A stretch of 64,000 nt of DNA from the NCBI RefSeq assembly GCF_055900595.2, contig NZ_CM148325.1; one strand, given 5' to 3'. Of this stretch, positions 1 to 64,000 are shown piece by piece. Below the pieces are notes generated by a model. The model saw only the letters and a list, made by a program, of their open reading frames with translations. It did no database searches and was not told the origin of the DNA. The position numbers were made by a program, and so were the translations under genes. Position 1 is the stretch's first letter. Every line of letters starts with the position of its first letter.

Positions 1-1311
1 GTAGGGTCTGTTTTACTGCTGCTGTTTTTAGTCATGAAGGCGCGTATGCACGCTTTCCTGGCTTTGATGGTGGTGTCTATGGGGGCTGGCCTTTTTTCCG
101 GCATGCCGCTCGATAAAATCGCAGCGACGATGGAAAAAGGGATGGGAGGCACCCTCGGCTTCCTGGCGGTAGTTGTCGCCCTGGGAGCCATGTTTGGCAA
201 GATCTTACATGAAACCGGCGCAGTCGATCAGATTGCCGTCAAAATGCTCAAATCCTTCGGTCACAGTCGTGCGCATTATGCCATTGGCCTTGCGGGTCTG
301 GTCTGTGCGCTACCGCTGTTCTTTGAAGTGGCGATTGTCCTGTTGATTAGCGTTGCTTTCTCAATGGCGCGCCACACCGGTACGAACCTGGTGAAACTGG
401 TAATCCCATTATTCGCAGGCGTGGCGGCAGCGGCGGCGTTCCTGGTGCCGGGGCCTGCGCCAATGCTATTGGCATCGCAGATGAACGCTGACTTTGGCTG
501 GATGATCCTGATTGGCCTGTGTGCGGCAATCCCGGGAATGATTATTGCCGGGCCGCTGTGGGGTAATTTCATCAGCCGCTACGTGGAGCTGCATATTCCT
601 GACGATATCAGCGAACCGCATCTCGGCGAAGGCAAAATGCCGTCCTTCGGATTCAGCCTGTCGCTGATCCTGCTGCCGCTGGTGCTGGTGGGGCTGAAAA
701 CCATTGCCGCGCGTTTTGTGCCGGAAGGCTCTACCGCTTACGAATGGTTCGAGTTTATCGGTCATCCGTTTACCGCAATTCTGGTCGCTTGCCTGGTAGC
801 AATTTACGGCCTGGCGATGCGTCAGGGTATGCCGAAAGACAAAGTGATGGAGATTTGTGGTCACGCGCTGCAACCGGCGGGGATCATTCTGCTGGTGATT
901 GGTGCAGGCGGCGTGTTCAAACAGGTGCTGGTTGACTCTGGCGTAGGTCCGGCACTGGGCGAAGCGTTAACCGGCATGGGCCTGCCGATTGCCATCACCT
1001 GCTTTGTGCTGGCTGCGGCGGTGCGTATCATTCAGGGTTCTGCCACCGTTGCCTGTTTAACGGCGGTGGGACTGGTGATGCCGGTTATTGAACAACTGAA
1101 CTACTCCGGTGCGCAAATGGCGGCGCTGTCGATTTGTATCGCCGGTGGTTCGATTGTTGTCAGCCACGTTAACGACGCCGGTTTCTGGTTGTTCGGTAAA
1201 TTTACCGGCGCGACCGAAGCCGAAACGCTGAAAACCTGGACCATGATGGAAACCATCCTCGGCACCGTTGGTGCCATCGTCGGGATGATTGCGTTCCAGC
1301 TGTTGAGTTAA
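1..1311 (+). CDS. gntU: Low-affinity gluconate:H+ symporter GntU, 5'-truncated by window edge (frame open from nt 1)
   Basis: ORF 34..1311 translation matches GntU from memory; reading frame stays open upstream to position 1 (VGSVLLLLFLV precedes the first Met), so the true start lies outside the window; polytopic hydrophobic profile. Confidence 0.9.
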   Translation, partial: VGSVLLLLFLVMKARMHAFLALMVVSMGAGLFSGMPLDKIAATMEKGMGGTLGFLAVVVALGAMFGKILHETGAVDQIAVKMLKSFGHSRAHYAIGLAGLVCALPLFFEVAIVLLISVAFSMARHTGTNLVKLVIPLFAGVAAAAAFLVPGPAPMLLASQMNADFGWMILIGLCAAIPGMIIAGPLWGNFISRYVELHIPDDISEPHLGEGKMPSFGFSLSLILLPLVLVGLKTIAARFVPEGSTAYEWFEFIGHPFTAILVACLVAIYGLAMRQGMPKDKVMEICGHALQPAGIILLVIGAGGVFKQVLVDSGVGPALGEALTGMGLPIAITCFVLAAAVRIIQGSATVACLTAVGLVMPVIEQLNYSGAQMAALSICIAGGSIVVSHVNDAGFWLFGKFTGATEAETLKTWTMMETILGTVGAIVGMIAFQLLS

Positions 1312-1320
1312 GTTTGTTCG

Positions 1321-1353
1321 CCCGGTAGTTGTGACGCTACCGGGCTCTTTTCG
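1321..1353. terminator. Hairpin cccggtag-ttgtgacg-ctaccggg followed by CTCTTTTCG, between convergent gntU and yhgN
   Basis: Perfect 8-bp inverted repeat seen in sequence, T-rich tail on + strand; location between two convergent stop codons. Confidence 0.5.
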
Positions 1354-1367
1354 AAAAACTCTCCTCG

Positions 1368-1961
1368 TTACCCCTTCATCCACATTCGAATGCCGTCGAG
1401 GAACATCTGAGTTGCCATCATCACCAGAATCAATCCCATCAGGCGTTCCAGCGCGTTCACCCCTTTCTCTCCCAGCAGACGCAAGAACAGCGAAGACTGT
1501 AGCAGGATGACAAAGGTGCCGCCCCAGGCCAGCAGCAGGGCAATCACCAGATGCCCCATCTGATTCGGGTACTGATGAGACAACAACATCAGCGTGGCGA
1601 GAATAGTCGGCCCGGCGACTAACGGAATTGCCAACGGCACGATAAACGGCTCTTCACCTGCCGGAAGCCCACTGCTATTTCCTGAAGCACTGGGGAAAAT
1701 CATCTTAATGGCGATCAGAAACAGAATGATGCCGCCAGAAATGGAGACGGTTTCTGCCCGCAGGCTAAGAAATGCCAGAATTTTCTCACCCGCAAACAGG
1801 AACACCAGCATCACCAGGAGAGCAATAAGCAACTCTCGCACCATGATTGCCCGCCGTCTTTTCGGTTCAGTATGTTTCAGTACGGACATGAAAATAGGTA
1901 GGTTTCCGAGCGGATCCATAATCAGGATCAATAAAACTGCTGCAGAAATGATTTCATTCAT
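1368..1961 (-). CDS. yhgN: MarC-family (UPF0056) inner membrane protein YhgN
   Basis: 197-aa ORF, hydrophobic multi-helix protein, position between gntU and asd as in E. coli. Confidence 0.85.
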   Translation of the reverse strand: MNEIISAAVLLILIMDPLGNLPIFMSVLKHTEPKRRRAIMVRELLIALLVMLVFLFAGEKILAFLSLRAETVSISGGIILFLIAIKMIFPSASGNSSGLPAGEEPFIVPLAIPLVAGPTILATLMLLSHQYPNQMGHLVIALLLAWGGTFVILLQSSLFLRLLGEKGVNALERLMGLILVMMATQMFLDGIRMWMKG

Positions 1962-2153
1962 AACTCAAATTCCCTGATAATTGCCGCGGACTTTCTGCGT
2001 GCTAACAAAGCAGGATAAGTCGCATTACTGATGGCTTCGCTATCATTGATTAATTTCACTTGCGACTTTGGCTGCTTTTTGTATGGTGAAAGATGTGCCA
2101 CGAGGAGACCGGCACATTTATACAGCACACATCTTTGCAGGAAAAAAACGCTT

Positions 2154-3257
2154 ATGAAAAATGTTGGTTTTATCGGCTGGCGCGGTATGGTCGGCTCCGT
2201 TCTCATGCAACGCATGGTTGAAGAGCGCGACTTCGACGCCATTCGCCCTGTCTTCTTTTCTACTTCTCAGCTTGGCCAGGCTGCGCCGTCTTTTGGCGGA
2301 ACCACTGGCACACTTCAGGATGCCTTTGATCTGGAGGCGCTAAAGGCCCTCGATATCATTGTGACCTGTCAGGGCGGCGATTATACCAACGAAATCTATC
2401 CAAAGCTTCGTGAAAGCGGATGGCAAGGTTACTGGATTGACGCAGCATCATCTCTGCGCATGAAAGATGACGCCATCATCATTCTTGACCCCGTCAATCA
2501 GGACGTCATTACCGACGGATTAAATAATGGCATCAGGACTTTTGTTGGCGGTAACTGTACCGTAAGCCTGATGTTGATGTCGTTGGGGGGTTTATTCGCC
2601 AATGATCTTGTTGATTGGGTGTCCGTTGCAACCTACCAGGCCGCTTCCGGCGGTGGTGCGCGACATATGCGTGAGTTATTAACCCAGATGGGCCATCTGT
2701 ATGGCCATGTGGCAGATGAACTCGCGACCCCGTCCTCTGCTATTCTCGATATCGAACGCAAAGTCACAACTTTAACCCGTAGCGGTGAGCTGCCGGTGGA
2801 TAACTTTGGCGTGCCGCTGGCGGGTAGCCTGATTCCGTGGATCGACAAACAGCTCGATAACGGTCAGAGCCGCGAAGAGTGGAAAGGGCAGGCGGAAACC
2901 AACAAGATCCTCAACACATCTTCCGTAATTCCGGTAGATGGTTTATGTGTGCGTGTCGGGGCATTGCGCTGCCACAGCCAGGCATTCACTATTAAATTGA
3001 AAAAAGATGTGTCTATTCCGACCGTGGAAGAACTACTGGCTGCGCACAATCCGTGGGCGAAAGTCGTTCCGAACGATCGGGAAATCACTATGCGTGAGCT
3101 AACCCCAGCTGCCGTTACCGGCACGCTGACCACGCCGGTAGGCCGTCTGCGTAAGCTGAATATGGGGCCGGAGTTCCTGTCAGCCTTTACCGTGGGCGAC
3201 CAGCTGCTGTGGGGGGCCGCGGAGCCGCTGCGTCGGATGCTTCGTCAACTGGCGTAA
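2154..3257 (+). CDS. asd: Aspartate-semialdehyde dehydrogenase
   Basis: ORF 2031..3257 contains [24 protein letters not shown] at the internal ATG 2154, the recognised Asd N-terminus (367 aa); the upstream extension in the ORF track is rejected. Confidence 0.93.
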
Positions 3258-3529
3258 TCTTTATTCATTAAATCTGGGGCGCGTTGCCGCCCCTGTTAGT
3301 GCGTAATACAGGAGTAAGCGCAGATGTTTCATGATTTACCGGGAGTTAAATAGAGCATTGGCTATTCTTTAAGGGTGGCGGAATACAAGAGTATTTACAG
3401 CCTTACCTGAAGTGAGGACGACGCAGAGAGGATGCACAGAGTGCTGCGCCGTTCAGGTCAAAAAAATGTCACAACCAGAAGTCAAAAATTCAGTTGGATG
3501 GGGTGACACAATAAAACAGGAAGACAAGC

Positions 3530-5716
3530 ATGTCCGATCGTATCGATAGAGACGTGATTAACGCGCTAATTGCAGGCCATTTTGCGGATCCTTTTTCTGT
3601 ACTGGGAATGCATAAAACCACCGCGGGACTGGAAGTCCGTGCCCTTTTACCCGACGCTACCGATGTGTGGGTGATTGAACCGAAAACCGGGCGCAAACTC
3701 GCAAAACTGGAGTGTCTCGACTCCCGTGGATTCTTTAGCGGTGTCATTCCGCGACGTAAGAATTTTTTCCGCTATCAGTTGGCTGTTGTCTGGCATGGTC
3801 AGCAAAACCTGATAGATGATCCTTACCGTTTTGGTCCGCTAATCCAGGAAATGGATGCCTGGCTATTATCTGAAGGTACGCATCTGCGCCCATATGAAAC
3901 CTTAGGCGCGCATGCAGATACTATGGATGGCGTCACGGGTACGCGTTTTTCTGTCTGGGCTCCAAACGCCCGCCGGGTCTCGGTAGTCGGTCAATTCAAC
4001 TACTGGGACGGTCGCCGTCACCCGATGCGCCTGCGTAAAGAGAGCGGCATCTGGGAACTGTTTATCCCTGGGGCGCACAACGGTCAGCTCTATAAATACG
4101 AGATGATTGATGCCAATGGCAACTTGCGTCTGAAGTCCGACCCTTATGCCTTCGAAGCGCAAATGCGCCCGGAAACCGCGTCTCTTATTTGCGGGCTGCC
4201 GGAAAAGGTTGTGCAGACTGAAGAGCGCAAAAAGGCGAATCAGTTTGATGCGCCAATCTCTATTTATGAAGTTCACCTGGGCTCCTGGCGTCGCCACACC
4301 GACAACAATTTCTGGTTGAGCTACCGCGAGCTGGCCGATCAACTGGTGCCTTATGCTAAATGGATGGGCTTTACCCACCTCGAACTGCTGCCCATTAACG
4401 AGCATCCGTTCGATGGCAGTTGGGGTTATCAGCCAACCGGCCTGTATGCACCGACCCGCCGTTTTGGTACCCGCGACGACTTCCGTTATTTCATTGATGC
4501 CGCACACGCAGCTGGTCTGAACGTGATTCTCGACTGGGTACCAGGCCACTTCCCGACCGATGACTTTGCGCTTGCCGAATTTGATGGCACGAACTTGTAT
4601 GAACACAGCGATCCGCGCGAAGGCTACCATCAGGACTGGAATACGCTGATCTACAACTATGGTCGCCGTGAAGTCAGTAACTTCCTTGTCGGTAATGCGC
4701 TTTACTGGATCGAACGTTTTGGTATTGATGCGCTGCGCGTCGATGCTGTGGCATCAATGATTTATCGCGACTACAGCCGCAAAGAGGGGGAGTGGATCCC
4801 GAACGAATTTGGCGGGCGCGAGAATCTTGAAGCGATTGAATTCTTGCGTAATACCAACCGTATTCTTGGTGAGCAGGTTTCCGGTGCGGTGACAATGGCG
4901 GAAGAGTCTACCGATTTCCCTGGCGTTTCTCGTCCGCAGGACATGGGGGGTCTGGGCTTCTGGTACAAGTGGAATCTCGGCTGGATGCATGACACCCTGG
5001 ACTATATGAAGCTCGACCCGATTTATCGTCAGTATCATCACGGTAAGCTCACCTTCGGGATGCTCTATAACTACACTGAAAACTTCGTCCTGCCGTTGTC
5101 GCATGATGAAGTGGTCCACGGTAAAAAATCGATTCTCGACCGGATGCCGGGCGACGCATGGCAGAAATTCGCTAACTTGCGCGCCTACTATGGCTGGATG
5201 TGGGCATTCCCGGGCAAGAAACTGCTGTTCATGGGGAACGAATTTGCCCAGGGCCGTGAGTGGAACCATGACGCCAGCCTCGACTGGCATCTGTTGGAAG
5301 GCGGCGATAACTGGCACCACGGTGTCCAGCGTCTGGTGCGCGATCTGAACCTCACCTACCGCCACCATAAAGCGATGCATGAACTGGATTTTGACCCGTA
5401 CGGTTTTGAATGGCTGGTGGTGGATGACAAAGAACGCTCGGTGCTGATCTTTGTGCGTCGCGATAAAGAGGGTAACGAAATCATCGTTGCCAGTAACTTT
5501 ACTCCAGTGCCGCGTCATGATTATCGCTTCGGCATTAACCAGCCGGGTAAATGGCGTGAGATCCTCAATACCGATTCCATGCACTATCACGGCAGTAATG
5601 CAGGCAATGGCGGCACGGTTCACAGCGATGAGATTGCCAGCCATGGTCGTCAGCATTCACTGAGCCTGACGCTACCACCGCTGGCCACTATCTGGCTGGT
5701 TCGGGAGGCAGAATGA
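3530..5716 (+). CDS. glgB: 1,4-alpha-glucan branching enzyme
   Basis: 728-aa ORF recognised as GlgB (GH13 family); first gene of the glycogen cluster. Confidence 0.97.
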
Positions 5717-7686
5717 CACAACTCGCCATTGGCAAACCCGCACCCCTCGGCGCGCATTACGACGGTCAGGGCGTCAACTTCACACTTTTCTCCGCTCATG
5801 CCGAGCGGGTAGAACTGTGTATCTTTGACGCCAATGGCCAGGAACATCGCTATGACTTGCCAGGGCACAGTGGCGACATTTGGCACGGTTATCTGCCGGA
5901 TGCGCGCCCGGGTTTGCGTTATGGTTATCGCGTTCATGGCCCCTGGCGACCCGCCGAGGGACATCGCTTTAACCCAGCGAAGTTGTTGATTGATCCTTGC
6001 GCGCGGCAAATTGACGGGGAGTTTAAAGATAACCCGCTGCTGCACGCAGGTCATAATGAACCTGACTATCGCGACAACGCCGCCATTGCGCCGAAATGTG
6101 TAGTGGTGGTTGATCACTATGACTGGGAGGATGATGCCCCGCCGCGCACGCCGTGGGGCAGCACTATCATTTATGAAGCCCATGTCAAAGGATTAACGTA
6201 TCTGCACCCGGAGATCCCCGTCGATATCCGCGGCACTTATAAAGCCCTGGGGCATCCGGTGATGATCAACTATTTGAAACAGTTGGGCATTACTGCGCTG
6301 GAGTTGCTGCCGGTGGCACAATTTGCCAGCGAACCACGCCTGCAACGTATGGGGTTAAGTAACTACTGGGGCTATAACCCGGTAGCGATGTTTGCGCTGC
6401 ATCCGGCGTATGCCTGCTCGCCAGAAACGGCGCTGAATGAGTTTCGCGATGCAATCAAAGCACTGCATAAAGCGGGTATCGAAGTCATTCTTGATATCGT
6501 GCTTAACCATAGTGCGGAACTGGACCTCGACGGTCCGTTATTCTCTCTGCGTGGGATCGACAACCGTAGCTATTATTGGATAAGAGAAGACGGTGATTAT
6601 CACAATTGGACAGGCTGTGGCAACACGCTCAATTTGAGTCATCCGGCGGTGGTGGATTATGCCAGCGCCTGCCTGCGTTATTGGGTAGAAACCTGCCACG
6701 TCGATGGTTTCCGTTTTGATCTGGCGGCAGTCATGGGCCGTACGCCTGAGTTCCGTCAGGATGCGCCGTTGTTTACCGCAATTCAGAACTGCCCGGTGCT
6801 CTCGCAGGTGAAGTTAATTGCCGAACCGTGGGATATTGCGCCTGGTGGTTATCAGGTGGGAAATTTCCCGCCATTGTTTGCTGAGTGGAACGATCATTTC
6901 CGTGATGCTGCCCGTCGTTTCTGGCTGCATTATGATTTGCCTCTGGGGGCGTTTGCCGGGCGTTTTGCTGCCTCCAGCGATGTTTTTAAACGTAATGGTC
7001 GTCTGCCGAGTGCCGCGATTAATCTCGTCACCGCGCATGACGGTTTTACGCTTCGCGACTGCGTTTGCTTCAACCATAAACACAATGAAGCAAACGGAGA
7101 AGAAAATCGCGACGGGACCAACAACAATCACAGTAACAATCATGGTAAAGAAGGATTAGGCGGTACTCTTGACCTGGTTGAACGGCGGCGCGACAGCATT
7201 CACGCCCTGTTAACAACGTTGTTGCTCTCCCAGGGTACGCCGATGTTACTGGCCGGTGACGAACATGGTCATAGCCAGCATGGCAATAACAATGCCTACT
7301 GTCAGGATAATCAATTAACCTGGTTGGACTGGTCGCAGGCAAGCAGTGGTTTAACCGCATTTACCGCCGCGTTAATCCATCTGCGCAAGCGCATTCCCGC
7401 TTTGGTGGAGAATCGCTGGTGGGAAGAAGGCGACGGCAATGTCCGTTGGCTAAATCGATATGCTCAACCTTTAAGCACGGATGAGTGGCAAAACGGGCCG
7501 AAACAGCTGCAAATTCTGCTCTCGGATCGCTTTTTGATCGCAATTAACGCCACGCTTGAGGTAACAGAGATTGTTTTACCTGCTGGGGAGTGGCACGCCA
7601 TTCCCCCATTCGCTGGAGAGGATAACCCAGTGATTACGGCTGTCTGGCAGGGACCTGCACACGGATTGTGTGTGTTCCAGAGATGA
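5713..7686 (+). CDS. glgX: Glycogen debranching enzyme
   Basis: 657-aa ORF recognised as GlgX; its start overlaps the glgB stop in an ATGA (5713-5716). Confidence 0.97.
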
Positions 7687-7703
7687 TAAAAAAGGAGTTA
7701 GTC

Positions 7704-8999
7704 ATGGTTAGTTTAGAGAAGAACGATCACTTAATGTTGGCGCGCCAGCTGCCATTGAAATCTGTTGCCCTGATACTGGCGGGAGGACGTGGTACCCGCC
7801 TGAAGGATTTAACCAATAAGCGAGCAAAACCGGCCGTACACTTCGGCGGTAAGTTCCGCATTATCGACTTTGCACTGTCTAACTGCATCAACTCCGGGAT
7901 CCGTCGTATGGGCGTGATCACCCAGTACCAGTCCCATACTCTGGTGCAGCACATTCAGCGCGGCTGGTCATTCTTCAATGAAGAAATGAACGAGTTTGTC
8001 GATCTGTTGCCAGCGCAGCAGAGAATGAAAGGGGAAAACTGGTATCGCGGCACCGCAGATGCGGTCACGCAAAACCTCGACATTATTCGCCGTTACAAAG
8101 CGGAATATGTGGTGATCCTGGCGGGCGACCATATCTACAAGCAAGACTACTCGCGTATGCTTATCGACCACGTCGAAAAAGGCGCACGTTGCACCGTCGC
8201 TTGTATGCCTGTACCGATTGAAGAAGCCTCCGCATTTGGCGTTATGGCGGTTGATGAGAACGATAAAATTATCGAATTCGTTGAAAAACCCGCTAACCCG
8301 CCGTCAATGCCGAACGATCCGAGCAAATCTCTGGCGAGCATGGGTATCTACGTCTTTGACGCCGACTATCTGTATGAACTGCTGGAAGAAGACGATCGCG
8401 ATGAGAACTCCAGCCACGACTTTGGTAAAGATTTGATTCCCAAAATCACCGAAGCCGGTCTGGCCTATGCGCACCCGTTCCCGCTCTCTTGCGTACAATC
8501 CGACCCGGATGCCGAGCCGTACTGGCGCGATGTGGGTACGCTTGAAGCTTACTGGAAAGCGAACCTCGATCTGGCATCAGTGGTGCCGGAACTGGATATG
8601 TACGATCGCAATTGGCCAATTCGCACCTACAATGAATCATTACCGCCAGCGAAATTCGTGCAAGATCGCTCCGGTAGCCACGGGATGACCCTTAACTCAC
8701 TGGTTTCCGGCGGTTGTGTGATCTCCGGTTCGGTGGTGGTGCAGTCCGTTCTGTTCTCGCGCGTTCGCGTGAATTCATTCTGCAACATTGATTCCGCCGT
8801 ATTGTTACCGGAAGTATGGGTAGGTCGCTCGTGCCGTCTGCGCCGCTGCGTCATTGATCGTGCTTGTGTTATTCCGGAAGGCATGGTGATTGGTGAAAAC
8901 GCAGAGGAAGATGCACGTCGTTTCTATCGTTCAGAAGAAGGCATCGTGCTGGTAACGCGCGAAATGCTACGGAAGTTAGGGCATAAACAGGAGCGATAA
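7704..8999 (+). CDS. glgC: Glucose-1-phosphate adenylyltransferase (ADP-glucose pyrophosphorylase)
   Basis: ORF 7668..8999; canonical N-terminus [18 protein letters not shown] begins at ATG 7704, preceded by AAGGAG (Shine-Dalgarno); 431 aa. Confidence 0.96.
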
Positions 9000-10432
9000 T
9001 GCAGGTTTTACATGTATGTTCAGAGATGTTCCCGCTGCTTAAAACCGGCGGTCTGGCTGATGTTATTGGGGCATTACCCGCAGCACAAATCGCAGACGGC
9101 GTTGACGCTCGCGTACTGTTGCCTGCATTTCCCGATATTCGCCGTGGCGTAACCGATGCGCAGGTGGTATCTCGCCGTGATACCTTCGCAGGGCATATCA
9201 CGCTGTTGTTCGGCCATTACAACGGGGTTGGCATTTACCTGATTGACGCGCCGCATCTCTATGATCGTCCGGGAAGCCCGTATCACGATACCAACTTATT
9301 TGCCTACACTGACAACGTATTGCGTTTTGCGCTGTTGGGGTGGGTTGGGGCAGAAATGGCCAGCGGGCTTGACCCATTCTGGCGCCCTGATGTGGTGCAT
9401 GCGCACGACTGGCATGCGGGCCTTGCGCCTGCGTATCTGGCGGCGCGCGGGCGTCCGGCGAAGTCGGTGTTTACTGTGCACAACCTGGCCTATCAAGGCA
9501 TGTTTTATGCACATCACATGAATGACATCCAATTGCCATGGTCATTCTTTAATATTCATGGGCTGGAATTCAACGGACAAATCTCTTTCCTGAAGGCTGG
9601 TCTGTACTATGCCGATCATATTACGGCGGTCAGCCCGACCTACGCTCGCGAGATCACCGAACCGCAGTTTGCCTACGGTATGGAAGGTCTGTTGCAACAG
9701 CGTCACCGTGAAGGGCGTCTTTCCGGCGTACTAAACGGCGTGGATGAAAAAATCTGGAGTCCAGAGACGGACTTACTGTTGGCCTCGCGTTACACCCGCG
9801 ATACGTTGGAAGATAAAGCGGAGAATAAGCGCCAGTTACAAATCGCAATGGGGCTTAAGGTTGACGATAAAGTGCCGCTTTTTGCAGTGGTGAGCCGTCT
9901 GACCAGCCAGAAAGGTCTCGACCTGGTGCTGGAAGCCTTACCAGGCCTTCTGGAGCAGGGCGGACAGCTGGCGCTACTCGGCGCGGGTGATCCGGTGTTG
10001 CAGGAAGGTTTCCTTGCCGCGGCCGCGGAATATCCCGGACAAGTGGGCGTTCAGATTGGCTATCACGAAGCATTTTCGCATCGCATTATGGGCGGCGCGG
10101 ACGTCATTCTGGTGCCCAGCCGTTTTGAACCGTGCGGCTTAACGCAACTTTATGGATTGAAGTACGGTACGCTGCCGTTAGTGCGGCGCACCGGTGGGCT
10201 TGCTGATACGGTTTCTGACTGTTCTCTTGAGAACCTTGCAGATGGCGTCGCCAGTGGGTTTGTCTTTGAAGATAGTAATGCCTGGTCGCTGTTACGGGCT
10301 ATTCGACGTGCTTTTGTACTGTGGTCCCGTCCTTCACTGTGGCGGTTTGTGCAACGTCAGGCTATGGCAATGGATTTTAGCTGGCAGGTCGCGGCGAAGT
10401 CGTACCGTGAGCTTTACTATCGCTTGAAATAG
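8999..10432 (+). CDS. glgA: Glycogen synthase
   Basis: 477-aa ORF recognised as GlgA; its ATG shares one nucleotide with the glgC stop (TAATG). Confidence 0.97.
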
Positions 10433-12898
<2,466 letters not shown>

Positions 12899-12915
12899 GT
12901 TCACTAAAAAATAGA

Positions 12916-12944
12916 ACGGGGCCAAATCGGTCCCGTTTTTTTTT
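12916..12944 (+). terminator. Rho-independent terminator of the glg operon (ACGGGGCC-aaatc-GGTCCCGT + T9)
   Basis: GC-rich hairpin immediately followed by nine T residues, 18 nt after the glgP stop. Confidence 0.75.
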
Positions 12945-12992
12945 GCCTTTATTTCGGAGAAGTGTCCAGAGGGGCAAGGGGACTCGGGGGAG

Positions 12993-12998
12993 TATAAT
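12993..12998 (+). promoter_or_regulatory. Candidate -10 hexamer (TATAAT) upstream of the PstS-like module; no convincing -35
   Basis: Perfect TATAAT seen ~20 nt upstream of the first ORF of the insert; spacing to any TTGACA-like hexamer is poor, so this is tentative. Confidence 0.25.
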
Positions 12999-13015
12999 TT
13001 CGCCATTCAGAAAGA

Positions 13016-14533
13016 ATGGAAAGAATAATGCAAAACAGAAAATGGATTTTGACCTCGCTGATAATGACTTTTTTCGGCATCCCCATACTGACGCAATTTT
13101 TGGCAGCGGTTATTGCCATGCTGGGGGCCGGGCTTGCCGCTATTCTTGAGGTTTGCAATTTTCTCTTTACGCCAACAATTTATCTTCTACTCAACGTCTT
13201 TATGCTGACGCTGGGGGCGATAATTCTATTTTTCTCTGGTCGCGTGTGGGCCGGTGATAGCGCACCAGAAAACAGAGAAATAGCCGTCTGGCGGCAATGC
13301 TTTTTTCTTTTACCTGCACTGTTAACTCTGGTTGGCTGGATAATCACGCTACATCTGGCAGATTATCAATTTCGCCAAATGGGAGCAGGTTGGTTGGCAG
13401 AGCTTATGCTCCCCTGGCTGGGAGTTTTGTTAGTCTCATTAGTCGGAGGTGAGTTCTGGTGGATAGTCATTATACCCGTTGGTGCGCATATTAGTTTTTC
13501 GCTGGGGTATGGCTGGCCGACCAGATATCCTTTAACCGGCACGTACGGGTTACGTTGCCGTAATTCCCTCCTGTTTATCCTTCTTATGCTTGGTTTTATC
13601 GCTGGTTATCAGGCTTATTTATATAAACAGCTTAATCCCGGCGTCGGTGTGCGTGAAAATATTGATACCTGGGCCTGGCGACCCGATAAACTCAATAATC
13701 AACTGACGCCACTGCGTGGTAAACCGCAAATTCAGTTTACACAAAACTGGCTGCGACTCGATGGTGCTACGGCGGCGTACCCAATTTATGCTTCTGCCTT
13801 TTATGCGTTGAGCGTTATACCGGAAGATTTCCACACCTGGGAATATCTGGAGAACTCTCGTACCCCCGATGCATATAACAGGATTGTTAAAGGTGATGCC
13901 GATATTATTTTTGTGGCGCAACCTTCCGGTGGGCAGAAAAAACGCGCAGAGGAATCGGGCGTCACTTTGAACTACACTCCTTTCGCCCGTGAAGCATTCG
14001 TTTTCATCGTCAATGCGGATAACCCGGTTAATTCCCTGACTGACCAACAGGTGCGTGACATCTTCAGTGGCGCAATTACCAACTGGCGTACTGTTGGCGG
14101 TAACGATCAGGAGATCCAGACCTGGCAACGCCCGGAAGACTCTGGCAGCCAGACAGTGATGCAATCGCAGGTCATGAAAAATGTCCGCATGATCTCGCCG
14201 CAGGAAACCGAAGTGGCAAGCATGATGGAGGGAATGATTAAAGTTGTTGCCGAATACCGTAATACAAACAACTCAATAGGCTACACCTTCCGCTATTACG
14301 CAACACAAATGAACGCTGACAAGAATATCAAATTAGTAGCGATTAACGGTATTGCACCGACTGCGGAAAATATTCGTAACGGCAAATATCCGTATATCGT
14401 CGATGCCTTTATGGTAACGCGGGAAAATACTACGTCAGAAACACAAAAACTGGTCGAATGGTTTTTAACGCCGCAGGGGCAGAGTCTGGTGGAAGATGTG
14501 GGTTATGTACCGTTGCATACAACAATGAAATAA
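13016..14533 (+). CDS. Fusion protein: N-terminal polytopic membrane domain (~200 aa) + C-terminal PstS-like (phosphate-binding-protein-like) periplasmic domain
   Basis: 505-aa ORF; the N-terminal part has several long hydrophobic segments; the C-terminal part carries the motif QQVRDIFSGAITNWRTVGG...RPEDSGSQTVM, which I recognise as typical of PstS/PBP-like-2 binding proteins. Start could be ATG 13016 or 13028. Confidence 0.7.
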   Translation: MERIMQNRKWILTSLIMTFFGIPILTQFLAAVIAMLGAGLAAILEVCNFLFTPTIYLLLNVFMLTLGAIILFFSGRVWAGDSAPENREIAVWRQCFFLLPALLTLVGWIITLHLADYQFRQMGAGWLAELMLPWLGVLLVSLVGGEFWWIVIIPVGAHISFSLGYGWPTRYPLTGTYGLRCRNSLLFILLMLGFIAGYQAYLYKQLNPGVGVRENIDTWAWRPDKLNNQLTPLRGKPQIQFTQNWLRLDGATAAYPIYASAFYALSVIPEDFHTWEYLENSRTPDAYNRIVKGDADIIFVAQPSGGQKKRAEESGVTLNYTPFAREAFVFIVNADNPVNSLTDQQVRDIFSGAITNWRTVGGNDQEIQTWQRPEDSGSQTVMQSQVMKNVRMISPQETEVASMMEGMIKVVAEYRNTNNSIGYTFRYYATQMNADKNIKLVAINGIAPTAENIRNGKYPYIVDAFMVTRENTTSETQKLVEWFLTPQGQSLVEDVGYVPLHTTMK

Positions 14534-14558
14534 CTTTTGAGAGAACGGAATCAGCGCG

Positions 14559-15551
14559 ATGAATAAATTCATAGGCGTTTTACTGCTAGGTGCGGTTTTA
14601 CTGGCGGGATGTGTCGACCGGGAAGGGTACTATAACAGCGTCAGGGAAGAAGAGAGTCATGGACTGACGTCTCTGCGGGGGCAACCTGAATTACGTTACA
14701 ACGATGATTGGTCAAGATGGCCGAGAGTGTACGGCGCTACAGCCTTATACCCGCTGTATGCCTCCGCGTATTATGAATTAGTACCCGAGCCAAAAGATAA
14801 GGATCGAACCTCGCTGGCCTGGCAGGCGTATGGTTTGCAACAAACCCGAACAGCTGAAGCCTACGATAGTCTGATCAAGGGTACCGCGACGGTTATTTTT
14901 GTTGCACAACCGTCGGAAGGACAGAAAAAACGTGCAGAAGAAGCAGGCGTTAAACTGAAATATACCGCGTTTGCCCGCGAAGCCTTTGTCTTTATCGTTG
15001 ATATCAAAAACCCGGTTAATTCACTTAGCGAACAGCAGGTCAAAGACATTTTTAGCGGTAAAGTGAGTCGCTGGAATAAAGTGGGCGGCGGTGACGAAAG
15101 TATAAAAGTCTGGCAGCGGCCAGAAGATTCTGGAAGCCAAACGGTTATGAAGGGACTGGTTATGCAAGATACTCCAATGCTGCCAGCCAAAAAATCCACT
15201 GTTATCGATCTTATGGGCGGTTTAATTACCGAAGTCGCCGACTACAAAAATACACCATCTTCTATTGGATACACTTTCCACTATTACGTCACACGTATGA
15301 ATGACAATATGCTCAAAATGCGCAAACAGATCAAACTGCTGGCTATAAATGGCGTTGCACCTACAGAGGAAAATATCCGTAACGGCACTTATCCGTACAT
15401 GATTGATGCTTATATGGTGACGCACGAAACCCCTACGCTGGAAACGCAGAAATTCGTCGACTGGTTTTTAAGCCCGCAGGGACAGCAATTGGTAGAGGAT
15501 GTGGGGTATGTGCCGATTCATGACGCATCATACGAATCATCAGTGCAATAA
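14559..15551 (+). CDS. PstS-like periplasmic binding lipoprotein (paralog of the C-terminal domain of the upstream gene)
   Basis: 330-aa ORF; N-terminus MNKFIGVLLLGAVLLAGC has a signal peptide with lipobox (LAGC); aligns by eye with the upstream ORF, e.g. IFVAQPSEGQKKRAEEAGVKLKYTAFAREAFVFIV against IFVAQPSGGQKKRAEESGVTLNYTPFAREAFVFIV. Confidence 0.75.
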   Translation: MNKFIGVLLLGAVLLAGCVDREGYYNSVREEESHGLTSLRGQPELRYNDDWSRWPRVYGATALYPLYASAYYELVPEPKDKDRTSLAWQAYGLQQTRTAEAYDSLIKGTATVIFVAQPSEGQKKRAEEAGVKLKYTAFAREAFVFIVDIKNPVNSLSEQQVKDIFSGKVSRWNKVGGGDESIKVWQRPEDSGSQTVMKGLVMQDTPMLPAKKSTVIDLMGGLITEVADYKNTPSSIGYTFHYYVTRMNDNMLKMRKQIKLLAINGVAPTEENIRNGTYPYMIDAYMVTHETPTLETQKFVDWFLSPQGQQLVEDVGYVPIHDASYESSVQ

Positions 15552-16153
15552 TGATGAATAAAATCAGACTTTATATTCCTCCGTTAATTCTTGGTTTTGT
15601 TATTGTGCCGTTGTTGGTGTGGCCGACGGTGGTTGCGCTGGCTGCTTCTGTTATCACGCTGAGTTTTCTGGGAGAGATACTGTTCTCTATCCCGCTCATG
15701 ATCAGGCGTATTTCACTTCTGCAATTACAACTATGGTTATCGGCTGAATATGCGCTTTTCTGCTGTGCAATGGTGGGCGTTGGTTGGCAATTTGCTCGTA
15801 TAACTCAATCTGAATTGAAAAGCAGACTGCATTGTTGGCTGGTATTTGCACCAGTTTATTTCTGGTTGCTCCTGTGGAATATCATTTTCTATGTCGCGCC
15901 AGCGAATATTGCGTTGCTGGAGAATATGCGCAGTTTCTTTCTGACAGTTGTCTGGCTCCCACTAAATTTTTCGCCATTTTGGTCTCAACCGTGGATTGAC
16001 TTTGTCGGTCCAATAAGCGCACAGCTTGGTTTTGCGTTGGGATATTATTGCCAGTGGCGTAGCAAAAATAGAAGCCAGATACGGAAGTGGAGTGAGTGGG
16101 GAACGTGCCTGAGTTTTGTTACGTTGGGTATGATGGCGTGGGCTTTGCGGTAA
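15551..16153 (+). CDS. Small polytopic membrane protein, paralog of the N-terminal membrane domain of the fusion gene at 13016
   Basis: 200-aa hydrophobic ORF; its start overlaps the upstream stop (TAATG); segment FVGPISAQLGFALGYY resembles IPVGAHISFSLGYGW in the N-terminal domain of the 505-aa ORF. Confidence 0.6.
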   Translation: MMNKIRLYIPPLILGFVIVPLLVWPTVVALAASVITLSFLGEILFSIPLMIRRISLLQLQLWLSAEYALFCCAMVGVGWQFARITQSELKSRLHCWLVFAPVYFWLLLWNIIFYVAPANIALLENMRSFFLTVVWLPLNFSPFWSQPWIDFVGPISAQLGFALGYYCQWRSKNRSQIRKWSEWGTCLSFVTLGMMAWALR

Positions 16154-16205
16154 TTCCCTGACTCAAAAAGTAGGTCAGATTGTTGACAAAGTGCGCTTTG
16201 TTCAT

Positions 16206-16302
16206 GCCGGATGCGACATGAACGTCTTATTGGCCTACAAGACCATGCAAATTCAATATATTGCATAAGCCACGTAGGCCTGATAAGCGTAGCGCATCAG
16301 GC
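16206..16302. repeat. Pair of REP elements (BIME-like) in opposite orientation; the second forms a hairpin followed by T6
   Basis: gccggatgcgacatgaacgtcttattggcctac (16206-16238) and gtaggcctgataagcgtagcgcatcaggc (16274-16302) match the E. coli REP palindromic-unit pattern; followed by agttttttg. Confidence 0.6.
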
Positions 16303-16365
16303 AGTTTTTTGTTTATCATCAGTCTCAGGTCAGATTGAAATCTGACCTGGCCACCTTACGTTAAT

Positions 16366-17871
16366 TTACGACGCCAGCGACAACCTCTGCTGCGTATATT
16401 CCCCTAGCCACTGACTCACACGGGATTGTTGCTGCGCATTCAGCCACATGCCTTGTTTTGTGCGACGCCACAGGGCATCGTCGGCGCGGCGGACCCATTC
16501 GTGGTCGACCAGATATTTCAGCTCCGCTTCGTAGAACTCATGACCGAAATCCTCCCCGAGGTCGCTTACCGCCCCCGCGTTGCCGAGCAGCAGCTCGCTA
16601 TTGCTGCCGTAAGTGCGTGCGTAATGACGTGCCAGCGATTCAGTCAGGAACGGGTAACGGCGGCGCAGGCGGGCGGCATAATCGTCGCGATCGCCTTCAA
16701 TGGCACCACCCGGCAGCACGCTCTCTTTCGTCCACGCCGGGCCAATGCCCTGATAATACGGCGTCAGTTTTTCCAGCGCGTGCTCCGCCAGTTTGCGGTA
16801 GGTGGTCAGCTTACCGCCGAATACTGATAACAGCGGAGCTTTGCCGTTTTCATCATGGATATCAAGGGTGTAATCACGGGTAATGGCCTGCGGCGAATCG
16901 GACTCATCATCACACAGTGGACGCACGCCGGAGTAGGTCCAGACGATATCATCCCGGCTTAGCTGCTTTTTAAAGTGCGCGTTATACACTTTCAGCAGGT
17001 AATTGATTTCACTCTCTTCAATCTTCACCGCTTTCGGATCGCCTTTATACTCCACATCGGTGGTACCGATAATGGAAAACTCGTCCATCCACGGGATCAC
17101 GAACACAATACGCTTATCTTCGTTTTGCAGAATGTAGGCCTGCTTTTGGGTATGCACGCGCGGCACCACAATATGGCTGCCTTTGATCAGGCGAATGCCA
17201 TAAGGCGAAGGCAGATGCATCCCGTCGTCGAAGAACTGTTTCACCCACGGGCCGGTGGCATTCACCAGACCGCGTGCCTGCCAGCTGTATTTTTTACCGG
17301 TATCAATATCTTCTGCTTCTACAATCCACAGGCCGTTTTCGCGGCGAGCAGAAGTGGCGCGAGTCCGGGTAAGCACTTCACCGCCTTTACGCACCACCAT
17401 CTGGGCGTTGGCGAGTACCAGACGCGCATCGTCTACCCAACAGTCGGAATATTCGAATCCGCGCTTAATTTCCGGTTTTAACACTGAATTTGCGCCAAAA
17501 CGCAAACCGGTAGATCCCGGCAGGCTGGTACGCTTACCCAGATGATCGTACATAAACAGACCAATACGGATCATCCACGCCGGACGCAGATGCGGGCGAT
17601 GCGGCAGGCGAAAACGCATCGGGAAAGCGATATGGGGAGCCATTTTCAGCAACACTTCACGTTCAGCCAGCGCCTCGCTGACCAGGCGGAATTCATAGTG
17701 CTCAAGGTAGCGAAGGCCACCATGAATGAGTTTTGAACTGGCGGAAGAGGTCGCACAAGCGAGATCCTGCGCCTCCAGCATCAGCACGGATAAACCGCGT
17801 CCAGCGGCGTCTGCCGCGATACCAGCACCATTGATGCCGCCACCTATCACAATCAGATCTTTGGTTTCCAT
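16366..17871 (-). CDS. glpD: Aerobic glycerol-3-phosphate dehydrogenase
   Basis: ORF 16366..17886; the recognised N-terminus METKDLIVIGGGINGAGIA (FAD-binding GxGxxG) begins at the internal ATG, giving 501 aa. Confidence 0.96.
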   Translation of the reverse strand: METKDLIVIGGGINGAGIAADAAGRGLSVLMLEAQDLACATSSASSKLIHGGLRYLEHYEFRLVSEALAEREVLLKMAPHIAFPMRFRLPHRPHLRPAWMIRIGLFMYDHLGKRTSLPGSTGLRFGANSVLKPEIKRGFEYSDCWVDDARLVLANAQMVVRKGGEVLTRTRATSARRENGLWIVEAEDIDTGKKYSWQARGLVNATGPWVKQFFDDGMHLPSPYGIRLIKGSHIVVPRVHTQKQAYILQNEDKRIVFVIPWMDEFSIIGTTDVEYKGDPKAVKIEESEINYLLKVYNAHFKKQLSRDDIVWTYSGVRPLCDDESDSPQAITRDYTLDIHDENGKAPLLSVFGGKLTTYRKLAEHALEKLTPYYQGIGPAWTKESVLPGGAIEGDRDDYAARLRRRYPFLTESLARHYARTYGSNSELLLGNAGAVSDLGEDFGHEFYEAELKYLVDHEWVRRADDALWRRTKQGMWLNAQQQSRVSQWLGEYTQQRLSLAS

Positions 17872-17904
17872 GCTGCCCTCATTCACTTTCGTTAAAGCTC
17901 ATAA

Positions 17905-17922
17905 ATGTTCGTTATCGAACAT
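17905..17922. promoter_or_regulatory. Candidate GlpR operator in the divergent glpD / glpEGR control region (perfect palindrome ATGTTCGTTATCGAACAT)
   Basis: 18-bp perfect inverted repeat seen in sequence, ~35 bp upstream of glpD start; GlpR operators are palindromes of this type (established for the glp regulon, exact consensus recalled from memory). Confidence 0.5.
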
Positions 17923-17982
17923 ATTAGCAAAGAATCGCGCTTTAGGTAACATTGAAAAAACATTTTAGAGTGATATGTATAA

Positions 17983-18387
<405 letters not shown>

Positions 18388-18419
18388 CGCTTTATACTGT
18401 CCCCTTTTGTGTGGAATAA

Positions 18420-19262
<843 letters not shown>

Positions 19263-19278
19263 TTCCAGGGATTTATAA

Positions 19279-20037
19279 ATGAAACAAACACAACGTCACA
19301 ACGGTATTATTGAACTGGTTAAACAGCAGGGTTATGTCAGCACCGAAGAACTGGTGGAACACTTCTCCGTCAGTCCGCAGACTATTCGTCGTGACCTCAA
19401 CGAGCTGGCGGAGCAAAACCTGATCCTGCGTCACCATGGCGGCGCGGCACTGCCTTCCAGTTCGGTTAACACGCCGTGGCACGATCGTAAGGCCACCCAG
19501 ACCGAAGAAAAAGAGCGTATTGCCCGCAAAGTGGCGGAGCAAATTCCTAACGGCTCGACGCTATTTATTGATATCGGCACCACGCCGGAAGCGGTGGCGC
19601 ACGCGCTGCTTAATCACAGCAATTTGCGCATTGTGACCAACAATCTCAACGTCGCTAACACGCTGATGGTAAAAGAAGATTTTCGCATCATTCTTGCAGG
19701 TGGCGAATTACGCAGCCGCGATGGTGGGATCATTGGCGAAGCGACGCTCGATTTTATCTCCCAGTTCCGCCTTGATTTCGGGATTCTGGGGATCAGCGGC
19801 ATCGATAGCGACGGCTCGCTGCTGGAGTTCGATTACCACGAAGTTCGCACCAAACGCGCTATTATTGAGAACTCGCGCCACGTTATGCTGGTTGTCGATC
19901 ACTCGAAATTTGGCCGTAATGCGATGGTCAATATGGGCAGCATCAGCATGGTCGATGCCGTCTACACCGACGCCCCGCCACCAGCGAGCGTGATGCAGGT
20001 GCTGACAGACCATCATATTCAGCTGGAGCTGTGCTGA
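19279..20037 (+). CDS. glpR: DeoR-family glycerol-3-phosphate regulon repressor
   Basis: 252-aa ORF recognised as GlpR; N-terminal HTH plus DeoR sugar-phosphate-binding domain; 3' end overlaps the convergent rtcR by 19 bp. Confidence 0.95.
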   Translation: MKQTQRHNGIIELVKQQGYVSTEELVEHFSVSPQTIRRDLNELAEQNLILRHHGGAALPSSSVNTPWHDRKATQTEEKERIARKVAEQIPNGSTLFIDIGTTPEAVAHALLNHSNLRIVTNNLNVANTLMVKEDFRIILAGGELRSRDGGIIGEATLDFISQFRLDFGILGISGIDSDGSLLEFDYHEVRTKRAIIENSRHVMLVVDHSKFGRNAMVNMGSISMVDAVYTDAPPPASVMQVLTDHHIQLELC

Positions 20038-21617
20038 TCCTGCACGGCTTCCCACGTCAGACCAAAACGCGCCAGGTATTTGCGTAGCCGATCCGCGTCG
20101 TTGACGCTGGCTTTGCCCTGGCGCGAAACATCAAAGAGTTCACGCCCGGCAGCGGAAAGCGATTTTGCCTGACGGCAGATAGCGATAACGTGTTCCAGTT
20201 GCAGCCGATCAAAGAGGTCGATGTTTTCCGCTTCAGCGCCCAGTAGCTGCTTAAGCGCAGAAGAGCGGCTATCCTGCCAGTTGTAGCGTAGACGGTTTAT
20301 CTCATCTTCTACGGTTTCAAGGGTGATACGCCCACTATCGGCAAACGTCGCCATGCGTGTGACGCTGGCAGAAAGCTCGCGAAAGTTACCGCGCCATGTT
20401 GCCTGGGGAGATGTCGCAAAGGCCAGCCAGGCGCGCCTCGCTTCGGTGTTAAAACGTACGCTGTCGCCGGTGAGTGAGGCGTGGCGCTCCACTTCATAAT
20501 CCAGGTTCGGTTCAATATCTTCCTGGCGCTGGCGTAGACCCGGCAGGGTGAAGGTCCAGAGATTGATCCGCGCGTACAGGTCTTCGCGAAATTTGCCTTC
20601 GGCAACCAGCTGACGCAAATCGCGCACCGTTCCGGCGATCAGCTGAAAATCACTGCTCACCTGGCGATCGCTACCAAACGGGTAAAAGGTTTTCTCTTCA
20701 ATGGCTTTCAGCAACATCGCCTGTTCGTCTGCGCCCAGTTCGCCAATCTCATCAAGAAACAACATGCCACCGTTGGCGCTGCGTAATAATCCTTCACGAG
20801 ATTCCCGCGCCCCGGTGAACGCGCCTTTCACATGACCAAACAGCGCGGACATGGCGGTATCGCCACGCAGAGTGGCGCAGTTCACTTCCACAAACTCGCC
20901 GCTAAACTGATGCCTCGCCTGTTTTAACTCGAAGATGCGTCGTGCCAGAAACGACTTTCCCGCACCAGTTGGGCCGTTGAGCAGGATCGGCGCGCGGGAT
21001 CTAATCGCCACTTTTTCGATCTGCTCAATCATGCGGTTGAAATGGGAGTTACGCGTGGCAATGCCGGATTTGAGGAAATCGAGGGTTTGCTGGCGTTCTT
21101 CGGCAAAGCGGCTGGCAATAGCGTTATAACGGCTTAAATCGAGATCGATAATCGTCACCGCACCAGGGCTGTTGGGCTGTTCTTTTTTACGCGGTGGCGA
21201 AGATTGTATTAACCTGGCGGGCAGGTAACGCGCTTCCGCCAGCAGAAACCAGCAAATCTGCGCGACGTGGGTACCGGTGGTGATGTGAATTAAATAGTCT
21301 TCTTTATCAGGTTCGAACGCGTAACCACGGGCGAAATCATGCAGGCAGGCGTAAACCTCCTCGAAATCCCACGGGTTATGCAGTTCAATCTCAACGCTCA
21401 CCACTTCTGTTTCTGGCGAAACATTGGCGATATCGCGTTTAAGCGTTTCAAACAGCGAGCGTGAGCGGGCGTCGTGCAACAATTCCAGTCGATTGATGAC
21501 TAACGATTCTTGCTGGCATAGACAGAGTGACGGACGCCATTTCGACCATCGCTGACTGCCGCGCCCGGCATAATCCAGTACGGTGCCGACAAAGCCAAAA
21601 GCCACTGTTTTACGCAT
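20019..21617 (-). CDS. rtcR: Sigma-54-dependent transcriptional activator of rtcBA
   Basis: 532-aa ORF recognised as RtcR; central AAA+ sigma54-interaction domain (GPTGAGKS Walker A, GAFTGA motif) and C-terminal HTH. Confidence 0.95.
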   Translation of the reverse strand: MRKTVAFGFVGTVLDYAGRGSQRWSKWRPSLCLCQQESLVINRLELLHDARSRSLFETLKRDIANVSPETEVVSVEIELHNPWDFEEVYACLHDFARGYAFEPDKEDYLIHITTGTHVAQICWFLLAEARYLPARLIQSSPPRKKEQPNSPGAVTIIDLDLSRYNAIASRFAEERQQTLDFLKSGIATRNSHFNRMIEQIEKVAIRSRAPILLNGPTGAGKSFLARRIFELKQARHQFSGEFVEVNCATLRGDTAMSALFGHVKGAFTGARESREGLLRSANGGMLFLDEIGELGADEQAMLLKAIEEKTFYPFGSDRQVSSDFQLIAGTVRDLRQLVAEGKFREDLYARINLWTFTLPGLRQRQEDIEPNLDYEVERHASLTGDSVRFNTEARRAWLAFATSPQATWRGNFRELSASVTRMATFADSGRITLETVEDEINRLRYNWQDSRSSALKQLLGAEAENIDLFDRLQLEHVIAICRQAKSLSAAGRELFDVSRQGKASVNDADRLRKYLARFGLTWEAVQDQHSSS

Positions 21618-21750
21618 CTTAGATATCCTTATAAAAGACGATATTTCATTATCGGCGAATTGGCTTTGCGGGAAATCTCCGCTTACGGACGTAAAGATTT
21701 AATCTATTAAAAACAATGAATTAAAAAATTAAGCTGCTTATTTAATTTTC

Positions 21751-21766
21751 TGGCACGACGGTTGCA
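21751..21766 (+). promoter_or_regulatory. Sigma-54 (-24/-12) promoter of rtcBA: TGGCAC-N5-TTGCA
   Basis: Exact match to the RpoN consensus GG-N10-GC (TGGCACgacggTTGCA) seen ~40 bp upstream of the rtcB ATG; consistent with the known RtcR/sigma54 control of rtcBA. Confidence 0.8.
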
Positions 21767-21804
21767 ATTATCTGGACAGCAAACAACGAAAAGAGAAAAA
21801 CAAA

Positions 21805-23031
21805 ATGAATTACGAATTACTGACCACTGAAAATGCCCCGGTAAAAATGTGGACCAAAGGCGTGCCGGTAGAGGCCGATGCGCGTCAGCAACTTATTAAT
21901 ACGGCGAAGATGCCGTTTATTTTCAAACATATTGCGGTAATGCCGGATGTACACCTGGGTAAAGGTTCCACCATTGGTAGCGTGATCCCAACCAAAGGAG
22001 CGATTATTCCGGCGGCGGTGGGGGTAGATATCGGTTGTGGAATGAACGCACTGCGAACTGCGTTAACGGCGGCTGACCTGCCTGAAAACCTGGCGGAGCT
22101 GCGTCAGGCGATTGAAACTGCCGTGCCGCACGGACGTTCCAATAATCGTAGCCGTCGTGATAAAGGCGCATGGGAGCATCCGCCTGTTAACGTCGATGCG
22201 AAATGGGCTGAGCTTGAAGCCGGTTATCAGTGGTTAACGCAAAAATATCCGCGTTTCCTTAACACTAATAACTATAAATATCTGGGAACGCTGGGAACGG
22301 GTAACCACTTTATTGAAATCTGCCTTGATGAGTCGGACCAGGTGTGGATTATGCTGCACTCCGGTTCACGCGGAATTGGTAATGCCATCGGGACTTACTT
22401 TATCGATCTGGCACAAAAAGAGATGCAGGAAACGCTTGAAACGTTGCCATCGCGTGACCTGGCGTACTTTATGGAAGGTACGGAATACTTTGATGATTAC
22501 CTGAAAGCGGTGGCCTGGGCGCAGCTTTTTGCCAGCCTTAACCGCGATGCGATGATGGAAAACGTGGTAACGGCGTTGCAGAGCGTTACGCAGAAAACGG
22601 TAAGACAGCCACAAACACTGGCGATGGAAGAGATCAACTGTCACCACAACTATGTGCAAAAAGAACAGCACTTTGGCGAAGAGATCTATGTGACGCGTAA
22701 AGGCGCGGTGTCTGCGTGTGCTGGTCAATATGGAATTATTCCCGGTTCGATGGGGGCGAAAAGCTTTATTGTCCGTGGGCTGGGAAATGAAGAGTCGTTC
22801 TGTTCGTGCAGCCACGGTGCCGGGCGGGTAATGAGCCGTACTAAAGCGAAAAAACTGTTCAGCGTGGAAGATCAAATTCGTGCTACCGCGCATGTGGAAT
22901 GCCGTAAAGATGCCGAAGTGATCGACGAAATCCCGATGGCGTATAAAGATATCGACGCGGTGATGGCGGCACAAAGCGATCTGGTGGAAGTAATCTACAC
23001 CCTGCGTCAGGTGGTGTGTGTAAAAGGATAA
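21805..23031 (+). CDS. rtcB: RNA-splicing ligase RtcB (3'-phosphate/5'-OH RNA ligase)
   Basis: 408-aa ORF recognised as RtcB. Confidence 0.97.
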   Translation: MNYELLTTENAPVKMWTKGVPVEADARQQLINTAKMPFIFKHIAVMPDVHLGKGSTIGSVIPTKGAIIPAAVGVDIGCGMNALRTALTAADLPENLAELRQAIETAVPHGRSNNRSRRDKGAWEHPPVNVDAKWAELEAGYQWLTQKYPRFLNTNNYKYLGTLGTGNHFIEICLDESDQVWIMLHSGSRGIGNAIGTYFIDLAQKEMQETLETLPSRDLAYFMEGTEYFDDYLKAVAWAQLFASLNRDAMMENVVTALQSVTQKTVRQPQTLAMEEINCHHNYVQKEQHFGEEIYVTRKGAVSACAGQYGIIPGSMGAKSFIVRGLGNEESFCSCSHGAGRVMSRTKAKKLFSVEDQIRATAHVECRKDAEVIDEIPMAYKDIDAVMAAQSDLVEVIYTLRQVVCVKG

Positions 23032-24051
<1,020 letters not shown>

Positions 24052-24093
24052 TGCAGAGATGTAAGCCGGATCCGACGTATTATCCGGCTAAAC

Positions 24094-26805
<2,712 letters not shown>

Positions 26806-26913
26806 TCACTTCACTGTGGAAAATGAGGAAATATTATTTTTTTTGCGCTTCGTAATTAATGGTTATAAGGTCGGCCAGAAACCCTTCTAATGCAAGCGAT
26901 GACGTTTTTTTAT

Positions 26914-26938
26914 GTGTCTGAATTTGCACTGTGTCACA
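26914..26938. promoter_or_regulatory. Candidate CRP site in the malT promoter region (TGTGtctgaatttgcactgTGTCACA)
   Basis: TGTGA/TCACA-like half-sites ~115-140 bp upstream of the malT ATG; malT is known to be CRP-activated; exact site boundaries not verified. Confidence 0.3.
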
Positions 26939-27307
26939 ATTCCAAATGTTTATTAACAACTCACCTAATAACGACGCTGATGCAGCGTGAATACTGGGTT
27001 TTACGGTATTTTCCTCATGTTCATCAGTTTCATTTAAGCAAGGGAGTCTTCTCAATTCCTGATGAAAGAGCCATCTAAAAAGAGGATCTTAATAAACCTA
27101 TTAAGAATGAGATGGAGCAAACTGGATGTTTTACTTATGAAACTGTTTCACTCCTTTACTTAATTTATAGAGTTACCTTCCGCCTTTTGAAAATACACAA
27201 CGGCCATTTTTTGCACTTAGATACAGATTTTCTGCGCTGTATGGCATTGATTTGCTGCTAATCCTGTGGATTGCACTAGGTTTAAGTGGTCGAGATCACA
27301 TTTCCTT

Positions 27308-27353
27308 GCTCATCCCCGCAACTCCTCCCTGCCTAATCCCCCGCAGGATGAGG
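27308..27353 (+). promoter_or_regulatory. MalT boxes of the malPQ promoter (CTCATCC ... GGATGAGG)
   Basis: Two copies of the GGA(T/G)GA MalT-box core in opposite orientation located 70-115 bp upstream of the malP ATG. Confidence 0.5.
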
Positions 27354-27398
27354 AAGGTCAACATCGAGCCTGGCAAACTAGCGATAACGTTGTGTTGA

Positions 27399-29816
<2,418 letters not shown>

Positions 29817-29825
29817 GGAAGCTCG

Positions 29826-31910
29826 ATGGAAAGCAAACGTCTGGATAATGCCGCGCTGGCGGCGGGGATCAGCCCCAATTACATCAATGCCCACGGTAAA
29901 CCGCAGTCGATTAGCGCCGAAACCAAACGGCGTTTGCTTGACGCGATGCATCAACGTACCGCCACGAAAGTGGCGGTAACGCCAGTCCCGAATGTCATGG
30001 TCTATACCAGCGGCAAAAAAATGCCGATGGCGGTGGAGGGCAGCGGCGAATATAGCTGGCTGCTGACCACCGAAGAAGGAACGCAGTACAAAGGCCATGT
30101 AACGGGGGGCAAAGCGTTCAATTTACCGACGAAGTTGCCGGAAGGTTATCACACGTTGACACTCACCCAGGACGACCAGCGCGCGCATTGTCGGGTGATT
30201 GTCGCCCCGAAACGCTGTTACGAACCGCAGGCGTTGCTGAATAAACAAAAGCTGTGGGGCGCCTGCGTCCAGCTTTATACGCTGCGATCGGAAAAAAACT
30301 GGGGTATTGGGGATTTTGGCGATCTCAAAGTGATGCTGGTGGATGTGGCAAAACGTGGCGGGGCTTTCATCGGTCTGAACCCGATTCATGCGCTCTATCC
30401 GGCAAATCCGGAAAGTGCCAGCCCGTATAGCCCGTCTTCTCGTCGCTGGCTAAATGTGGTTTATATCGACGTTAACGCCGTCGAAGATTTCCATCTTAGC
30501 GAAGAGGCTCAGACCTGGTGGCAGTTACCGACCACGCAACAGACGCTGCAACAGGCACGGGATGCCGACTGGGTCGATTACTCCACCGTCACTGCGCTGA
30601 AAATGACAGCATTGCGGATGGCGTGGAAAGGTTTTGCGCAACGTGATGATGAGCAGATGGCCGCGTTTCGCCAGTTTGTTGCAGAGCAGGGCGACAGCCT
30701 GTTCTGGCAGGCGGCGTTTGACGCGTTACATGCCCAGCAAGTGAAAGAAGACGAAATGCGCTGGGGCTGGCCTGCATGGCCAGAGATGTATCAGAACGTG
30801 GATTCACCAGAAGTGCGTCAGTTCTGCGAAGAACATCGTGATGACGTCGATTTTTATCTCTGGTTGCAGTGGCTGGCTTACAGCCAGTTTGCCGCCTGCT
30901 GGGAGATAAGCCAGGGCCATGAAATGCCGATTGGCTTGTACCGTGATCTGGCGGTTGGCGTAGCAGAGGGTGGAGCAGAAACCTGGTGCGACCGGGAGTT
31001 GTATTGCCTGAAAGCGTCGGTGGGCGCGCCGCCGGATATCCTCGGCCCGTTGGGGCAGAACTGGGGATTGCCGCCGATGGATCCGCATATCATCACCGCG
31101 CGTGCCTATGAACCGTTTATCGAGCTGTTGCGTGCCAATATGCAAAACTGCGGCGCGTTGCGAATTGACCATGTGATGTCGATGCTGCGTTTGTGGTGGA
31201 TACCGTATGGCGAGACGGCAGATCAGGGCGCGTATGTTCACTATCCGGTAGATGATCTGCTCTCGATTCTGGCACTCGAAAGTAAGCGCCATCGCTGCAT
31301 GGTGATTGGTGAAGACCTCGGCACTGTACCGGTAGAGATTGTCGGTAAACTGCGCAGCAGCGGTGTGTACTCCTACAAAGTGCTCTATTTCGAAAGCGAC
31401 CACGAGAAGACATTCCGCGCGCCGAAAGCGTATCCGGAGCAGTCGATGGCGGTTGCGGCGACACACGACCTGCCTACACTGCGTGGCTACTGGGAGAGCG
31501 GGGATTTAACACTGGGCAAAACGCTGGGGCTGTACCCGGATGAAGTGGTATTGCGCGGTCTGTATCAGGATCGCGAACTGGCGAAGCAAGGGTTACTGGA
31601 TGCACTGCATAAACATGGTTGCCTGCCAAAACGTGCGGGGCATAAGGCATCGTTAATGTCGATGACGCCGATGCTTAATCGTGGTTTGCAACGTTATATC
31701 GCTGATAGTAACAGTGCTCTGTTAGGGCTTCAGCCAGAAGACTGGCTGGATATGGCCGAACCGGTAAATATTCCCGGAACCAGTTACCAGTATAAAAACT
31801 GGCGACGTAAGCTTTCTGCAACGCTTGAGTCGATGTTTGCCGATGATGGCGTGAACAAGTTGCTGAAGGATTTGGACAGACGGCGCAGAGCGGCTGCGAA
31901 GAAGCAGTAG
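29826..31910 (+). CDS. malQ: 4-alpha-glucanotransferase (amylomaltase)
   Basis: 694-aa ORF recognised as MalQ; 9-bp spacer after malP. Confidence 0.97.
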   Translation: MESKRLDNAALAAGISPNYINAHGKPQSISAETKRRLLDAMHQRTATKVAVTPVPNVMVYTSGKKMPMAVEGSGEYSWLLTTEEGTQYKGHVTGGKAFNLPTKLPEGYHTLTLTQDDQRAHCRVIVAPKRCYEPQALLNKQKLWGACVQLYTLRSEKNWGIGDFGDLKVMLVDVAKRGGAFIGLNPIHALYPANPESASPYSPSSRRWLNVVYIDVNAVEDFHLSEEAQTWWQLPTTQQTLQQARDADWVDYSTVTALKMTALRMAWKGFAQRDDEQMAAFRQFVAEQGDSLFWQAAFDALHAQQVKEDEMRWGWPAWPEMYQNVDSPEVRQFCEEHRDDVDFYLWLQWLAYSQFAACWEISQGHEMPIGLYRDLAVGVAEGGAETWCDRELYCLKASVGAPPDILGPLGQNWGLPPMDPHIITARAYEPFIELLRANMQNCGALRIDHVMSMLRLWWIPYGETADQGAYVHYPVDDLLSILALESKRHRCMVIGEDLGTVPVEIVGKLRSSGVYSYKVLYFESDHEKTFRAPKAYPEQSMAVAATHDLPTLRGYWESGDLTLGKTLGLYPDEVVLRGLYQDRELAKQGLLDALHKHGCLPKRAGHKASLMSMTPMLNRGLQRYIADSNSALLGLQPEDWLDMAEPVNIPGTSYQYKNWRRKLSATLESMFADDGVNKLLKDLDRRRRAAAKKQ

Positions 31911-31922
31911 AGAGCGGTTGAT

Positions 31923-31943
31923 GCCGGATGCGATGCATCCGGC
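31923..31943. repeat. REP-like palindrome / hairpin (gccggatgc-gat-gcatccggc) between convergent malQ and gntT
   Basis: Perfect 9-bp inverted repeat seen in sequence just after the malQ stop. Confidence 0.5.
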
Positions 31944-31954
31944 AGTCAGTATTA

Positions 31955-33271
31955 TCAAATCACCATATTCAGCAGCAGACAGCCTACCAGACCGCACACC
32001 GAGATAATGGTTTCCAGCATCGACCAGGACTTGATGGTCTCGCCGATAGTCAGGTTAAAGTACTCTTTGAACAGCCAGAAGCCCGGATCGTTCACGTGAG
32101 AGAAAATCACACTACCGGAACCAACCGCAATAACCATCAGTTCCGGGCTAACACCCGTCGTTGCAATTAGTGGTGCCGCGATACCCCCCGCAGTGATTGC
32201 CGCAACGGTTGCGGAACCCAGCGCGATACGCAGTACGGCGGCAATCGACCAGGCCATCAGCAGCGGAGAAATGTTGGTTTCGTGCATCATGGAAGCAATG
32301 TATTTGTCCACGCCGCTGTCTACCAGCACCTGCTTGAACGCACCGCCACCACCGATGATCAACAGCATCATCGCGATGATTTTGATGGAAGAAACCAGCG
32401 TGTCGTTAATCTGATCCATTGAACGACCACGGTTCAGACCAAAGGTGAACATCGCAATCAACACGGCAATCAGCGTTGCCATTACCGGGTCACCGAGGAA
32501 CTCCGCCACTGGCAGGAAAGCGTGACCTTTCGGCAGGATCATTTCGGCAATTGCACGCATCGCCATCAGCACAACCGGCACCAGAGAAGTCCAGACGCTG
32601 ACGCCAAAGCTTGGCATCTCTTCTTCGCTGAAGGTTTTCGCGCTGTACAGACCTTCCGGGATTGGCTTATCGATACCTTTCAGCACGCGAGCGTAAACCG
32701 GACCCGCGAGAATAACGGTCGGGATTGCCAGAATAGTCCCGTACAGCAGGGTTTTACCCATATCGGCATTGAAAATGGTGGCAATCGCAGTTGGGCCCGG
32801 ATGTGGCGGCAGGAAGCCGTGGGTCACAGACAGCGCAGCCGCCATTGGTACACCAACATACAGCAGCGGAATATTCGCGGAAGCCGCGATGGTAAACACC
32901 AGCGGCAGCATTAGCACGAAGCCCACTTCATAGAACAGGGCAAAACCGACAGTAAAACCGGTTAACACTACCGCCCATTGGATGTGTTTTTTACCAAATT
33001 TGGCAATCAGCGTGGTGGCGATACGTTGTGCACCACCGCAGTCTGCCAGCATTTTGCCCAGCATCGCGCCAAAACCCATGATCAGGGCAAGGCTACCGAG
33101 CGTCCCGCCGACACCAGCTTTGATGGAGCCAATAACTTTATCCAGCGGCATTCCCTGCATTAATCCAACAGCAAGCGCCACGAGGACGAGAGCGATGAAT
33201 CCGTTCATTTTGAAGCGGATCATCAGGAGCAACAACAAGATTACACCGATAGCAACAATGACTAATGGCAT
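31955..33271 (-). CDS. gntT: High-affinity gluconate transporter GntT
   Basis: 438-aa ORF recognised as GntT; paralog of gntU at the other end of the window. Confidence 0.96.
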   Translation of the reverse strand: MPLVIVAIGVILLLLLMIRFKMNGFIALVLVALAVGLMQGMPLDKVIGSIKAGVGGTLGSLALIMGFGAMLGKMLADCGGAQRIATTLIAKFGKKHIQWAVVLTGFTVGFALFYEVGFVLMLPLVFTIAASANIPLLYVGVPMAAALSVTHGFLPPHPGPTAIATIFNADMGKTLLYGTILAIPTVILAGPVYARVLKGIDKPIPEGLYSAKTFSEEEMPSFGVSVWTSLVPVVLMAMRAIAEMILPKGHAFLPVAEFLGDPVMATLIAVLIAMFTFGLNRGRSMDQINDTLVSSIKIIAMMLLIIGGGGAFKQVLVDSGVDKYIASMMHETNISPLLMAWSIAAVLRIALGSATVAAITAGGIAAPLIATTGVSPELMVIAVGSGSVIFSHVNDPGFWLFKEYFNLTIGETIKSWSMLETIISVCGLVGCLLLNMVI

Positions 33272-33431
33272 GATTTACCTGGCCTTTCATTTGTTATGGG
33301 TAACGTCAATTTTCTGACGACAAACTCTAATTATCCCAATCGGGAACAGAGATATTGCGGCACCACGACTGATACCCACTAAAACTAATTATTGTAGTCA
33401 GATGTCAGGAGTATGTTTGGTACCCGCGTGA

Positions 33432-33447
33432 ATGATACGGGTAACAT
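33432..33447. promoter_or_regulatory. Candidate GntR operator upstream of gntT (ATGATA-cggg-TAACAT palindrome)
   Basis: Near-perfect inverted repeat of the ATGTTA/TAACAT type ~160 bp upstream of gntT start; matches the GntR operator pattern as I recall it. Confidence 0.5.
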
Positions 33448-33568
33448 CTGGCGTTTGAGAATCACCAGAGCGGGGTAAATTTAAATTATGAGAGGTTGGT
33501 CATATTATCGCGGGGAAACGTAGGGACTGGATTTGCCGAGGCAATGTAGCGCCAACGCCTGGCAGACG

Positions 33569-33600
33569 GCCCGATAAGACGCTTTAGCGTCGCATCGGGC
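33569..33600. repeat. REP element (gcccgataagacgctttagcgtcgcatcgggc)
   Basis: Matches the REP palindromic-unit pattern; lies between the nfuA 3' end and the gntT promoter. Confidence 0.5.
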
Positions 33601-33622
33601 AATCTATAAAAGAGAGGATAAC

Positions 33623-34198
33623 TTAGTAGTAAGAGTGTTCGCCGCGCTGGTGTTCGGTGAGATCGCGTACACCTTTCAGCTCCGGGAATTCGTTCAGCAG
33701 CTGCTTTTCGATCCCTTCTTTCAGCGTCACATCGACCATTGAACAACCGTTACAACCGCCGCCAAATTGCAGAATGGCGTAACCGTCTTCGGTGATTTCC
33801 ATCAGCGAAACGCGACCACCGTGACCGGCAAGCTGTGGGTTGATCTGCGACTGCAGCATATACTCCACGCGCTCCATCAGCGGCGCATCGTCAGCTACTT
33901 TGCGCATTTTGGCGTTTGGGGCTTTCAGCGTCAGCTGAGAACCCAACTGGTCGGTAACAAAGTCGATCTCTGCATCTTCCAGGTAAGGCGCGCTTAACTC
34001 ATCAACATACGCGGTCAGCAGGTCAAATTTCAGGGCAGTGTCGGTGGCTTCCACAGCGTCCGGCGGACAATAAGAAACGCCACATTCAGCGTTAGGCGTG
34101 CCAGGGTTAATCACAAATACGCGGATTTGTGTCCCTTCTTCCTGATTTGCCAGCAGTTTGGCAAAGTGCGCTTGTGCAGCATCGGAAATACGGATCAT
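33623..34198 (-). CDS. nfuA: Fe-S cluster carrier protein NfuA
   Basis: 191-aa ORF recognised as NfuA (formerly YhgI/GntY); C-terminal Nfu domain with CxxC (GGGCNGCS). Confidence 0.95.
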
Positions 34199-34256
34199 AG
34201 TAATGGCCTAATAGTTGACTATTTTAGTTGGTTATAATACGCCCATCATCGAGGCT

Positions 34257-34958
<702 letters not shown>

Positions 34959-34959
34959 A

Positions 34960-35748
<789 letters not shown>

Positions 35749-35776
35749 ACAGCTGTTGAAATGGCGAGACAGAACT

Positions 35777-35950
35777 TTACTGGCTCGCCGCAGCCAACTC
35801 TTCTTCTGACAGCCCGGTAAAGCGCATGATGTCTGCAAGAGGGACTCCGGATTACAGCATTCTTTTGGCGATATCCAGGGCTTCCAGGCGTCGACCCAAT
35901 AAATAACCAATCAGGTAACTAATAAGATATTCTCTTTCTGCATCCGTCAT
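35777..35950 (-). pseudogene. Remnant copy of an Rpn-family C-terminal tail, interrupted by an in-frame TAA
   Basis: Minus-strand translation MTDAEREYLISYLIGYLLGRRLEALDIAKRML*SGVPLADIMRFTGLSEEELAAASQ* parallels the last ~54 aa of the adjacent rpnA product ([54 protein letters not shown]); the DNA segments also align by eye at roughly two-thirds identity. Confidence 0.55.
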
Positions 35951-35967
35951 TAAAACCATCCTTAACG

Positions 35968-36861
35968 TTATTGATGATTTATTTCAGCAAGGTCTTCAAC
36001 CGTCAGGCTGGTAAATCGCAGAACGTCCTCAAGAGAGACTCCGGCATCCAACATGGTTTTGGCAATATTTAGGGCGTTGGTACGTATACCTTTCTGAAAC
36101 CCCTCTTGCCGCAATCTTTCCGCAATAGTCATTAAACTCTCCTTGTGTTTCGGTGAACGTTCGGCCACACCATCGATAAAATCATTAAAACGTACTGCAT
36201 CGCCAGTTTGCAGTATGTAATTAAACAGCCCTTTGATTTGTCTGTCATTAGCGTATCCACTACTTAATAAGCAGGCCATTTGCTCTACCAGCCCCATCAG
36301 GTCGCGTTGACGTATATGTTTTTGGATTAACTCCAGCAGCGCCATACGTCGGTGCTGCATGATTTCATCATCAGGCATGACAGTGACATCAATCAGCGGG
36401 AATGCAGAGGCATAAAGCTGTCTGGCCAGTTTGGGATCGGCGAAACAATCCAGCCAACACAGTGAATAGGGATATGGGCTTTCAATGCCGTGGTAAAACA
36501 ACAATGGCACCACCATCGGCAACGTTTTGTATCCGGCATCCAGGTGATTTTGCATTGCGGCAATGGCGTAACGCATCATGCGAAATGCGATCAGTTTGTT
36601 TGAGGTGCTTTGATGTTCAATCAGACAATAGATATATCCCGGTCCTTGTTCCGTTTTCACCGACCACAGCACGTCGGAATAGCTTTCACGCAGATCGTCA
36701 TCAATAAAGCTGCTCGACTCCAGCTTGAGGGTTTTCATATCACAGAGCGCGTGAATAGGTGCCGGTAAATGGAACGCAAGAAAATCGCGCGCCGTCTCCG
36801 GTTGGCGTAAAAAGAGTTTGAACAGCGCATCGTGTGGGGTGGAACTCTGCTTTTTGCTCAT
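35968..36861 (-). CDS. rpnA: Rpn-family recombination-promoting nuclease (YhgA-like, PD-(D/E)xK)
   Basis: 297-aa ORF recognised as YhgA/RpnA; exact start codon uncertain by a few codons. Confidence 0.85.
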
Positions 36862-37062
36862 GGCGTTCCTTCACCTGTTGTTTGAATGCCGCGACTCTAC
36901 GCGCCACTCCACACCTGTGCATTAGCGAGTTTTCATCCCTGCGAGACGCTTTCAGAGGAACTTACGTTGTACTGCAAGAGTTGCATTATTATGGAAAGCC
37001 GCACGCAAAAAAGCCCGGTTGCAAACGCATACCGGGCTTTCAAAACAGGCAGTAAAACAAGG

Positions 37063-37299
37063 TTAACGTAACGCCCACCACTCACGCAGACAGGCTTTGC
37101 CTTCCGGGCAGCTTTTACAACTGCCAGAGAGGCAGCCGTCAGGTTCTTCCTGAATCCGCACGGCTTTGCCCATACTTTCCAGCTGTTGCAGCATGGCGTT
37201 AATCATGGGTTGCGGAGTGTTCAATGTCTGGCTTATCTGGGCCGCTTCCATACGGCCCCGTAATGCCAGCAAATCACGCACCTGAATGAGCGAAGCCAT
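37063..37299 (-). CDS. feoC: Ferrous iron transport protein FeoC (winged-helix, Cys-rich)
   Basis: ORF 37063..37341; recognised FeoC N-terminus [23 protein letters not shown] at the internal ATG (78 aa); four-Cys cluster [15 protein letters not shown]. Confidence 0.9.
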
Positions 37300-37309
37300 T
37301 GCTGTATCC

Positions 37310-39631
37310 TTAGTGGCAATCGCCAGTGGTGCTGGCTGCACAGCAACTGCTTACCGATTTGCGTGTTGCCAGCAGTTCGATATCGACCCGGCTACGCGCG
37401 CGACGCAGCAAACCGATAACCACGATGTTAAACAGGATAACCGCCAGAATGCATACCAGGCTGTAGGTTGGATGCTGGCTGTAGCTGGCGACCTGGTAGA
37501 ACAATGTTGCCAACGAGTAAGCGATATTCAGCCCCCACAGGATGGAGAAGCCCATCCAGCCACGGCTGGATTCACGCGCGATAGCACCCATCACCGAGAT
37601 ACACGGTACATACAGCAGAACGAAAATCAGGTAGCTGTAAGCAGCTGCTGCGCTTCCAAATTTCTGATCCATCACGCCCATCGCTCCGGTACCCATTTCA
37701 CCGTCGCCTTTGCTCGCTTCAATGGGGTTCATCAGTACGCTAAGACTGAAGGTGTCTTTCAGGCTCTGCCAGGTTTCATCTACCGCGCTGAATAGCTCTT
37801 CACCGAGGTTAAATTCCGCCGGATTGAACTCTTCGTCCTGAATATTTTCTGCGGTGTAGAGGGTGTTGAGCGTACCCACCACCACTTCTTTCGCCATTGC
37901 GCCTGTAAACAGGCCAACAGTTGCCTGCCAGTTATCTTCATGTACGCCAATCGGCTTGAAGACCGGGGTGATCACCCGGCTGACGGAAGCCAGCGCCGAG
38001 TCGTTGATGTTATCGACGATTTTCCCGCTCAGAGAGAAGCTGTTGAAAGCGCTCAGGAAAATGCTGACGATGATAATCACTTTACCCGCACGCAGAACGA
38101 AGCCTTTCAGACGCTGCCAGGTCTGGATAATCAGGCTTTTAACGTGTGGTACATGGTAGACCGGTAGCTCCATGACAAACGGCGTCGCTTCACCGCGCAT
38201 GATGGTGTACTTGAGCATCAGGCCAGTCAGCACCGCCATCACAATACCGAGCATATACAGCGAGAAGACCGCCAGCGCACCGTTCTGCCCGAAGAAGGCA
38301 GCCGCGAATACGGCGAAGATAGCCAGACGCGCGCCGCAGGACATAAACGGTGCCATCATGATGGTCATCAGACGTTCACGCGGTGCATCAAGCGTACGTG
38401 CGCCCATTACCGACGGTACGTTACAACCGAAACCAACGATCAGCGGTACAAAGGATTTCCCGGGCAAGCCCAGCGCCTGCATCAGACGGTCCATCACAAA
38501 CGCCGCACGCGCCATATAGCCGGAGTCCTCGAGGAAGGAGAGGAACAGGTACATCATGCCGATCTGTGGCACCAGTGGCAGAACGGTGTTAATACCGCCA
38601 CCCAAGCCCTGGGCGAGGAAGATAGTCAGCCAGTCCGGGAAGTGGAGCGTGTAGCCAATCCACTGAATACCATGCACAAATAGCGCCACGGAGCCGACGT
38701 CAAACAACGGCTGTAACGCCCCGCCGATGTTGATAGCTAGCAGGAACATCAGGTACATCACAAAGAGGAAAATCGGCAGACCGAGGAAACGGTTGAGCAC
38801 GATTTTATCTACCGCAGTGGTGAAACGGCTGGGTTCTGCCGTCAGGGTGTTGCTTACCACATCACAGATGGCAGCAATACACTGGTAACGCGCATCGGCA
38901 ATGTGCAGCGCCGGATCGTCCATCTCATTACGCAGACGGGCGAGGGCGGCATCAAGATGCTGCGACGCTTCACCGGCGTAGGCGCGGCTGTAGATATCGC
39001 CTTCCAGCATTTGCAGGCCCAGCCAGCGACGTTGTTTCAGCGGGATGTCGGAAGGCATCACTTTTGCCAGTGAATCTGCTTCGTTGAGCAGCGGCTGTGC
39101 GTAATGCACCAGTTCCACATTCTCGTTAGCTTTATAGCGATCAATCGCCAGCTTGAGCGCTTCAATACCGCGACCACGAGTTGAAACCAGTGGGATCACC
39201 GGGCAGCCAAGACGCGCCGACAGAGCATCAATTTCAATGCGAATATTTTGCTTCTCGGCAATGTCTAGCATGTTCAGCGCCACGATGCAGGGAATGCCGA
39301 GTTCCAGCAGTTGTAGCGTCAGGTACAGGTTACGCTCAAGGTTAGACGCATCCACCACGTTAATCAGCAGGTCAGCGTCGCCACTCAAAATGTAGTGACA
39401 GGCGATTTGCTCATCGAGCGAGGTCTGCGATGAGATGGTGGTCAGAGAATAGGTGCCGGGGAGGTCCACCAGCGTGACCTGATGATCGGTGGTGGAGAAT
39501 TGCCCTTCTTTACGTTCGACGGTAACGCCAGCCCAGTTACCTACACGCTGACGTGCGCCAGTGAGCTGGTTAAATAAGGTTGTCTTGCCAGAATTTGGAT
39601 TACCAATTAAGCCAATGGTTAATTTTTTCAT
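37310..39631 (-). CDS. feoB: Ferrous iron transporter FeoB (N-terminal GTPase + permease)
   Basis: ORF 37310..39643; recognised N-terminus [18 protein letters not shown] (G1 motif) at the internal ATG; 773 aa. Confidence 0.96.
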
Positions 39632-39647
39632 TGTTGTTATCACCGTA

Positions 39648-39875
39648 TTAACAGGAAACCGCTTCCACTTCTAATAAGGCCAGATCTTTTTTGCGTAATA
39701 CCAGGCTCACACGACGGGTTTCGATATGAATGGGGTCGCCAAGTGGAGCGACGCGCACCACATTAAAAGAGGAGCCAGGTAACATGCCAAGAGAAAGCAG
39801 TTTTTGGCGATATGCCGGGCTGATTTCACGGGAAAAGCCAGTGATTTTCCACGCAGTATCTGGAGTGTATTGCAT
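39648..39875 (-). CDS. feoA: Ferrous iron transport protein FeoA
   Basis: 75-aa ORF recognised as FeoA; 16 bp upstream of feoB. Confidence 0.95.
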
Positions 39876-39985
39876 AGGTGCCTACTTGTTTCTCATTAAC
39901 TGGATAACTACCTCATGGGGCGTTTGACAGCGACATGAGACCAGATGATTTGCCAACGAGGGAGAGATTAAATAATCAACAGTAC

Positions 39986-40004
39986 AATGATAATGAGAAT
40001 GGTT
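39986..40004. promoter_or_regulatory. Candidate Fur box upstream of feoABC (AATGATAATGAGAAT)
   Basis: Partial match to the GATAATGATAATCATTATC Fur consensus ~110 bp upstream of feoA; feo is known to be Fur/FNR-regulated but I cannot confirm this exact site. Confidence 0.3.
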
Positions 40005-40211
40005 TCTATCAGCAATACTTAAAATGTGTGCGAATGTTGGTTTAGATAATAATCTGCGTGAATGTTGATGTGGCTCAAGGTTATATCGCAGCGAAAATAT
40101 AATTCGAATGGCGAATTATCAGGGCGGGTTAATGTTTAATTAAGGTTTCAGTTGTTAATGAAGTGATAAATATTGACGAAATATAGTGTGAGTTTCGTTG
40201 TGGAATAAAAA

Positions 40212-40240
40212 TGCCGGAGATATTCTCCGGCATTTTTATG
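40212..40240. terminator. Bidirectional rho-independent terminator (gccggagatattctccggc flanked by T/A runs), downstream of tex
   Basis: 8-bp perfect inverted repeat with TTTTT on the + strand and an A-run (U-run on the - strand transcript) on the other side. Confidence 0.55.
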
Positions 40241-40258
40241 TCAGGCATGGCGTTTATT

Positions 40259-40292
40259 GCCAGATGCGGCGTGAACGCCTGATCTGGCCTAC
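40259..40292. repeat. REP element (gccagatgcggcgtgaacgcctgatctggcctac)
   Basis: Matches the REP palindromic-unit pattern; a second partial copy (gtaggccaatcagg) follows at ~40314. Confidence 0.5.
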
Positions 40293-40331
40293 GATCTTGT
40301 GCAAATTCGAACCGTAGGCCAATCAGGAGGT

Positions 40332-42653
40332 TTAACGTTTTTTGCCCATTGCCGCCGCCAGCGCATCCATCATCGCGCTGTTACCGGCAGGCTGCGCTTC
40401 ACGACCGCGTGGTTTGGCTGCCGGGCGGTTGTTTTGCGGGCGTTCATTACCGCCCCCGCGACGGGCGTTGGTTTCGCCAGGCTGCTCGTCCAGACGCATA
40501 GTCAGGGCGATACGTTTACGCTGAAGATCCACTTCCAGCACTTTCACCTTCACAATGTCGCCCGCTTTCACCACGGTATGCGGATCTTCCACAAACTTGT
40601 TCGACAATGAAGAGATGTGAACCAGGCCGTCCTGATGTACGCCAATATCGACAAACGCGCCAAAGTTGGTGACGTTGGTCACCGCACCTTCGAGGATCAT
40701 ACCCGGTTGCAGGTCGTTCATTGTCTCGACGCCATCGGCAAACTGGGCGGTTTTAAATTCCGGACGCGGATCGCGACCCGGTTTTTCCAGCTCTTTGATG
40801 ATGTCGGTTACCGTCGGCACACCGAATTTCTCATCAGTAAAGTCAGACGCTTTCAGGTTACGCAGTTCGCTGCTGTTACCCATCAGATCTTTCAGTGCCT
40901 GCTGTGTTGCTGCCAGAATGCGTTCCACCACCGGATAGGCTTCCGGGTGAACAGTAGAGGCGTCCAGCGGGTTGTCACCGTGGTTAATGCGCAAGAAGCC
41001 TGCGCACTGCTCGAAGGCTTTTGGCCCCAGGCGGCTGACTTTTAACAGTTGCTGGCGGTTCTGGAACTGGCCGTTCTCATCGCGCCAGGCCACAATGTTT
41101 TGCGCCATCATGCGCGTCAGGCCCGCCACGCGGGTTAACAGCGGAACGGAAGCGGTGTTGAGATCGACGCCAACGGCGTTTACGCAGTCTTCTACTACTG
41201 CATCCAGTTTGCGGGCCAGCTGCGTCTGGCTGACGTCATGCTGATACTGACCTACGCCGATAGATTTCGGATCGATTTTCACCAACTCCGCCAGCGGATC
41301 CTGCAAACGACGGGCGATAGACACCGCGCCACGCAGCGAAACATCGAGATCCGGGAACTCCTGCGCCGCCAGTTCGGAAGCCGAGTAAACCGACGCGCCT
41401 GCTTCGCTGACGATCACTTTCTGTGCAGTCACTTTCGGAAACTGCTTCTGAACGTCGAGATAGAAACGCTCGGTTTCGCGGGAAGCTGTACCGTTGCCGA
41501 TCGCCACCAGTTCAACGTTATGCTTTTCACACAGGGCAGCAATGGTCATCGCTGCTTTTGCGGCTTGTCCGGTATGTGGATAAATGGTATCGGTCGCCAC
41601 CAGTTTGCCAGTTGCATCGACCACCGCCACTTTTACCCCGGTACGCAGACCCGGATCGAGGCCCATCGTTGCACGCAGTCCGGCAGGGGCCGCCATCAGA
41701 AGATCGTGTAGGTTACGGGCAAAGACGTTGATTGCTTCATCTTCCGCGCGTTCACGCACTGTGCCCATCAGTTCGGTTTCCAGATGCATCAGCACCTTGA
41801 TGCGCCACGTCCAGCTCACCACGCCTTTGCGCCAGCTATCCGCCGGGGCATTGTTCAGGCGCAGACCGAGGTGATCCATGATGATTTGCTCGCAATAGCT
41901 CTCTTTTGGCGGTTCGTCGAACTGCGGATCGGCATTTAGCGAAAGCTGGAGTACGCCTTCGTTACGCCCACGGAACATCGCCAGCGCGCGGTGAGAAGGC
42001 ACCGTTGACAGCGGTTCGTGATGATCGAAATAGTCGCGGAATTTCGCCCCTTCCTCTTCTTTACCGTTCACCACCGTAGAAACCAAATGCGCGTTCTTCC
42101 ACAGATAATCACGCACTTTCGCCAGCAGCGCGGCATCTTCGGCAAACCGTTCCATCAGGATATAGCGCGCGCCGTCCAGCGCGGCTTTGGTATCTGCTAC
42201 GCCTTTATCGGCATCAACATATTGTGCAGCGGCGACTTCTGGCGTGTGCGACGGATCGTTCCACAGCAGGTCGGCCAGTGGCTCAAGCCCTGCTTCAATG
42301 GCGATTTGCCCGCGGGTGCGGCGTTTAGGTTTGTAGGGCAGGTAGAGGTCTTCGAGTTCGGTTTTGCTTAAGGTGGCGTTAATAGCATTCGCCAGCTCGT
42401 CGGTCAGTTTGCCTTGCTCGGAAATGGACTTGAGGATTGCCTGACGTCTCTCTTCCAGCTCGCGCAAATAGCTCAGACGCGTTTCCAGATTACGCAGCTG
42501 CGTGTCATCCAGACCGCCGGTGATTTCCTTACGATAACGTGCGATAAACGGCACGGTATTCCCTTCGTCAAGCAGGCGAACGGCAGCGTCAACCTGTTCC
42601 GGGCGCGCCTGAATTTCACCCGCAATAATGCGGCAGAACGAATCATTCATCAT
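40332..42653 (-). CDS. tex: Transcription accessory protein Tex (YhgF); S1 and HhH domains
   Basis: 773-aa ORF recognised as Tex/YhgF. Confidence 0.94.
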
Positions 42654-42749
42654 GGTTTGAGTTCATCTTTTCGGATCAAAAATCAGGGGATAGTTATACG
42701 GACTGGCTGGCAAAAATGCCAGCCATCGGCAGGAGGTTAAGACTCTTCC

Positions 42750-43226
42750 TTACGGTTTCACGTACTCGATAGCATTAACATACCAGCTCGCTTCCCCGGC
42801 AGGGGTATTCACCACCGCCAGATCGCCCACCTCTTTTTTCAGCAATGCGCGGGCCATTGGGGAATCGATAGAGATGTAATCTTTACGGCCAAAAATTTCA
42901 TCGTAGCCGACAATACGGAAACGGTGAGTCACGCCATCGTCGTTTTCAATCTCCACCCACGCGCCAAAAAAGACTTTGCCTTCCTGCTGCGGGGAGTAAT
43001 CGACGATTTTGAGATTTTCCATGCATTTAGTGAGATAGCGCACGCGACGGTCGATTTCACGCAGGCGCTTTTTATTATACTGATAGTCAGCATTTTCGCT
43101 GCGGTCGCCCAGACTTGCGGCCCAGGTCACTTTCTTTGTGACCTCCGGGCGTTCTTCACGCCAGAGATAATTTAGCTCTTGTTTGAGTTTTTCATACCCT
43201 TCCCGGGTAACCAGGGGCGTTTTCAT
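42750..43226 (-). CDS. greB: Transcription elongation / transcript cleavage factor GreB
   Basis: ORF 42750..43262; recognised N-terminus MKTPLVTREGYEKLKQEL at the internal ATG (158 aa). Confidence 0.95.
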   Translation of the reverse strand: MKTPLVTREGYEKLKQELNYLWREERPEVTKKVTWAASLGDRSENADYQYNKKRLREIDRRVRYLTKCMENLKIVDYSPQQEGKVFFGAWVEIENDDGVTHRFRIVGYDEIFGRKDYISIDSPMARALLKKEVGDLAVVNTPAGEASWYVNAIEYVKP

Positions 43227-43453
43227 CTCGTTGATTCCCTTTGTCTGTTTGATAATGCGCACATTGGGTATAACGTGATCATATCAACAGAATCAATAAT
43301 GTTTCGCCGAATAAATTGTATACTTAAGCTGCTGTTTAATATGCTTTGTAACAATTTAGGCTGAAATTCATACCAGATTTAGCTGGTGACGAACGTAAGC
43401 TTTTTTAAGAATACACGCTTACAAATTGTTGCGAACCTTTGGGAGTACAAAGA

Positions 43454-45522
<2,069 letters not shown>

Positions 45523-45530
45523 ATAAAACA

Positions 45531-45559
45531 GGAGGCGAAGGTGCCTCCCGTTTTATTTT
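45531..45559 (+). terminator. Rho-independent terminator of ompR-envZ (GGAGGC-gaaggt-GCCTCC + TTTTATTTT)
   Basis: Perfect 6-bp stem with T-rich tail 9 nt after the envZ stop. Confidence 0.75.
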
Positions 45560-45685
45560 GTGCACTCAGTATCTACTGAATGAATACGGTTTCAGACATC
45601 GGCACCATACGAAGTAAAGTGTACTGTAAGCTGATTGCAGGCTAGCGTATCCTGATTAGTAAAAGCACACTAAAGGAATAGCTTG

Positions 45686-46969
45686 ATGCAACTTACCAAC
45701 GAAGAACAAGTACAGATTGCTCGTATAAAAGAAAAAATCCCACGCATTGCCGCACTGGATCCTGAATGTAAGTTATTCGGTTCTGAAGGTTGGAAATATC
45801 AATGGCCGAAGCCTGCCAGCGAGGCGGAAATAGCTTCCTGGGAGAAAAAACATAGCGTCACTTTGCCACGGGAATATCGAATTTTTCTTCGCTATATCGC
45901 TAATGGCGGTCCGGCACATGCCTACGGTCTTGAATCTTTAGGCGGTACAGATATTTATGGCGATATAACAAAAGAAAGCCCTGTACCGCTTTATATGACG
46001 CAGCAGGATGTTGATGTGTTGAATGCTGGCCGTACAGAAGATGATGAAGAATATAGTTTTTTTGACGGCGCATTGACCATTCTCACCCTGGGATGTACTT
46101 ATGATATTTGCCTGGTGGTGACGGGGCAGTATCGCGGAAGGTTAATGCTGACTGATGGTGATGAAGATTATCCGTTTGATTTTATATATGATAAAAATTT
46201 CCTCAACTGGTATGAACGCTGGCTGGACGATTTTATTGCTGGCATGAGTATGAAGGGTTTCGATAGAAGTTTGCCAGGAACGCAAATTCAACTGCGTGAG
46301 TGGTTTTTAACTGAGAAAATCCCGGATTTACGTAGATCCATTTTATTCTCGCTATGCCGTTTTCCACAGATAGAACCCGAAACATTTGCCCTTTGGGAAC
46401 ATGTTTGCCACACAGAGAATGATAAAGAATTGTGTGAAGAGGCATTCATAAGATTACGCCAAAAAAAAGTTTCTTGTGCTGCAGATATTTTTCGACTCTA
46501 TTTTACAATGCCAGATGAATTACGTGATATTGCTATTAAAGATCTCCGTTTTGCCTGTAGAGATAGTGTGGTGAATATTGAGGATTATATTCATTCACTG
46601 TTAATAATAATGCCTGAACTTGACGATGACACTCTATCCTCAGCTGTCTTTGCTATACGAGAAACAGAGTATAATAAATATGATACTTTTCTGCCGCTTC
46701 TCGAACGTATCACTGATGACCGTCAGCAAACATTATTGTGGGCGATGAGTAAGGCGCCTGATTTCAATGAAAGCCGAGGATTCATTGAGTTGGTATTACC
46801 GCTTTTTGCATCATCAAAGATGGAGAATGTAAGGAAGGCTATTTTGTTGCTCATTGAAGTTAAAGATAATCGTATTCCACCATTGGTTGATGAAGCTGCA
46901 ACTCGTTTCCCTGAACTGACCATTTTACGAGAAAACTACTATCTCAGGACGTGGGGACATAAGCCATAA
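45686..46969 (+). CDS. SMI1/KNR4 (SUKH-1)-like domain protein with C-terminal helical-repeat region; accessory gene
   Basis: 427-aa ORF (ATG 45686 with AGGAA 8 nt upstream); motif WEKKHSVTLPREYRIFLRYIANGG and downstream FFDGALTILTLG...GRLMLTDGDEDYPF match the SMI1/KNR4 signature as I recall it; GC content visibly lower than the flanking genes. Confidence 0.7.
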   Translation: MQLTNEEQVQIARIKEKIPRIAALDPECKLFGSEGWKYQWPKPASEAEIASWEKKHSVTLPREYRIFLRYIANGGPAHAYGLESLGGTDIYGDITKESPVPLYMTQQDVDVLNAGRTEDDEEYSFFDGALTILTLGCTYDICLVVTGQYRGRLMLTDGDEDYPFDFIYDKNFLNWYERWLDDFIAGMSMKGFDRSLPGTQIQLREWFLTEKIPDLRRSILFSLCRFPQIEPETFALWEHVCHTENDKELCEEAFIRLRQKKVSCAADIFRLYFTMPDELRDIAIKDLRFACRDSVVNIEDYIHSLLIIMPELDDDTLSSAVFAIRETEYNKYDTFLPLLERITDDRQQTLLWAMSKAPDFNESRGFIELVLPLFASSKMENVRKAILLLIEVKDNRIPPLVDEAATRFPELTILRENYYLRTWGHKP

Positions 46970-47006
46970 ATTAATGGTTCAGAAATGATCTAACGCGGAG
47001 AAAAAT

Positions 47007-47537
47007 ATGATCAGGGAACATATTCAGCAAGCGATAAATAATAGGTTAGCCTTTGATGGCCCATTCAATGTTGTTCCTGAACCTGCAAGCACTGCGTTTG
47101 ATAGCCGGATCCCGACATTGAAAAACGGTGTCTGGCAGAAGGCCAGCCCTATGTTGCAGGCGCGTTTTGCACATTGTGGACGTTGGTTAAGCGCTACACA
47201 TGGAAGCTGGCTAAGTATAAGTGACATGGAAACGCTTTGGCAGGAACACATAGAAGATACGTTTCTTGATGAAATCAAAATGAATGCTGTAGCTTCAAGT
47301 GATAATTGGGATAACCATGCCTTGGGACTATTTCGTTCTCATCGCCTGTCACTTTTTGCCGGTAGTGATTACAGTTATGAAATGGTTTTTCTCCTTTGGC
47401 TAGATAGTACCGTTGAGCCAGAGGTCTGGGTTTATGACTGCAATGGGGAATCACGTTATAAAGATCTTAATGATTACCTGAATGCATATATTAATGATGA
47501 CGTAAGCGCCTGTGAGTGCTCCTGGCGAGTAGAATGA
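47007..47537 (+). CDS. Small hypothetical protein, possibly SUKH-superfamily-like; accessory gene
   Basis: 176-aa ORF with GCGGAG ribosome-binding site; C-terminal segment LFAGSDYSYEMVFLLWLDSTVEPEVWVYDCNGESRYKDLNDYLNAYI resembles the C-terminal half of SUKH-type immunity domains (weak, by eye). Confidence 0.6.
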   Translation: MIREHIQQAINNRLAFDGPFNVVPEPASTAFDSRIPTLKNGVWQKASPMLQARFAHCGRWLSATHGSWLSISDMETLWQEHIEDTFLDEIKMNAVASSDNWDNHALGLFRSHRLSLFAGSDYSYEMVFLLWLDSTVEPEVWVYDCNGESRYKDLNDYLNAYINDDVSACECSWRVE

Positions 47538-48160
47538 ATAGCCCCCCTTGCCCCTTTGATCCACAAACCGCACATTACCTCGGCACAGTGCAAATCCACT
47601 ACACCCAAACCGCCTTCAACGCTGCCGTTAAGCATTATACCTGTTACATTAAAAAGCGTTTTAAAGGGTTTAAATGGGGAATCCGAACCGCTGGCTTATT
47701 GGCTATACTGCCCATGATCCCACAATGGTTGAAACCTTCTCATGACTTTAAACTCAACGCAATCAGTACGTTAATTCTTCTATTAATGTTGCCACTCCTC
47801 TTATCAATGTTCCTGTTAATCAGCAGAAGAATTAACGATTTTAAGTCAAAAACAAAGCAAGTTACTTTTACGAAACCCGTGCGTTATGCGTTTTATTTCG
47901 AGGGGATTGTTTTTTATGAATCTCATCAGCAGGGCATACTTCGCTGGGAAGATTTTTATAGCATTGAGTATGAAGAAGATTATTTGTGGCTTTTTCTGCA
48001 TTTACCGAAGAGTTGTCCCAGAGAAGCGACGAAAGCGTTTTGCGATATTTTCATTCCCACCAGTGCGATAAAAGCGCAGCCTGAACTGGATACGTTTTTT
48101 CGTGAAACACGCCACTCGCTGGATTATCTGTTTGTCCCGTTTAATTCTGACAGAAAATAA
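47534..48160 (+). CDS. Two-helix membrane protein with a C-terminal domain resembling YcxB-like / bacterial PH-like domains; accessory gene
   Basis: ORF 47516..48160; the probable ATG 47534 overlaps the upstream stop in an ATGA (translational coupling); two hydrophobic helices (LLAILPMIPQWL, ISTLILLLMLPLLLSMFLLI) are followed by a soluble ~100-aa domain. Confidence 0.55.
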   Translation: MNSPPCPFDPQTAHYLGTVQIHYTQTAFNAAVKHYTCYIKKRFKGFKWGIRTAGLLAILPMIPQWLKPSHDFKLNAISTLILLLMLPLLLSMFLLISRRINDFKSKTKQVTFTKPVRYAFYFEGIVFYESHQQGILRWEDFYSIEYEEDYLWLFLHLPKSCPREATKAFCDIFIPTSAIKAQPELDTFFRETRHSLDYLFVPFNSDRK

Positions 48161-48163
48161 CAT

Positions 48164-48192
48164 ATCCCCCGTATCTGGTGAAACGGGGGATT
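48164..48192 (-). terminator. Hairpin (tcccccgt-N-acggggga) downstream of pck, probable pck terminator
   Basis: 8-bp inverted repeat 20 nt past the pck stop with T-rich sequence 3' on the minus strand. Confidence 0.5.
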
Positions 48193-48212
48193 TCGTCGCT
48201 TAACTTATCGGA

Positions 48213-49835
48213 TTACAGTTTTGGACCAGCCGCTACCAGCGCGGCACCCGCAGGGGTGTCGGTGTATTTATCGAAGTTGTCGATAAACAGTTTCGCCAGC
48301 GTTTCAGCTTTTTCCTGCCACTGTTCCGGAGAAGCGTAGGTGTTACGCGGATCGAGGATCTTAGTGTCTACGCCCGGCAGTTCAGTCGGGATCGCTAAAT
48401 TAAACATCGGCAGAGTGAAGGTTTCTGCGTTATCCAGCGAACCGTTGAGGATAGCGTCGATAATGGCGCGGGTATCTTTAATGGAGATACGTTTGCCAGT
48501 ACCGTTCCAGCCAGTGTTAACCAGATATGCCTGCGCACCCGCCGCTTGCATACGTTTCACCAGCACTTCTGCGTACTGAGTTGGGTGCAGCGACAGGAAC
48601 GCCGCGCCGAAGCAAGCGGAGAAGGTTGGCGTCGGTTCGGTGATGCCACGTTCAGTACCGGCCAGTTTGGCGGTGAAGCCAGAGAGGAAGTGGTACTGAG
48701 TTTGATCGGCAGTCAGGCGAGAAACCGGCGGCAGCACACCAAAGGCGTCTGCGGTCAGGAAGATAACTTTAGTTGCGTGGCCCGCTTTGGAAACCGGTTT
48801 AACGATGTTATCGATGTGATAGATCGGATAAGAAACGCGGGTGTTCTCGGTTTTTGAACCATCGTCAAAATCGATAGTGCCATCTTCACGTACGGTGACG
48901 TTTTCCAGCAGCGCATCGCGACGGATAGCGTTGTAGATTTCAGGTTCCGCTTCTTTCGACAGCTTGATGGTTTTCGCGTAGCAGCCGCCTTCGAAGTTAA
49001 ACACGCCGTCGTCATCCCAGCCGTGCTCGTCATCGCCAATCAGGCGACGTTTCGGGTCGGTGGAAAGGGTGGTTTTACCGGTGCCGGAAAGGCCAAAGAA
49101 CACCGCAACATCGCCTTTCTCGCCAACGTTGGCGGAGCAGTGCATGGAGGCGATACCTTTCAGCGGCAGCAGGTAGTTCATCATTGAGAACATCCCTTTC
49201 TTCATTTCGCCGCCGTACCAGGTGCCGCCAATCAACTGCATACGTTCAGTTAAGTTAAACGCCACGAAGTTTTCAGAGTTCAGCCCCTGCTCTTTCCACT
49301 GGGGGTTAGTGCATTTTGCGCCGTTCATAACGATAAAGTCAGGTTTAAAACCAGCCAGCTCTTCATCGCTCGGGCGAATAAACATGTTTTTGACAAAATG
49401 CGCCTGCCAGGCCACTTCGGTAATGAAACGTACGGAAAGACGCGTGTCTGGGTTCGCACCACAGAAAGCGTCGACAACGAACAGACGTTTGCCGGAAAGC
49501 TGTTTGGTCACCAGGCTCTTCAGATGCTGCCAGGTTTCCGGAGAGAGAGGTTTGTTGTCGTTCTTACCTTTGCCTTTATCAGCCCACCAGAAGGTATCGC
49601 GAGTGGTATCGTCACGGACGATATACTTATCTTTTGGTGAGCGACCGGTGAATATACCGGTATCGACGGCAACGGCACCCAGATTAGTTAACACCCCGCG
49701 CTCATAACCTGTCAGGCTCGGATCGAGCTCTTCCTGATACAGCAGGTCGTAGCTTGGGTTGTAAACGATATCATGTACGTCACTGATACCATAAGCCTCG
49801 AGTTCTTGCGGGGTCAAACCATTGTTAACGCGCAT
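48213..49835 (-). CDS. pck: Phosphoenolpyruvate carboxykinase (ATP)
   Basis: ORF 48213..49904; recognised N-terminus [17 protein letters not shown] at the internal ATG (540 aa). Confidence 0.96.
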
Positions 49836-49953
49836 TTCACTGCTCCTTAGCCAATATGTATTGCCTGAATAGTAAAGTCTTTTTGGGGGTGTTAACCGCG
49901 ACAAGGCTCATAGATTTACGTATCTGGAGAAATTCATATTTGACAAAAAACTC

Positions 49954-49969
49954 CGTGATTCCTGTCACG
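49954..49969. promoter_or_regulatory. Candidate CRP site upstream of pck (cGTGAttcctgTCACg)
   Basis: Good match to TGTGA-N6-TCACA ~120 bp upstream of the pck ATG; pck is known to be cAMP-dependent. Confidence 0.3.
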
Positions 49970-50213
49970 AAACGGTTGCTATTATCGCAGAAATAGCATT
50001 TTAGGTGTGGAAAATGTTCTTAAAAGGTTAAATCTTGGTTTATATGGCGGGAATATTGTGAGTGGAATCGCATTCCTGAATGAAATTGATGCAAATTCAA
50101 TCAGTAAAGTATCGATTCACCACGCTAACTTTTTTTGATTATTTTCTGAAAGAAGCAAAATACTACGGCCCGGATGCGATAATTAATCCACCTTTTGATT
50201 CTGGATAACTAAC

Positions 50214-51938
50214 ATGGATAACGTTGAACTTTCACCCGCAACACGCTGGGGAATGATTGCTACCGGATTACTTCAGGGTCTGGTTTGCTACCTACTGATC
50301 GCCTGGCTTGCCGGAAAAAATCACAGTTGGATTGTTTATGGCGTGCCTGCGACCGTCGCGTTTTCATCCGTTTTACTCTTCTCCGTGATCTCCTTTAAAC
50401 AGAAGCGCCTTTGGGGATGGCTGGCGCTGGTGTTTATTGCCACGCTGGGAATGAGCGGCTGGCTGAAGTGGCAAACTGATGGCATGAACCCCTGGATAGC
50501 TGAAAAGGCGCTTTGGGATTTTGGTTGCTATCTGCTGCTGATGGCAATGTTGTTGCTACCGTGGATACAACAAAGCCTTCGCATCCGCAATGACAGTAGC
50601 CGCTATCGCTATTTTTACCAGTCAGTATGGCATAACGTACTTATATTACTGGTGATTTTTCTCGCCAATGGCCTGACGTGGCTGGTACTTTTACTGTGGG
50701 GCGAGTTGTTTAAACTTGTTGGCATCACGTTTTTCAAAACGCTCTTTTTTGCAACCGACTGGTTTATTTATCTCACGTTAGGTCTGGTTACCGCACTGGC
50801 GGTGATCCTCGCGCGTACACAGTCACGTTTAATCGACTCTATTCAAAAGTTGTTCACGTTAATCGCCACGGGGTTGCTGACGTTAGTATCATTGCTAACC
50901 CTGATGTTTATCATCACCCTGCCGTTTACGGGCCTGAGCGCGATTTCTCGCCACATCTCCGCCGCTGGGTTGCTGTTAACGCTGGCCTTTTTGCAATTGA
51001 TCTTAATGGCTATTGTCCGCGATCCGCAAAAAGCGTCACTTCCCTGGACGGGGCCGTTGCGTTGCCTGATTAAAACCGCTCTGCTGGCTGCTCCGCTGTA
51101 TGTGTTCGTCGCCGCCTGGGCGTTATGGCTGCGGGTCGCTCAGTACGGCTGGACTGTCGACCGCTTGCAGGGCGCGCTGGCGGTGCTGGTGTTACTGGTA
51201 TGGTCGCTGGGGTATTTTGTCAGTATCGTCTGGCGTAAAGGGCAAAACCCTCTTGTTCTTCAGGGCAAAGTGAACCTTGCGGTTTCGTTATTGGTGTTGG
51301 TAATACTGGTGCTTCTTAATTCGCCGGTGCTGGATAGTATGCGCATTAGTGTGAACAGTCATATGGCACGTTATCAGAGCGGCAAGAACACGCCAGATCA
51401 GGTAAGTCTCTACATGCTCGAACAGAACGGTCGCTATGGACGTGCGGCGCTTGAGTCGCTGAAAAGCGATGCCGAGTATATGAAAGACCCGAAACGCGCA
51501 CGGGATCTGCTGATGACGTTAGATGGAGAGCAACATCTTCAGGAACAGGTATCGGAAAAAGTATTAGCCGAAAATGTGTTAATTGCCCCAGGCTCTGGCA
51601 AACCGGATACGGCATTCTGGTCGGCCTTAATCCAGGATCGCTATAACGTGATGACCTGTATTGAAAAAGACGCCTGCGTACTGGTCGAGCAAGATCTGAA
51701 TAGTGATGGTCAGGCGGAGCGGATCCTGTTTGCTTTTAATGATGACAGAGCCATTGTCTATGGCTTTGACTCAGCCAGAAAAGAATGGGACGCGCTTGAT
51801 ATGAGTTTACTTCCGAACGAAATAACGAAAGAAAAATTACTCACAGCTGCGAAGGATGGAAAGCTGGGGACGAGGCCGAAAGCGTGGCGCGATCTGACGG
51901 TAGATGGTGAAACGCTGGAAATAAACTTAAGCAAATGA
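50214..51938 (+). CDS. yhgE: Inner membrane protein YhgE
   Basis: 574-aa ORF, N-terminal two-thirds strongly hydrophobic; recognised as YhgE by sequence and position between pck and hslO. Confidence 0.88.
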
Positions 51939-51996
51939 CAATGCTTTTATCGGATACGACGCTTTATCTTACCAACAATAACTTGTGAATTATTGC

Positions 51997-52026
51997 GTAG
52001 GCCTGATAAGCGCAGCGCATCAGGCC
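51997..52026. repeat. REP element (gtaggcctgataagcgcagcgcatcaggcc)
   Basis: Matches the REP palindromic-unit pattern; between convergent yhgE and hslO. Confidence 0.55.
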
Positions 52027-52040
52027 ATTACGTCGTAAAA

Positions 52041-52064
52041 TCCGGCAGAGCCCTCTCTGCCGGA
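52041..52064 (-). terminator. Hairpin (tccggcagag-N-ctctgccgga) with U-run on the minus strand, probable hslRO terminator
   Basis: 9-bp inverted repeat 9 nt past the hslO stop; TTTT follows on the minus strand. Confidence 0.45.
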
Positions 52065-52072
52065 CATACTCA

Positions 52073-52957
52073 TTAATGAACTTGCGGATCTGCCGGAGAC
52101 GCGTTGTTGCGGATTTCAGCAATATCCATCGCATTGAACAGATAGTGGTTACCGCAGTAATCACAATGCATGTCAATTTCGCCATCTTCCGCCAGGATAC
52201 TATCGACTTCTTCATCCGGCAGCGTTTTTAGCGCGTCGGCGCAACGTTCACGCGAACAGGTGCATTTGAACTCCACATCCTGCGGATCGTAAACCGTCAC
52301 CTCTTCTTCGTGATACAAACGCCACAACACTTCGTTTGCCGGTAAGGTCAGCAGTTCTTCGGTTTTGATGGTTTCGGTTAGCGTTGCCAGGTGGTCAAAG
52401 TCGTCCTGCTGGGCATTTTGCGCAGGCATTACCTGCAACAACATACCGCCTGCAGCCGGTTTGCCGTCTACGTCGCCGGTGCGAATAAACAGGCGCGTCG
52501 GCAGCTGTTCAGAACGCATAAAGTAATCTTCCAGGCAGGCCGCCAGGGTATCACCTTCCAGACCCACCACGCCCTGATAGCGTTCACCTTCGCTCGGGGT
52601 GATGGTGATCACCACGTAACCATTGCCCACTAGCGTTTTCAGGTCGGCATTTTCTGGAATTTCGCCCTGCACGCGCGCCACACCGCGCATCTGCTGGTTG
52701 TTGTTACCGTTAATAACCGCCAGATTCATCGGTCCGTCGCCTTGCAGTTGTACGGTGATATCACCATCAAACTTCAGCGTAGCGGTTAACAGGCTGGTCG
52801 CAACCAGCAGTTCTGCCAGCACGTTTTTAACGGGCTGCGGATAATCGTGATTCTCAAGGATCTGTTGCAGGGTTTCCGAAACGGTTACCAGTTCGCCGCG
52901 TACGGCAAAGTTTTCAAACAGATAGCGATGTAATTGGTCATGTTGCGGCATAATCAT
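52073..52957 (-). CDS. hslO: Redox-regulated chaperone Hsp33
   Basis: 294-aa ORF recognised as HslO; C-terminal CxxC...CxxC zinc centre (CTCSRERC ... CDYCGNHY); start may be 2 codons downstream. Confidence 0.95.
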
Positions 52958-52975
52958 CTCTCTTGCAGGTGACAG

Positions 52976-53377
52976 TTATTCACTGTCGCCGTGTTTAAAT
53001 CGTAACAGGTCGCGGCGCTCTTTTTTGTCCGGGCGTCGGTCCGGGTGCGGCATGGTTAAGGCATTAAGTTTACGTGCCAGCGCCATTTTTTCGCGTTTCT
53101 CTACACTTTCTGCAGTCTCTTCATACAGCAAGACTGCCTCGCTGGCGGGGCGACGCTGTTCAGTAATCGCCTTTACAATCACCGTTCGTTCGTCATTTCC
53201 CTGGCGCAGAGTGAGCGTGGCATTCAGCTCGACGATTTTGCTTGGCTTGCTGCGCTGCCCGTTATAGTGCACCTTACCGCCTTCGATCATTTCGCGGGCC
53301 AGCGCGCGGGTTTTATAAAAACGGGCGGCCCATAGCCATTTATCCAGTCGAACCTCAACAGCAGGTTTTTCTTTCAT
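52976..53377 (-). CDS. hslR: Ribosome-associated heat shock protein Hsp15 (S4 domain)
   Basis: 133-aa ORF recognised as HslR. Confidence 0.95.
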   Translation of the reverse strand: MKEKPAVEVRLDKWLWAARFYKTRALAREMIEGGKVHYNGQRSKPSKIVELNATLTLRQGNDERTVIVKAITEQRRPASEAVLLYEETAESVEKREKMALARKLNALTMPHPDRRPDKKERRDLLRFKHGDSE

Positions 53378-53387
53378 GGCGTCTCCT

Positions 53388-54056
53388 TCACATTAGCGAG
53401 GGGATCAGGCGGCGGTAGTCATTCAGTGACGGATGGTGCTGATACTGTTTCTCGGCAATCCCGGAGTCAGGATTAGTCACACCGAGGCAGTAACGAATAC
53501 CAAATTGTGCGGCAGCATCGAGAATCGCTTCGCTGTCATCAATAAACAGCGTTCTTTCAGCTTTCAGACCCGTAGCTTCGGCCACCGCATGCCATAACCG
53601 CTGATCCTCTTTCGGATAACCAAATGTGTGGGTGGAAAGTAATAAATCAAGGTGTGCGTCCAGACCGGTATGCTCAAGTTTTACCGCCAGGTTATGCGGA
53701 TGAGCATTGGTGAGCAAAATTCGTTGCTTACCACTGGCTTTCAGTGCCTCAAGAAACGGAATGGTATCTTCACGCAGTACGGCACGCGGTCCCATCTCGG
53801 TGGTCATCGCACAGATATCCAGACCCAGTTGCTCACTCCAGTAATCAAGACAGTACCAGTTTAGCGTATGCTGCACGTCGTGATATTGCTGGCGCATATA
53901 GTCCATCGCTTCCTGTGGTGTGACCCCGTTTTTCGCCCCCCATGTTTCAGGCACCAGCTTTTGCCAGAAATAGTTATCGAAGGCGAGGTCGAGCAACGTG
54001 CCGTCCATATCCAGCAGAACGGTATCTACGTCCTGCCAGGCAATGTTGATATGCAT
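53388..54056 (-). CDS. yrfG: HAD-family nucleotidase YrfG
   Basis: ORF 53388..54128; recognised N-terminus MHINIAWQDVDTVLLDMDGTLLDL (HAD motif I DxDGT) at the internal ATG (222 aa). Confidence 0.9.
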   Translation of the reverse strand: MHINIAWQDVDTVLLDMDGTLLDLAFDNYFWQKLVPETWGAKNGVTPQEAMDYMRQQYHDVQHTLNWYCLDYWSEQLGLDICAMTTEMGPRAVLREDTIPFLEALKASGKQRILLTNAHPHNLAVKLEHTGLDAHLDLLLSTHTFGYPKEDQRLWHAVAEATGLKAERTLFIDDSEAILDAAAQFGIRYCLGVTNPDSGIAEKQYQHHPSLNDYRRLIPSLM

Positions 54057-54120
54057 GAGGGAAATCTCCAGAGTGAAGCAATTTGCGCGACAGGGTAGCA
54101 TAACCTGCCGCGCAAACGTG

Positions 54121-56256
54121 TTATTCAATAAGGCTTTCTGAAGAGGTAATCAGTTGCGGATTCAGGCAGCTTTCATAATAGGCCTGAATCTCCATCATCC
54201 TGGTGCGATGACGTTGATAACGACGCCACGCCTGCACGCCATTATAGATGGCGCTACCCAGCATCGTCAGTAGCAAAAGTGTGGTGCTGAGATAGCGCCA
54301 CAGGCCGGAACGATCCGGGATCGGATGAAGGCCTATATGCTGCGTACCATTGGCGTCGGTGAAGATTTTTGTGACGATGCCTTCGGCGTTAAACGGCGTA
54401 TGCATTAACATTTGCGCCAGTTTCTGGAAAGCGTTCCACTGTTCTTGCGGCGGGTAGTCGTAAAGTGATGTTGAAGGCCAGGGTTGATCAACAAAATCGC
54501 TGCCTTCGTCGCTGACAATCAGGAATCCGCCTGGGGCCGGACTGTTAAGTGACTGTGCCGCTCGCGCTGTTTCATGCGTGATGAACGGTGCGGTGGAGGT
54601 CGCCACCAGGTTATCCAGCGATTCCGCACTCACTGGGCGTAATAACACATTCACGCCATCGAGTTTCCCGGCGTTAGCGCGTTTGACCAGCGCGTCCCAG
54701 TCTTTACTGTTGCCGAGATTGACCAGCGCATTTTTCAGTCGCACACAGTCATCTTTGGCAGAACACAGATCCGCTGTCTTCAGTACTATGTCGCCAAAAT
54801 CATCAAGCAATACCATGCCGGATTTTTGAATTGCTGAACGTAATGAGGCGCTGACGCGAGATTCATCTTCCGGTTTAGGGTGCAGCTGGCGATTAACTGC
54901 TTCGGTCAATGCCGTCGCTTTGTTGACCAGTTCAGATTCTGGTAATGGTAATGAACGGGCGTCATTCCAGATGATCTGCGAGCAGTCAAACGGTAAAAAA
55001 GGTGAATTGGTTTTCGCGCTCCAGGTACCGGAAGTGCGAATATTACACATTCCCGTACCGCTAATACGCAATGTATCGCCAACCCGCACGCCAGCGTCAG
55101 CCAGTTGTTTCACGCTGGTGGCTTCAATGGTCTGCGCGCCTTTCATCCACGAGAGGGTGAATTTCAGCGGCATATCCAGCGGGATCCAGAATAACAGCAT
55201 AAACAGCACCAGTAGCGAGCCCGCAGCGATAATCGTACTGCGCAGCCAGTGCTGTAACGGAAAGTTTTTTACTTCATCATGCAGCGAAAGATATCGCCCC
55301 TGACGCACTACGTGGCGGTCGAGATAGATATCGATATCGGTTTGTTGGCCGAGATCCTGAGCAATGTAGGGCTGCCAGTGTGCGGGATAGACCAGGTCGA
55401 TAATACCGAGTGAAATATTGTTGATCTGTTCCTGATCGTTTTCGCCAAACAATCCCCAACGACGGGGTGTACCGCGCAGACAATGAATTTCCCGCAGGGA
55501 GGATTTTGCCGGGGGCGCGAATAGCCCCCACAGTCCTGCGCCCAGCAGCAGTAACGCGCCGCCTGCCAGCCACGGAACAAATACATCCGGGGTAATCAGG
55601 CAGAAAAAGAACATCAGGAAGGAGGCGACAATCAGCAACGCTTCGCGCAGCCCGCGCGGACGACTTAGCGCATACTCTTCGTGCGTTTCTTTGCGAATAT
55701 TGAGTAGCTCGATTTGCTCACTCTCTTCCCCGCGAATAGACGCCTGTGTTGACGGAACAGGTTGCAAGGCATAGCCGCGAGTTTCCTGCATGTACTCCTG
55801 CAGCGTATGACCGTTGAGTGAAATAACCAGCGGCAGCGAATCGGTATGAATCAGTTCAACGGTATTCTCATCGTTGATGTACTGCTCCCAGAAAGGGGGC
55901 AGGTGGACTTCTACCGAATCGAGGTAGTAACGCCATTTATTCGGATCGTCGGTAGAGATGCCGTAACGCGTGATAGCGTGTGTCAGCATCATGACGTTGT
56001 TGCTTTCGGCATTCAGCGCCAGAGAGATCGGTGCCGCGCTGGCTCCCGTTGGGCCCGGCACCTGTAATACCTGCGTCAGGCTCTCAAGATAATTTTCAAC
56101 GGCGCTACGTTCTTCAGGTGTGAGTTTACGCGTTTGCGCATCCGCGAAGGCGTTGGTCCAGGGCAGCTGACGCCGTCTGGATCGCACTTTTATCAGCCAT
56201 CCCGCAAGTAGTGAGCAGGCCAGCAAAGCAGCTAAAAAAATCACAATGGTGCTCAT
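54121..56256 (-). CDS. igaA: Inner membrane regulator of the Rcs phosphorelay IgaA (YrfF)
   Basis: 711-aa ORF recognised as IgaA/YrfF. Confidence 0.94.
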   Translation of the reverse strand: MSTIVIFLAALLACSLLAGWLIKVRSRRRQLPWTNAFADAQTRKLTPEERSAVENYLESLTQVLQVPGPTGASAAPISLALNAESNNVMMLTHAITRYGISTDDPNKWRYYLDSVEVHLPPFWEQYINDENTVELIHTDSLPLVISLNGHTLQEYMQETRGYALQPVPSTQASIRGEESEQIELLNIRKETHEEYALSRPRGLREALLIVASFLMFFFCLITPDVFVPWLAGGALLLLGAGLWGLFAPPAKSSLREIHCLRGTPRRWGLFGENDQEQINNISLGIIDLVYPAHWQPYIAQDLGQQTDIDIYLDRHVVRQGRYLSLHDEVKNFPLQHWLRSTIIAAGSLLVLFMLLFWIPLDMPLKFTLSWMKGAQTIEATSVKQLADAGVRVGDTLRISGTGMCNIRTSGTWSAKTNSPFLPFDCSQIIWNDARSLPLPESELVNKATALTEAVNRQLHPKPEDESRVSASLRSAIQKSGMVLLDDFGDIVLKTADLCSAKDDCVRLKNALVNLGNSKDWDALVKRANAGKLDGVNVLLRPVSAESLDNLVATSTAPFITHETARAAQSLNSPAPGGFLIVSDEGSDFVDQPWPSTSLYDYPPQEQWNAFQKLAQMLMHTPFNAEGIVTKIFTDANGTQHIGLHPIPDRSGLWRYLSTTLLLLTMLGSAIYNGVQAWRRYQRHRTRMMEIQAYYESCLNPQLITSSESLIE

Positions 56257-56575
56257 GCTTTCCCCATCTTACTTAGTCTGTCAGGCGTGGTCAGTCGCAC
56301 CGGACACAATACATGATTCTGCGGTTGGCTATCGGCAAGCGTGGAGTTTAACTTGAGCATCATTAAGCACATCACAGTAACCGCTGATCATAGCAAACCC
56401 TCTGAAGGCGGAATATCAGCAAATTCCTGGAGTTATTTCAACCTATTGACTTTTAATTTGATTTGAGGATGATTATTTAATAAGTTACATAAATGTAAAT
56501 AACATGCAATTCACATTGCCGAAAGCGTGTCCGATATCGCACAATAACCGCTGATTTCACAGCATAGATCCCACG

Positions 56576-57136
56576 ATGAGCAAATCATTACAAAAACCCA
56601 CCATTCTGAATGTTGAAACTGTAGCCCGTTCACGACTGTTTACCGTCGAAAGCGTGGATCTGGAGTTCAGCAATGGCGTGCGGCGTGTTTATGAACGAAT
56701 GCGTCCAACCAACCGGGAAGCGGTGATGATTGTGCCGATTGTGGACGATCACCTGATCCTGATCCGCGAATACGCAGTGGGAACGGAATCCTACGAATTA
56801 GGTTTTTCGAAAGGATTAATTGATCCGGGTGAAAGCGTCTACGAAGCCGCTAACCGCGAGCTAAAAGAAGAGGTTGGATTTGGTGCGAACGATCTGACTT
56901 TTTTGAAGAAGCTCAGCATGGCACCGTCTTACTTTTCCAGCAAAATGAATATCGTAGTAGCGCAAGATCTCTACCCGGAATCGCTGGAAGGCGATGAGCC
57001 AGAGCCGCTACCACAGGTGCGCTGGCCGCTGGCGCATATGATGGATTTGCTGGAAGATCCTGACTTCAACGAAGCACGTAATGTCAGCGCACTGTTCCTC
57101 GTGCGCGAGTGGTTGAAGGAGCAGGGGCGAGTGTAA
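56576..57136 (+). CDS. nudE: ADP-sugar / ADP-ribose pyrophosphatase (Nudix)
   Basis: 186-aa ORF recognised as NudE; Nudix box GLIDPGESVYEAANRELKEEVG present. Confidence 0.95.
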   Translation: MSKSLQKPTILNVETVARSRLFTVESVDLEFSNGVRRVYERMRPTNREAVMIVPIVDDHLILIREYAVGTESYELGFSKGLIDPGESVYEAANRELKEEVGFGANDLTFLKKLSMAPSYFSSKMNIVVAQDLYPESLEGDEPEPLPQVRWPLAHMMDLLEDPDFNEARNVSALFLVREWLKEQGRV

Positions 57137-57282
57137 ATGCGTGAAGTTTGCCTGATGCACAATGCTTATCAGGCCTGCGCGGCTCCTGCAATATATTGAT
57201 TTTTATCGATATTTTCAGACGGATAACGTGTTCACGCCGTATCCGGTATAAATAAAGTGACACTTTGTCAGCAAACAGAAAA

Positions 57283-57298
57283 AGGCGCCGAAGCGCCT
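57283..57298. terminator. Bidirectional terminator hairpin (aggcgccg-aagcgcct) flanked by A5 / T5, between nudE and mrcA
   Basis: Perfect 6-bp GC stem with AAAAA upstream and TTTTT downstream; 7 nt after the mrcA stop on the minus strand. Confidence 0.6.
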
Positions 57299-57304
57299 TT
57301 TTAA

Positions 57305-59857
57305 TCAGAACAATTCCTGTGCCTCGCCATTATCGATAATGGTCGTTCCCACCTCGTGCACCGCCTGTTGTGTCGGCTGTGTACCTTCGATGAAATACTC
57401 TTCGCGGCTGTTGCCACCATTAGCTAACTGCCCGGTGCTGCGATCGATATTCACCGTCACAATACCCGGCGGCGGCGTCAGCGGCTGTTCCGGCACGCCT
57501 TCAAGAACGGCTTTCATATAAGCGTCCCATGCAGGCTGGGCACTCTTGGCACCGCCTTCGTAACCTGAGATCTGATCTTTAATCGCTCCGGAAGCCGTTG
57601 TATGACCGAGATTACGGCGGTGATCATCAAAGCCAATCCAAACCGAGGTCACAACGCCCGGACCGTAACCCGAGAACCACGCATCTTTCGAACTGTTAGT
57701 GGTACCCGTTTTTCCGCCGATATCATGCCGTTGTAAATCACGACCTGCTCGCCAGCCGGTACCCTGCCAGCCTGGCTCACCAAAAATATTGGTGTTCAGG
57801 GCGCTCTTAATCAGGAATGCCAGCGGAGTGTTGATGACGTGCGGTGCGTACTCCTGCGCGCCAGTCTTCGCGACTAACGCCTGATTCGCCTGCTCCAGCT
57901 GCGGCATTGGTACAGAAACATTCTGCTGCTCGCGGGAGATAGCGACATCTTCAACATCGTTATTTTCCAGCACGTTCGATTTCTGCGTATCACCGTAAAT
58001 CACCGGAATATCGCATTCCGGGCAGGCTACTTTCGGTTTCGCTTCGAAAATCACGCCGCCCTGATCGTTTTCAATTTTGCTGATAAACCACGGGTCCACC
58101 AGGAAGCCGCCGTTCGCCATTACCGCGTAGCCGCGCGCCACCTGCATTGGGGTGAAGGACGCTGAACCCAGCGCCAGCGATTCGGTGTGGACAATGTTTT
58201 GCGCCGGGAAGCCGAAGCGTTGCAGATATTCTGCAGCGTAGTCGACGCCCATCGCCCGCATTGCGCGTACCATCACCACGTTTTTCGACTGGCCCAGTCC
58301 CTGACGTAAGCGAATTGGACCGGCATACTGTGGTGGTGAGTTCTTCGGCTGCCAGTCAGAACCGGCACCTGCATCCCAGCGGGAAATTGGCACATCGTTC
58401 AACATACTTGCCAGCGTCAGACCTTTATCCATCGCCGCGGTGTAGAGGAACGGTTTGATGTTGGAACCTACCTGACGCAGTGCCTGGGTGGCGCGGTTAA
58501 ACTTGCTCTGATTGAAATCAAAGCCACCGACCAGCGCCATAACGGCACCGTTTTGCGGATTGATCGACACCAGCGCCGAGTTCACTTCCGGCACTTGTGC
58601 CAGCCACCATGTATCGCCAACCTGACGAACCCAGATTTGCTGACCCGTTTGCAGAACATCGGTCACTTTACGCGGCGTCGGTCCCTGCTGAGTATCCGAA
58701 CGGTAAGGACGCGCCCAGCGAACGCCTTCCATACTCAATGCGACGGTCGACCCGTCCGCCAGCATCGCCGTCGCTTCCTGAGGATTGGCGCTGGTGACTG
58801 CGGCAGGCAGCAGCGGACCATAGGTCGGCAGCGCCTTCAGCGTATCGGTAATCTTGTTGTTATCCCACGCCGATTCGCCCACTTTCCACAGCACATTTGC
58901 CGGGCCGCGATAGCCGTGGCGCATGTCGTAGTCCAGCACGTTATTACGTACTGCCTGCTGTGCGGCCTGCTGTACTTTGCGGGTGATGGTGGTGTAAATG
59001 CGATAACCGTCTTCATAGGCACTTTCGCCATAACGGTTATACATCTCCTGGCGCACCATTTCGCTCAGGTACGGCGCAGAGAAAGCAATCTCCGGCGCGT
59101 GATAGTTAGCGTTAATCGCCTCAGTGCGTGTCTGATCGAACTGTTGTTGGGTGATATACCCTTCATCCAGCATCCGCGACAGTACGACGTTACGCCGCGC
59201 GACGGCACGATCCATTGAGTAGAGCGGATTAAAGGTGGAAGGCGCTTTCGGCAGCCCGGCTATCACCGCCATTTCGTTCAGCGTCAGTTGGTCGACCGTT
59301 TTACCGAAATAGACTTGTGCCGCAGCACCGACACCATAGGCGCGGTAACCGAGGTAAATCTTGTTCAGATAAAGCTCGAGGATCTCGTCTTTCGTCAGCA
59401 ACTGTTCAATGCGAATCGCGAGGAAGACTTCCTTAATCTTACGCATCAGCGTGCGTTCTGGACTGAGGAAGAAGTTTCTCGCCAGCTGCTGGGTAATGGT
59501 ACTCGCCCCTTGTGACGCGTGGCCGGAGAACAGCGCCACACTTGCCGCACGGAAGATCCCCACCGGGTCAACGCCGTGATGCTCGTAGAAGCGGCTGTCT
59601 TCCGTCGCGATAAAGGCTTTCACCATCTCCGGCGGGATTTGATCCAACGTAACCGGAATACGACGTTTCTCACCGTATTGAGCAATCAGCTCGCCATCGG
59701 CGCTGTAAATCTGCATCGGAATTTGCAGGCGAACATCTTTTAATGTCGCCACATCCGGCAGTTGTGGCTCGATGTAGCGGTATAGGCCATAAATCGAGCC
59801 TGCTCCCAGCAGAATGCAACAGACTGCAAGGATCAAAAAATACTTTACGAACTTCAC
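57305..59857 (-). CDS. mrcA: Penicillin-binding protein 1A (bifunctional glycosyltransferase/transpeptidase)
   Basis: ORF 57305..59881; recognised start MKFVKYFLILAVCCILLGA at the internal ATG (850 aa). Confidence 0.96.
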   Translation of the reverse strand: MKFVKYFLILAVCCILLGAGSIYGLYRYIEPQLPDVATLKDVRLQIPMQIYSADGELIAQYGEKRRIPVTLDQIPPEMVKAFIATEDSRFYEHHGVDPVGIFRAASVALFSGHASQGASTITQQLARNFFLSPERTLMRKIKEVFLAIRIEQLLTKDEILELYLNKIYLGYRAYGVGAAAQVYFGKTVDQLTLNEMAVIAGLPKAPSTFNPLYSMDRAVARRNVVLSRMLDEGYITQQQFDQTRTEAINANYHAPEIAFSAPYLSEMVRQEMYNRYGESAYEDGYRIYTTITRKVQQAAQQAVRNNVLDYDMRHGYRGPANVLWKVGESAWDNNKITDTLKALPTYGPLLPAAVTSANPQEATAMLADGSTVALSMEGVRWARPYRSDTQQGPTPRKVTDVLQTGQQIWVRQVGDTWWLAQVPEVNSALVSINPQNGAVMALVGGFDFNQSKFNRATQALRQVGSNIKPFLYTAAMDKGLTLASMLNDVPISRWDAGAGSDWQPKNSPPQYAGPIRLRQGLGQSKNVVMVRAMRAMGVDYAAEYLQRFGFPAQNIVHTESLALGSASFTPMQVARGYAVMANGGFLVDPWFISKIENDQGGVIFEAKPKVACPECDIPVIYGDTQKSNVLENNDVEDVAISREQQNVSVPMPQLEQANQALVAKTGAQEYAPHVINTPLAFLIKSALNTNIFGEPGWQGTGWRAGRDLQRHDIGGKTGTTNSSKDAWFSGYGPGVVTSVWIGFDDHRRNLGHTTASGAIKDQISGYEGGAKSAQPAWDAYMKAVLEGVPEQPLTPPPGIVTVNIDRSTGQLANGGNSREEYFIEGTQPTQQAVHEVGTTIIDNGEAQELF

Positions 59858-59976
59858 TGGAAATTTCCCATTTAGTTTCATTTGGGCAGTTTATAAACAA
59901 ACGCGCGGTAGTATAAAGGCAAGCCAGACGCATTGATATACCCGTCAGAGTGACGGGTGATAAGGAGATCATCACA

Positions 59977-60756
59977 ATGGCATTTAAGATCTGGCAAATT
60001 GGTTTGCATTTACAACAGCAAGAAGCGGTGGCGGTTGCGATCGTGCGGGGCGCAAAAGAATGCTTTTTGCAACGCTGGTGGCGGTTGCCGCTGGCGAACG
60101 ACATAATCAAAGATGGGCGGATTGTCGATGCACAGCGGCTGGCTAAAACGTTGTTACCGTGGAGTCGCGAACTGCCGCAGCGTCATCACATTATGTTGGC
60201 GTTTCCCGCCAGTCGCACATTACAGCGGTCATTTCCGCGCCCGTCGATGTCCCTTGGTGAGCGGGAGCAAACGGCCTGGCTGTCCGGGACGATGGCCCGC
60301 GAGCTGGATATGGATCCGGACTCCCTGCGCTTCGATTACAGCGAAGACTCACTCAGTCCCGCCTATAACGTGACTGCCGCGCAAAGCAAAGAGCTGGCAA
60401 CGCTGCTTACTTTGGCAGAAAGGTTGCGTGTTCATGTTAGTGCGATCACCCCGGATGCCAGTGCATTACAGCGATTCCTGCCTTTTTTACCTTCTCATCA
60501 GCAATGTCTGGCCTGGCGTGATAACGAACAGTGGCTGTGGGCGACGCGCTATAGCTGGGGGCGCAAACTGGCGGTGGGGATGACTAGCGCGAAGGAGCTG
60601 GCGGCAGCGTTATCCGTTGATCCCGAAAGCGTCGCGCTATGTGGCGAAGGCGGATTTGACCCGTGGGAGGCGGTTTCTGTTCGTCAGCCGCCGCTACCGC
60701 CGCCAGGTGGAGACTTTGCCATCGCGCTGGGGCTGGCGCTAGGGAAGGCGTACTGA
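59977..60756 (+). CDS. hofM: PilM-like type IV pilus / DNA-utilization assembly protein HofM
   Basis: ORF 59950..60756; recognised N-terminus MAFKIWQIGLHLQQQ at the internal ATG (259 aa). Confidence 0.9.
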   Translation: MAFKIWQIGLHLQQQEAVAVAIVRGAKECFLQRWWRLPLANDIIKDGRIVDAQRLAKTLLPWSRELPQRHHIMLAFPASRTLQRSFPRPSMSLGEREQTAWLSGTMARELDMDPDSLRFDYSEDSLSPAYNVTAAQSKELATLLTLAERLRVHVSAITPDASALQRFLPFLPSHQQCLAWRDNEQWLWATRYSWGRKLAVGMTSAKELAAALSVDPESVALCGEGGFDPWEAVSVRQPPLPPPGGDFAIALGLALGKAY

Positions 60757-61295
60757 TGAACCCGCCAATTAATTTTTTGCCCTGGCGACAGCAACGCCGG
60801 ACCGCTTTTCTTCGTTTCTGGTTGCTGATGTTCGTTGCGCCTCTGCTGCTGACCGTCGGGATAACGCTAATATTGCGTCTGACAAGCAACGCCGAAGCTC
60901 GCGTAGATGCCGTTTTGCTTCAGGCGGAACAACAACTCGCCCACAGCTTACAAATAACGAAACCACGTTTGCTGGAGCGCCAACAAATTCGTGAGCAGCG
61001 TTTGCAAAGGCAGCGCCAGCGACAATTTACCCGTGACTGGCAATCTGCGCTGGAAGCACTGGCGGCGCTTTTACCCGAGCACGCCTGGCTGACAACGATA
61101 AGCTGGCAGCAGGGAACGCTGGAGATCAAGGGGCTAACAACAAGCATTACCGCGTTAAACGCGCTGGAAACGTCACTCCGCCAGGATGCTTCTTTTCATC
61201 TCAATCAGCGGGGGGCCACGCAGCAGGATGCGCAGGGACGCTGGCAATTTGAGTATCAGTTAACAAGGAAGGTTAGCGATGGACATGCTCTTTGA
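60756..61295 (+). CDS. hofN: PilN-like protein HofN
   Basis: ORF 60663..61295; recognised start MNPPINFLPWRQQRR at ATG 60756, which shares one nucleotide with the hofM stop (TGATG); 179 aa. Confidence 0.9.
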   Translation: MNPPINFLPWRQQRRTAFLRFWLLMFVAPLLLTVGITLILRLTSNAEARVDAVLLQAEQQLAHSLQITKPRLLERQQIREQRLQRQRQRQFTRDWQSALEALAALLPEHAWLTTISWQQGTLEIKGLTTSITALNALETSLRQDASFHLNQRGATQQDAQGRWQFEYQLTRKVSDGHAL

Positions 61296-61719
61296 CTGGT
61301 GGTTCGCCACATCACCCCGCCTCCGCCAGCTTTGCTGGGCATTCTGGTTGATGATGTTAGTTACGCTCATTTTTCTGTCATCGACACACCAGGAAGAGAG
61401 CGACGCATTAATTCGACTACGGGCAAGTCATTACCAGCAGTGGACCGCACTGTATCGCCAGGTAAACACCACTCCCTTCAGCGAGGAAAAAACGCAGCCC
61501 TTTTCGCCACTGGATTTTCAGTTATCCGGCGCGCAACTGGTTTACTGGCATCCATCCGCGCAGGGAGGTGAGTTGGCGTTGAAAACGCTGTGGGAAGCAG
61601 TGCCGTCGGCATTTACACGGCTGGCAGAGCGCAACGTCAGCGTGAGCCGTTTTTCGTTAAGCGTGGAAGGTGATGACCTTTTGTTCACGCTACAACTGGA
61701 GACGCCGCATGAGGGTTAA
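61279..61719 (+). CDS. hofO: PilO-like protein HofO
   Basis: 146-aa ORF overlapping the hofN 3' end by 17 nt; single N-terminal TM helix. Confidence 0.88.
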   Translation: MDMLFDWWFATSPRLRQLCWAFWLMMLVTLIFLSSTHQEESDALIRLRASHYQQWTALYRQVNTTPFSEEKTQPFSPLDFQLSGAQLVYWHPSAQGGELALKTLWEAVPSAFTRLAERNVSVSRFSLSVEGDDLLFTLQLETPHEG

Positions 61720-62113
61720 ACGCTGGTTGTTAGCAGGCATTGCATTGTGCCTTTTAACCGGTATGCGTGACCCTTTTAAACCGCCGGAAGATCTATGCCG
61801 GATTAGCGAACTTAGCCAGTGGCGCTATCAGGGGATGGTAGGGCGAGGCGAGCGCATCATCGGTGTAATAAAAGATGGGCAAAAAAAATGGCGACGGGTG
61901 CAGCAAAACGATGTGCTGGAAAACGGCTGGACGATCTTACAGCTAACGCCAGACGCACTAACGCTGGGAACCGGGACAAACTGCGAACCGCCACAATGGT
62001 TGTGGCAACGGCAAGGAGATACAAATGAAGCAATGGATAGCCGCACTACTGTTGATGCTGATACCCGGCGTACAGGCGGCAAAGCCGCAAAAAGTGACGC
62101 TGATGGTGGATGA
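61709..62113 (+). CDS. hofP: PilP-like lipoprotein HofP
   Basis: ORF 61670..62113; recognised start MRVKRWLLAGIALCLLTGMRD (lipobox LLTG-M/C-like) at the internal ATG (134 aa). Confidence 0.85.
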   Translation: MRVKRWLLAGIALCLLTGMRDPFKPPEDLCRISELSQWRYQGMVGRGERIIGVIKDGQKKWRRVQQNDVLENGWTILQLTPDALTLGTGTNCEPPQWLWQRQGDTNEAMDSRTTVDADTRRTGGKAAKSDADGG

Positions 62114-63263
62114 CGTTCCGGTAGCTCAGGTGTTGCAGGCGCTGGCTGAACAGGAGAAGTTGAACCTGGTGGTGTCGCCAGACGTCAGCGGTACGGTGTC
62201 GTTACATCTAACAGATGTTCCCTGGAAGCAAGTACTACAAACTGTAGTGAAAAGCGCCGGACTGATAACGCGTCAGGAGGGCAACATTCTCTCGGTGCAT
62301 TCCGTTGCCTGGCAGAATGACAATATCGCCCGTCAGGAGGCGGAGCAGGCGCGGGCGCAGGCAAATCTGCCGCTGGAAAATCGCAGTATAACCCTGCAAT
62401 ACGCCGACGCGGGAGAACTGGCGAAAGCGGGGGAGAAGCTACTGAGTGCCAAAGGGAGTATGACCGTCGATAAACGCACCAATCGCCTTTTGCTGCGAGA
62501 TAACAAAGCGGCGTTAAGCGCGCTTGAACAGTGGGTAGCGCAAATGGATCTGCCGGTCGGGCAGGTTGAGCTGTCGGCGCATATTGTCACCATTAATGAA
62601 AAAAGTTTGCGTGAGTTAGGCGTGAAATGGACGTTGGCTGATGCGCAACAAACTGGTGGCGTTGGGCAAGTCACCACGCTTGGCAGCGACCTCTCCGTAG
62701 CGACGGCGACAACGCATGTCGGTTTTAACATTGGACGCATCAACGGACGTTTACTGGATCTTGAGCTTTCCGCGCTCGAACAAAAACAGCAGCTGGATAT
62801 TATCGCCAGCCCGCGTCTGCTGGCCTCACATCTTCAGCCTGCCAGCATTAAACAGGGGAGCGAAATTCCATATCAGGTTTCCAGCGGGGAAAGTGGCGCG
62901 ACGTCGGTGGAATTTAAAGAGGCCGTCCTGGGGATGGAAGTTACGCCCACGGTGTTACAAAAAGCTCGCATCCGGCTGAAATTACACATCAGCCAGAACG
63001 TTCCGGGGCAGGTGCTACAGCAGGCCGATGGCGAAGTGCTGGCGATTGATAAGCAGGAGATCGAAACGCAGGTCGAGGTCAAAAGCGGAGAAACGTTGGC
63101 GCTGGGTGGCATTTTTACCCGTAAAAATAAATCGGGTCAGGATAGCGTACCGTTGCTTGGCGACATTCCCTGGTTCGGGCAATTATTTCGTCATGACGGA
63201 AAAGAAGATGAACGACGCGAGTTAGTGGTGTTTATCACGCCACGACTGGTTTCCAGTGAGTAA
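62025..63263 (+). CDS. hofQ: Secretin HofQ (PilQ/ComE-like outer-membrane channel)
   Basis: 412-aa ORF recognised as HofQ; N-terminal signal peptide and C-terminal secretin domain (VPLLGDIPWFGQLF). Confidence 0.95.
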   Translation: MKQWIAALLLMLIPGVQAAKPQKVTLMVDDVPVAQVLQALAEQEKLNLVVSPDVSGTVSLHLTDVPWKQVLQTVVKSAGLITRQEGNILSVHSVAWQNDNIARQEAEQARAQANLPLENRSITLQYADAGELAKAGEKLLSAKGSMTVDKRTNRLLLRDNKAALSALEQWVAQMDLPVGQVELSAHIVTINEKSLRELGVKWTLADAQQTGGVGQVTTLGSDLSVATATTHVGFNIGRINGRLLDLELSALEQKQQLDIIASPRLLASHLQPASIKQGSEIPYQVSSGESGATSVEFKEAVLGMEVTPTVLQKARIRLKLHISQNVPGQVLQQADGEVLAIDKQEIETQVEVKSGETLALGGIFTRKNKSGQDSVPLLGDIPWFGQLFRHDGKEDERRELVVFITPRLVSSE

Positions 63264-63663
63264 ACAGCCGTAAAAGCGGTAATGTTTTTACGCTGAACGT
63301 GTTTCATCTATTTGACGCGCGCAGGTATTTAGCATACAAGGAGTACCGATTTGAGAGTTGGTGCTCTTCGCTGCCTGCGTTCCATGATGATGATTTATCA
63401 TTCAGGCGGCATTTTGCTGTCTTTTTTACGCTAATCTTACCCGGTGATTTATCGCCAGAGCGGTGGTAGCAAGGCAGCGCGCTTGCAGCGACCAGATATG
63501 CAGAGGGATGGGTGATTTATTCAGTTGCCAAACCCGCTGGAGTATTGAGATAATTTTCAGTCTGACTCTCGCAATATCTTATGAGGTTTCAGTTCATGTC
63601 CTGCGGCGCTCTCTGAGCGAAGCGGGTTTATCATTAACGAATAGTCTTAGTAGTACCGAAAAA

Positions 63664-64000
63664 ATGGCAGAGAAACGCAATATCTTTCTGGTTGGGCCTA
63701 TGGGTGCCGGAAAAAGCACTATTGGGCGCCAGTTAGCTCAACAACTCAATATGGAATTTTACGATTCCGATCAAGAGATTGAGAAACGAACCGGAGCTGA
63801 TGTGGGCTGGGTTTTCGATTTAGAAGGCGAAGAAGGCTTCCGCGATCGCGAAGAAAAGGTCATCAATGAGTTGACCGAGAAACAGGGTATTGTGCTGGCT
63901 ACTGGCGGCGGCTCTGTGAAATCCCGCGAAACGCGTAACCGTCTTTCCGCTCGTGGCGTTGTCGTTTATCTTGAAACGACCATCGAAAAGCAACTTGCAC
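63664..64000 (+). CDS. aroK: Shikimate kinase I, 3'-truncated by window edge
   Basis: Not in the ORF track (no stop before the window ends); own translation from ATG 63664 gives [40 protein letters not shown]..., the AroK N-terminus with its P-loop. Confidence 0.9.

Follow-up and report, generated by a model that had tools for sequence, protein, structure and literature searches.

A putative YcxB-family inner-membrane protein encoded by the last gene of a rare envZ–pckA insert in Escherichia coli

The last gene of a small insert between envZ and pckA in Escherichia coli, referred to here as gene 3, is best understood as the final cistron of an acquired three-gene operon, which starts at the ATG at 47534 and encodes a YcxB-family inner-membrane protein that is not the dedicated partner of the gene preceding it and that may have a protective role; we place the probability of this reading as a whole at roughly 0.7. 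The gene lies in a 64,000-nt stretch of DNA, called the window hereafter, whose host is E. coli and to which all positions refer. The analysis provides a start codon, a predicted topology and a family for a product that RefSeq lists as a 'hypothetical protein' and whose gene is intact in 19 of 5426 complete E. coli genomes. A small polymorphic islet between envZ and pck, in which immunity-type genes collect, is described as well. Gene 3 itself is an ordinary YcxB member, with surroundings of some interest.

In most E. coli genomes, the convergent genes envZ and pckA are separated by a spacer of 76 nt, as comparison with the empty site reveals. In the window, alignment with the empty site shows that they are separated by an insert of ~2.66 kb (roughly 45556–48212), with a GC content of 0.37–0.45 against 0.53–0.60 in the flanks. 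The insert comprises three genes, all on the plus strand, of which gene 3 is the last; an earlier note on this DNA had likewise placed it third in an envZ–pck insert. The features of the locus are the following:

44170–45522, plus strand: envZ, convergent with pckA
45531–45548, plus strand: terminator hairpin of envZ, from the terminator scan
45686–46969, plus strand: gene 1, 427 aa, PGAP start at ATG 45686, with an N-terminal SMI1/KNR4 (SUKH-1) domain
47007–47537, plus strand: gene 2, 176 aa, soluble SUKH-fold protein of an immunity-type family
47524–47537, plus strand: gene 2/gene 3 junction, with a weak Shine–Dalgarno-like GGCGAG (47524–47529) followed by ATGA
47534–48160, plus strand: gene 3, 208 aa, stop TAA at 48158–48160, predicted YcxB-family inner-membrane protein
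48166–48189, between the convergent gene 3 and pckA: GC-rich hairpin CCCCCGT–10 nt–ACGGGGG, as read from the sequence
48213–49835, minus strand: pckA, stop at 48213, convergent with envZ

The sequence held in common with the empty site stops at ~45555, which sets the left edge of the insert, and the right edge lies at ~48212. The GC-rich hairpin at 48166–48189, a putative structure that the terminator scan did not flag, belongs to the insert and differs from the empty-site spacer. A promoter scan upstream of gene 1 found no promoter-like site, and a search of 45400–48300 against Rfam gave no match. The whole insert is present in 18 of the 5426 complete E. coli genomes at an identity of at least 98.9%, and RefSeq names in an identical E. 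coli genome are 'SMI1/KNR4 family protein' for gene 1 and 'hypothetical protein' for genes 2 and 3. No integrase, Rhs or CdiA gene flanks the islet, and no toxin gene was found anywhere in the 64-kb window, as would be expected for orphan immunity genes. The three-gene insert is a rare, horizontally acquired operon of immunity-type genes.

The two upstream genes set the functional tone of the operon. Gene 1 matches the Pfam families SMI1_KNR4 (E 2.7e-6) and SUKH_6 (E 3.4e-5), and its C-terminal helical domain of roughly 230 aa has no family match; a relationship of this domain to a 142-aa helical protein that occurs in other versions of the islet was considered and rejected, since the profile–profile probability is 0.5% and the two are unrelated. 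Gene 2 has no Pfam match; its AF2 model (pLDDT 88) retrieves almost exclusively SMI1/KNR4 proteins in Foldseek, so the label 'SUKH-like', which the earlier note had given to the gene upstream of gene 3, is right even where Pfam is silent. In Pectobacterium parmentieri, a 56% identical homolog of gene 2 lies 20 nt 3' of a gene for a 1423-aa PAAR-Rhs protein, after Hcp and VgrG genes, and in metagenomic contigs a 57% identical homolog is part of an integrase-headed array with Imm19, SMI1_KNR4, Imm21 and Imm32 genes. No relative of gene 3 is present in the arrays that carry these gene-2 homologs. Judged by such neighbourhoods, the gene-2 family behaves as an immunity family.

The start of gene 3 bears directly on its relation to gene 2. 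The ATG at 47534–47536 and the gene-2 stop TGA at 47535–47537 overlap as ATGA (47534–47537), in keeping with the earlier reading of the junction, which had also preferred this ATG to the GTG at 47516 inside gene 2. Translation from that GTG, which is the first start codon of the open frame in the list of open reading frames, would yield a 214-aa product and would involve no termination–reinitiation coupling. Its place at the head of the frame is what favours it, but we regard it as extremely improbable. The GTG is not kept: E. albertii has TCG at this codon, and in Enterobacteriaceae bacterium G50 the frame is interrupted by a TAA two codons 5' of the gene-3 ATG. The predicted pairing with the anti-Shine–Dalgarno sequence is nearly nil for GTG 47516 (−0.6 kcal/mol) against −3.0 kcal/mol for ATG 47534, and RefSeq/PGAP selects the same ATG in an identical E. 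coli genome (WP_032303923.1, 208 aa, 'hypothetical protein'). Furthermore, the relatives share conserved protein sequence only from residue 8 of the ATG product onwards, the earlier residues varying in sequence and length by lineage. A start far downstream, the case that the earlier note had named against its own proposal, is not borne out either, as the next in-frame start, GTG 47588, would cut off the invariant YLGTVQ strand.

The 4-nt ATGA overlap is the commonest overlap between adjacent genes in bacterial operons, and its occurrence here is therefore not statistically remarkable. A weak ribosome-binding site together with an ATGA overlap is, moreover, the classic setting for termination–reinitiation coupling, and the gene 2/gene 3 pair shows both elements, i.e., a start that overlaps the upstream stop and a weak ribosome-binding site of its own: predicted anti-Shine–Dalgarno pairing amounts to −5.6 kcal/mol for gene 1, −6.6 kcal/mol for gene 2 and −3.0 kcal/mol for gene 3. 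The junction is kept in E. albertii, and in every relative that contains gene 2 it is either an ATGA overlap or a stop, 3 nt and an ATG (≤3 nt). Given its weak Shine–Dalgarno sequence and the overlap of its start with the gene-2 stop, gene 3 would, in the lineage of the window, most likely owe the bulk of its translation to ribosomes that finish gene 2 and then re-initiate. Gene 3 is thus probably coupled translationally to gene 2.

The product of gene 3 is predicted to comprise two membrane helices and soluble parts on either side of them, which are laid out along the gene as follows:

47534–47677, plus strand: N-terminal part, residues 1–48, predicted cytoplasmic from the alignment, the AF2 model and the charge count
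47678–47731, plus strand: TM1, residues 49–66, marginally hydrophobic in this allele
47762–47824, plus strand: TM2, residues 77–97, strongly hydrophobic, followed by RR..K.K.K
47867–48106, plus strand: C-terminal beta-rich YcxB-like domain, residues 112–191, from the AF2 model, the invariant columns and the Pfam YcxB match at residues 123–156

The N-terminal part consists of a variable tail of 7–14 residues, a conserved strand (15–21), a helix (25–42) and a K/R-rich end containing 6 K/R, and the C-terminal domain of six strands and a capping helix, with the family motif Y..FY..G......Q.G...W.DF..I ... IIP; the whole beta-rich C-terminal part amounts to roughly 95 aa. The AlphaFold2 model, built from a 19-sequence alignment, has a mean pLDDT of 79 and a pTM of 0.72; it arranges the elements as strand 15–21, helix 25–42, helices 44–66 and 72–107, six strands in 116–175 and a capping helix at 176–191, with pLDDT values of 88–95 over residues 11–40, which cover the N-terminal strand and helix. 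TM2 is a clear membrane helix by hydropathy (Kyte–Doolittle 19-residue peak of 2.6; crude summed free energy of −2.8), while TM1, which contains R51, P60, P63 and Q64, is weak in this allele, with a Kyte–Doolittle value of about 1.0. Across the family, a hydrophobic segment occupies both positions in all 19 members, and the Kyte–Doolittle threshold is passed at both in 17 of the 19. The two transmembrane helices proposed in the earlier note are accordingly predicted by hydropathy and by AF2 alike, and the contrary case that it had raised, in which no such helices would be predicted, does not apply in view of the hydropathy peak at TM2 and the two AF2 helices.

With 6 K/R before TM1, 5 K/R after TM2 and a loop of only 10 residues between the helices, the positive-inside rule would place both termini in the cytoplasm, and the two-helix hairpin would then serve as the anchor. 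As we read the AF2 model, the N-terminal strand would pack on the C-terminal sheet, and the hairpin would thus split one cytoplasmic domain. The protein may thus be pictured as a two-helix hairpin that anchors a single cytoplasmic, beta-rich, PH-like domain, to which the N-terminus would contribute a strand and a helix and the C-terminus six strands and a capping helix.

The family to which this protein belongs is indicated more clearly by its predicted fold than by its sequence. With E 0.57, the match of gene 3 to Pfam PF14317 (YcxB) falls short of significance; of 19 relatives, one scores E 6.2e-4 and six score E 0.1 or better, and YcxB is the sole Pfam family that recurs among the relatives outside the hydrophobic hairpin. 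Foldseek against AFDB50, a comparison of predicted structures, returned 1406 matches at E 1e-3 or better, and 49 of the 50 best matches are annotated YcxB or YcxB-like at a probability of 1.00; the best match, which shares 96% identity, is an E. coli protein that already bears the name 'YcxB family protein'. The architecture of the family, i.e., a short N-terminal segment, two membrane helices and a C-terminal beta-rich domain within ~170–220 aa, is that of gene 3. As the AFDB50 fold search is clear, gene 3 is filed as a divergent member of the YcxB family, which is widespread and uncharacterised; the assignment draws on predicted models, there being no solved structure for any gene-3 relative. 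The YcxB-type soluble domain suspected in the earlier note is thereby upheld, with the fold search being decisive despite the poor Pfam E value.

Several weaker matches were set aside. The PADLOC match to PycTM (E 0.0097) was reproduced in none of 10 relatives and is regarded as an artefact of transmembrane composition, and Pfam MASE8 (E 0.03), NCBIfam MdoH (E 0.15) and scattered matches to transmembrane families cover the hairpin only and differ among relatives. Searches of Pfam, NCBIfam and PADLOC, with Pfam also run on the 19 relatives, gave no match of gene 3 to any Imm, CdiI or SUKH family.

The subfamily of gene 3 is tiny. Only 15 of 1.84 billion representatives match at E 1e-3 or better, and a genome scan with the close alignment found the subfamily in 3 of 100,044 species representatives, all of them Escherichia. 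A profile search of a 5.8-billion-protein set with the broad alignment yielded no additional members, and no match carried a precomputed YcxB domain. No relatives of gene 3 turned up in PHROGs, phage genomes or plasmids, so nothing points to its having come from a phage or a plasmid. Distant relatives, at 17–25% identity, are stand-alone genes at unrelated sites.

Among the versions of the envZ–pck site that were retrieved, gene 3 is present in every one that is neither empty nor occupied by a toxin–antitoxin system, and it adjoins pck in all arrangements except (e) of the following:

(a) envZ, gene 1, gene 2, gene 3, pck: the window and E. albertii
(b) envZ, 142-aa helical protein, gene 2', gene 3', pck: Escherichia sp. 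MOD1-EC7003 and an E. coli/Shigella contig
(c) envZ, a 346-aa in-frame helical protein–gene 3 fusion, pck: E. coli A30, Escherichia sp. E4742 and E. whittamii
(d) helical protein with the first 12 gene-3 codons, two tandem units of a toxin-tail fragment and CdiI_5, gene 3: Salmonella
(e) envZ, a 365-aa gene 3''–helical protein fusion (reverse of the order in (c)), pck: its gene-3 part shares 43% identity with gene 3 of the window
(f) envZ, internally deleted remnant of gene 2, intact gene 3, pck: Enterobacteriaceae G50

In (b), gene 2' is 66% and gene 3' 59–64% identical to the respective genes of the window, and the two are separated by 3 nt. The fusions of the helical protein with gene 3 keep an internal ATG at the junction. 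The label 'HEAT' for the 142-aa helical protein is a weak one (HEAT_2, E 0.13). Gene 3 of Salmonella has a new N-terminus, MPFGLKPVMTQ, derived from CdiI_5, which indicates that the cassette entered gene 3 at its 5' end.

Gene 3 is therefore the constant gene of a polymorphic islet in Escherichia, Salmonella and one other Enterobacteriaceae genome, in which the soluble neighbours vary. Where gene 2 is missing, namely in E. coli A30, E. whittamii and two Salmonella arrangements, gene 3 is still intact and subject to purifying selection; it outlasts gene 2 where that gene is lost or decaying and is therefore no obligate partner of it. The earlier note had seen in gene 3 a small membrane partner coupled to a SUKH-like protein, and the close arrangement behind this claim holds, in that the two genes abut or overlap wherever gene 2 is present, even in the strongly diverged pair of (b). 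The partnership is not a dedicated one, however, given that gene 3 persists intact without gene 2, that its distant relatives stand alone and that relatives of gene 2 occur with no YcxB gene. Similarly, the suggestion that the locus is not a plain array of orphan immunity genes stands only in part: it does resemble a small orphan array of immunity-type genes, albeit one whose pck-proximal member, a membrane-protein gene, is constant.

Gene 3 genuinely codes for a protein. Six orthologues compared in pairs give dN/dS values of 0.24–0.50, and by region the values are 0.14 (residues 15–48), 0.38 (transmembrane hairpin), 0.23 (C-terminal domain) and 0.43 (tail); the lowest values lie in residues 15–48 and the C-terminal domain, so the soluble parts are the constrained ones. 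Seventy columns are invariant across 13 relatives. In comparison with E. coli A30, gene 3 has a dS of 0.21, equal to that of the flanks (0.19–0.22), and a dN of 0.087 against 0.001–0.002 in the flanks, a ~40–90-fold difference. Between E. coli and Salmonella, the dS of gene 3 (0.16) is far below that of envZ (0.83) and pck (0.54), which points to recent horizontal exchange. Constraint on the gene is loose, as is shown by a dN/dS that reaches 0.5 and by the frameshifted copy that some E. albertii carry (P0016). A remnant in decay that no longer has a function could show just such relatively high dN/dS values, could exist in frameshifted and truncated variants (P0016, P0012) and could be as rare as gene 3 is. 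Nevertheless, this alternative is very improbable, as all 19 E. coli carriers and four other taxa, across a dS of ~1, keep the open reading frame intact, the constraint is regional and strongest in the soluble domain, and the invariant columns extend across the relatives.

Two further explanations concern what the protein does beside its neighbours. In one of them, gene 3 would be a membrane tether or co-factor for a soluble immunity-type protein, i.e., gene 2 here and the 142-aa helical protein elsewhere, so that the two would form a two-part module at the inner face of the membrane. The close spacing of genes 2 and 3, by overlap or by 3 nt, in all three arrangement types that contain gene 2 and over a dS above 1 is what this would predict, as is the pair in (b), which has co-diverged and is still tightly juxtaposed; the helical protein is, in addition, fused to gene 3 in one order and to its 43% identical relative in the other, and both orders suit an all-cytoplasmic soluble part. 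Yet simple deletions can explain the fusions, at whose junction the ATG is retained, gene 3 remains intact where gene 2 is lost or, as in Enterobacteriaceae G50, a decaying remnant, it does without the helical protein in the window, its distant relatives are solitary, and members of the gene-2 family follow an Rhs toxin gene or sit in immunity arrays where no YcxB gene is close by. We consider a tethering function quite unlikely. That gene 3 might instead be one more cassette of the array, an orphan immunity protein against a membrane-acting toxin, is unlikely as well, even though small inner-membrane proteins are common among the known immunity proteins against pore-forming toxins, gene 3 always resides among immunity-type genes (SUKH, CdiI_5) in a low-GC acquired islet, and its protein evolves rapidly in relation to the flanking genes at equal dS. 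Against it, no toxin gene adjoins any family member in the contexts read, which sample few genomes; the protein matches no Imm or CdiI family; its cytoplasmic soluble domain, and not its membrane helices, is the most conserved part; and the wider YcxB family is very large, the relatives examined having no linkage to toxins.

The reading that we prefer, in which gene 3 is an independently functional member of the operon, would have it co-transcribed with two orphan immunity-type genes of the SUKH class. The literature searches retrieved no function or experiment for any YcxB protein and nothing relevant on bacterial PH-like (bPH) domains together with immunity or on an envZ/pckA hotspot; the function of gene 3 is consequently a guess. 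Our best guess is that it may act as a membrane-anchored binding module at the inner face of the membrane. Its role would probably be protective and immunity-like, as for its neighbours, with the soluble domain and not the anchor providing the functional surface. A bolder and decidedly unlikely proposal is that the YcxB protein forms the fixed part of a modular protection locus, in which it would recruit interchangeable soluble immunity-type proteins (SUKH, HEAT-like helical) to the inner membrane face; it would account at once for the fusions in both orders, for the tight coupling to gene 2 over deep divergence and for the swapping of the soluble partners only.

Should the YcxB protein work with an immunity factor, or as one, the import would be larger, since PF14317 is very large and has no known function; if the proposal of a modular protection locus were true, it would supply the first function for this large family. 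The envZ–pck locus offers a compact and tractable place to test the function of YcxB, because natural variants with and without each partner are available along with the fusions.

The YcxB family (Pfam PF14317) is named after Bacillus subtilis YcxB, and gene 3 resembles its members in length (~170–220 aa), in the order of its elements, in its AFDB50 fold matches and in a weak Pfam match that falls on the expected C-terminal segment. It differs from them in that its subfamily is tiny and so divergent that it remains below Pfam significance on sequence alone, is tied to one chromosomal site beside immunity-type genes and is sometimes fused to the 142-aa helical domain. A second, possible resemblance is to the membrane-anchored bPH proteins, such as B. 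subtilis YdbS/YdbT, in which a transmembrane hairpin is followed by a small helix-capped beta-sandwich on the cytoplasmic side; the bPH fold has seven strands and a C-terminal capping helix. The modelled gene-3 protein appears to have the same order of secondary structure as these proteins; however, gene 3 and its relatives have no sequence match to the bPH Pfam families, and the first strand of its domain would come from the N-terminus, before the hairpin, a split arrangement taken from the model only.

The setting of gene 3, in turn, recalls the orphan immunity arrays of polymorphic toxin systems. Genes 1 and 2 both encode SUKH proteins, relatives of gene 2 follow an Rhs toxin gene or accompany Imm19, Imm21 and Imm32, and the Salmonella islet carries CdiI_5 orphan modules in the manner of orphan cdiA-CT/cdiI modules. 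Unlike the members of such arrays, gene 3 belongs to no known immunity family, is predicted to be embedded in the membrane and stays constant while the recognised immunity genes vary; and in contrast to orphan cdiA-CT/cdiI and recombinase-associated arrays, the islet in the window stands between envZ and pckA with no integrase, Rhs or CdiA gene at its borders.

The spacer between envZ and pckA (window 45523-48212) is a polymorphic islet site, as seen when the window was compared with L025, L026, L002, L005, L007, L008, L016, L022 and L024. Most E. coli have an empty site with a spacer of 76 nt, and in some E. coli it is occupied by a RelE/ParE and NadS toxin-antitoxin pair. Beyond these two versions, at least six further arrangements occur, which are assembled from gene 3, gene 2, gene 1, the 142-aa helical protein and CdiI_5 modules. 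The rearranged versions and the array discussed at the end are located as follows, with coordinates local to each comparison locus.

L002 2585-3625, predicted in-frame fusion of the 142-aa helical protein and gene 3
L022 4566-5606, predicted in-frame fusion of the same two components
L008 6001-7098, predicted in-frame fusion of the same two components
L005 4348-6618, Salmonella enterica, two tandem orphan modules, each a toxin C-terminal fragment plus CdiI_5, interrupting the 5' end of gene 3
L004 6698-7066, E. albertii, pck/envZ 3'-end fragments immediately 3' of gene 3
L023 5647-6013, E. albertii, pck/envZ 3'-end fragments immediately 3' of gene 3
L019 2266-12522, metagenome contig, long same-strand array containing a gene-2 homolog

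The islet has been transferred between genera recently. Between E. coli and Salmonella (window 47534-48160 against L005 6001-6618), the dS of gene 3 is 0.16, whereas that of the flanking envZ and pck is 0.83 and 0.54, respectively, a difference that therefore points to recent movement of the islet between the genera; the dN of gene 3 exceeds that of the flanks several-fold to tens-fold. In the Salmonella locus, one side of the CdiI_5 insertion retains a stub, consisting of the helical protein plus MSISKFDPQTAH, and on the other side gene 3 is chimeric, its 11 N-terminal residues deriving from CdiI_5.

The predicted helical-YcxB fusion comprises 346 aa and is present in three Escherichia species, while the predicted opposite-order fusion (YcxB-helical, 365 aa) lies on 8 contigs; the helical protein itself has a weak HEAT_2 match (E 0.13). 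In E. albertii, the fragments downstream of gene 3 correspond to pck residues 321-352 and 518-540 and envZ residues 371-450, and they are followed by an HTH/RelE toxin-antitoxin pair and then by intact pck. Here, two alternative 'alleles' of the islet appear to stand one after the other, presumably linked by recombination via the flanking genes. Some E. albertii copies of gene 3 (P0016) carry a frameshift after EGIVF, and in one deposited protein, P0017, the N-terminus of gene 3 is linked to part of a HATPase_c domain; these aberrant relatives, together with P0012, are probably pseudogenes or assembly artefacts.

The C-terminal half of gene 1, the SUKH-1 protein (residues ~200-427, window 46280-46966), forms a helical domain of ~230 aa without a match in Pfam, NCBIfam, PADLOC or PHROGs; kinship with the 142-aa helical protein was considered, and the two are unrelated. 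The start of gene 1 (window 45683-45688) is TTG 45683 in the mechanical ORF list versus the adjoining ATG 45686 in RefSeq, and both share an AAGGA ribosome-binding site.

The metagenomic array with the gene-2 homolog is headed by a tyrosine integrase and includes Imm19, SMI1_KNR4, Imm21 and Imm32 genes, an organization resembling that of the immunity arrays in Bacteroidales that have been described as associated with recombinases.
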